A program made the position numbers and the translations under genes. The notes under the pieces are model-generated. The model was given only the letters and a program-made list of their open reading frames with translations. It was not told the DNA's origin and searched no databases. This document shows, in pieces, positions 1 through 64,000 of a stretch of 64,000 bases of DNA (position 1 is its first letter; every line of letters starts with the position of its first letter). This DNA comes from Eledone cirrhosa (taxonomy: Eukaryota). The stretch is taken from the NCBI GenBank assembly GCA_964016885.1, contig OZ024745.1, positions 31,868,001 through 31,932,000 on the forward strand, written 5' to 3'.

Positions 1-880
1 AGTCATAGACACAGACTAGTCATAGACAGCATACAACCGTAGACACAGACTAGTCATAGACACAGACTAGTCATAGACAGCATACAACCGTAGACACAGA
101 CTAGTCATAGACAGCATACAACCGTAGACACAGACTAGTCATAGACACAGACTAGTCATAGACAGCATACAACCGTAGACACAGACTAGTCATAGACACA
201 GACTAGTCATAGACAGCATACAACCGTAGACACAGACTAGTCATAGACACAGACTAGTAATAGACACAGACTAGTCATAGACAGCATACAACCGTAGACA
301 CAGACTAGTCATAGACACAGACTAGTCATAGACAGCATACAACCGTAGACACAGACTAGTCATAGACACAGACTAGTCATAGACAGCATACAACCGTAGA
401 CACAGACTAGTCATAGACACAGACTAGTCATAGACGGCATACAACCGTAGACACAGACTAGTCATAGACAGCATACAACCGTAGACACAGACTAGTCATA
501 GACAGCATACAACCGTAGACACAGACTAGTCATAGACAGCATACAACCGTAGACACAGACTAGTCATAGACAGCATACAACCGTAGACACAGACTAGTCA
601 TAGACAGCATACAACCGTAGACACAGACTAGTCATAGACAGCATACAACCGTAGACACAGACTAGTCATAGACAGCATACAACCGTAGACACAGACTAGT
701 CATAGACAGCATACAACCGTAGACATAGACTAGTCATAGACAGCATACAACCGTAGACACAGACTAGTCATAGACAGCATACAACCGTAGACACAGACTA
801 GTCATAGACAGCATACAACCGTAGACACAGACTAGTCATAGACAGCATACAACCGTAGACATAGACTAGTCATAGACACA
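1..880. repeat. Tandem minisatellite built from two related 17-bp subunits (TAGACACAGACTAGTCA and TAGACAGCATACAACCG)
   Basis: Directly visible periodicity: 34-bp AB units and 51-bp AAB units; truncated by the window start. Confidence 0.95.
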
Positions 881-1019
881 TAGAATGACTCAAACTAAAT
901 AAAGAAACACACAGCTATGAACTTACTTTATTGCAGTGGCTTCTTTCGTGAGAAATTTGTGTCTGGCTTTTATTCATAACTAGACTACTCGTGACCCGTT
1001 GGGTCACGAGTAGTCTAGT

Positions 1020-1056
1020 ACAGGTAATCAAAGTATGTATACATTTTTCCGGGACA

Positions 1057-1089
<33 letters not shown>

Positions 1090-1738
1090 AGTGTCCCTAA
1101 AAATGTATACACCATTCTAATATATATATTGCCTGTACAGGTAATCAAAGTGTGTATTCATTTTTCGGGGCCACCATATATATATATCGGGGTCCCTAAA
1201 AATGTATACACCATTCTAATATATATATTGGTTGTACAGGTAATCAAAGTGTGTATACATTTTTCCGGGACACCATATATGTATATATATATACCGGGGT
1301 CCCTAAAAATGTATACACCATTCTAATATATATATTGCCTGTACAGGTAATCAAAGTGTGTATTCATTTTTCGGGGACACCATATATATATATCGGGGTC
1401 CCTAAAAATGTATACATCATTCTAATATATATATTGCCTGTACAGGTAATCAAAGTGTGTATACATTTTTCGGGGAAACCATATATATATATATATACCT
1501 GGGTCCTGAAAAATGTATACACAATTTTAATATATATATTGGTTGTACAGGTAATCAAAGTGTGTATACATTTTTCCGGGACACCATATATATATATATA
1601 TATATACCGGTGTCCCTAAAAATGTATACACCATTCTAATATATATATTGCCTGTACAGGTAATCAAAGTGTGTATACATTTTTCGGGGACACCATATAT
1701 ATATACCGGGGTCCCTAAAAATGTATACACCATTCTAA
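1020..1738. repeat. Satellite of ~88-bp Tc1/mariner-like MITE units separated by (TA)n, block 1
   Basis: Unit CCGGGGTCCCTAAAAATGTATACAC...GTGTATACATTTTTCGGGGACACC has ~24-bp imperfect terminal inverted repeats and TA flanks. Confidence 0.9.
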
Positions 1739-3723
1739 TCCTAAACGGACAGTAGTCCGTTTAGTAATATTGTTGTGGTCGTGTTTTCGTTGGCAATCGT
1801 CTGTTTACGACAGTACAGCGCGGCTCTACTTTATTTAACTGAGATAAAACTTATATGATCATGAACAGTAGATCATTACGCATCTTTTGGCTTAAAAATC
1901 TAGAAATTTGGTCCAGCGGGAAAAAGTTTATAATCAAAGTTTGCTGATAAATCTTGTGTTCAAGTGAGTGAGTAGTAAGCGTGACGCTAGGGGAGGTAAT
2001 TACGAGGTAATTACAAGGGGAGGTAATCTAATATATTTCAAATTGTATTTTTAACTAAATTCATTTATCATAGTCTAATATTTTAAAAATAGGTGAGTGC
2101 TCCACGATGATGAGCCATGTCCCCGCCATGTGAAAGTGATGCTTAGGAGCCATCCAGATATCATGTGACTATTTTTGGTTCGCGGTGTCCACGTGATATC
2201 TGGATGGCCCTTTATACTAATTAGTCATTTATCTGCATAAAAATTATACCAGATCATTCTGATTATTGGCTTGAAATCTTTTACAAAATTAGTATGAGCA
2301 ACTAAGAGGTCATCAATAGAATCAATAGAAATAGAATTACTTTTTGAAGTTTTCATGCACAGCATTTTTGGGGATTTTAAATAAAAGTTAATATCATAAT
2401 TCTTATTTTGTATACCCACATTGCAGATACAGAGAAACATGACAATCCTATATAAAGGTCGTAGACAGCAGTATCAGTTTTTATCCGTAACACCATTGAA
2501 ATGCACAAGTTTCACCAATTCACTATTATGCACTAATCATCTCAAATGCATTCATGATTTACTAGCTTTGTCATTAAGTCAGTTGCCTCAACTAGATTGC
2601 AATTATACTCAAAAGAACTTTAAAATGTCAATCACTTGTCAGTAATTCACTATGATCTTTTAATTATTAGATAGTTGTTGCTTGCATTGCCTTAAAAAAT
2701 AGTAGACCAGATAGAAAAATGCGTACAGCAAAAAAAGGTAATATTGTTGGAATATAAACCTTTAAAAATACAGGACAAAAAACTAAAATAAAACTTTAAA
2801 AGAATAGGACAAGAAACTAAGATAAAACTTTAAAGAATTGGACAAGAAATAAAAAATTTTACAATAATATTAGTGTCAAAATTTTTTTATTCGTTTCCTG
2901 TGCTATGACCCAGTATCTTCTTGATTAGTGCATAATAATTGTCATGCTCTCATTGTGCGTTGCCCCTGAGCGGTTGGTTCTGGTTGGGGTTGGTTGGCTG
3001 ATCAGTTCTGCTCCGTCAGAATGACCATTGCAAGAAGAATTGGCCGATGTAGCTGCAGGTCTCCTCCAAGAATGCACTTCTGGTCCCGCAACACCAGACG
3101 AAGATGGAGAAGACGACCGGGACAAGATGTCGACTCTGACCACCGACTACGGCACCTCCCTCAACCACCGGTCCTCTCTCCCGTCATCCCTCCAGTCCTC
3201 CTGCTCCCCCTTCCTGTACCAGAAAGCTGTGGCACGCATTCATCTGGACTGCCGGACTTGAACTCAAGGACAAGATGCAAGGAGAAGATGGACGGGTTGG
3301 TCAAGATCAAGGATGAGCGGGACGACAAGACCGTCCGCTGCTGCTCAAGATCTGTGCTCATGGGCCCATGGGTCCATTCACATTATGCATGACACATGAG
3401 GCGTGTCGCCGAATGATGAAATAGGGGTATGGTTATGGCCCAATTGGTGTTCAAACCAGGATCAAATGATCCCCCCGGTCTGACGACGACCTCTGAATAT
3501 GGAACCCAGAGCCTATGAATGTGGAACTCGATGTTTTACCAATAAAAATTTTGCCACTAATATTATTGTAAAATTTTTTATTTCTTGTCCAATTCTTTAA
3601 AGTTTTATCTTAGTTTCTTGTCCTATTCTTTTAAAGTTTTATTTTAGTTTCTTGTCCTGTATTTTTAAAGGTTTATATTCCAACAATATTACTTTTTTTT
3701 GCTGTACGCATTTTTCTATCTGG
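1739..3723 (+). mobile_element. Composite element with Helitron-type termini (5' TC ... 3' CTGG), copy 1
   Basis: Splits a satellite unit cleanly (CATTCTAA|TATATATATTGCC) with no TSD; same termini in the copy at 57988-59352; 5' subterminal hairpin CTAAACGGAC-N4-GTCCGTTTAG. Confidence 0.75.
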
Positions 3724-3724
3724 T
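2706..3724. mobile_element. Long-TIR (fold-back type) non-autonomous element, copy 1; ~185-bp TIRs with ~30-bp internal subrepeats and a GC-richer core
   Basis: ACCAGATAGAAAAATGCGTACAGC... at 2706 and its reverse complement ending at 3724. Confidence 0.85.
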
Positions 3725-4083
3725 ATATATATTGCCTGTACAGGTAATCAAAGTGTGTATACATTTTTCCGGGACACCATATATATATACCGGTGTCCCT
3801 AAAAATGTATACACCATTCTAATATATATATTGCCTGTACAGGTAATCAAAGTGTGTATACATTTTTCGGGGACACCATATATATATATACCGGTGTCCC
3901 TAAAAATGTATACACCATTCTAATATATATATTGCCTGTACAGGTAATCAAAGTGTGTATACATTTTTCGGGGACACCATATATATATATATATATACCG
4001 GGGTCCCTAAAAATGTATACACCATTCTAATATATATATTGCCTGTACAGATAATCTAAGTGTGTATACATTTTTCGGGGACA

Positions 4084-4152
<69 letters not shown>

Positions 4153-4352
4153 GGGGTCCCTAAAAATGTATACACAATTCTAATATATATATTGCCTGTA
4201 CAGGTAATCAAAGTGTGTATACATTTTTCGGGGACACCATATATATATATATATAATAATACCGGGGTCCCTAAAAATGTATACACCATCCTAACAAATA
4301 ATGCATGTATAGGCAATCAAAGTGGGTATACATTTTTGGGGAGACAACCTAT
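3724..4352. repeat. MITE/(TA)n satellite, block 2
   Basis: Same unit as block 1; ends in a diverged unit (…CCATCCTAACAAATAATGCATG…). Confidence 0.9.
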
Positions 4353-4442
4353 ATATACACAAATATGAACATATATATAGAGAGAAAGTGTGTGCAAGCA
4401 AGCAAGCAAGCAACCAATCAAGATCAGAGTTTTAGTAGTATA

Positions 4443-4745
4443 CTAGACCACCCGTGACCCGTTGGGTCATGTTCACTTTAAAATATTTTTTTAAAAATCG
4501 TGTTCACTTAAAAATAATTTTTAAATAATAAAAATATACACAGACATGTATATAATGTGAAATGAAACTGGAAGGCCTATATATATATACGTGAGTGTAT
4601 GTATATATATATGTGTGTGTGTGTGTGTAAACATATACATATATATGTATGTGTGTGTATATATATATATATATGTGGATGTCTGTGATCTACATGCACT
4701 GGTCATAATCACACACATATATATATATATATATTCACACACACT

Positions 4746-4791
<46 letters not shown>

Positions 4792-5112
4792 ACAGCACCA
4801 CCAGCTCTCTTCCATTTTCATTCTCTGTCTCCTCCCCCTCTTTCTGTCTCACTTTCAATCTACTCTCTCACAACCACTATCTCTTTCTCTCTATCTTTTT
4901 CTCTCTTTGTTTACATTGTTTATGAAGGCACCAGGAAAAACCCCATATGTCGGGAACCCGCGGTCCGATTTACGCGAAATTTGTTTTGTTCCATTTGTAT
5001 TCCCATTTCAGGGTCAATTCCTTTCAAAGTATTTTCCCATTATGCGCCCTTTTGGCTGTATTACATTACAGATAAGCAAGCAAGCAATCAATCACAGACT
5101 TTTAGTATTATA
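4443..5112 (-). mobile_element. Non-autonomous Helitron
   Basis: CTAG next to hairpin (TGACCCGTTGGGTCA) at 4443-4468; (CAAG)n...ACTTTTAGTATTATATA at the other end; internal microsatellites. Confidence 0.6.
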
Positions 5113-6615
5113 TAAAAATGTATACACCATTCTAATATATATATTGCCTGTACAAGTAATCAAAGTGTGTATACATTTTTCGGGGACACCATATATATAT
5201 ATATACCGGGGTCCCTAAAAATGTATACACCATTCTAATATATATATTGCCTGTACAAGTAATCAAAGTGTGTATACATTTTTCGGGGACACCATATATA
5301 TATATACCCGGGTCCCTAAAAATGTATACACCATTCTAATATATATATTGCCTGTACAGGTAATCAAAGTGTGTATACATTTTTCGGGGACACCATATAT
5401 ATATATACCGGGGTCCCTAAAAATGTATACACCATTCTAATATATATATTGCCGGTACAGGTAATCAAAGTGTGTATACATTTTTCGGGAACACCATATA
5501 TATATATACCAGTGTCCCTAAAAATGTATACACCATTCTAATATATATATTGCCTGTACAGGTAATCAAAGTGTGTATACATTTTTCGGGGACACCATAT
5601 ATATACCGGGGTCCCTAAAAATGTATACACCATTCTAATATATATATTGCCGGTACAGGTAATCAAAGTGTGTATACATTTTTCGGGGACACCATATATA
5701 TATATACCAGTGTCCCTAAAAATGTATACACCATTCTAATATATATATTGCCTGTACAGGTAATCAAAGTGTGTATACATTTTTCGAGGACACCATATAT
5801 ATACCGGGGTCCCTAAAAATGTATACACCATTCTAATATATATATTGCCTGTACAGGTAATCAAAGTGTGTATACATTTTTCGAGAATACCATATATATA
5901 TATACCGGGGTCCCTAAAAATGTATACACCATTCTAATATATATATATTGCCTGTATAGGTAATCAAAGTGTGTATACATTTTTCGGGGACACCATATAT
6001 ATATATACCGGTGTCCCTAAATATGTATACACCATTCTAATATATATATTGCCTGTACAGGTAATCAAAGTGTGTATACATTTTTCTGGGACACCATATA
6101 TATATATATATATATATACCGGGGTCCCTAAAAATGTATACATCATTCTAACCTATATATTGCCTGTATAGGTAATCAAAGTGTGTATACATTTTTCGGG
6201 GACACCATATATATATATATATATACCGGGGTCCCTAAAAATGTATACACCATTCTAATATATATATTGCCTGTACAGGTAATCAAAGTGTGTATACTTT
6301 TTCGGGGACACCATATATATACCGGGGTCCCTAAAAATGTATACACCATTCTAATATATATATTGCCTGTACAGATAATGAAAGTGTGTATACATTTTTC
6401 GAGGACACCATATATATATATATATATATATACCGGGGTCCCTAAACATGTATACACCATTCTAATATATATATTGCCTGTACAGGTAATCAAAGTGTGT
6501 ATACATTTTTCGGGGACACCATATATATACCGGGGTCCCTAAAAATGTATACACCATTCTAATATATATATTGCCTGTACAGGTAATCAAAGTGTGTATA
6601 CATTTTTCGGGGACA

Positions 6616-6684
<69 letters not shown>

Positions 6685-6972
6685 GGGGTCCCTAAATATG
6701 TATACACCATTCTAATATATATATTGCCTGTACAGGTAATCAAAGTGTGTATACATTTTTCGGGGACACCATATAAATACCGGGTTCCCTAAAAATGTAT
6801 ACACCATTCTAATATATATATTGCCTGTACAGGTAATCAAAGTGTGTATACATTTTTCGGGGCCACCATATATATATATATATATACCGGGGTCCCTAAA
6901 TATGTATACACCATTCTAATATATATATTGCCTGTACAGGTAATCAAAGTGTGTATACATTTTTCTGGGACA

Positions 6973-7011
<39 letters not shown>

Positions 7012-7921
7012 GGGGTCCCTAAAAATGTATACATCATTCTAACATATATATTGCCTGTACAGGTAATCAAAGTGTGTATACATTTTTCGGGGACACCATA
7101 TATATATATATATATACCGGGGTCCCTAAAAATGTATACACCATTCTAATATATATATTGCCTGTACAGGTAATCAAAGTGTGTATACTTTTTCGGGGAC
7201 ACCATATATATACCGGGGTCCCTAAAAATGTATACACCATTCTAATATATATATTGCCTGTACAGATAATGAAAGTGTGTATAAATTTTTCGGGGACACC
7301 AAATATATATATATATATATATATATACCGGGGTCCCTAGAAATGTATACATCATTCTAACATATATATTGCCTGTACAGGTAATCAAAGTGTGTATACA
7401 TTTTTCGGGGACACCATATATATATATATATATACCGGGGTCCCTAAAAATGTATACACCATTCTAATATATATATTGCCTGTACAGGTAATCAAAGTCT
7501 GTATACTTTTTCGGGGACACCGTATATATACCGGGGTCCCTAAAAATGTATACACCATTCTAATATATATATTGCCTGTACAGATAATGAAAGTGTGTAT
7601 ACATTTTTCGAGGACACCATATATATATATATACCGGGGTCCCTAAACATGTATACACCATTCTAATATATATATTGCCTGTACAGGTAATCAAAGTGTG
7701 TATACATTTTTCGGGGACACCATATATATACCGGGGTCCCTAAAAATGTATACACCATTCTAATATATATATTGCCTGTACAGATAATGAAAGTGTGTAT
7801 ACATTTTTCGGGGACACCATATATATATATATATACCGGGGTCCCTAAACATGTATACACCATTCTAATATATATATTGCCTGTACAGGTAATCAAAGTG
7901 TGTATACATTTTTCGGGGACA

Positions 7922-7962
<41 letters not shown>

Positions 7963-8450
7963 GGGGTCCCTAAATATGTATACACCATTCTAATATATAT
8001 ATTGCCTGTACAGGTAATCAAAGTGTGTATACATTTTTCGGGGACACCATATAAATACCGGGTTCCCTAAAAATGTATACACCATTCTAATATATATATT
8101 GCCTGTACAGGTAATCAAAGTGTGTATACATTTTTCGGGGCCACCATATATATATATATATATACCGGGGTCCCTAAAAATGTATACACCATTCTAATAA
8201 ATATTGCCTGTACGAGTACTCAAAGTGTGTATACATTTTTCGGGGACACCATATATATATACCGGTGTCCCTAAAAATGTATACACCATTCTAATATATA
8301 TATTGCCTGTACAGGTAATCAAAGTGTGTATACATTTTTCAGGGACACCATATATATATATATACCGGGGTCCCTAAAAATGTATACACCATTCTAATAT
8401 ATATATTGCCTGTACAGGTAATCAAAGTGTGTATACATTTTTCGGGGACA

Positions 8451-8488
<38 letters not shown>

Positions 8489-8573
8489 TGGGGTCCCTAA
8501 AAATGTATACACCATTCTAATATATATATTGCCTGTACAGATAATCAAATTGTGTATACATTTTTCGGGGACA

Positions 8574-8606
<33 letters not shown>

Positions 8607-9109
8607 GGGGTCCCTAAAAATGTATGCACCATTCTAATATATATATTGCCTGTACAGGTAACCAAAGTGTATATACATTTTTCCGGGACACCATATATAT
8701 ATATATACCGGTGTCCCTAAAAATGTATACACCATTTTAATATATATATTGCCTGTACAGGTAATCAAAGTGTGTATACATTTTTTGGGGACACCATATA
8801 TATATATATATACCGGTGTCCCTAAAAATGTATACACCATTCTAATATATATATTGCCTGTACAGGTAATCAAAGTGTGTATACATTTTCGGGGACACCA
8901 TATATATATATATATATATATACCGGGGTCCCTAAAAATGTATACATCATTCTAATATATATATTGCCTGTACAGGTAATCAAAGTGTGTATACATTTTT
9001 CGGGGACACCATATATAGATATACCGGGGTCCCTAAAAATGTATACACCATTCTAATATATATATTGCTTGTACAGGTAATCAAAGTGTGTATACATTTT
9101 TCGGGGACA

Positions 9110-9142
<33 letters not shown>

Positions 9143-9232
9143 GGGGTCCCTAAAAATGTATACACCATCCTAACAAATAATGCATGTATAGGCAATCAAA
9201 GTGGGTATACATTTTTGGTGGGACAACCTGTA
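5113..9232. repeat. MITE/(TA)n satellite, block 3 (several dozen units)
   Basis: Same unit with variable (TA)n spacers; ends in the same diverged unit and Helitron-like 5' end (9233-9341) as block 2. Confidence 0.95.
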
Positions 9233-9477
9233 TATACACAAATATGAACATATATATATAGAGAAAGTGTGTGCAAGCAAGCAAGCAAGCAAGCAAGCAA
9301 CCAACCAACCAATCAAGATCAGAGTTTTAGTAGTATATAGATTTCCTCAATGTTTGGTCGAACACGAGACAGACACACCCTCATTTCTTCTTCCGTTGTA
9401 CGTAATCTCTAACGCTTCTTGTTTTTGATGTTGTTTAATGTTGAGAAGCCTAATTCACATATATAAGAAGTTGAAAA

Positions 9478-10925
9478 TTATATTACAATTGCTAAAGCTC
9501 TTTTACATAATATGGGATATTCCTCTTGAATTGAAATCCAAAATGAATCAATAGGCAGAGTCGAATGTTTTAATTTTAACCCTCGGTCACCAGAAAGGGT
9601 GGCCAATTCTTCTTCTTCCTGTAACTCAAGTTCAATGTTGGAAGAATGATTTATGAAAGGATCTCTAATCCAATCATACTTTTCTGTCTTTAATGACGGA
9701 AAGTAATTGTTGATGCTTTCGTCTAGGGCTGTCAGATGAGTAACAATAATAGGGATCATTTCTCTAATGCAGGTAGAACGCAATAAAGGGAACATATCAA
9801 GATTGCCAGTGATTGCTCTTTTTTTCCAAATCACAATTTTCTTTTTGAGGTCAACTAACTTGTCTGTTGAAGTGAGAATATTTTCGTTTTTACCTTGCCT
9901 ACTACTGTTTGTTTTATTTAGTTCACTAAATATTTCTGTTAGGTATTCCATTTTAGACATCCAAAATTCGCAACTAAGGTATTCACAGAATTTCTCCTGC
10001 TTTTCCTGGAGAAAAAATGATAGTAATTCCTTGTGTAGTTTGTGAACACGATTTAGTACTCTGCCTTACAACAGCCAGCGAACCTCAGTGTGTATTAATA
10101 ACTTAACATGCTGAGAGTCCATCTCTTTGCACAGTTGTTCAAATAATCGTGACTTCAATGGCCTACTTTTTATATAATTGACCATTCCAACAACTTGATG
10201 TAACACAACCTTTAAATCTTCCTGCGATATTTTTGAAACAAGAACTTCTCTATGTAGAAAGCAATGAGTACAAATGAGATTTGGATTTTCTTTTTCTACG
10301 AAGGATACAAATCCTGTAATACAGCCTGTCATATATGGTGCTCCATCAGTGCAAATGCCAACACAGAACTTCCAAGACAAATTTCTTTCTTTGAGGTAGC
10401 TTGTTATCAAATCAAAAATATCTTGACCTCTTCTAGTTGTAGACATTTCTTTACAGCACAAAAATTGATTGATTATTTCATTCTCGTCAATAAAACATAC
10501 AAATGCAAGCAATTGACTGTTATTACTGATGTCAGTGGATTCATCCACGGTTAAAGCAAAATTAGAATTTTTAAGCTTTTTCTGAACATTGTCTTCAATA
10601 TTTTTCGATATCATTTGAAAGCGGGATATTGTTCAATTCCTTCTCAGCCTTTTCACCAAACATGGATTTTACCATATTTTTGCAAGCTGGGAGGATGACT
10701 GACTCAGCAAGCGTGTGGGATTTAGATTTTAATGCTATTATTTCAGCCACCTGAATTGACGCTAGTTGGACACGATCATTATTTTTTCAAAATAACTTCG
10801 CTGTTTTGATTTCTTCTCTAACACTCTTTCAGATATGAATGTTTTGAATTAAAATGTCTTTCTAACTTACCATGGATTCATTTGACATTGCTTCACCGCA
10901 TACTACGCATGGTTTGTCAACGTCA
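9478..10925 (-). pseudogene. Degenerate hAT (Buster/Charlie; ZBED5/SCAND3-like) transposase
   Basis: ORFs 10066-10614 (VDESTD, CTDGA, THCFLHRE, HTEVRWL) and 9478-9960 (WIRDPF, FWISIQEEYPIL); BED-finger-like KPCVVCGEAMSNESM near 10870-10915; frameshifted. Confidence 0.9.
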
Positions 10926-11118
10926 TGGTTTGTCAACGTCACCAGACCGTTTTTTCCTGAGAAAGTTTTTTGAAGTCTGTCGCATTATCTATATGTTGAA
11001 GAACATAGAGAGAGTAGAGAGAGAATACACAAACATATATACATATGAAGTGTAACGGACAGACAGAGAGACAGAGAAACCGGTTTCCTTTTATAATATC
11101 GATTATTACTTTATAGAT

Positions 11119-11176
<58 letters not shown>
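11119..11176. repeat. (ACT)n microsatellite
   Basis: Direct. Confidence 0.95.
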
Positions 11177-11177
<1 letters not shown>

Positions 11178-11523
11178 TGCAAAGTAGTTTGGATTTATAT
11201 AAAAATTGGCAAACATATTTGAAACGTAGCAAAAACTCTTACCATACAGTTGCTGACTATATGCAATCTGCTGGATAAGAGCATAATTCTTATCTTGTTC
11301 TGAGGGCCGCACTGAACATCCTTAAAGGCCGCATGCCACCCCTATGGCCACAATTTAGGGATCCATGGTATAGATTATGAACAACTATGAGTGCACACAC
11401 ACACACACGCGCGCGCGCACGCACATATATACACACAAGCACACACACACATCACACACGTACACTCACATACACACAAAACACATGCACGCAAAACACA
11501 TATACATACTAACACACGCATGC

Positions 11524-11579
<56 letters not shown>

Positions 11580-12449
11580 CTATCTCTCTATATATAATAT
11601 GTGTATGTGTATGTATGTATAACCGATGACAAAAATGTATACATACTTACACACACAAGAATACAAAAAAGTATATAGATACATACACACATACATATCC
11701 AAGAGGAGAAAGTATAAGTGTGAGCGAGTTATAGGTGGAACATTGCTCACTGACGATATTGATTATATAGGTTGTATATAACATTCAATACCCTACTTTC
11801 TCTAATATGCACAGTCAAGAAATAATCTATTTACTTCAAGTGAGATTGTTTTGTTAACAGCTATGGTAACAGCTTATCTTTCTCTATTCCGTTGCTACAG
11901 TTAATACAAAGCTTGTGACACAAATTTCTCTATGTAACAAAAACTATCAGCTACTTCCAGTGATTTCTCCGAGCATATGAAAGAATGTATTCAATGGTTG
12001 CTCTTACTGCCAATCTTTCCTACTGTAGACGAAGTCTTTCTTCTCTCTCAGCCTGTCTGCGATTCCACTGCATCTGTTGTGCGCTCATATAGTTTATATT
12101 TGGTACATTTGGTACACAATACAGAGTATCTATTCTCCTGTTTCGGCCTCTTAAACATGGTTACTTCTCAGATGGGCACAACATCCTGTTTTATTTCCTG
12201 TTAACTAAAACTTTTTCTTTTCTGTGTTTACTTTTAGACCTTTTGATTCTAACCTTTGATCTTCGCAACCGGGATTTCTTCTGTAGTCCTTTGACAGATT
12301 CATCTATGATGCAGAATTTCGTGTTTGATTTGTTTACAAGTTGAACCGAGTAGAAGCCAATATAGTATATCTCTATTTAACGTACAAAAAGGACCCTGTT
12401 TCCAAGGAGGTAGAATTCCTATTAAATGAACCATTCTCTCCATTTACAT

Positions 12450-14985
12450 TGTAGTGACCTACATTCCGCGGGCTCACATAATTCTCTGTGCGTGATTTGG
12501 CTCAGTTCAGCCAATCAGCGCCAGTAGAAGAGGATGTATCCCTACGCGCCCTGAGGAAGAAATTCCCCGCGAAGATTTGAAGAATCTCTCTCTTGTACCG
12601 GAAACTTCAAGCCAGCAACACGCATAATGTAACGGTGAGATTTGCACCCTAGCCTCGCCGGCTTAACGGCGCAACGGCACATTCCCTTTTGTAACCTCTT
12701 TGTATCTGTAACTTCAACCATATAAATAAACAAACATTTCATCTCTAATTACTGCTGTTGAAATCGTTGTTATGTTACTCGTGTCTCAATGAAATCTATA
12801 ATCCATGCTGCTGGAATTGGCGACCTGACGAAAGGAATATTGTAAATAGATGGTAAATAGATCGAGGGACCTTCCCTCACGTCTATGTCAACAAGATAAC
12901 CCAACGAGGATACTATCACTTACCACACTGGCAACTAACGACCTTCAATCATCTACCCTGTTAAAGTGGCGACTACTCTATAACCAATAACTGCTAAAGT
13001 GGTGACCGACGTAAGAATTTTACGCAGCCCTTCTTTTTCATTCAGTTGAACTTTTATTGCCACGTTTCCAACCTTTTCGCAACTTACGAAAATAAAAAAT
13101 ATTCCTTTTAAGATTTTTGAAAAATTAGCAGTATTTCAAAAACTTTTCGCCACGAAGAAATTTCAAAATGGCTACCGACAAGTCCTGTCTTCGATCAACA
13201 AAGACAGCAGCAGCAGCGACAACATTGTTTAGCCACTGACCAAAACAGGGAACAGTGAGTGGCAGCTTCATAGCCTTACCGACGCAAACCACCACACATC
13301 GGAAATTTCAAAACGGCTTGTAACTTTACCGACGCAACCACCATACATTCTGTCTCGTTACCACAGGGACTCGAGAATACATCTAATCCCTAACGGCATT
13401 AACAAACTTCTTTTTCAGTTTTCAGATAGAACTAGTGTCTGTACACTGGTGATGTGTGAACTATTTGACTTTGAAAAACTTTGAACTTATTGAGCAATTT
13501 CTCTGCTCCCTTAGATTGACTTTGAATTATCAGTTTGTTACATTCACATATTTCTTTGTAGAATGCCTTTGCTTGTTTTGTGCTCTTTTGCTATTTGTTT
13601 GCTCATGGTTTTTGTTCATTCACATTCTTTGCTGTTTTACATGCCTGCATATGCACACATTTTTTTTATCACACACCAACATGTTCTTGGTATATGTTCT
13701 TCAAACGTAATATTCTGCGAGTCCCTTTTCACCTGGTTGAGATGCTGTCACATGCTAGCAGCTCACAGAGCTTAATCCACTGGATTCAAACAGGCACCGC
13801 AACACGAGAATTCTAATTGCAGCTGAACTCAAACAGCTTCGCATCTCGTTGCACACTGATCGTCCATGACGGCCATCCGTCTTGTTGTTTTTGCCCGACT
13901 CGCTGGGAAGGCAACAAATTGAACTGGACTTGTCAATATTTCAGCCACTTCTGTGGATTCGCCCGAATTATGAAATTTACACTGCAACTCACCTACAGAT
14001 TAAACTTGCCTTTTTTTCTTTACAAAGCAACCAGCCATTTTTTCCTGGCTCCACAGCACATTCGACAATACATCTGGGGGCCATCATTTTCTCGCCAGCA
14101 CTGGTAAACTACCATAATAGCTTCGTTCACAGCTACTGGTACAACGCTTACCATTAACATTTAATGCAAGAACAGCAACTTCGCCCATGTCAGACTTTAT
14201 CTGTTTTCTGGTAGGCCCTTGGGGGTCTCGTTTAAACTACAAAACAGCTAGTCATTTGACAGCGGCTCAACACGGCCCGTCGCGCCTAATTTATTTTTTG
14301 TTCTTGCATGAATCTTTCTGCTCAATTATTTTTTCACTGATGTGCTCTTTCAGCATTTGTTCTTGCTGATTCAATAATATGTGGGTCCTTGGTTTCTTCG
14401 TTATCGATTTTCGGCTGAAAATCTGGTTGGAGGTGATGTAGTGACCTACATTCCGCGGGCTCACATAATTCTCTGTGCGTGATTTGGCTCAGTTCAGCCA
14501 ACCAGCGCCAGTAGAAGAGGATGTATCCCTACGCGCCCTGAGGAAGAAATTCCCCGCGAAGATTTGAAGAATCTCTCTCTTGTACCGGAAACTTCAAGCC
14601 AGCAACACGCATAATGTAACGGTGAGATTTGCACCCTAGCCTCGCCGGCTTAACGGCGCAACGGCACATTCCCTTTTGTAACCTCTTTGTATCTGTAACT
14701 TCAACCATATAAATAAACAAACATTTCATCTCTAATTACTGCTGTTGAAATCGTTGTTATGTTACTCGTGTCTCAATGAAATCTATAATCCATGCTGCTG
14801 GAATTGGCGACCTGACGAAAGGAATATTGTAAATAGATGGTAAATAGATCGAGGGACCTTCCCTCACGTCTATGTCAACAAGATAACCCAACGAGGATAC
14901 TATCACTTACCACACTGGCAACTAACGACCTTCAATCATCTACCCTGTTAAAGTGGCGACTACTCTATAACCAATAACTGCTAAA
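12450..14985 (+). mobile_element. Non-autonomous LTR retroelement (probably Ty3/gypsy-mobilised)
   Basis: Two 549-bp LTRs (12450-12998, 14437-14985); 4-bp TSD ACAT; PBS-like TGGTGACCGACGT after the 5' LTR (resembles tRNA-Trp PBS TGGTGACCCCGACGT); purine-rich TGGAGGTGA before the 3' LTR; no gag/pol ORF. Confidence 0.93.
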
Positions 14986-15057
14986 ACATCATTAATGTTT
15001 TTTAGAAAAGACAGAGTTGTGAAACAAACTTATTTATCCCATAATATAAATGGTTTA

Positions 15058-15206
15058 AGGCGGCGAATTGGCAGAGTCGTTTTTACATCAGATAGAATGC
15101 TTTATAATATTCGTTACGGCTCTCTGAGTTCAAATCCCGCCGAGGTCAACACTGTCTTTCACCCTTTCAAGGTCGATAGTAAAGTACTTGTCAAGTATTG
15201 GGGTCG
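15058..15206 (+). mobile_element. tRNA-derived cephalopod-type SINE, diverged
   Basis: A-box-like TGGCAGAGTCG, B-box GAGTTCAAATCC, conserved GCCGAGGTCAAC...GGTCGATA. Confidence 0.85.
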
Positions 15207-15847
15207 GTTCTTTCTTGATATCTCTTTCTCACTTCCGCTCTCTCACTATCTATCCTTCTTGGAAGAAATCTGCTCTATTCAGACGTGGAGAGCGATTGGC
15301 TCCGCCAGGTTTTAAAATGCCCTAGAAACGCCGTATGTCAATACGGCGCCCCTACAAGAAGCAAGCTTCCGATAAACGTAGACGACAGTCTGTATTTAAT
15401 CACTTGTTAAAGTCAAAGATTTAATTTCCCTGACTAACGAAAATAGGAAAGGTATGATGGTCACAATGTCTAATTTTCCATCCCCTATAAATAGAGGGTC
15501 TTTATGTTTAACGCAGAAGAAACCAATATTCCATAATGAGGTTTATTTAGCCGTTGGTTATGGTCGTTATTTTTCTAATAAAGGAATTAAAACCCTTTCG
15601 TACAGTTTTTCATATTTTGAAAATAGCAATTTAAAGTATCGATGGTTAACTTGGAATCAAACAATAAACACATGTTTAGAGCTAAATACAGTCTCAGTCT
15701 AAGTTGGATTAGTGCTCCTGCTTCCCTTAGCATATCCTGAACTATGACATCTGATTCAAGTACTGACTATTCTGAGACAACTAAACATTAGAACTTAGAC
15801 CCTTCAGCGATTCACTCCTAGTGCTATGATAAAGTTATTATAAATAA

Positions 15848-16884
15848 CTAACTGAATTACCCTGTGTTGCCCGGGTTACTGCTGTTCTTATTCAGATTAG
15901 TAAACAATAAATATGAAGATATGTTTTTTTTTTCTCATAATTATTTCAAAATATCTCTATTTTATGAAAAAAGTATCAAAATTGTAATGATAATAGTATT
16001 TAGAAATGAAAATCTGTCAATCTCGAAGCACATTAGAATAAACAATATTTATTGTGTAATTTTTTGTTGGTGTCCAAATGAATAAATTGTTGCTACACAC
16101 TCTCACATATGCACTCACATATATATATATACCAAGACAGACACACACAGACATACATTCACGCAGACACTCGCATAGCTTTTCACCTCATTTTTTTGTC
16201 AGTTGCCACATATGTATATGTATGTGTAGATGTGTGTGTGTGCATTTAATAATGTACCTAATGAACGCGCGCACACACACTCACAGACAAATACATATTC
16301 ATTTACAAAATGTAACGTCGTTGTTGTTTTCTATTGTTTTAATCCGAATGAAAATAAAAATTATCATACATACACTCTCACATACACTCACACACACACG
16401 CACTCTCACATACATATACTAAGATAAACACACAGACATACATTCACGTACACCTATTACATGTCTGTCATCACATATGTATCTGTATGTGTAGATGTGT
16501 GTGTATGTTTGTCTGTCTGTGAAAATAATGTGTATGCAACTTACTAAGGCTATATGTATGTGTAGATGTGTGTGTGTTTAATTCTCTGAGGCCTAATGTA
16601 CGTAACGAACTCGCAAACACACACACATACACACACATCCACACTCATATACAAAATGTGACGTGGTTGTCGTTGTCGTCGTGGTTTACTATAGTTGACT
16701 TTGACTATAGAAATATTATTTTAGATAAAATGTATTTTAATCCAAATGAAAATAAAAATTACATGTTGATATTCCCGGGGTCGAATACTATTAGCTTGTA
16801 AAATTTGATTTGATTTGGTCCAGCCGTTTGAGAATGCATAGGAACAGACAGACAGAGAAACAAAGAATTTTATATAGAGAGAGA
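15848..16884 (-). mobile_element. Non-autonomous Helitron
   Basis: Degenerate CTAG plus hairpin (CCCTGTGTTGCCCGGG) at the left; (ACAG)n...TTTTATATAGAGAGAGA|T (5' TC on the minus strand) at the right; internal diverged duplication. Confidence 0.7.
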
Positions 16885-17127
16885 TGATTTGTTCATGCGC
16901 GGAAATGATATAAAATAGCTTATAAAATAGAAACTATTTTATATCATTTCCACACATGAGCACATCATTCTTTATCTTCTCAGCGTTTTGTAAAAGTCCG
17001 CGGAATTGGCTACGTATAGACATTGTTTGTTAACATATGATGTTTGTTGGCATATGAAAGCTGTGATTCAGCTATCTAATTTAAGTTGGGAAGAGTTGTC
17101 ATGGTCCCTCGGTTAAATGGTCTAAAG

Positions 17128-19799
17128 CACAGGTTCTCAACCCATTTAGGCCAAACGCCCCCTTTTGTCCCTTGAAATCACGAAACGCCCCCCCCCCCCC
17201 CCCCCCCCCCATATTTTTCCATTTTTCAATATACTACTGATTTTGATATCAGTAGATTACTAAAAAAATTGATTAACAATATTCCAAAGATACCATTGCA
17301 GGCAGCTGAGAGTATAAATATATTCCTTGAAAGGAAATATATAAATTTCAAAAATAAATGTTTTTTTTTTATGAATAAGAACCAGTTGAATTTGTTATAT
17401 TCCCACCAGGTGATACCAGCTATTTTGAACATTTATACAAGAGCAACTCTGTCTATCCCAAGAGTGCTCTTATCTGGAAGAAAGTGGCAATTATATCATT
17501 TCAAAGCTTTCCAATTTTCCCTTTAATGAAACGGACAGAATAAATGTTGATATCTAACTTGATGTCCCCTCTGTTTTATGAGCTTAGAGACCACGGAAAA
17601 GGGTTTTCATGACCACGCGGGAGGGTATATTTATTAGTAAATGGTAAATATATATACAACAAATTAGTAAGTGAATTGTAGTATATGGTTTCCAGTCCAG
17701 TCAGACTGCAACTACAAATAAAAAAATTGTTAGTTTGCTTTGTAACAATAGCATATCCAAGTTTTCGGATAAATCAACTTACTTTAACTTTGACCTCATT
17801 TCAATGGGACCCTTTAGCTTCATGGAGTCTAGCTAACTCTTTGACGTCAGGCTGAATTTTCCTAAGATGGAGCCAGAGATCTCCACGTGTAATTACATTG
17901 TAGCGGTTGCGAGACTTACTGTGCAGTCTGGAAACAGCACCAAACCTCCTCTCGACTAAATATGAGCTTGGAAAAGGCTGAGCAAATCTCTTAGTCTCTG
18001 CATGTAGGTGTGGAAATCAACGCTGAATTTCCTCTTGCATCCCCAAAAGGGGTTCACCTATTTTGGGAAATCTAATTTTGATCATGTCATCTGCTTGAAG
18101 TTCAATGAATTCTTCCTGAAATTTAACGTCCAAATTGTCGATGTTAGCTATGAAGGGATCTGCTATCCACATTGGGATGTCCATCGGCAAAAGGTCGACA
18201 AACCGTTCTCTCATGTTGTCTTGTAGCGCGCGGAGGTGAGTGGTATAAATTTGAAGTTGGTCATCGCTTACAATATTTTGAGCATTGGCGACACTAGAAA
18301 AATTATAGAATTCCCGTCAACAAAGATTCCTTTCGATGACATTCAATTTGGCCAGGAATATTTTCACAGCATTCCTTGCTTTAAGCAAGGTGATCTTCTT
18401 CCCCTGCAAAGCCAAAATGACGCTATTGCATTTGTTGAAGATGTTGGTGAGGTAGGCGCAGTCTTGCCTCACATCGATGGTTTTCTTGTACAGTTCTGTG
18501 TTGCATCCTCGCAGAAACTCAATGATAGAGTCGAAGAGTTCAAAGAAGTGAGTAAAGCACTTGCCCTTTGAAAGCCACCTCACTTCAGCATGAAGGAGCA
18601 ACTTGACGAATTCTTCGCCATTATCTTGGCACAGTTGCTGGAAAATTCGTTCATTGAGAGAATGCCGTTTGATAAAATTGATGACATCAATGGCCACCTG
18701 TAAGGACTTGCTCAGCGGCTTGCTGAATTTCTTCGCAGCCAAGTGTTGTCGATGAATGACACAATGAACAGCAAATACAGATAGATTTTTCTCTCTTCAG
18801 AAGAGTGACGAAACCCTTATGTTGGCCGACCATTGCTCTTGCGCCGCCCGTAGCACATGATATAATGTGTGTTATATGTGGTCCTAGATGTATGTATTAC
18901 CTGCCTGTGTGTTGTATGCAGTCCTAGATGTATGTATTACCTGCTTATGTATTGCATGTGGTCCCAGCTGTATGTATTACCTGCTTGTGTGTTGTATGTG
19001 GTCCTAGATGTGTGTATTACCTGCCTATGTGTTGTAGGTGGTCCTAGATGTATGCATTACCTGATTATGTGTTGTATGCGGTCCTAGATGTATGTATTAG
19101 CTGATTATGTGCTGTATGTGGTCCTAGATGTTTGTATTACCTGCCTATGTGTTGTATGTGGTCCTAGATGTATGTATTACCTGCCTGTGTGTTGTATGTG
19201 GTCCTAGATGTCTGTGCTACCTCCTTATGTGTTGCATGTGGTCCTAGATGTGTGTATTACCTGCTTATGTGTTGTATGTGGTCCTAGATGTGTGTATTAT
19301 CTGATTATGTGTTGTATGTGGTCCTACATGTGTGTGCTACCCGCTTCTGTGTTTTTTCTTTTCTTTTTTTATTTGTAATATTATTTATACATTAGGGAAT
19401 AAAATAGATCTACATAGTGTTAACTCATTACGGTTGAGTGAATAATTTCAGACATGAAATACATTGTATCGGTGAAGGAAAGATAAGATTCTAACTGGCT
19501 GCGCTCAAAGTGTCCTTGACCCAGTTGACAGTGGGCTTTTCCATTTTTAGGATCTCAATTGCCAGTTAATGTCTAGATACGCCTGCACACCTGCTCACAC
19601 CTGCGGTCAGACCATAGTTATGCTGTCTGCATGCTCATTCAAATGCATTCACACTGGCTGTCTCAAAGACATACAAATATCGCTTATAAAACTTACCAAA
19701 GTAAAGAGCCTTCCAGCCCCCCTCCCCCAGCTCCAAACGCCCCCCTGGTGTCCTGAAACGCCCCCTGGGGGTGCATATGCCCCCCGTTGAGAACCTTTG
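17128..19799 (-). mobile_element. hAT (Buster-type) DNA transposon with a decayed transposase
   Basis: TIRs CACAGGTTCTCAAC / GTTGAGAACCTTTG; 8-bp TSD GTCTAAAG (17120-17127, 19800-19807); transposase fragments 17800-18860 (LLLHAEVRWLSKG, WIADPF). Confidence 0.93.
18865..19350. repeat. 40-bp tandem repeat (~12 copies) inside the hAT element
   Basis: Unit GTGTTGTATGTGGTCCTAGATGTATGTATTACCTGCTTAT. Confidence 0.93.
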
Positions 19800-20744
19800 G
19801 TCTAAAGCACCTAGCCGGTATCTAGGAGATATGGGGTTCAATTCCTCATAATGACCAATGGCAACTTCTTTTTCCAAAAGAACTTTTATTCTATTTTATA
19901 AGCTATTTTATAGCATCTCTGCTCTCATGAACACGTCCCTCTTTACATTAACTTTATCTTTTCAGCGTTTTGTAAAAGTTCAAGAGATTGTCTACATATT
20001 GTGTGTGTGTGTGTGTGTGTTCGCGCGCGTGTGTGTGTAGTATTATATACAAGTTAAATATGATATAAAAAAACGTGACAGTACCGTCAACGGGAATCGA
20101 ACAATGCACCTCCTGTATACCAGACAACCGCTCAGAAACACTATGTTAAGACGATCAACAGGCTTTAACATCAACTTTAGTATTTATAAATGAAATACTG
20201 GATAAATTTGCAAAGTTATATCCCATAACGAGCAACAGAACGGAAGCAATCACCCAACTACTGTTATATTTAGCTTGTATCTTTTATCATAAAAATCTTA
20301 ACCGTTATATTATATTATTTTTAATATGTCACCTTTGATGTCACCTCAGTCAACATACTATAGTGGTTCTGAGCAGTTGTCTGGTACATGGCAGACATAT
20401 TGTTCGATTACAGACCTGTCAATTCTCACCGTCGGACGAGATCTCCACCCACTTTGGGATGGGTGAGAGATGTATTCTCTTGTGAAAATGGGTATAGCTT
20501 TCATTATGTAAAATCTCCCCATTTTGCCTCATTTCTCCCTGTTTTGTGGCCCTATTTTCATGGTATCCCGTGAGTTTTTAGAGGTTGGGAGGTCCGCGAC
20601 AGACAGCATTGGAGTGAATCATTGGCTTGTAGTATGTGTATATGTTTGTATGTATGTATATGTATATACTATGTATATACACATGTATATACACATGTAT
20701 ATATGTATGTATATGTATATGCATGTGTGCATGTGTATGTATAT

Positions 20745-21095
20745 GCGCGGGGACATAGAAATAGTCGGGCTGGATACCCGATCGCGCGGTTAAACCACTG
20801 GGAGTGAAGGGCCTCTAGCCTTTGTCAGGGCATTCTTCTAGGAGAAGGCAACTCAGGAAACTGGGATAACTCCGACATAAAACCTGCGGTTCTGTAGTTA
20901 CTGATGATGTTGATCTTTTCTTCTTTTCGGGTTATAGCTACTGTTGCTCAGAGAGTGGGATTGGCTCAGTGCACAGTCTTTCCTCACTTTAAAAATAATC
21001 TTCACGCACAGGCATTGCGCGATAGCATTAATTAATAATTGTTAATAATGTTATATTGTGCAATGTCCATACTCGATAACGAGGGGGCAGCCATA
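20745..21095 (+). mobile_element. Non-autonomous RTE-related short element, diverged
   Basis: Similar to the reverse complement of 55450-55850 (AGCCTTTGTCA...TTCTAGGAGAA...AACTC; GAGAGTGGGA.TGGCT; GGCAGCCA end). Confidence 0.55.
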
Positions 21096-21103
21096 TGTAT
21101 ATA

Positions 21104-21355
21104 CTAGCTGAGCTACCCGGTGATTCCCGGGTATTTTATTAAAGTTACAATATTTGACAATTGAAATATGATTTCTGCAGTGTAAAAATTTTAATTAACC
21201 CAGGCCTGGGTTAATTAAAATTTTTACATTGCAGCTTTCACCAACTTTTACCTCTATGGCAGTAGGATCTTGTTTGAGGGAGAATTGTTTTCTATTTCAT
21301 TTAGGTACACCAACAGTTATAGTGGCTTCCATGACTACATGCATACACCCACATG

Positions 21356-21396
<41 letters not shown>

Positions 21397-22515
21397 CTGT
21401 TCGCTGTGATTTGAAATGGATTTTGCTAATATTTCTAGTAGATCGAGGTGTCACATACAACATTTTATTTTTTGCTTCATATATATATATACATGAGACA
21501 GTAGACTGGGATTTGAAAGAAATGTGGCTGCTATTTCTAACAGGTCTTGCTTGCTACCATAAAAAGATATCACTTATAATACTGTACATAGCAGAGGTAC
21601 CCAGGAATGTCTGTATGTTCTTCCAAAGTAACACTATGCAGTAAAGTTGCAAGTTCAGAATTCCTTACAAACTATATGACTAAGGAATTAGTATCTATTG
21701 TCATTGAAGGAGGAATTACGATATTGCTCATCCCAAAGCCTCTGGATAAACAACATTCTTGGTTTTACCCTGTGGTGCCACAATGATGAGATAATCGGGG
21801 TTTCCAACCCTTGTACCAATATAGAGTTGACCATGTGAAAAGACAGGATCTGCCAGGTTCAACCCAACGACTTTCAATGATTGCCCTTAAGATTTATTGA
21901 TGGTCATGGTAAAGCTGAGTCTGATAGGAAATTGAACTATTTGAAATTCAAATAGTAAACCCGTTGTCTTCAGAGGTATTCTGGTAATGAAACAATTGTC
22001 ACCAGCAAATTTTCCTGACATGGGTGCAACTTCTAGCAGGTGGTGCTTGTGTCAACTGATGAGCAGTGGTCTCAGTGAAATACACTCTCTGTCCATTTTC
22101 TAGGTGGACTGCGAGGTTGACCACTGTTGGATGGTGTTGGTGGATATCAAATCCAAAGATCCGCCAGATAGATTCATTGCTGGAGATGTATCAACCTGTC
22201 TGATACTGTTTGACCTCAACCAGCCCACCATCATTGAATTCCTTGCCAGTAACAAAGGTAGCCATGTCACTGCCCTTGTTGATATATTTTGTGATATTGC
22301 TTTGAAAGAGCTGCAATACCCAACATTGATGTGAGCTCTTAGAAGTTGACTGGAATCATATGATTCCAGTTCCTCAGGGGAATAACAACACAACCAGGAG
22401 CTGGACATATCGATGTATTGACGGAGTAAAACATACTTCAACAACATGTGTACCTGTCTTTCCCACACCAATTCGGACTATCTGAAGAGGTCACAGCCAA
22501 TGATGGCTGTCACCG
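21104..22515 (-). mobile_element. Internally deleted Helitron with RepHel relics
   Basis: Minus strand 21729-22020 reads [43 protein letters not shown]...KTKNVVYPEALG* (PIF1-type helicase C-terminus); 22070-22350 gives AHINVGYC...ISSNESIWRIFGF...LAVHLENGQ; 3' hairpin CCCGGGAATCACCGGG then CTAG|T at 21104. Confidence 0.9.
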
Positions 22516-23449
22516 AAATATATATAGCAGTATATCTATAGTTTATAATAAACGAAGCCAAATTTTACATATTTGACTTAATTATTTTACATTACTCCGG
22601 AGTAAACAAACCAACCTGCGCACTTCGTCGAGTGCTCCAATCTGCATACTGAGGTGTCGGTAAACAACCAACATATACTCAAAATTTATATATATATTAA
22701 GCAAAAAGGATATTCAATTTGTTGAATCTGTCATTTGTGTATCGAGGAAATTTTTTATATAATTAACTCTCAAAACTCTATTAATCTTAAAACAGAATTA
22801 TTTTCTAGTTGCAGACATCGCCAAAATTCCACTTTCAGAAGTATTTTTAATTTATGATATTCATTACACTTGACTATATCTTATACACCTTTAAAATGAA
22901 CCTATTATTTACTGAGTATTTCTTTAAAAATTTAAAATATTTTAAAATGATCTTCCTTCTTAATTTTAATATTTTTACCATTTGACATTCTTTTCCTAAT
23001 GATACTCTTCTGAATCTATTTTTTTAGATGTAGATTGATTAGCTTTAATTGACATTCTGCAAGATATCCTCTTTACGATAGTTCTTCGAAATATATAATA
23101 CTTTTTTCCTCTTTTTGATCTTCAAACTTTTCACACATCTTTCGACTAAAATAATATATAATAGAAACTCTCATCCTTGAAAAAATTAATCTCACACAAA
23201 ATAATATATAATTTTCTGTACATACTTTCTGAGTAAATCATTCAAATTTAACGGTTAGCAAATAAGATTAAAGTGATCTTTTCCTTTGAGCAAACATAAT
23301 CATTATAACATGTATGATAAACTATATAACTTCGCTAAATTAACAATATTCTGAAAACATTTTCAATGTTGGAACAAAATATTTGAATCTACAAATTGTT
23401 CTCCTCTTACAACTTTGCAAAAATGAGGACACACACAGAGACAACAACA

Positions 23450-23540
<91 letters not shown>

Positions 23541-23879
23541 GCGAGCTGTGTTGTTGCATATAGGATATATATAATAAATGAAGAATTAGAAATAGAAGCC
23601 AGGAATATCCGTTATCAGTGGTCTACTAGCCATCATAGGTATTTCTTCGCATTACAGACCATATACCTCAAGCCAGGGCGATACAATAACTAAATTAAGT
23701 TATTGGGATAAAAAGAGTTGGGTGGAGAAAGAGAGACAGGTAAACAAACACGAATGGTGAGGCAGCGCGATGAGAGGAAAAAATGAGAAAATCAAGTCAA
23801 TAATTCATTTTGAACATAAGAACTTGCGAATATTGACATACATATATACATACATTCATACATATATATATATACATAC

Positions 23880-23917
<38 letters not shown>

Positions 23918-23936
23918 GGAGAGAGAGAGAGAGAGA

Positions 23937-25635
23937 GAATAAGGAAAAGCGAAGTAGTTTCAGATGTTCAAGTCTTTTAATAATAATGCTGTGATATATA
24001 TTTCAATGGCGACACTGGCCACACTGTTCTGTGTGCCAGTGTCGCGACATCGTCAGACAGCTTGTTACATAATAAGGTTATGTTTCCGAGGCAATCCAAA
24101 TTGAATCGACATGGGAACGGACGAAGTGTGTGCTTTTGGGTTCTTCATCCCTTCCCATGTGAGTACCAATTCACCCCCACCGGTCTGCGCAGGCGCATGT
24201 CCGAAGGAAGTTGACCATTAGCTACCGCAGATTTCAACGAAATTCGCTTGGTCAGTTCCCCCTCTCAGCCAAACAATGACCCATTTAGGCCTGTACCATA
24301 GTTTACTGCTACCCATCTCGTCTGTGGCAGTCAGCCGAAAGCCAGAGGGGATGGGAGAGTGTTAGTATTTAGAGGTCCCAATATTACCTCCCACCAAGCA
24401 TGGACAGTACAACTGACCATCAACCCCTAAGAGAAAATATACTTAATTCTAGGTATCATGGTTTTACATTGGAAGTTATGAGTGAGAGTTGGAAATAAAA
24501 ATTAAAATTTAAAATCGAAAATCCTAAATCAAATATCAGAAATTATAAATTAAAAAATTAAAAAATTAACAATTAGAAATTAAAAAAAATTTTCAAGTGA
24601 GAATCCGGATTAAGGTGAGTAAAAAATCATATAGATTGAAGTGAGTAAATAATACAGAGATGTTTAAGTAAGAAGTTCTGAAAGGGGCACTAATGTCACA
24701 GTTACACTATCCACATATTGAACGAGAGTGCCGTACATTAGAACGGTGGGTAAATTACAGTATTAAAGGCAGTAGTCAATCTAGTACATAGCCATAATTT
24801 CCATCACATGGAACAAAACAAAAAAAAACAAAACATATAAAGTACACAAAAGAAAAGAACCAATAATGAATAAATGCAAAAACACAGAGTACATATATGC
24901 AAAATGATCCATATGATTGTCAATTTGTCCATGTATAGATTGAATTGACATTAGTGCCCCTTTCAGAACTTCTTACTTAAACATCTCTCTGCATATTATT
25001 TACTCACTTCAATCTATATGTTTTTTACTCACCTCAATCCGGATTCTCACTTGAAAAAATTTTTAAATTTCTAATTGTTAATTTTTTAATTTATAACTTC
25101 CAATGTAAAACCATGATACCTAGAATTAAGTATATTTTCTCTTAGGGGTTGATGGTCAGTTGTACTGTCCATGCTTGGTGGGAGGTAATATTGGGACCTC
25201 TAAATACTAACACTCTCCTATCCCCTCTGGCTTTCGGCTGACTGCCACAGACGAGATGGGTAGCAGTAAACTATGGTACAGGCCTAAATGGGTCATTGTT
25301 TGGCTGAGAGGGGGAACTGACCAAGCGAATTTCGTTGAAATCTGCGGTAACTAATGGTCAACTTCCTTCGGACATGCGCCTGCGCAGACCGGTGGGGGTG
25401 AATTGGTACTCACAGGGGAAGGGATGAAGAACCCAAAAGCACACACTTCGTCCGTTCCCATGTCGATTCAATTTGGATTGCCTCGGAAACATAACCTTAT
25501 TATGTAACAAGCTGTCTGACGATGTCGCGACACTGGCACACAGAACAGTGTGGCCAGTGTCGCCATTGAAATATATATCACAGCATTATTATTAAAAGAC
25601 TTGAACATCTGAAACTACTTCGCTTTTCCTTATTC
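23937..25635. repeat. Long inverted repeat (arms 23937-24698 and 24946-25635), probable PLE pseudo-LTR pair
   Basis: Arms are near-identical reverse complements apart from a ~65-bp indel; each carries a hammerhead motif. Confidence 0.9.
25511..25584 (+). ncRNA. Type I hammerhead ribozyme motif (mirror copy on the minus strand at ~23988-24061)
   Basis: GCTGT-CTGACGA-[TGTCGCGACACTGGC...GCCAGTGTCGCCATT]-GAAA-TATATA-TC-ACAGC: stem I GCTGT/ACAGC, long stem II, palindromic minimal stem III, AUC triplet. Confidence 0.85.
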
Positions 25636-25735
25636 GATATTTACTCCGTCACTCCTATGTGGAAAAAGTACGTTGAGTGCTTGAATTGAATTGCATCAAT
25701 ATTTACCCTAAGTATATATATATATATTAGAAACG

Positions 25736-25771
<36 letters not shown>

Positions 25772-25825
25772 CGTTTCTAAATTTGTTTAGCAAGATTCTT
25801 TATCTGAAAACGTGTGTTGAAACCA

Positions 25826-25975
25826 ATATTGTTATACTTTGGGAGGGTCATGTTGCCAATAAGAAACACACGCACCAGTTGCTTTCACTTCAATTTATTA
25901 TAATAAATTGAAGTGAAAGCAATTGGTGCGTGTGTTTCTTATTGGCAACATGACCCTCCCAAAGTATAACAATAT
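25826..25975. repeat. 150-bp near-perfect palindrome of a recurrent (TA)n-associated repeat family
   Basis: Centre at 25900/25901; the family recurs at 32025-32165, 44820-44930, 50886-50970, 51341-51481 and 53452-53598. Confidence 0.92.
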
Positions 25976-26198
25976 ATATATATACATACATACATACACA
26001 TGGTTCTTTATCTTCGTATTTCACCTCCTCCCCCTCTCGTTAAATTACGTCCTCTTTCACTCACTATAATTCTCTCTCTCTCTCTCTCTCTCTCTTCTCA
26101 ATCTATCGCACTGCACCTTTCACAATTGTTTGTTAATTTTTTTAAATTTTATTTTAGCCTACCTGTCGCTCTCTACTTTGCATTATATCTCCACTTTG

Positions 26199-26390
26199 GA
26201 GGTGGATTGGCAGTACCGGTAGAGGGTTGGGGTGCCATGCTTTGCAGCATGGAGTTACGGCCCTTTACGATCTGAGTTCAAATACTGCCGAGGTTAACTT
26301 TGCCTTTAATCCTTACGGGGTCGATAAAATAAAGTACCAGTAATACACTGGGATAATTACTGGCCTTGTGCCAAAAGTAGAAACAATTAT
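26199..26390 (+). mobile_element. tRNA-derived SINE
   Basis: Same family as 47015-47201. Confidence 0.88.
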
Positions 26391-26429
26391 ATCTACACTT
26401 TATTCCCCAAAGTCCTTAATATATCACAT

Positions 26430-27760
26430 GTGGTGATATATTTGAGCTATGTCCTGTCATGGTATATCTCAACTGTACTTTATGGTGGTATATTGTATAT
26501 CTCATCTGTCATGATATATCACAGCTAGAGACTGTAGTGATATATCTCGTCTTTACCCCATCGTGGTATATTTCAGCTGTGGTATATCTGAGGTGGTATA
26601 TCTGAGCTATGCCCTGTCATGGTATATCTCAACTGTACTCTATGGTGGTATATTGTATATCTCAGCTTTCATGGTATATCTCAGCTATAGACTGTAGTGA
26701 TATATCTCGTCTTTACCCCATCGTGGTATATTTCAGCTGTGGTATATCTGAGCTATGCCCTGTCATGGTATATCTCAACTGTACTCTATGGTGGTATATT
26801 GTATATCTCAGCTGTCATGGTATATCTCAGCTATAGACTGTAGTGATATATCTCGTCTTTACCCCATCGTGGTATATTTCAGCTGTGGTATATCTGAGGT
26901 GGTATATCTGAGCTATGTCCTGTCATGGTATATCTCAACTGTACTCTATGGTGGTATATTGTATATCTCAGCTATAGACTGTAGTGATATATCTCATCTT
27001 TACTCCATCGTGATATATTTCAGCTGTGGTATATCTGAGGTGGTATATCTGAGCTATGCCCTGTCATGGTATATCTCAACTGTACTCTATGGTGGTATAT
27101 TGTATATATCAGCTGTCATGGTATATCTCAGCTATAGACTGTAGTGATATATCTCGTCTTTACCCCATCGTGGTATATTTCAGCTGTGGTATATCTGAGG
27201 TGGTATATCTGAGCTATGCCCTGTCATGGTATATCTCAACTGTACTCTATGGTGGTATATTGTATATATCAGCTGTCATGGTATATCTCAGCTATAGACT
27301 GTAGTGATATATCTCGTCTTTACCCCATCGTGGTATATTTCAGCTGTGGTATATCTGAGGGGGTATATCTGAGCTATGCCCTGTCATGGTATATCTCAAC
27401 TGTACTCTATGGTGGTATATTGTATATATCAGCTGTCATGGTATATCTCAGCTATAGACTGTAGTAATATATCTCATCTTTACCCCCATCGTGATATATT
27501 TCAGCTGTGGTATATCTGAGGTGGTATATCTGAGCTATGCCCTGTCATGGTATATCTCAACTGTACTCTATGGTGGTATATTGTATATATCAGCTGTCAT
27601 GATATATCACAGCTAGAGACTGTGGTGATATATCTCATCTTTACCCCATCGTGGTATATTTCAGCTGTGGTATATCTGAGGGGGTATATCTGAGCTATGC
27701 CCTGTCATGGTATATCTCAACTGTACTCTATGGTGGTATATTGTATATCTCAGCTGTGCC
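26430..27760. repeat. ~160-bp higher-order tandem repeat built from GGTATATCTCAGCT-like subunits
   Basis: Direct periodicity with subunit drop-outs. Confidence 0.9.
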
Positions 27761-27789
27761 CGGTGGTGATATATCTTGGCTTTACACCA

Positions 27790-28132
27790 TAGTTGTACAT
27801 CTCAGCTATGCTCTGTGGACAAGGCAGTGTTACACCTTTGGCTGGGTGGTACATCTCAGCTATGATCTGTGGACAAGGCAGTGATACACCTTTGGCTGGG
27901 TGGTACATCTCAGGTATGTTTTGTGGACAAGGCAGTGATACACCTTTGGCTGGGTGGTACATCTCAGCTATGCTCTGTGGACAAGGCAGTGATACACCTT
28001 TAGCTAGGTGGTATATCTCTGCTATGCTCTGTGGACAAGGCAGTAATACACCTTTGGCTGGGTGGTACATCTCAGGTATGTTCTGTGGACAAGGCAGTGA
28101 TACACCTTTAGCTGGGTGGTAATCTCAGCTAT
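27790..28132. repeat. 60-bp tandem repeat (~5.5 copies)
   Basis: Unit GTACATCTCAGCTATGCTCTGTGGACAAGGCAGTGATACACCTTTGGCTGGGTG. Confidence 0.92.
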
Positions 28133-28237
28133 GCCCCAAAGATCAGATGGTGCAAACATTGCTGTAGAGAACCACCAGCGACATTCGGTGTATCAGCCAT
28201 CCATTCCGCTTAGCAAGGGTATTTCCTCAGGAGGGAT

Positions 28238-28295
<58 letters not shown>

Positions 28296-28319
28296 TCCCT
28301 ATTTTCAACAGAAAACCTA

Positions 28320-28618
28320 TGGTTGGGACTGAGGATATATCACCGAATAGGAAACTTTGACCTGGTGCTACAGATATGAGGTTAGAATGTCTAAAGAAAG
28401 AATTGCTTGAGAGATTTTACAGGCGAAGCGAACCAGCAGGTGGCACAGGGGTATAACATTAGCAAGATGGTTGGATAATATCAATAAGTTCAGCTGAAAA
28501 AGAAAAGGAAGACAAAGAAGAAGAAGAAGAAGAAGAAGAAGAAGAAGAAGAAGAAGAAGAAGAAGAAGAAGAAGAAGAAGAAGAAGAAGAAGAAGAAGAA
28601 GAAGAAGAAGAAGAAGAA
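28320..28618 (+). mobile_element. Possible old RTE-like LINE 3' end with a (GAA)n tail
   Basis: Residual RMSKERIA...ILQAK...RG...RWLDNI followed by a long (GAA)n. Confidence 0.4.
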
Positions 28619-28896
28619 AAACTGCCTCACCATTCGTGTTTGTTTACCTGTCTCTCTTTCTCCACCCAACTCTTTTTATCTCAGTAACTTAATTTAGTTA
28701 TTGTATCGCCCTAGCTTGAGATATATGGTCTATAATGCGAAGAAATACCACTGATGACGGATATTCCTGGTTTCTATTTCTAATTCTTCATTATATATAT
28801 ATATTTAAGAGTTAAACAAGATTCAATGAATACATCAAAGAATGAGTTTTACAATAGATTGGAAGCACTCTACAGTAATTGTTTTCCAAAGTTATT

Positions 28897-29808
28897 AATA
28901 TTAATTCAAAATATTAACAAAATAGATATTCTTGTGATCAATTATATTTTATTATACATATTTCAGAGGTACTGAATTAAGTTCAACAGTACATCCTCAT
29001 CAGATAAAATAAAATGATACATGACATACCCTGACATGGTAGATGGTTAATATTTAATCAAGGTAGTGATTAACTTATGACAAAACTCAATATTTATACC
29101 CTAATATTTAGAACATGAGATAACGTAATACAAACACTAGAGCGGGTGCGAGTAATATATTTTAAGAAATACTTTGCATCAATATAACAGTTATAAAATT
29201 TTATAATTTTTAAAAACTACTAGAGAAAGAGGAGGGAAAGGAAAACATAGAGTAAGAAACGGCTGATGTGATGACATATTTAGTATGTGGCTTGAAGTAT
29301 TAAACTTAAAGAAGTCAGAATTTTCAACTATATATATATATTGATCATAATATACCAAGATTATAGTTTATTATAAGGCCGGTTGATACTTTAGGCACTC
29401 AAATTAATTAATTATAAGGCCGGTTAAATTCATAAATTATTATAAATTATATTATAGAAGCTGTTGTCAATATTATAAATTCTTTAATTATTAAAAATTA
29501 TATTATAGAAGCTGTTGTCAATATTATAAGTAATTTTGGTAAATATTACCTTCGTGGGGATATAAAACATTATATATATATATTTTCTTTCTCGTGTTTC
29601 GTAAATCCTTTAAATTTGTTTTCATTAAATTTGAATTTTAGAAATTTAACATAATTATACTATAATATTAATAAAAATATCTTTTAGAACCTAAAATATG
29701 ATTCTTTACCCTGAAATAACATAAATTAAATATTTTGAAAATTAACCGCCAACTATATTATATAGAAATCTGTGTGTATAGAAACCTGAACATAAATTAC
29801 TCCCCTTT

Positions 29809-29859
<51 letters not shown>

Positions 29860-30263
29860 AATCATCTTTCATCTGTCTTCTCAAGCCACATACTAAATAT
29901 GTCATCACATCAGCTGTTTCTTCCTCTATGTTTCCCTTTCCCTCCTCTTTCTCTAGTAGTTTTATAAAATTTTATAACTGTTATATTGATGCCATGTATT
30001 TCTTTAAATATATTACTCGCACCCTCCCTATTGTTTGTATTACGTTATCTCATATTCTCAATATTAGGGTATAAATATGAGTTTTTGTCATAAGTTAATC
30101 ACTACCATGACTGAATCTTAACCATCTACTATGTCAGGGTATGTCATGTATCATTTTATTTTATCTGTTGAGGACGTACTGTTGAACTTAACTCAGTACC
30201 TCTTAAATATGTATAATAAAATATAATTGATCACAAGAATATCTATTTTGTTAATATTTTGAA

Positions 30264-30270
<7 letters not shown>
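28897..30270. repeat. Diverged inverted repeat (arms ~28897-29298 and ~29877-30270) of the AT-rich hammerhead-bearing pLTR family
   Basis: Reverse-complement match; intact CTGATGA...GAAA on the minus strand at ~28945-29012; mutated copy at ~30158-30222. Confidence 0.85.
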
Positions 30271-30315
<45 letters not shown>

Positions 30316-30394
30316 TGTATATATATGTATATATGTATACCTATGTATATGTATGTATATATATGTGTATACGTATGTATATATGTGTGTATAA

Positions 30395-30442
<48 letters not shown>

Positions 30443-30589
30443 CCATTGTTAGCGTAATTGAACCTTAAAAGTTAGGAGTGGCACCCCCAGCTTGAACTTG
30501 TCTATAGAATTCTTTCTACCTCTGTTATTCTAAATATAGTTTTTAAAGAATTCCCTTTTCTTTAAACCATCAACCAATGACCTCCACCC

Positions 30590-30829
30590 ATCACTAATGT
30601 AGGCGGAATGCCGCTAGAATTGGTTGAGGATTTCCTGTATTTGGGAGCAAATATTGGGAATACGGAAGATGATGTGGTTGAGAGGAAGAGGAAAGCCTGG
30701 GCGGCGTGCCACAGCTTGAAATCGGTGTGGAAGTCGAACCTTCGTAAAGACCCGAAAATCCGCCTCTTCATTGCTGTAGTGGAGTCTGTGCTGCTGTTCG
30801 GGTCTGAGACTTGGACACTGACCAAGAAA
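30590..30829 (+). pseudogene. Short LINE RT C-terminal fragment (same family as 51522-53380)
   Basis: PLELVEDFLYLGANIG...[13 protein letters not shown] nearly matches ORF 51522-52214. Confidence 0.9.
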
Positions 30830-30973
30830 TACATATATATATATATGTATATATATATAGGAACAAGTAAGACCCCGGATTCTTACTTGTTCCTATTACC
30901 CACTCTACTACCCTAAGTATTGAGTACTTTGGTGCGTTATGGTCTACCTGGTTCCTTACCACATTTCTTTCGT

Positions 30974-31027
<54 letters not shown>

Positions 31028-31036
31028 CATACATAC

Positions 31037-31185
<149 letters not shown>

Positions 31186-31191
31186 TATAAT

Positions 31192-31571
31192 TATTCAAAA
31201 TATTAATAAATGAAAAATATTCTCATAACCAAAATATATATTTTATTATACATATTTCAAAGGTACAATGGTGTTTAAGTACGTTTTCATCAGATAAAAT
31301 ATATGAGAGATTGGATATGCGAAATACCGCTACAGTTTTGATTATTCAATTCCAGTAGTGGTAGTGATTTATTTCACCAACCCTGTGGTAATGATTTATT
31401 CACTACTGGAATTCAATAATCAAAACCGTAGTGGTATGTCGCATATCCAATCTCTCATATATTTTATCTGAGGAAAACGTACTTAAACACCATTGTACCT
31501 TTGAAATATGTATAATAAAATATATATTTTGGTTATGAGAATATGTTTTTCATTTATTAATATTTTGAATA
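31192..31571. repeat. Fold-back palindrome with a hammerhead motif in each arm
   Basis: TATTTTAT-CTGAGGA...GAAA-TATGTA-TA-ATAAAATA at ~31460-31522; CTGATGA version on the minus strand at ~31238-31300. Confidence 0.85.
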
Positions 31572-31939
31572 ATATTAAATACTCCAGAAATACAGTCGAG
31601 TGCTTCTAATCTATTGTAAAATTTTATTCGTTGAATAATCAACGAACCCTATAAACTTTGGTTATACACACATATATATATATATATATATGTATAAACA
31701 CATACATATATATATGTATATATATATACACACATACATATATATATATACACACATATATATGTATATATATACACTTATATATATATATACACATATA
31801 TACATATACATACAGACATACATATACAGACATACATATATATATATATATATACACACACATACATATATACACACATATATATATATACATATATATA
31901 TATATAATATATATATATATACATATATATATATACACA

Positions 31940-32032
<93 letters not shown>

Positions 32033-32162
32033 ATACTTTGGGAGGGTCATGTTGCCAATAAGAAACACACGTTATTGACAACATGACCCTCCCAAAGTAT
32101 AACAATATCGGTTTCAACACACGTTTTCAGATAAAGAATCTTGCTAAACAAATTCAGAAACG

Positions 32163-32202
<40 letters not shown>

Positions 32203-32497
32203 CTTAGAGTTTAGACTCAAAGAGGTCATTTACAATAATTTCAGCTGTAGGAATCGCTTCTGAGCAGTATAAATTAATATTTGATGAACATTTACATGTT
32301 ATAGTTGCAATTGACTAATAAGATCGCTAGAGTGAAAAATCTTAATTCAACAACATCCATATGAGTCTGTGAGTATTGATTTATTATTTTCTAGATCGTA
32401 CAGGCAGACCTTATGTTGTTGAATTAAGATGTTTCACTCTAGCGATCTTATTAGTCAATTGCAACTATAACATGTAAATGTTCATCAAATATTAATT

Positions 32498-32582
<85 letters not shown>

Positions 32583-32978
32583 GTAGATAAATCTACCAAG
32601 AGTTTACGGTAGTGTCCAATCCGTATGAAGAACTCAATGTAATCCGGATATCATGGAAAGAAGAGATGCAATGAAATATCACTTTCGGTGAAAGATAAAC
32701 GGAATACAGAGTCAAGATAAAATATTAAAAAAATAATGAATAAAACAATGAAACAGTTCCTTATATTAAACAAAAAAAGTTCATTATTTAACGATCGTTT
32801 CTAGGATATATATGTGTTAGAATTGGCATGCATATAATTTTGTATAATTTTGTACATAGATCTGTTGAATATGCATGCCAATTCTAACACACATATATCC
32901 TAGAAACGATCGTTAAATAATGAACTTTTTTTGTTTAATATAAGGAACTGTTTCATTGTTTTATTCATTATTTTTTAA

Positions 32979-33036
<58 letters not shown>

Positions 33037-34886
33037 TATATATCAGATCAGTGGATCTGCTAATATGCAGATCTGACTGATCAGCCAGTCTGCTAATATG
33101 CAAATCAGGCCGATCAGTCACTGTGTATTTTTGAAAATAACATATATTTTCACTAGCTCTGACAGTTTGGCAGGTGAACAGTGAGCTGTACTGATGAAGG
33201 GTGATACCCAGAAACATTAGTGTCTGCAGTTCTGTTTACATGCCAACACAAGAGCAAGAATGAAGTCTTCATTCTACTGACATGGCTATACAATTGAGGC
33301 TTGTTTGCATAATTGCAAACAAATCGAATGTTATTATTAATATTCGAAAAACTCAGATTACATTTATTGTATTCAGCCATGTAGAGCGAAATTTTCTTAT
33401 ATATATATATAATTAAAAGTTTAACAAAGTTCAATGAATTCATCAATGAATAAAGTTTCACAATAGATTATAAGCACTCTACAAAAAGGTTTTCTGGAGT
33501 TATTAATATTACTTCAAAATATTAATAAATATAAACATTCATGTGATCAAATATATTTTATTATACATATTTCAGAGATACTGAGCTATTTCAACAGTAC
33601 GTCCTCATCAGATAAAATAAGTTGGTGCCTGACATACATTGACTATGTTGATGGTTATAATTTAGTCATGGCAGTGATTAGTTATGACAAAACTCGATAT
33701 TTATATACCTTAAGTTGAAACATGAAAAATTACGTATAATACAGAGGGTGCGTATGAGAATGTGTAAAAAGATATATAAATAATTAATAATATATAATAC
33801 ATAAACTTCTATAACTGTTAAAAATTTAAATAATAATATATTCATACCTCATTATTGTTGATAGTGGAAGTGATAGATCGAGATAGCAAATCATGAGGAA
33901 AGAGAGAAAAAGAAGGAGATTTGATCGTAGGAACAAGAGAAGGGAGAAATGATCAAATGATAGAGAGAGGAAAATAAGTTAAATCGTATAATCAAAGGGA
34001 GGGAGATATGTATTGTAACATGTAAATAGCGTATAATTAGATAGGGGGAAAGAATAATGCGTGACCGTTTATTTTCAAATCTTAAGTTAATTGAAAATAG
34101 TCAATTAATCAAATAACCTAAGATTTTAGACTATCAAATTTTAAAGGATTTATATTATTGTATTATATCTGAGTTCAAGCAAATGTAACGTGAAAGAGAT
34201 AAATTTATGTCCATCATAACTCCAAAGGTAGTCACAAGTATATTTAAAAGTATATTAAAATCAAGAATATAATCAATATATTAGTAAAAAAAAACCTTAA
34301 AATTAAAATGTTATTAATAAGTCATAAAGCATTATAAATGTATCTAATAAGATATTATTAAACCAGATTTATCTAGATATACACATTTATATAATTTATA
34401 TATAGACTATAAATTTTTAGGTTTAAGACGATATTATTCACTTATATGTAGTATAATTTCTGTTGAGAGTGTTATAAATTTAATTCAACTAGATTTTACT
34501 GTATTTAAAATTTTACATCAATTTAAGTATACAAAAAATGTATCAACTTGGATCTAAGGAGACTTTTATACTATAAATGTATAATCATATCCTCATGAAT
34601 CGTAAATAACCTTTCAAAGTAATTAACCGGTTTACAAGCCTGAATACATTAAAGGTATCAAATATATAAGATATAAGATTTAGAAAATACGAAAACCAAA
34701 ATTAAATGTATTTAAACAATGTAAAGGTCATACGTACTCAACAAGAGATCAGGTTAACACTTTCAATGTTAAGGTAGAAACCCTTAATCTAATATTAATA
34801 ATAGTATAAATAATAAAAGCATTACAAGAATTTTTAATCTGAGACAATATTTTTATTAATAAACGTCTAAATCATTTCACATTTAT

Positions 34887-35650
34887 TCAATGTTTTTTCC
34901 TGATTTTTTGTGAAACTTGGAATGTAGATATAGCTTTGTGCAAGCAATTTGAGAATAATTCACTTTTTTTGTTAATTAACTTATCATAATTAGTAATTAT
35001 TAATAGGGTCTCCATATCACAAAGATTGCAGTTAGGTGATACGGATGAATTAACGTAGACTTGGCTATTACAGAGTTTTGACCAAAATAGTGAGTACTCT
35101 AAATTTTTGTCTTTCAAGGACCATATGAGTTGTGATAAAGAAGTGGAGAATTTCTTATCCGGATTCGAAAAAGAGTGCTTGTGATTCGAATATCTTAATT
35201 TAAAGCTCGATGAGGTTGCTCCTATATAGTTGTAGGTGATGTTATTTGCTTTAACAGTACATTTATAAACTAGGTTCTTATCAAGACAATTATTTTGCAG
35301 AGGGCAATTCGATCTATTTCTACAGTTACATTTCGATTTACTGTTATTATTATAATTTAAACTGTACACGTTATCATTGCTAATAGATGAAGGTGTTCTG
35401 TTGTGAGTGCTTAAGTTAATGTTATTGTTATTCACAGTATCAATATTATTGCTAATGTTAATATTGCCATTATCCCTAATTGTTTGTTGGTTATGATTAA
35501 GAATTCTACTATTTATTTTTTCAATGTCCTGTGCCATATTCATAGTTGTTGAGTAAGATAGCTTAGTTGTATGTCTATTGAATATAGAATGGTATTTATG
35601 TGTACTGGGAAAGCATTTATCTAAAGCCTTAAAGAATAAATTTGCCAGGG
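34887..35650 (-). CDS. PLE RT-thumb/linker plus GIY-YIG endonuclease (C-terminal fragment)
   Basis: KCNCRNRSNCPLQNNC...LVYKC...YIGATSSSFKLRYSNHKHSF...CNLCDME; the frame continues upstream of the called ATG up to the inversion junction. Confidence 0.85.
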
Positions 35651-36302
35651 GTGTTTGATTTTAATATACTTTTAAATATACTTGTGAATACCTTTGGAGT
35701 TATGATGGACATAAACTTATCTCTTTCACGTTACATTTGCTTGAACTCAGATATAATACAATAATATAAATCCTTTAAAATTTGATAGTCTAAAATCTTA
35801 GGTCATTTGATTAATTGACTATTTTCAATTAACTTAAGATTTGAAAATAAACGGTTACGCATTATTCTTTCCCCCTATCTAATTATACGCTATTTACATG
35901 TTACAATACATATCTCCCTCCCTTTGATTATACGATTTAACTTATTTTCCTCTCTCTATCATTTGATCATTTCTCCCTTCTCTTGTTCCTACGATCAAAT
36001 CTCCTTCTTTTTTTTCTCTCTTTCCTCATGATTTGCTATCTCGATCTATCACTTCCACTATCAACAATAATGAGGTATGAATATATTATTATTTAAATTT
36101 TTAACAGTTATAGAAGTTTATGTATTATATATTATTAATTATTTATATATCTTTTTACACATTCTCATACGCACCCTCTGTATTATACGTAATTTTTCAT
36201 GTTTCAACTTAAGGTATATAAATATCGAGTTTTGTCATAACTAATTACTGCCATGACTAAATTATAACCATCAACATAGTCAAGGTATGTCAAGCATCAA
36301 CT

Positions 36303-36367
36303 TATTTTATCTGATGAGGACGCACTGTAGAAATAGCTCATAGCTCTGAAATATGTATAATAAAATA
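36303..36367 (+). ncRNA. Type I hammerhead ribozyme motif (mirror at ~33553-33620 on the minus strand)
   Basis: TATTTTAT-CTGATGA-stem II-GAAA-TATGTA-TA-ATAAAATA. Confidence 0.75.
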
Positions 36368-36420
36368 TATTTGATCACATGAATGTCTATATTTATTAAT
36401 ATTTTGAAGTAATATATATA

Positions 36421-37655
36421 TCAAGCACTACCTCGACCTTCGCCCCTCCCTCATCCCCTCCACCCCCACCCTTCTTCGCCTCGCCGAGCTGGTCCTCACC
36501 CTAACTGTTTCTCCTTCTCGGATGAGTTTTACCAACAGGTCACGGGGGTAGCCATGGGCACAAGAATGGGCCCAAATCTTTGCCCAGTACACTGGCCCCA
36601 CGCCCGAACTGTACGGTCGTTACATCGACGACTGTATCGGAGCCACGACCCTCACCCGAGAACAGCTTGACTCCTTTCTCTCTTTCTTCTGCTCCTTCCA
36701 CCCCTCCCTCCACTTCACCACCCACGTCCACTTCTTAGACATCTCCGTCGCCTTCGACCCCTCCCACCACTCCCTCGTCACATGCGCCTTCTTCAAACCC
36801 ACCGACTCCCACTCCTACCTCGACTTCACCTCTTCCCACCTACACACACTAAACACTCTATTCCTTACTCCCAACTCCTCAGGATCCGCCGCCTCTGTAG
36901 CCGAGATGCTGACTTTGAATCCCAGACCCTTTCCCTAGTCAGCCATTTCATTCGCAGAGGTTACCCCCTCCCCCTCTCTCGTCCACACCGCTCTCACTCG
37001 CGCCCGTGCTGTCCACCGCTCCACCACCCTCACTCCACGCCACCGCACACCCACCCACCGTCTCCCCTTCCCCGTCACCTACCACCCCTCCATCCTCCGC
37101 CTCTTCCGACGCCTCCAGTCCGACCCCTCCACCTCCCACATCTTTCCAGCCCCAACACTCCCCTCCTTCAAACGCGCACGCAATCTCCGCACCCTCTTCG
37201 TCCGCAGCTCTCTACCCCTCCCCCCGGTTCCCTTCCCTGTTCCAGGCCTCGTTACAACACCTGCCCCCACATCACCAACACCACCACCTTCCAGGGTCCC
37301 AACGGCCACTCTCTCTCTGTCCGGCACGCCTTCCGCTGCACCTCCTCCAACCTAGACTATGGACTTCGCTGCACGGAGTGCAGCGCAACCTACGTCGGAC
37401 AGACTGGACGTCGCTTGGCGGACCGTTTTACCGAACACCTCCGGGATATTCGTCTCAGCGGTAGTTCCCCCATCGCCCGCCACTTTGGCGCCCCTGGACA
37501 TTCCACGCACCACCTCACAGTCTGTGGCCTACTCCAATGCCACGGAACACCCGCGACCCTCCTCAGAGTCGAATAACGCACCATCTTCACCTTACAGACC
37601 CACACTCCCCCCGGTCTGAACTCCCCACCCCTATTCCTTTAGCCTTCGAACCCCC

Positions 37656-37686
<31 letters not shown>

Positions 37687-39167
37687 ACATCCCCACTAAC
37701 ACCACTAACACACTCCTCCTTTTCACCGCCCACCACACAACTAACAATACTAACACCCCCACCACACACCCGACCACCCTTCCCCAACTAACAATACTAA
37801 CATCCCTCCTTTCTTCTTCCTCCTCCCTTTATCACGCACACACCCACTGGTACATATATACACGCACTCACACTAACCACACACCCTACTACCACCACTA
37901 ACCCTCACACCCACACATCCACTCCCACCACCCCACAACTAATACCGCTACCCCCCCCCCCCCCCCGACCCCACGCACACGAACACACACCCCCACTCTA
38001 CACACCCTACCACCACTGACCCCCACTAACACCCGCATTCAACCCTTTCCCCACCACCAGTATACTAACACCCACTTCACCACACACACACTCATCCAAA
38101 CACGCACACACACACCAGTACACTACACTCCCTCCACCGGCCCTCACACCATTATCTCCCCATCTCCGCTCAACCCACACCCCTTCACACACACACACAC
38201 ATCCCACTAACACCTCTACTAATACACACACCCTTCCCACTCCACCTTTCACACATACCCATGCTCTCCCCTGTCCACCGCACCACCGCACCTCCGCACA
38301 CACTGACACACCGACTTTCACCACCTGCCATTCTCCCCGACTGCTGCTATGCCCTGAATCTCTGACCACCTCTCCGCACACACAGACACACAACCCTCCT
38401 CCTGCCTTGACCCGCTGACCACTTCCTGTTGCGCGCGCACCCCACATCTCCCCTCTTCCGGACAACCTAACCACGGATTACACACATTGGACATTGCTCC
38501 CACGAATCAACTCCATCATAAGGAAATTACCCGGCATCCCACCACATCCTCTACGGAACTACCTTAGGAACTTACCCACGGACATACACTCAAAAAAAAT
38601 TTTTTTTCCCACACGCCACCTACATCCACCTACACCACACACACGTGCGTACCACCACATATTTACACACTCAGTCTCTGGAATCCTCTCCCCCTTGCCC
38701 ATCCACACACGCACACACACACCGACCTACACCCCACCCCACACACCTTTTCCTGAACATGCAGCCCCGTTCTTCCCCAACTCTCACATTCACATACACA
38801 CACACACACACGTACACCAACAAACACACACCACCTTCAGCCCTCCCCGCTCGGACACCCCGCCTCCCTCTCCCCACTCCACCCGCCACCACCCCTACAC
38901 GCCCCACATCCTTCCACCACTTGTTTAACTTCATGTTTATTTTTATTTTTATTATGCTTTTATATTTATTTTCATTTGTACCGTTTCCTCTCACCCCCTT
39001 TTTTCTAAATGTCTCTCCCCCACTCTCCTACACACCCTTGGAACTCTCTTCCCACACACTTTTCGTCTGAAGAAGGGCTTATGCCCGAAACATCCCCCCC
39101 CCCCCGCCCTCAAGAGCGTGAAACTAATAAACCTTTGTTCGTACTGCCTCTGTTCCCGTTCAATTTT

Positions 39168-39171
<4 letters not shown>
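36421..39171 (+). mobile_element. 5'-truncated Penelope-like element (Neptune-like) with a frameshifted RT + GIY-YIG and a long C-rich 3' region
   Basis: GVAMGTRMGP, YIDDCIG, SIPYSQLLRIRRLCS, Cys-rich linker, CTECSATYVGQTGRRLADRFTEH; flanked by TA runs. Confidence 0.9.
39063..39095 (+). ncRNA. Minimal hammerhead core in the PLE 3' pLTR
   Basis: CTGAAGA-AGGGC-TTAT-GCCC-GAAAC-ATC; stem I not evident. Confidence 0.6.
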
Positions 39172-39241
<70 letters not shown>

Positions 39242-40039
39242 TAGAAGGGGTATTTAATTTGTTGGAAGTCCGACAAAATATAAATGTTTATTAACTAATT
39301 CAACAGTTTACTGGAGTAAATATTCAATGATATTAAATAAATGGAAACTATATTTATAAAACCATATTTATTCTATTATATATATTTGAAGGGTACCCTT
39401 GTATATATATATATATATATATAAATATATATCTTTAAGTCGTTTGAAAGCCTCGACAATGCGAATGGGTAAATCTCCGGGTAACAAGATCCGGTGGTGG
39501 AGAGAGAGATGTAAGTGGGTGTACGTTGAGATGCGTGGTGTGTATAAGATATATATATATATATATAATTGGAAAATAGTAACATCGAATCTCTGGCGGT
39601 TTGCAAGTAAATTCGGCCTACTTACATGAAATGATGAGTTAGCAAAGCACTCGATAAGTTGGGGCCTTAGAGTAATAACATACGTTTAAATAGCTTGACA
39701 AATCGAACATTGTGGTAGGCGAATCTAACACACAATATATACCAAAGTAACGATAGAACTAACCGTTACTTTGGTATATATTGTGTGTTAGATTCGTCTA
39801 ACACAATGTTCGATTTGTCAAGCTATTTAAACGTATATATATATATATGAAAAAATGGGGAGAAGAATACTGCACATAGATAACATAGATAACATGTTAT
39901 AAAATGAGTCACTCATCAGTGATTTGCCAACGATCATAGATATTTCATTGCATTAAAAATCATATACCTCACGTTGGTGCAATAATAACTAAATTAAGTT
40001 ATTAGGACAATTAAAACGCGTAAAGCGAGTGAGACAAGT

Positions 40040-40109
<70 letters not shown>

Positions 40110-40688
40110 CTGTATGTCTTTGTGTGTGCGCGTATATATGTGTGTGTATGGGGCGTTATTTCGATGACCTATATACGAGCGAATGATATATAAAATTTCA
40201 AAGCCAGTCAGAACTCTTCAAACAAATCTTTTCTGAACATTCTTTTACATTGAACAGTAAACACTCCTTTGTCACTGGGTGAAACAAAACTGGAAAACCT
40301 CCATGACTCATTTAACCAGCAATAACAATATAGCAATTGTAATGAAATACGTAATAGAATAACTCCTATTTATGCCAGTAATATAGGTTGTAAATAATAT
40401 ATCAACATTGTAACTTAACATGACATGTGTAATGACATACATTCTACTCACAAGCGCATACCCACACACATACACACATACACACAGACATACACATACG
40501 CACGTACATACACATACAAACGTACATCGACATATATACACATACACCTACAAACGTACATATACACACACATACAAACATACATACACATACACACACG
40601 ATCACATTTTTCAGTTATATATTGAGTAAATGTTTTTTTGCTTTTTTTATCAAATTAAAAGTGTTTGCTTTTCAAATGGAAACCTGCA

Positions 40689-41280
40689 CTATGAGACCTT
40701 CCTTCTATTTTTCTCTAACGCTTCAACTTTGCTAAACCCTATCGAAATTACTCTAATCTCTCTTTTGAGAGCTTCTTTGCTACACCCTATCGAAATTACT
40801 TTAATCTCTCTTTTGAGAGCCTCACCACCACCTGTTGTTGACGACCTCCCTGTCAACTTTTGCTTAATTAAATTGTTGACTCCGTCCCTGTAAGCCTTCC
40901 GTGCCGGAAACGACATCTTCAGCTTCCAGTAACCAAGTCCTAACCTACGGAACATATCTAGGTCGACCATGCAGATCCCAAACTTGTGATCTGAATGGTC
41001 GACCGTTTTAAAACGTGGACAGAGTACACTATTTCTATCTATTTTCCTAATGAAAATCCTGTCTATATACGATCTAGATAACTCTATGCGGTTGATCCAG
41101 GTCCACACTGGCGCATTAAGGAAATCTAGTCGGTACCTGTCAGACAGTTGGAACTGGCTGATCAGATACTTGAGGCTTTTGCACCCCTCGCTCCTGTCAG
41201 CTACTCCCACACAATCCCAGCGTACGTCTGATGCCGTTCCAGTCCTCCGTATAAAGTAAATGGTGAGACGGGGTTTCCCT
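40689..41280 (-). pseudogene. L1/Tx1-like AP-endonuclease fragment
   Basis: WTW...SYIDRIFI...SDHK...GYWKL motifs; 48-bp tandem duplication at ~40735-40822. Confidence 0.7.
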
Positions 41281-41359
41281 GAGGCTCGGCCTCTGGATTT
41301 GCGAACCACACAAATATCGCTGCGGATCCACCGTAGACTCTTTCGGCCTCCACCCGTTG

Positions 41360-41830
41360 TCCTGTTGCGACAGTGCCGACCGCCTTCCACGTCATGCTGC
41401 TCTCAACGAGATCATAAAGCATGGCTTGGATGCTGCAGGCTTCCCCTCCCAGCTCGAGCCGACGGGGCTGGACCAAGGAGACGGCAAAAGGCTAGATGGC
41501 ATGACCATCTTCCGCGGTGGTAAACCCCTCATCAGGGATGTCACATGCAGCGACACTTTCTCCAGTCTGCGGCACTTCGGGCCGAGGAGGGTAAACTCTC
41601 CAAATATTGGTCACTCTCCGATAGGTTTACAGTCGAGACAGTATCAGTAGAGACTTCTGGTGTCCTTTGCCCTAGGGCCACCTCCTTACTCACCACTATC
41701 AGCGCGGAGTTGGCTACCCGAAGGTGTGAGCCTCGCGAGTTGGAATGGCTGTTCCAGCTCATCTCCCTCACCATCCGTCGGAGAAACTCTTTCTCTATTC
41801 TGTCCGCCGGGGCGGCTAGCACGGTGAGCC
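41360..41830 (+). pseudogene. CRE-like non-LTR retrotransposon C-terminal restriction-like endonuclease fragment
   Basis: RHAALNEII...EPTGL...DGKRLDG...DVTCSDTF, then (after a frameshift) AEEGKLSKY...VETSG...ISLTIRRRN. Confidence 0.75.
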
Positions 41831-42526
41831 CCCATTTGCTCATAATATTGAGAGATGAGGAGAGCGGGAGAGACGGAGGCAGTGACAGTGGGAGTTTGGT
41901 TCCTTTGTGTTCGGACCTGGTGTATATATATATATATGTTTATTTACTGCACCACATCCTACACATGGACAGGATTCCAGTTTGAATAGTTTGGGTATTA
42001 TAAATAGAAACTGAATCTACTTCCTTTCAAATATTATCAGGAAAGAGCTGCTGTTATTCAATATCCTGTTAGTGACGTAAACAAACTTATTAGAAAGTTG
42101 CTTTGACGACAGTGAGAAGACTACACCTGCCACTTAATTCAGCAACAGCAGTCTACAAGCATGGATCCCTGTAAATACATTTTATTGGTTTATTTCTTTC
42201 TCAATTTATAATTTCAAAATACATTCAACTGTTAAGTAAATCATTATGTAAAATTACACACAGACAATTCAAAATATCCTTTATTACAGTTCATGAAATC
42301 GTTTCATTCTTAAAATGTTAATATGTTCTAAATACTTTGAGTTACTTAGTGGCAAATTCTAGAAATATTTCTGGAACGGTATATGTATGTATGGATGAAT
42401 GTATGGATGGATGGATGGGCGCATGTGTGTGTGCGTGTGTATATAAATACAATACTCATAACACACACACATATATATATACGTATATATATATACTTAA
42501 ATACATGCGTGTGTCTATATATATTA

Positions 42527-42596
<70 letters not shown>

Positions 42597-42812
42597 TATT
42601 GAAGTTTCCGTTGAAAATTGAAAAAGTCATGAGTGAAGAGTGCTCTATGTAAGTACCGGAACAAAATTTAATGTATAATAAACAATACAATATAATTACC
42701 TCATTAGCAGAGGTTTCCCGAATAAGACGAATACGAAAAAATACAAAAAACGTCCTCATTCGTTCGTCGGACAAGGTAATATAAAACATAGTGAAATATT
42801 TGGAAAGTCTCC

Positions 42813-43570
42813 GGCGATATCCAATTTTAGTGGACTAAATGCTGCTTACGTGCTGTAGTTGCTGTTTACTTCAATGTATGAGGCTATTCCAACAAATTTA
42901 CATTCCCTTTTTTTTAGCCGTTAAAAGAAATATAGATTTATTTATTGTTTTTTTTTTGCGATTTATTTGCCACTGGGGCATAGATTTCTTTATTTGCCTA
43001 ATTTTTGCCACGGGGGAAGTTTTTACAAAAATCAAGTACAAACATTTAACGAGTGATTAAAAAAGAATATAAAAAATTAAGTCCTCAATAGAGAGGCAGC
43101 TTTTTGGGGTCACGCACACCCCCGTAAAAAGTGTGCGACCTTTCTGCCAGGGAGCACAGAGAGAGGGGGGTGCTCCCTTCTTCTCTTACCTGTACAAGCC
43201 GATATAGAGAGATGGCCCACTTACACGGGCCATTATTGCTACTTTCACCAATCTTTCATGGAATTGGCAGGGACTGAGTGCCTTTCTCTCCACCTTGATC
43301 CTTCTTTCGAAGTGATATCGGAAGAAGAGGACCATTTGTTGGCCGGCGACATATCCCCCACAGATCGGCAATAATAAGAAACAAACAAACAAAAACGTGG
43401 CAAATAAAGAAATCTATGCCCCTGTGGCAAATAAATGGCAAAAAAAAAGAAAAGAAATCTATATTTCTTTTAACGGCTAAAAAAAATTTGTTGGAATAGC
43501 CTCATACATTGAAGTAAGCAGCAACTACAGCACGTAAGCAGCATTTAGTCCACTAAAATTGGATATCGCC
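42813..43570. mobile_element. Long-TIR MITE with an 8-bp TSD (Merlin-like; Mutator not excluded)
   Basis: TIR GGCGATATCCAATTTTAGTGGAC... of ~175-200 bp; TSD AAGTCTCC at 42805-42812 and 43571-43578. Confidence 0.85.
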
Positions 43571-43654
43571 AAGTCTCCTCAAGAAATGCAAAAAATATAT
43601 AAAAAATATAAGGAAATATAGTTAGGTGTGTGTATATGTATGTATATACACTCA

Positions 43655-43718
<64 letters not shown>

Positions 43719-45107
43719 GTATATATACATATACATATATATATATTCTACAAAAACACTCTGGCCACCTGTGGCTTGTATGTTAACTTGACCACTCACC
43801 TCAGTCTGTGCCATGATTCGGTCTTGTTAAATGTTTAATTTTTATTACCAACCCACCTAAAAAAATTTCCCTACTATATATCTGTTGAATTACTATTCTT
43901 GGGGTTTTTATTTATTTATTGTTTGATTTATTTTCTTTATTTATTTATTCATTTATCTATTTATTCATTTATTTATTTATTTACTTATTTATTTATTTCA
44001 AAAAAGCACTCTGGCTAATTGACCACTCCCCAAAGAAAAAACGGCCTGTGCCATGTTGTGGTCCTGTGTATCTAAATACCATCCTACCCCAAAAATGAAA
44101 GGTGAAAGGATAGACCAACACTGGGGGGAACTAAAAGGACGATAAAACGGGTCAGTACTATACGAACATGCTAGACAACAACATGACGGTAACATAGACA
44201 ACATAGAAATTAGAATAATATCTAAACATAGGAATGACCCAGCAGATAGGCAAATCAGAGAGGCCAGTGAAATAGAAATTAGAAGACCAAAGCTAAACAG
44301 AAAGAATGAGTGGAACAACAACAACACCCAAACAAACAACATTGACCTAAGAGAAGTATAAATAAGTAAATAAAATAAAATAAAATAAGATAAATAAATA
44401 CATACACAAGCACAATAACAACAAGCACATAAACACACACTAGTCACCCAGCAGACACAACACTATACACACTAGTCACACATCACACATAACACTATAC
44501 ACACACGCAAACGCATGCGCAAAGAAGACAAAATAAAATAAGATAAACAAACAAGCAAATAAATAAATAAATATATAGACAGACTGAATAAAAAAATGGC
44601 GTAGACATACAACACAACAGGAGAAACAATGAATATAACACCACTGACGATGTTGCAGATGTGCAACGAAAGATTTATGTAAATTATGTAAACTATATAT
44701 ATGTGTTTGTGCCTATATTGTATCTGTATTATTTTTGACCGCCGGTCAGTCAATGGCAACATTGAGGACCGAGTAAGTTAGATCGCAGATATAAAAGACA
44801 GCGAGAAGCGAAAACCAACAGTGAGTGTGTTCTGTTATTAATTCTGGCAATATTACGCAAATATAACCCTCCCCAAATATATCAATATCTGTTTCGACAC
44901 ACGATTTCATATAAAAAACCTCGCTAAACTAATATATATATATATATATACGTGGGAAAGTGAAAAATCGGAGAATAGACCGTTAAAACATGTTTATTTA
45001 AAATATCACCTACGTACGTTTCGCCCAGTTGGGCTTCTCAAATACTTGGCAAATAACTATATGTATCACCTATCCCTCCTTTTTTTCTCTCTTTCTCGAT
45101 ACGTAAA

Positions 45108-45174
<67 letters not shown>

Positions 45175-45567
45175 TATACATACGTATATATATATATATA
45201 TATATATACATACATACGTATATATATATATATATATATATATATGCAAAAGTTCTATTTAAAATTGTTGGGATACAACAAGTAAATATTTTTATAACTG
45301 ATATAAAGCACTCGACAAGTATTTGGAGTAGATATACGATATTAATAAATGGAAACTATATTTATAAAACCATATTTATTTCATTATACATATTTCAGGG
45401 ATACCAAATTAAATTATCGTATGCCTTCAGACAAAATACAATAATTGTCCTTAACATATGACTTATTAAAATAATATAAACAACTCACTATCCAGACGGC
45501 TTCCAAAAATAATGGTTGCATTTTAAAAGGGTACGTCAAAGCTTATTTGTAAAACTGTTATATATTG

Positions 45568-45632
45568 TATTTTGTCTGATGAAGGCATACCATAATTTAA
45601 TTTGGTATCCCTGAAATATGTATAATGAAATA
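45568..45632 (+). ncRNA. Type I hammerhead motif within fold-back 45334-45674
   Basis: TATTTTGT-CTGATGA-AGGCATACCA...TGGTATCCCT-GAAA-TATGTA-TA-ATGAAATA. Confidence 0.82.
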
Positions 45633-45671
45633 AATATGGTTTTATAAATATAGTTTCCATTTGTTAATATC

Positions 45672-45710
<39 letters not shown>

Positions 45711-46412
45711 GAAAGAAGAGTGACACGGTTTGCTATACAAAAAAGGTTTTTAATCTCATTGCTGAACTGGTAGGTCTAGAGATCGCTATCCGCTTATTTT
45801 CACGTTACTCGATCGCCAATACAAAGTTATGACCAGTCAGTTCATCGGAGCTTGTGAGAATGAAAAAAGCTCCGATGAACTTACCCACTCTACTACCCTA
45901 AGTATTGAGTACTTTGGTGCGTTATGGTCCACCTGGTTCCTTACCACATTTCCTTCGTTATATATGTATATATATTTCTCTGAACTGATAGGTCTAGAGA
46001 TCGCTACCCGCTTGTTTTCACGTCATTCGATCACCAATACATAGTTATAACCAGTCAATTCATCTCACAAGCTCCGATGAATTGACTGGTTATAACTATG
46101 TATTGGTGATCGAATGACGTGAAAACAAGCGGGTAGCGATCTCTAGACCTATCAGTTCAGAGAAAAATTGTCAGCAATGAGATTAAAAACCTTTTTTGTA
46201 TAGCAAACCGTGTCACTCTTCTTTCCTGATTTATCATTACTCCAAGTGTTTACAACAGAGGAATTACCGCGTACTCGCTGCATCGTTATGGAAACGCCTT
46301 GTTGAGTCAAACTTAGCCAAGCGTTGCTATCATCCACTACCCGGAGTACCCTAATTGGACTACACCTAAGTGGACTACCTACAACAATAATCTGTTACCC
46401 CGTATATATATA

Positions 46413-47426
46413 CTAGCAGAATGGCCCGGCGTTGCTCGGGATTTGCTATAGGGTTCTTATATATTTGATATATATTTATCCTTATCGAACCGCGTAAAAT
46501 AAATGCGTTTGTTTATATTTTGTTATTGTGTATGCAAAAATATCTGTACACGAATATCTATATTAAAATATCTATATTAAAATATCTGTCCATAAATATA
46601 TAATTATATATATATATATTAAAATAACAGACTAAAGTTTAAGCAAAGAATCACTGCTTTCACCCTTAACGGGATATTCTACCTAAAAGCAGTATGAAGT
46701 ACATACACTAAGACTAATTGATGTAATCTTTGGCCTTGTTTGTTTATATTTTGTTTTTGTGTATGCAAAAATATCTGTACACGAATATCTATATTAAAAT
46801 AACATATTAATGTTTAAGCAAAGAATCGCTTCTTTCAACCTTAACGGGATCTTCTTAAACTAAAAAAATCAATCTGGAAAACAGGAAGACGATACTTTGG
46901 TTCGTGAAGACGTTGCCTGGCATAAGAATATATACACACACACACACTGATCGCGTCATAATGACGTAATGCAGACAGTCAGGCATACAGACAGATATTA
47001 TGAAGGCGACGTCAGGGCGGTGAATTGGCAGTATCGGTAGAGGGTCGGACGCCATGCTTTGACGCATAGAGTTACGGCCCTTGCCATTCTGAGTTCAAAT
47101 CCCGCCGAGGTTAACTTTGCCTTTCATCCTTACGGGGTCGATAAAATAAAGTACCAGTAATGTACTGGGTAATTGCTGGCCTTGTGCCAAAAGTAGAAAC
47201 AATTATGAAGGCGACGTCATATCTATGTATCTATCTAAAAAGAGAAAGACTAAGAGAAAGAGAAAGAGATCGCTAAATCGTCTAATGCGGTCCCTAGGGC
47301 ATTGAAAATTTGAAATTTGTTTTGCTCAAAACACTTCCGGGGTCATACAAGTTACATGTATAAAGTTTGAAAAAAACCGGTTGGGTACTTCTCGAGTTTT
47401 AGGGAAACAGACACACAGACATCCTC

Positions 47427-47435
<9 letters not shown>
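46413..47435 (-). mobile_element. Non-autonomous Helitron with a nested SINE
   Basis: A|CTAG plus hairpin CCCGGCGTTGCTCGGG at the left; ACAGACACACAGAC...TTTTATATA at the right; internal diverged duplication. Confidence 0.8.
47015..47201 (+). mobile_element. tRNA-derived SINE with TSD
   Basis: Flanked by direct repeat ATTATGAAGGCGACGTCA (46997-47014, 47202-47219). Confidence 0.93.
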
Positions 47436-47471
<36 letters not shown>

Positions 47472-47596
47472 AAAGTTCTATTTAAATTGTTGGGATACAA
47501 CAAGCAAATATTATTATAACTGATATAAAGCACTCGACAAATATTTGGAGTAGATATACAATATTAATAAATGGAAACTATATTTATAAAACCATA

Positions 47597-47663
47597 TTTA
47601 TTTCATTATATATATTTCAAGGATACCAAGTTAAATCATGGTATGCCTTCATCAGACAAAATA
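47597..47663 (-). ncRNA. Type I hammerhead motif (same family as 45568)
   Basis: Reverse complement has CTGATGA-AGGCATACCA...TGGTATCCTT-GAAA-TATATA-TA. Confidence 0.78.
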
Positions 47664-47827
47664 CAATATATAACAGTTTTACAAATAGATATTGAGGTAC
47701 CCTTTCAAAAAGGTGACCGTTGTTTTTGGAGGCCATCCGGATGGCCTCCAAAAACAACAGTCACCTTTTTTAAAAACCTTTTTTGTATAGCAAACCATGT
47801 CAATCTTCTTTCCTGATTTATTATATA

Positions 47828-49908
47828 TCATCATCATCATCATCATCACCGTTTTACGTCCGTTCTTCCACGCTAGCATGGGTTAGACGGGTTGTCCTGT
47901 TGTGGGCAGTGTCTGGTCGGCTGACCATGCCTTGCTCATACAGGAACTGATCTGGCTTGATTTCTACAGCTGGATGCCCTTCCTAACACCAACCTCATTT
48001 ACAGTGAGTGCTGGGTGCTTTTTCGTGGCGCCTACACGTCCACTTTACAGTGTGGGCTGGGTGCTTTTTTGCCGTGGCACCTCCACGACCACCTTGCGGT
48101 GGGGGGGGGGGGCATATTGTTTATATGCTTCAGCATGTACCCATGGGAGGTCGGGTACCCTGTATTACTGCGTGACGCCAGAAGTCACGGTCGTGTGTCA
48201 TTGACTTTGAGAGGTGTAGTTGGGTAAGGTCGGCTTTTATCACCTCATCCCAAGTCATCTTGGGTCTCCCCACTCCGCGGTTTCCATCAACTTCTAGTGC
48301 TCTGCACCTTTTTATGCAGCTGTCATCCTTCATACGCATCACATGCCCATACCAGCGTAACCGCCTCTCCTGCACGCAGCATTTGATTCCTCTTATGCTC
48401 AGTCTCTCTCTCAATTCATTTATGCTTTGTCGTTCACGTATATTACTGTTACACATCCATCGGAGCATGCAGGCTTCGTTTCTCTCTAATCTACGTAAGT
48501 CTTCCACCTTCAGCGCCCAGGTCTCACTACCATGCAACATCGCTGTTCGGATACACGCATCATACAGTCTGCCTTTCATTCTGAGGGAGAAGCCTTTTGC
48601 AGCTAGCAGTGGTAGTAGTTCCCTAAACTTCTTCCATCCCGTTCTTACCCTAGTTATTGTACTTTCTGAGCACCCACCTCCGTTGCTAATTCGGTCACCT
48701 AGGTAGCAGAAGCTGTCTACTGTTTCTACAGGGCCCTCCCAGAGATTGGTGGTACTTGTTTCCTGTGGCTGTTTGCTTGCTGTTTCAGCACAGCTGCTGC
48801 ATGTGAATCCTACATTCTTAATTAAGCTTCCTGAGATCCCGCTACATCTCTTGTGTACCCATTGTTTGCATTTGGGGCAAAGAATGGAGTTCCTACCTAC
48901 ACCTTTCCTACATACTGAGCAAGGCCATTTCCCTGAGGGGATCTGGGTTCTGTTTTCTCGTCTACTTATAAGGACCTTAGTCTTTGTCATGTTGACTTTG
49001 AGGCCCTTTCTCTCTAGTCCCTGCTTCCAGGTTTGGAATTTATTCTCTAGTTCTACCATAGATTCAGCTATGAGTGCGAGGTCATCAGCATACAGGAGTT
49101 CCCATGGGCATCCGGTCTTAAACTCCTCCGTTATTGCCTGCAGGACTATGATGAACAGGAGAGGGCTAAGAACAGAGCCCTGGTGGACCCCAACCTGTAC
49201 GCTAAATTCCTCGCTATACTCATTGCCAATCCTAACTTTGCTGACTGCTCCCCTATACATGGCTTGTACCGCTTTCACAAGCCATTCATCTACTCCTAGT
49301 TTTCTAAGAGCCCACCAGATTACTGCACGTGGAACTCTGTCAAAGGCTTTCTCAAGGTCGACAAATGCCAAGTAGAGTGGCTTACTTTTAGCTAGGTACT
49401 TTTCCTGTAATTGCCTCACAAGGAAGAGCGCATCAGTGGTGCCTTTCCCTGGAACAAACCCAAATTGCATCTCGTCTATATTCACCCGGTCCCTAATCAG
49501 CTGTGCTATAACTCTTTCTGTTACTTTCATGACCTGGTCCATCAACTTTATACCTCTATAGTTTCCTCTATCTAGTGCATCGCCTTTACCTTTGTAGCAG
49601 TTGACAATGATGCTACTGCACCAATCTTTTGGTATGGCCCCCTCTAGTATTACCTGGTTAACGATACGTGTGGTTATAGTGTGACCTACAGACCCAGATG
49701 CCTTCAGCATCTCGGCAGCTATACCCGATGGACCGGTTGCCTTCCCTATCTTCATATCTCTGATTGCCTTACTTACTACGCTGCCGCTGACTTGTACTGC
49801 TGGTCCCTCTATAGGGTCTACGTGGGGTAGGGTCTCTTCTTCCCATGCATTCTCCTCATTTAGTAATCTAAGGGTCTCTTCTTCCCATGCATTCTCCTCA
49901 TTTAGTAA

Positions 49909-49912
<4 letters not shown>
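47828..49912 (-). mobile_element. 5'-truncated RTE-clade LINE with a (TGA)n tail
   Basis: Uninterrupted RT ORF, 3' UTR and (TGA)n tail at 47828-47848; 42-bp tandem duplication at the 5' end. Confidence 0.93.
48130..49755 (-). CDS. RTE reverse transcriptase (partial ORF) with an internal PHD-like Cys/His cluster
   Basis: NYRGI, QFGF, FVDLEKAFDRV, QGSVLSP, YADD, YLG, GSETW, LRWYGHVMRM; CSVC...CPKC..WVHKRC...CSSC. Confidence 0.93.
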   Translation of the reverse strand: MKIGKATGPSGIAAEMLKASGSVGHTITTRIVNQVILEGAIPKDWCSSIIVNCYKGKGDALDRGNYRGIKLMDQVMKVTERVIAQLIRDRVNIDEMQFGFVPGKGTTDALFLVRQLQEKYLAKSKPLYLAFVDLEKAFDRVPRAVIWWALRKLGVDEWLVKAVQAMYRGAVSKVRIGNEYSEEFSVQVGVHQGSVLSPLLFIIVLQAITEEFKTGCPWELLYADDLALIAESMVELENKFQTWKQGLERKGLKVNMTKTKVLISRRENRTQIPSGKWPCSVCRKGVGRNSILCPKCKQWVHKRCSGISGSLIKNVGFTCSSCAETASKQPQETSTTNLWEGPVETVDSFCYLGDRISNGGGCSESTITRVRTGWKKFRELLPLLAAKGFSLRMKGRLYDACIRTAMLHGSETWALKVEDLRRLERNEACMLRWMCNSNIRERQSINELRERLSIRGIKCCVQERRLRWYGHVMRMKDDSCIKRCRALEVDGNRGVGRPKMTWDEVIKADLTQLHLSKSMTHDRDFWRHAVIQGTRPPMGTC

Positions 49913-49969
<57 letters not shown>

Positions 49970-50297
49970 GGGGTAACAAATAATAGTTAAATGCAGTCCA
50001 CCTAGGTGGGGGGTCAGGGTCTCCTTAAATAATTTATTGATAGCATTGTTGTTATTGTTCTAATTGAATGCCATTACTACTTCATATAGTAGCCTGTATA
50101 TTCTTTTCTTGCCTGTGTATTTTCTTCATTCTCGCATGCTCCGAAGATCTGACTGGTTATAATTTTGTATTGGCGATCGAGTAACGCGAAAATAAGCGAA
50201 TAGCGATCTCTAGACCTACCAGCTCAGTGAAACAAATGTAAGCTATGTGATTAAACCTTTTTTGTATAGCAAACCATGTCAACCTTCTTTCCTGATT

Positions 50298-50328
<31 letters not shown>

Positions 50329-50461
50329 CACACCTATATATAAAAGTATATATATGTATATATATATATATGTAGGTATGTTATTCCGGGTTGAATCGGA
50401 GGTAACCACACTAAGTAAGGTACTCAATACATAGCAGAATATAAAAGTTTTAATATAGATG

Positions 50462-50512
50462 AGATTCTACAGGACTAGAACTGTTTCATTCTTTAGAAAT
50501 CATCAGGAATCT
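50462..50512 (-). ncRNA. Complete type I hammerhead ribozyme motif
   Basis: AGATTC-CTGATGA-TTTCTAAAGAAT-GAAA-CAG-TTCTAGTC-CTG-TA-GAATCT: 6-bp stem I, short stem II, stem III, GUA triplet. Confidence 0.82.
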
Positions 50513-50791
50513 GGGTATCAAAAAATAAATATGGTATTTATAGGCCTCTTCAGGTGGTAGGAGAGGGTAGGGAGTGGGATGGGTAGAGGTCATTGGTTGA
50601 TAGAAAAGGGAATTCATTAAAAGCTAATTCTTTAAAGCTATAATTAATATTTAGAGTAACAAAGGCAGAAAGAATTCTATAAACAAGTTCACAATGGGGT
50701 GCCACTCCTTATTTTTAAATTTCTCTTAAGCTATATTCCAAATATCAAGAGACACATTCACCCCCCCCCCCAACCACACACATATATACAT

Positions 50792-50825
<34 letters not shown>

Positions 50826-50843
50826 ATATACATACACACATAT

Positions 50844-50889
<46 letters not shown>

Positions 50890-51477
50890 TGTTATACTTT
50901 GGGAGGGTCATGTTGCCAATAAGAAACACACGCACCAGTTGCTTTCACTTCAATTTATTATAAATTAAATTTATAAATTTCCGGTTGGTTGGTTGGTTAC
51001 ACAACCAGACGATTGTTCATATATTGTCAAAGTTCTTTCGTCACACATTCTGTGACCTCTTCAGTGACTGGGGATTCTTTTCTTTGTTTTTGTGCCTCTC
51101 CTTTGTTCTGTCCTACGCCATCTTGTTTTTGTGTATGTTGTGTGCTTAGTTTGCGCATGTGTTACATCCGAGTGTCTGTGTGTGTTTATATTTGTTTATT
51201 TATTTGTTTATTTACATGTTACTGGTTGGTTGTTTGTTCTATGTGTGTGTGTGTTTTCATTTTGTCCTTAATTGTAAGTTGTGATGTTGCTATTCCATTC
51301 ATGCTTTCTATTTAATTTATAAATTCCTAAATTTATAAATTTAATTTATAATAAATTGAAGTGAAAGCAACTGGTGCGTGTGTTTCTTATTGGCAATATG
51401 ACCCTCCCAAAGTATAACAATATCGGTTTCAACACACGTTTTCAGATAAAGAATCTTGCTAAACAAATTCAGAAACG

Positions 51478-51521
<44 letters not shown>

Positions 51522-51523
<2 letters not shown>

Positions 51524-53380
51524 AAGGCGGGTAAAATTCCCGAGATCCATGGACGAGTTCTCTCCAGCGGTCTCTGTCCCTCATTATCGCTGCCATGTCC
51601 TGCGTCTCCAACAGACCAGTGTCTGTCCTTAGGGCATCAACATACGTTAACCTTGGTCTTCCTCTTCTAGTGTGTCCATGTAGGGGCTCCCACAGGAGCA
51701 CTGAGTGCAATGTCAACTCTGGATGTCGGTGAACATGTCCAGCTAACCTCAGTCTCCTCTGTGTCACTTTTGAGCTGACTTTTGGGATGCTCCCATACAG
51801 CTCTGAGTTTTTCATCCTCAGTGTATACTGATTAATGTTCAGAGCCATCCTCAGCATTCTTGTGTAGCACCCATCCACCATCTGAGTGAGTTTCTTGGTC
51901 AGTGTCCAAGTCTCAGACCCGTACAGCAGCACAGACTCCACTACAACAATGAAGAGGCAGATTTTCAGGTCTTTACGAAGATCCGACTTCCACACCGATC
52001 TCAAGCTGTGGAACGCCGCCCAGGCTTTGCTCTTCCTCTCAACCACATCATCTTCTGTATTCCCAATCTTTGCTCCCAAATACAGGAAGCCCTCAACCAA
52101 TTCTAGCGGCTTCCCACCTACATTAGTGATCCCCTCTGGCTTCTCAACATTCTCTACCAGATATTTTGTTTTAGTCTCATTCATTCTCAACCCCACACTC
52201 ATCGACACAGTCAAACCTCCCGCATCAAATCCTCTGCCTCCTTCACTGTATTTGTAACCAAAACTATGTCGTCGGCAAATTCAGCATCCGATACCCTTTT
52301 CGCCTTAACTCTCCTGCTCTGAGCCGGTGCTACAGTAAAGCCAGAGTCCTGGTGTTTCTCCAGTGCAAAGCGCATACAATAGTCCACTACGATGATAAAA
52401 AGGTAGGGAGCCAATGTATCTCCCTGGAGCACTCCAGCCAGTATCTCAAAGAACTCTGTCATCCCATCAGGTGTAATGACTTAGGCTTTGGTGTTGGTGT
52501 AGAACAGTGATATCAGGTCCACTATCTTCTTGGGGATTCCATAAGCCTGTAAGATCTTCATCAGGCAGTGACGGTCCACAGAATCAAAGGCCTTCCTAAA
52601 GTCAATGAAAACCATGACCGCAGGAAGGCACTTTGCTCTAGCTCCCTCTAATATCCTCCTCAGCATCAGGATGTGACTGGTGGTTGATCTTCCCTCTCTG
52701 AAGCCATTCTGGTTGTCCCTGAGCTTCTTCTCCATCTCAGGCTGGATCCTGTTAAGAATCATCCTGTTGAGGGTCTTTGCCACAAGTGACGTCAGTGAGA
52801 TCCCTCTGTAGTTGTTGGTGTTAGAGAGATCTCCCTTCTTTGGCACTGGGACGATGTTACTGATCCTCCACTGATTCGGGGCAACTCCTTTCTCCAGTGC
52901 CTGGTTACAGAACCCCAGGATGATATCATCAAAATCACACCTCTTCATCACCTCTGATGCCACTCCATCTTCTCCATGAGCCTTGCCCTCCTTGGCTCTC
53001 TGAAGCTCCTCTCTGGTGAAGGGCTCTGTCTCAACATCCAGTTCCTCAAACAGCCGCCTGATCTCCCCAGTGCTCTGGGCTGTGGAGGGTGGCTCTCCTA
53101 GTAGGGTCCTAAAATGGTCTAGCCATTTCCTCTTCCTATCCTCGGGCCCCATTCCCTGGATCTGACTCGAACACCTTGTCTTCCTCCCTGTGATCTCGTT
53201 GATGATCATACAGCTCTCCTTACATCCGGATCTGTTAACCGCTCTCTCCACACTTCTGATCTTCTCTATCAGTGCCTCCTCTCTTGTCTCAGTGTAAGCG
53301 GTACAGAGTTCTTCCCTCATCACCTCCACAGTCTCCATCCTCTCCTCCGTAGGATCAGCATAGAATTGGTCCTTGGCAGC
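51522..53380 (-). pseudogene. LINE (RTE-group, subclade uncertain) reverse transcriptase with one stop and one frameshift
   Basis: NYRGISL, NQNGFR, FIDFRKAFDSV, GVLQGDTLAPYLF, FADD, YGSETW, RGRP across ORFs 52481-53431, 52211-52462 and 51522-52214. Confidence 0.92.
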
Positions 53381-53673
53381 TTTGACAATATATAAACAAC
53401 CATCTGGTTGTGGAACCAACCAACTAACCATAAATTTATAAATTCCTAAATTTATAAATTTATTATAATAAATTTAAGTGAAAGCAACTGGTGTGTGTGT
53501 TTCTTATTGGCAACATGACCCTCCCGAAGTATAACAACATCGGTTTCAACACACGTTTTCAGATAAAGAATCTTGCTAAACAAATTCAGAAACGAAATAT
53601 ATATATATATATATACATACACACATAATTTATATACATATATATATACACACATATATATATATATATACAT

Positions 53674-53747
<74 letters not shown>

Positions 53748-53863
53748 ACACATAAACATACACACATACATATACACACACATATATATACATATATACA
53801 TGTATGCACATATACATATATACACATATATATATATACACATACATATATATATATATATAT

Positions 53864-53907
<44 letters not shown>

Positions 53908-53963
53908 ATATATATAAATACACATATATATATATACACATATATATATATATATACACATAC

Positions 53964-54015
<52 letters not shown>

Positions 54016-54377
54016 CTCACTTCCTCCCGTTTGGCTTGTGTGGGTCGCTTCTTGCTCACATCTCACACACATCAACACGGTCTGTACCTCTCTCGCTCAT
54101 GAAATCCACCCAGCTTATGCTGACCGGACAACCATGTTGCTTGTTTATTTTCCTATCTTCGGTTTGCTTTTATCCTTCTAAGCTGTTTACTTGTGCCCTC
54201 GCCTTACGCGAATTCTGGTCCCAATAAATTTTTTTAGTTATTGCTCGCACCAACCTGAGGTATCTGATTTTTAATGCGATGAAATACCAATGATGGTTGG
54301 AAAATCACTGACGAAGGACTATTTTTATCATATGTAACCCATGTGCAAACCACGCAGTATTCTTCTTTCTTCTCATG

Positions 54378-54419
<42 letters not shown>

Positions 54420-54716
54420 CACAGACACACACATACATATAAATACATACATATACACACACACATACATATATATATACACATACACATACATACACAC
54501 ATATACATATATATATACATATATATATATATATACATATATATACACATATACATACACATACACACATACATACATACATACATACATATATACACAC
54601 AAACATATACATACATATATACATAAATATATATACACACATATATACACGCACATATACACATATAAATATATATATATATACACATATATATATATAT
54701 ATACACATATATATAT

Positions 54717-54836
<120 letters not shown>

Positions 54837-55348
54837 CGGACGAAACCATGGTCGAGGTAAATAAATGTATTCTCTTTTCTCCTAGTTTATTTTACACCTA
54901 ATTCTGTTTAATTGACTATATCTGGGCGAAATCGAAATATTCGATAAATATTCCGTCGCAGCCGGCGCCAAGGGCTGGTTTCGGTTATTTGTTGGAGATT
55001 TCTTCATAGAAGCCTTATTCTTATAGCCTGGTCTATTCGATTTTTTATATGGTTAATTATGCTAATTGGGAGAGGAAATGGTATATATTTTATGTGGTGA
55101 TTCTATAGACATGTTTTATGATATATATATATATATATATATATATAACAAAGGAATTGTGGTAAGGAACCAGATGGACCATAACGCACCAGAGTACTCA
55201 ATACTTAGGGTAGTAGAGTGGGAATTAGGAAAAAGTATGACCCCGACGGCAGAGCTCAAGCCGTTTCGACGGCTATTTCTGGACTAAATTTAGTCCAGAA
55301 ATACCCTTCGAAACGGATTGAGCTCTGCCGTCGGAGTCATACTTTTTC

Positions 55349-55413
<65 letters not shown>

Positions 55414-55444
55414 CACACACACATACATACATATATATACACAT

Positions 55445-56055
55445 ACATGGTGGCTGCCAACTCGTTTTCGAGTACGGCTACTACTTTATATCCATGTAGG
55501 AGAACCCCTACCGATGCGCTGAACGAGTGTGACTTTTTTAGTTCAGCCAGCGACTTGAAAACGCTGGCACAAACACTACACATGTGACAATTATTAACAC
55601 ATAGTGCTGGGCCCATGGTACCATGTGACGACAAGGACAGAGAGATCTCCAGATATAAAGCAATGCCTGTGCCGTGAAGCTTTTATAGTGAGCAAAGGCA
55701 CTGCACAAAGCCAGTCCCACTCTCTTAACCAAGATGATATTTACCAAAAAGAAGAACAAGTCAACATCATTGGATACCATCAGGGTTGCAGGTGTTATAT
55801 CAGAGTTTTCGTTCTCCTAGAATTCTGCCATGACAAAGGCTAAGGGGTCATCTCTCCCGGCGATTTTGGATGGCCATTGACTCTTAAGAGCTCCTTTGCT
55901 CTTTGACAGGTTTTGATTTTAATCCTGCAGGATGTCCAAAGTCATCCTCCTCACCAAGAAACCTTGGTGGGGTTGCCAGTTTAGTCGCCAACGACCCGAC
56001 CATGAGACAGGTTGTACTGGGATATATGTTACCAGTAGCACCAACTGGTGACCTG
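55445..56055 (-). mobile_element. Non-autonomous bipartite RTE-derived element
   Basis: LINE-5'UTR-like motifs (CTGGCAACCCCA; CTAGGAGAACGAAAACTCTGA) joined to a residual zinc finger CSVCASVFKSLAELKKSH; related copy at 20745-21095. Confidence 0.55.
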
Positions 56056-56107
<52 letters not shown>

Positions 56108-56215
56108 GTGTAAAAGTTCTATTTAAATTGTTGGGATACAACAAGCAAATATTTTTATAACTGATATAAAGCACTCGACAAATGGAAACTATATTTATAA
56201 AACCATATTTATTTC

Positions 56216-56270
<55 letters not shown>

Positions 56271-56928
56271 AAAATTAAAATTAAGGGTTGTCATGTCTGA
56301 GAGACATGCGCCATATCCACCGTAGAATAAGCTCAAAGATTAGATCGGAGCATTACATATCAACTAGAAATAGATTGACATATATATATATAAAATAAAT
56401 ACATGAAACAATCACAGGGAATAATTTGTAAAGAATGTAGGCACACATAGCTAGGTAGGTAACTAATTAAAGTTTGACTAGATACCTTTTAAAATGATTA
56501 ATCTCCTTTGTATATATTTCTTTAAGTAAGAAATATATTTCACTTATTAATCCGTAAATCACAGCAGTTAAATTCTTGGATGTTCACCAAAGGAGAAGAA
56601 AAATAACCATCTGTGTATACAAAGCAAATGCAAATCTGTGAATGATTCGAACCACGTGTTGCATTTTTTTAAAAATACACTCGTTGAACAACGTCATCCC
56701 AGTGGCGTGAATAGGACCATCGACAGCCAGAAATAGCAGCCGAGCCTGTTCAACTGAATTAGCTCAACAATCAAGGGGCTGTATATATATCCAAATATAT
56801 ATATGTATGAATGAAGTAATTCCGTCGGAAAAGTCCAGGAAACTATATATATATGTATACAAATAAAATATAGAGTTATTAACTCATATAGATACCCTGC
56901 AATTAACAAGTTCAAAGTATAAATACTG

Positions 56929-57122
56929 AGGCGGTGAATTGGCAGTTGTCGGTAGAGGGTCGGACGCCATGCTTTGACGCATAGAGTTACGGCCCTTGCC
57001 ATTCTGAGTTCAAATCTCGCCGAGGTTAACTTTGCCTTTCATCCTTACGGAGTCGATAAAATAAAGTACCGGTAATGTAGTGGGTAATTGCTGGCCTTGT
57101 GCCAATAGTAGAAACAATTATA
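56929..57122 (+). mobile_element. tRNA-derived SINE
   Basis: Near-identical to 47015-47201. Confidence 0.92.
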
Positions 57123-57196
57123 ATATTAATATGTGTAGAAGTAAACACAGTAAACCCGTGTCTAATTTTAGACACGGGTTTACTGTGTTTACTTCT

Positions 57197-57253
<57 letters not shown>

Positions 57254-57339
57254 GAATAAGAAACAGAAGTATCAAATCAAACAATGTGTTTGTCTGCCAC
57301 AGGGTGTGGCCAAAGAGATAGTTGTAATATATATATATA

Positions 57340-57392
57340 GGACCCGTCCCACCCTTGCAAGCAGGGAAAAGCGGACGTAAAATGGTGATGAT

Positions 57393-57393
<1 letters not shown>
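57340..57393 (+). mobile_element. Isolated RTE 3' terminus
   Basis: CCCGTC...GGACGTAAAATGGTGATGATGA resembles the 3' end of the 47828 LINE; flanked by (TA)n. Confidence 0.6.
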
Positions 57394-57448
<55 letters not shown>

Positions 57449-57987
57449 CCTATGATTTGATTAGGATAGCTCAATATTTAATTAGACATCAATTAAGATA
57501 TATACACAGGATATATTAAGGTTCTTAAATATCGCTGGACGCGAGAGAAGTGATTCCCTCTAAGTTTTCTTTCCCCCAAAAAATTTATTAGCTTGCAAAA
57601 AACATATATAAATATAAAATTTGGATTAATAAATAATAATTAATAGTTTAATAATACATAGACTATCATTAAAAGTAAACTATATATATTAGAATAATTA
57701 AATCTAGAAGTAAATATAACCATTCATTAAATGATATAAAGTTTATGGAGAGTAAATATAACCAGTTAGATTCTAAAAAATAAATGAAAATTAAAAAATA
57801 ACGAAGTTCACATAAATTGAATTTTAAATTAATTTAGATAATAAATGAACAAAATATATTATATATATTATTATAGTTTAGATATATCGGGTGGTTTTCT
57901 GCTAGCATGTGTAGTGTGTATATTGATATTATACGCAGGTATATATATATGTAGATATGATACATCAAATAAAATCGTAATTGACAA

Positions 57988-59352
57988 TCCTAAACGGACG
58001 GTAGTCCGTTTAGTAATATTGTTGTGGTCGTGTTTTCGTTGGCAATCGTCTGTTTACGACAGTACAGCGCGGCTCTACTTTATTTAACTGAGATAAAACT
58101 TATATGAGCATGAACAGTAAATCATTACGCATCTTTTGGCTTAAAAATCTAGAAATTTGGTCCAGTGGGAAAAAGTTTATAATCAAAGTTGCTGATAAAT
58201 CTTGTGTTCAAGTGAGTGAGTAGTAAGCGTGACGCCAGGGGAGGTAATCCAGAAATGACGTAGCTTTGTCATTAAGCCAGTTGCCTCAACTAGATTGCAA
58301 TTATACTCAAAAGAACTTTAAAATGTCAATCATTTGTCAGTAATTCACTATGATCATTTAATTATTAGATAGTTGTTGTTTGCATTGCCTTAAAAAATAG
58401 TAGACCAGATAGAAAAATGCGTACAGCAAAAAAAAGTAATATTGTTGGAATATAAACCTTTAAAAATACAGGACAAGAAACTAAGATAAAACTTTAAAGA
58501 ATAGGACAAGAAATAAAAAATTTTTCAATAATATTAGTGGCAAAATTTTTTTATTCGTTTCCTGTGCTATGACCCAGTATCTTCTTGATTAGTGCATAAT
58601 AATTGTCATGCTCTCATTGTGCGTTGCCCCTGAGCGGTTGGTTCTGGTTGGGGTTGGTTGGCTGATCAGTTCTGCTCCGTCAGAATGACCATTGCAAGAA
58701 GAATTGGCCGATGTAGCTGCAGGTCTCCTCCAAGAATGCACTTCTGGTCCCGCAACACCAGACGAAGATGGAGAAGACGACCGGGACAAGATGTCGACTC
58801 TGACCACCGACTACGGCACCTCCCTCAACCACCGGTCCTCTCTCCCGTCACCCCTCCAGTCCTCCTGCTCCCCCTTCCTGTACCAGAAGCTGTGGCACGT
58901 ATTCATCTGGACTGCCGGACTTGAACTCAAGGACAAGATGCAAGGAGAAGATGGACGGGTTGGTCAAGATCAAGGATGAGCGGGACGACAAGACCGTCCG
59001 CTGCTGCTCAAGATCTGTGCTCATGGGCCCATGGGTCCATTCACATTATGCATGACACATGAGGCGTGTCGCCGAATGATGAAATAGGGGTATGGTTATG
59101 GCCCAATTGGTGTTCAAACCAGGATCAAATGATCCCTTCGGTCTGACGACGACCTCTGAATGTGGAACCCAGAGCCGATGAATGTGGAACTCGATTTTTT
59201 ACCAATAAAAATTTTGCCACTAATATTATTGTAAAATTTGTTATTTCTTGTCCAATTCTTTAAAGTTTTATTTTAGTTTCTTGTCCTGTATTTTTAAAGG
59301 TTTATATTCCAACAATATTACTTTTTTTTGCTGTACGCATTTTTCTATCTGG
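57988..59352 (+). mobile_element. Composite Helitron-ended/long-TIR element, copy 2
   Basis: GACAA|TCCTAAACGG...CTATCTGG|TATATT; matches 1739-3723 but lacks ~2030-2560 and one TIR subrepeat; TIR part is 58404-59353. Confidence 0.8.
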
Positions 59353-59609
59353 TATATTATACATAGAAATTGAACGAATCAGCAACGTAATCCATAATAC
59401 ATTAAAAAAGGTGTAGAAAATCATAATCTCTCTATCTCTCTCATCACAAACTCTCTTTCTATATATATGGTAGTTGAAATGGTGGTGGTGTCGACGATAT
59501 ACCGGTAGTGTAACTTTGAAAAGAAGTCAATTTCAAATTATTTATTTTTACGAAATTATTTTTGTTTACGAAATTGAGTACATAAATTATGTAATATTTA
59601 TTCATTATT

Positions 59610-59967
59610 GTCCCTTTACGATCTGAGTTCAAATCCCGCCGAGGTTAACTTTACCTTTCATCCATACAGAGGTCGATAAAATAAAGTACCAGTAATGTAC
59701 TGGGTAATTGCTGGCCTTGTGCCAAAAGTAGAAACACTTATTTATTCAAAGTAATCCACCGCCCTGGATTGGTATTATCGGTAGAGAGTCGGACGCCATG
59801 CTTTGAAGCATAGAGTTACGTCCTTTTATGATCTGAGTTCAAATCTTGCCGAGGTTAACTTTGCCTTTCATCCTTACGGGGTCGATAAAATAAAGTACCA
59901 GTAATGTACTTGGTAATTGCTGGCCTTGTGCCAAAAGTAGAAGCAATTATTTATTCAAAGTAATCCA
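59610..59967 (+). mobile_element. Two tandem SINE copies (the first 5'-truncated)
   Basis: Both end in ...AAAGTAGAA...TTATTTATTCAAAGTAATCCA. Confidence 0.88.
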
Positions 59968-61226
59968 ACTTATTTTACAAACGGGATAAAAAAAAAAAAA
60001 CCGTACGCAATCCAGCAGACCTTCCTTTATTATAGTTTACATTGATAGGGATATATACATTTTAATATATTTTAATACATTTTTAATAGTTATTTAATTA
60101 GGCATTAAAGATAAATTGTTTTAAAGTTGTAGTATAATATTAATAGAATATCTTACCTTATAATAAAACATTGTCATAATCTAGAATGAGCTAAATTAAA
60201 TTTAATTAATTTAAGCATTTAAATTTGTAATTAACTTAAATATTTGATTGCTATAGAAAGTAATCTATGCCTAATAATCTGGATATAATCTAAACTTATA
60301 ATTAATCCAATACAAGCGGTATTCACTGATAAATATTAGGGAAAATTTTTAATTTTTAATTTTGTCTAGCATTTGAATACAACGGATTTTTTTAATTCTC
60401 CCCTCTATTTTATCCTTCCCTTTTCTCTTTTTCTTCGTTTTTCTTTATTTCCCATCTTCCCTTTTCTTCTGTTTCTTATTCCCCTTCTTCTCTCTCCGCA
60501 TCTTTTCTTTTATTTTTCTTATTTTATTTATTATTTATTTCCCTTCTTTTTCTTCGCATCTTCCCTCTCAACCCCCTAATTTGAGTGCTTCTAATCTATT
60601 GTAAAATTGTATTCGTAGAATAATCAACGAACCATATAAACTTTGGTTCTCCAAAACTTGAAAACCCCTACCACTTGTCTCAACTCTAAGACCGAGATCT
60701 TTAGATGCTGTCCGCACCTGAAATCGCATCTACTTTTTAACTGGATTAACATACCAACGATTACTCAACCACCTTAAACTTCTTCTTTACTTATCACGCC
60801 TTTCACTCACTACCAATTTCATTACCTTATGAACACATACTTTCTACCAATATATACTTTTTCTCCCTCATCTCTTTCTATATATCATTTGACTTATATC
60901 CCCCCCCCCCTACTATCTACCATACCTTTAACACATACACACCCACCACCTTTATCCTTTACCCAGATCACTTTTTAACTATATATCCTTATCCAGATCT
61001 CATCACAAACACTCACTCTCTACTACAACTTTTACACCCCTTTTCTCCCTTACCTGTTCTTAATAAGTGTTTCTATTATTTTATTTCAGTTTTACTCCCA
61101 TTTGTCCTTACTTACCCACTAGGTTTTTAAGTGTACTCACATAAGGTTGTATGTGGGCGCATATGCAGACAGGGTTTATGTGTACTTACATATATACGTG
61201 GTTTTATATTCGTATGTGTGTGTGTG

Positions 61227-61299
<73 letters not shown>

Positions 61300-62756
61300 G
61301 TATATATATTTAAAATGCTCCGAAGATTCCAAGCCTAGGTTTGGATGAAACAATTGTAAGTGAATAAATGCTTTGAACATAGCTTTGATTCTTGTGAATT
61401 CTATATATATGTATGTATATATTTGTTTATATGTATTTGTATATATGTATGTATGTTATTGTATATATGTTTTGTATATATGTGTGTATGGATTTACGTA
61501 TATGTTTATTTGTATGCGTGTGTTGATTTCTTATTGCGTGCGTATGTGTACGTATGTATTAATGGGTTATGTACCTTTGAGATTCATCTATCTAATTTAT
61601 TGTAGTGTTCTTTTTGTATGTGTATGCATGTGGATGTGTGTGTACATGTATGTATGTATGTGTATATATATGTGTGTATGTATGTGTGTATATATGTATA
61701 TATATGTATGCACATGTATGTGTATGTGTACGTATATTTATTTTATATATATACAAGCGAAACTACCCGTCCTTTGTACGGTTCAAGTAGCTTTCGATGT
61801 AGCTCATTAAACTAAACAAAGTAAATTTGAATACATAGAAGAAAAACGAACTTTATGTAAACATGAAAACCTTAGGCACTATTCCAGCGAAATAATTAAT
61901 ATGTGAGCTCGGTGTCATCCGTTATACCATGTAACAACAGAAATCCAGTCTAGGTATAAATTTTTTTGACAACAGTAAAAACGCATCATGAAATAGAGAA
62001 GTGAAGTGAATAATAGACACTATTATGTACAAAGCATAATATTGTAAAAGTTATGACATCACTTAATGTATGAACATCAAGCTTGAAACGATAAATTATA
62101 CAATGTCAAATCTATAACTTAACTTAATAATCTGTTAGAAATTGCTGGTTGTGAAATATACAAAATGATATTGTTAGTCTCAAGGAAGCGTACCTTTTGT
62201 TTCAAGTATAAAGAGTAAATTAAAATCCGAATGAGCCGAATTACGAAAGATAACTCTTGTCTTACTTAAAGATAACTCTTGTCTTACTTAATCACGAAAA
62301 TTGACAGAAATAACCGAAACTTTTTTAATGTCTCCAAAGGCCCCAATATCGATTGGATAAGAATTTTGTAGATCATGTATAGGTTTTGTGCAAGGAAAAG
62401 CTCTGTAAAAAATTTCAAAGAAATCGCATGAATGGTTTAGAATATATGAGCCCTCATTAAAAATTGTCCACACGCACATACAGAAAACTTCGTCTTTATA
62501 TATACACAGATATAGACATAATTGTGTGTGTGTTTGCATGTGTATAGGTATATATGCATGTATATGTGTATGTGTATGTATATGTATATATATATATGTA
62601 TATGCATATCTTGTGTATTTGTTTATATTTAAATTGTTTTTATTTCTCCCCCACACACTCACACCTTTCGTTGTCAACATGTCCCCCTTTTTTTACTTTA
62701 TTTTGTTTTTGATTTTGATTTTTACTTTCTTATATATATATATACAAGTGGAAGCT

Positions 62757-63476
62757 TATTTCCAACAAAGGAAGCAACCCCGGTTTTTGGCGGGTAAATT
62801 CAAAGTGTTAAGAAGGGAAATATAATTTTTCCGCTCAAACATTCCGAATAAAAGCTCTCAACCAGATGTTATTAAACAAACACATATAATTAACCAATCA
62901 ACAGAATTGTCTAATTAAATTAATTAGTTAATTATTAAATCTAGGAGAAAATAGTACAAGTGGAAGCTTAGTAAAATCGAAGCTTTGGCTGTGGTCAAGC
63001 AAAGTCGGCCTACAATAGGAATGAGTTAGCAAAGCACTCAATAAGGGTCCTTAGAGTAATAACGAACGTTAAAATAGCTTGACAAATTGAACATTGCGGT
63101 AGGCAAAACCTAATACACAATACCAAAGTAACGAAAGAACTAACAGGTTAAAAGATACACCTGGACAAATGAAACGATATACGTCTAAAGTGTTTCTATG
63201 AATCCGAAATCATTTATCCAACTTACGTAACAGGCACGCTCGTGGTATTTCATGATCGAACAGAGGATTCATTTCATCAACAGGGATCCTGTTCTGCCTC
63301 AAACCGGTGTGAACAAACAAAGTGCGGTCGCTACAGAATGCAGCTTTCGAACACTTCGTTGTCACGTGTTATTTCCAACAAGGGAAGCAACCCCCGGTTT
63401 TTGGCGGGTAAATTCAAAGTGTTAACAAGGGAAATATTATAATTTCCGCTCGAACATTCCGAATAAAAGCTCTCAA
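62757..63476. repeat. ~105-bp direct repeats (62757-62861 and 63369-63476) bounding a (TA)n-flanked element
   Basis: ATTTCCAACAA.GGAAGCAACCCCGGTTTTTGGCGGG...AAAAGCTCTCAA occurs twice; interior 63020-63140 resembles 39633-39760. Confidence 0.8.
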
Positions 63477-63910
63477 TATATATACATATATTTTTTGTAT
63501 TTTTTGTTCTTATTTATTTATTTAGTTATTCCTGCTTCCTAACTACTTCCCGTATCTGCGTGTACATTTTTGAGTGCATATATATCTGTGTATATGTACG
63601 TGTATGTATTTATGTATATATCTGTGTATATGTATGTGTATGTATTTATGTTCCTGTCTGTATTTATTTGTAGACGCAAATACGCTTATGTGAGAAAGTA
63701 TACGTCTACGTACTTTTTAGTATACGCGCGTAGTTGAGTGTGTGTATGTTTACGTTCTGGATATTTATATTTTTATATGTAGAAGTTCTATTTAAATTGT
63801 TGGGATACAACAAGCAAATATTTTTATAACTGATATAAAGCACTCAACAAATTATTGGAATAAAAATACGATATATTAACAAATGGAAACGATATTTATA
63901 AAACCATATT

Positions 63911-63975
63911 TATTTCATTATACATATTTCAAGGACACCAAGTTAAATTATGGTGTGCTTTCATCAGATAAAATA
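63911..63975 (-). ncRNA. Type I hammerhead motif (same family as 45568)
   Basis: Reverse complement TATTTTAT-CTGATGA-AAGCACACCA...TGGTGTCCTT-GAAA-TATGTA-TA-ATGAAATA. Confidence 0.8.
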
Positions 63976-64000
63976 TAATGTAGATAAGTTTTATAAATAA

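Follow-up and report, generated by a model that had tools for sequence, protein, structure and literature searches.

The window, a 64,000-nucleotide stretch of the Eledone cirrhosa genome, carries two deletion derivatives of an HLE2-clade rolling-circle transposon that lacks an endonuclease and whose 3′ end is one arm of a long fold-back. Across the HLE2 families compared, the 3′-terminal 135–210 bp is duplicated in reverse 0.5–0.75 kb upstream, and this fold-back is an old, native feature of the element, carried by sister families with family-specific arms. On the displaced strand the two arms probably pair, and completion of the 3′ end probably depends on this structure in cis. What the element is can be stated with far more certainty than what its fold-back does.

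Copies, ends and target sites

Both copies, first noticed for their exact termini in unrelated flanks, were confirmed: each has A on its left flank and T on its right, starts with TCCTAAACGG and ends with CTATCTGG. The two copies have 262 bp at the start and 1.1 kb at the end in common. The internal junction type of copy 1 was found at 6 loci, and that of copy 2 is common to 17 loci. The features of the copies and of the host site, in window coordinates, are as follows.

1739..3723, + strand: copy 1, a 1985-bp non-autonomous deletion derivative belonging to HLE2 family A, inserted between A and T in a satellite unit
1741..1764, + strand: 5′-terminal hairpin, 10-bp stem and 4-nt loop (−10.2 kcal/mol for the first 45 nt)
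1763..1775, + strand: left 13-bp asymmetric inverted repeat, directly after the 5′ hairpin
2707..2886, + strand: inner arm, an inverted copy of the element's own last 180 bp
2887..3543, + strand: spacer (loop), 657 bp, 52% GC
3544..3723, + strand: terminal arm with about three 34-bp repeats, ending in CTGG before the target T
3681..3693, + strand: right 13-bp asymmetric inverted repeat, 30 bp from the 3′ end
3724..4357, no strand: host satellite array to the right of copy 1 (left part 1018–1738), whose units serve as empty sites
57988..59352, + strand: copy 2, a different deletion derivative, 1365 bp
58405..58550, + strand: inner arm of copy 2, one 34-bp unit shorter
59207..59352, + strand: terminal arm of copy 2, one 34-bp unit shorter

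The arms are identical at 177 of 180 positions in copy 1 and at 142 of 146 in copy 2, and the A at 2706, beside the inner arm, mirrors the T flanking the terminal arm. The stem of the 5′ hairpin shows one compensated pair in sister family A′, and the two 13-bp repeats (1763–1775 and 3681–3693) form a pair that is absent from the original prediction. No strong hairpin follows the right 13-bp repeat, the last 45 nt folding at −1.2 kcal/mol in family A and −1.0 kcal/mol in family B. A small internal inverted repeat at 2149–2208, with 19-bp arms 22 bp apart, is present in the 3′ non-coding part of the parent too.

Rfam gave no match, and neither did Pfam on the short frames or on seven frames in and near the A and A′ spacers, longer spacers lying outside the scope of this search. 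In the A′ spacer of one locus (L128:2171–2788), a 205-aa open frame, blank in Pfam, contains a W-x-x-F...C-x-x-C stretch that resembles a BED finger. The spacer or parts of it (window 2870–3560) were also found, mostly at 95–99% identity, in contigs from runs with three other organism labels; the carriers are contigs of three sequencing runs and one RAD-seq run, too short to reach the arms, and among the sequencing runs listed no RNA run carries the spacer.

As originally proposed, copy 1 splits a satellite unit without a target-site duplication (TSD): its joined flanks match other array units at 96–97%, with zero duplicated bases. The 3′ junction of copy 2 (59353–59357) has five bases more than two paralogous empty sites, which may stem from target slippage or from a brief read-through. 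Two canonical Helitron-like 3′ ends, each a GC-rich hairpin followed by CTAG|T, lie at 980–1020 (+) and 4435–4472 (−) and point toward each other, with the 100-bp satellite array split by copy 1 between them.

A first look at the 3.0-Gb genome gave 681 candidates for the 5′ part and 509 for the spacer, and a terminal-arm pattern produced 432 exact matches, a few of them mutated inner arms, with none for the reversed control, so that chance is no explanation for the recurrence. The family comprises several hundred copies with exact ends. All 65 distinct 5′ junctions start with TC, preceded by A in 64, and the 66 distinct 3′ junctions end in CTGG (60), CTAG (3) or mutated forms (3), with T as the next base in 65. 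Copies for which both ends were found (n=42) range from 843 to 12,628 bp. Paralogous empty sites were clean at five loci (L031, L054, L063, L073 and L074), the remaining matches sitting in microsatellites and being uninformative. A fixed TSD was rejected because duplication lengths vary from 0 to 14 bp, 11 of the 42 copies have none and the long cases are (TA)n targets; end-to-end duplications of at least 4 bp were seen in 18 of 42 copies, against 11.5 in shuffled pairs. Tabulation of termini, TSDs and empty sites, the check that accompanied the original prediction, thus bears out its rolling-circle element with A|TC...CTRG|T ends, which are exact rather than ragged and come without a TSD of fixed length. 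Head-to-tail junctions gave 0 matches in a genome search.

Families B and B′ start at A|TC in 16 of 16 copies and end in CTAG|T in 14 of 15, and their 5′ hairpin is different and longer. The 3′ end is CTAG in families A′, B and C and CTGG in A; no ends could be recovered for locus L168, nor a 5′ end for family C. Rearranged copies were observed as well. At L066 (2410–3808), two 5′ ends stand head to head, with arms identical at 540 of 546 positions, no CTGG end and A|T-type junctions on both sides. A RepHel-coding copy from L133:3703 onward (with L134) opens with 30 bp that are an inverted CTGG end replacing the hairpin end, and consequently has two outward CTGG ends. In a 1019-bp copy at L080 (the same place as L044), a fusion at the 13-bp repeat joins the 5′ hairpin directly to the inner arm, and the fusion at L226 is between the first 20 bp and the end of the inner arm.

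The autonomous parent and its sister families

Parent copies of 10–12.6 kb have the same two ends and encode DUF6570, Helitron_like_N (Rep), PIF1 helicase and UCH. One of them, a 10-kb copy reached from extended 5′ hits (L062), still shows the frames of DUF6570, Helitron_like_N and PIF1 and the beginning of UCH, broken but all reading from the TC end. Near the start of its first RepHel frame (L062:2048–2074) lies GCVELNPGP, which resembles a 2A ribosome-skip motif. A search with the L062 Rep returned about 23 long matches at 89–100% and a second group near 62%. None of the ten near copies fetched has an unbroken RepHel, one copy of family A′ (L127) having a single in-frame stop. In family B, seven of ten fetched copies, about 99% identical at the DNA level, have a single frame of 2230–2245 aa comprising DUF6570, Rep, helicase and a C-terminal UCH domain. 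No endonuclease family was detected in the ORFs scanned, which covered the second ORF of A′ up to its last 62 residues.

The parent is an HLE2-clade rolling-circle transposon without endonuclease. DUF6570, found with E-values of 9e-18 in A′ and 2e-17 in B, is presented in the relevant part of PMC11417382 as HLE2-specific, and UCH as enriched in HLE2 subgroups c and d. The Rep motif 2 region reads F-W-R...RGAPH in A, A′, B and C and so has the F/Y-W-R signature that, together with an S, is given as a Helentron criterion in the section of PMC4067079 on this motif. The S between G and P is missing in all four families, which have A at this position, as do most of the closest relatives, S occurring only in endonuclease-bearing relatives. 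The family Rep has FWRLEYQQRGAPH where the genome's own HLE1 loci have VIEFQKRGLPH, so that the combination typical of HLE1-clade RepHel proteins (RG-L-P-H, no DUF6570) was not found in the family, and the two sets fall in separate clades of the tree. In this quick tree of 52 Rep stretches, which leaves out 6 of 51 relatives that have no motif 2 and whose relatives include none identified as a FoHeli or Phytophthora protein, A, A′, B and C group together with an SH-aLRT of 99. Their clade sits among relatives that carry UCH and is separate both from the Helentrons with an endonuclease and from the HLE1 proteins of the genome. A Helitron_like_N search returned HLE1-type loci, of which 30, about 3.5 kb each, were fetched without any match to the element. 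On contigs C19, C20 and C27 of G000, near-identical HLE1 Rep matches on a single strand are spaced about 100–200 kb apart, which suggests large tandem repeats holding a Helitron.

A Helentron/Helitron2-like variant in the opposite orientation had also been considered in the original prediction. DUF6570 and the F-W-R Rep agree with the class named there. The ORF runs from the TC/hairpin end to the CTRG end, and the element is therefore not reversed relative to its gene.

The proteins of the sister families are 89% (A′) and 62% (B) identical, and that of C is about 50% identical to B. Their arms measure 193 bp in A′ (ending in CTAG), 212 bp in B, 137 bp in B′ and 133 bp in C, and in these four families as in A the start of the inner arm lies at a homologous place, after a TTGCCTT/A-run motif and an A. 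Within elements, the arms are 97–100% identical (177/180, 189/192, 212/212 and 136/137), with 95% in C, and the inner arm of four families (A, A′, B and C) keeps the full CTRG|T. Among the columns of the first 75 nt that differ between A and B, 25 of 27 are mirrored in both arms, and BLAST found no match among the spacers of A, A′ and B. Family B carries a 10-bp equivalent of the 13-bp inverted repeat, read by eye.

The terminal side of B is without 123 bp present in B′, and its inner arm has gained about 65 bases that mirror the terminal-side sequence spanning this deletion, which is most simply read as the terminal side having been copied onto the inner arm. Rewriting of the arms at every cycle was considered and rejected: within family A, repeat number is equal between arms in 30 of 57 copies, against 24.8 when shuffled (p = 0.09), and mirrored arm variants number 5, against 2.5 expected. 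As the arms of family A are not rewritten in each cycle, arm copying appears to be episodic.

Retention and possible roles of the fold-back

Inner arms were counted for the first 100 of the 432 terminal-pattern matches (the first 417 Mb of contig 1), 98 of which are terminal arms. The inner arm accompanies 84 of these 98, once only partially, and is absent from 14, one of them at an assembly gap. The 13 informative armless junctions are all different, and each of the two of 15 that were checked genome-wide had no second occurrence among the 40 candidates with the best scores; junction types that keep the arm recur at 20, 17, 11, 6 and 5 of the loci examined. This pattern fits a need for the inner arm in cis, with armless copies arising after insertion, and falls short of proof. 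Against such a need, complete copies without the inner arm and with exact ends were found at L006, L025, L072, L200 and L231 and, in family B, at L147 and L172. In nine of 15 armless copies, the breakpoint is within about 17 bp of where the terminal arm meets the loop (element 1795–1823; the arm begins at 1806), a window that was picked post hoc and in which AT-rich microhomology may explain the clustering.

The combination of right spacer, arm and internal flank occurs at eight loci: the spacer is inverted at four, two more are ordinary copies whose target is similar, and the last two carry extensions. In these two (L188 and L190), CTGG is followed by 80 and about 178 bp, respectively, of the reverse complement of sequence upstream of the inner arm; in L190, the extension is followed by a remade last 45 bp with a normal end. 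As the template of both 3′ extensions lies upstream of the inner arm, pairing between the arms does occur occasionally. Flipped spacers amount to six distinct inversions among about 330 copies.

In the role that we consider probable, RepHel would nick the plus strand at A^TC and peel the strand off, by analogy with Helraiser, for which the accounts in PMC4778049 and PMC5876387 give a plus-strand nick at A^TC and, as terminator, a hairpin 11 nt from CTAG. The emerging terminal arm would zip onto the inner arm and stall the complex, substituting for the missing small hairpin, and the stalled complex would then cut at CTRG^T. Occasional template switches between the arms would copy one arm onto the other, which could maintain their long-term identity and sometimes flip the spacer. 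The geometry of stalling is a real difficulty, because the stem would close over CTRG, whereas the Helraiser hairpin is placed 11 nt upstream of it and the Helraiser enzyme is described in PMC4778049 as cutting in vitro only DNA that is single-stranded. Moreover, in the 2018 Helraiser model, as outlined in PMC5876387, the peeled strand is copied while emerging, so that the inner arm would be hidden, which counts against stalling.

A rather unlikely alternative, compatible with a role in termination, is that the 3′ end, once cut at CTRG^T and paired with the inner arm, primes the second strand, yielding a hairpin-ended duplex that would be recut at the re-formed CTRG^T. The extensions of L188 and L190 past CTGG match the product of such priming, and the inner arms of A, A′, B and C, which keep CTRG|T in full, would allow recutting; likewise, Helraiser donors must be double-stranded, transfected single-stranded circles not being converted, in the experiments reported in PMC5876387. 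However, only 2 of about 330 copies are extended, template switching in host replication gives the same product, and a full palindromic dimer centred on the module was found at none of the eight matching loci. Flipped spacers in 6 of about 330 copies, rather than half, argue against obligate hairpin transfer of the parvovirus kind. There is only a small chance that the family is an animal HLE2 clade with its own primer, in which the released single strand self-primes its second strand and the same copying keeps the arms identical; if so, the minus-strand step would be solved in cis.

We regard as improbable the opposite polarity, in which a Helitron2 with a reversed ORF would start at the CCAG end; the fold-back would then be a 5′ hairpin of unusual size, and the small hairpin that follows the inverted repeat would act as terminator. 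On the minus strand of family A, the inverted repeat indeed lies 24 bp from the end with the hairpin directly after it, as in the Helitron2 3′ ends defined in PMC3627910, and reversed ORFs are among the features reported for Helitron2-type elements in PMC3627910 and PMC4067079; the CTRG end is also more conserved between families than the hairpin end. Against this, T follows both junction cuts on the plus strand (65/65 and 65/66), as in described Helitrons, whereas a minus-strand start would be C, the repeat would stand 30 bp from the start instead of 0–2 bp, and in family B the inverted repeat lies inside the hairpin loop.

Still less probable is a neutral relic: an inverted self-insertion of ancient date, homogenized by gene conversion and hitchhiking beside a needed end. 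The inner arm ends exactly as would an inverted copy inserted at A|T, opposite-orientation self-insertion is among the proposals of PMC5148889, and 14 of 98 terminal arms do without an inner arm. Nevertheless, the inner arm is present in every family examined although the spacers have been replaced, and it is retained in amplified derivatives stripped of almost everything else. Long inverted repeats are prone to deletion, and yet no armless subfamily was seen.

The capture of a TIR (fold-back) transposon whose right TIR became a Helitron end, as the original prediction had it, is largely refuted already and hardly credible. The inverted arms are real, and the last 1 kb, ending in CTGG, does resemble a long-TIR element with 34-bp subterminal repeats, but it is not an element of its own: of 327 matches to the left arm with left spacer, 314 have the internal-flank G (flanks not read individually), eight are point mutants, four are spacer inversions (all whole elements) and one is L124, which may be a near-solo copy, its second arm being truncated inside a microsatellite. 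Two intact arms with a TSD, the free form that had been proposed as a check, were confirmed in 0 of the 327. The terminal arm holds the family-specific partner of the 5′ inverted repeat in A and B, Pfam gave no transposase match in the spacer frames, and A′, B, B′ and C carry the same fold-back at a homologous place; L124 and the two outward CTGG ends of L133 would suit a capture, which could also predate all families.

Comparison with known systems

The literature searches, confined to article texts, yielded no paper on a long 3′ fold-back in Helitrons, and the pertinent parts of PMC3627910 and PMC13085455 describe only short hairpins. How HLE2 elements end copying and how Helitrons make their second strand are treated as open questions in the corresponding parts of PMC3627910 and PMC5876387; a large, easily mutated cis structure together with seven intact family B RepHels makes both testable in a Helraiser-type assay. 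The fold-back is also an annotation trap, the last 1 kb looking like a MITE or a fold-back transposon.

Canonical Helitrons (HLE1, Helraiser), as characterized in PMC4778049 and PMC5876387, share with the family the 5′ TC, the 3′ CTRR, insertion at A|T without TSD and a RepHel on the same strand. They differ in belonging to another protein clade and in having a small hairpin 11 nt from the 3′ end, which is missing here, whereas the 5′ hairpin and the asymmetric inverted repeats are features of the family.

Short asymmetric terminal inverted repeats of the HLE2 type are present (13 bp in A, the 10-bp equivalent in B). Canonical HLE2 elements have a T|T target and a hairpin after the right repeat, while the family has A|T and its hairpin at the 5′ end relative to the ORF. 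With Helitron2, Helentrons and DINE-1, as portrayed in PMC3627910 and PMC4067079, the family shares asymmetric short inverted repeats, the F/Y-W-R Rep signature, an internal microsatellite and tandem repeats, and a terminal repeat whose inverted partner lies close by (the DINE-1 IR). It departs from Helitron2 and Helentrons, on the same accounts, in lacking an endonuclease and in its A|T rather than T|T target; furthermore, the DINE-1 IR is given there as short and 3–22 bp from the repeat, whereas the partner here is 180 bp long and 657 bp away.

Compared by descriptions of their ends, the closest likenesses appear to be with HLE2-reverse elements and proto-Helentrons, whose ends those of the family resemble. 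The HLE2-reverse FoHeli3/4/5 of Fusarium oxysporum, to the extent covered in PMC5148889 and PMC11417382, likewise have a DUF6570-bearing RepHel, no 3′ hairpin, a 5′ hairpin upstream of a 13–16-bp repeat and a right repeat 20–40 bp from the end (13 bp and 30 bp in family A). By the description in PMC5148889, however, FoHeli3–5 end in TGCCT/CTCCTGT with no target preference established, whereas the family has TC/CTRG ends and a strict A|T target. The UCH domain further distinguishes the family from FoHeli3–5, as does the long fold-back, which the descriptions of these elements in PMC5148889 and PMC11417382 leave unmentioned.

Proto-Helentron-Pi/HelenPi572 of Phytophthora infestans, in the portions of PMC4067079 and PMC11417382 devoted to it, also has an HLE2-type RepHel without endonuclease, and PMC4067079 adds a 3′ CTAG, A|T insertion without TSD, a 5′ stem-loop and short inverted repeats. 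It starts with TT and has its left repeat 3.6 kb inside, as reported in PMC4067079, whereas the family starts with TC and has the repeat adjacent to or inside the hairpin. According to the survey section of PMC11417382, HELIANO recovered nothing similar to proto-Helentron in 404 species. The 135–210-bp fold-back and the animal host set the present family apart from the element as described, and with it proto-Helentron-like ends are extended to an animal.
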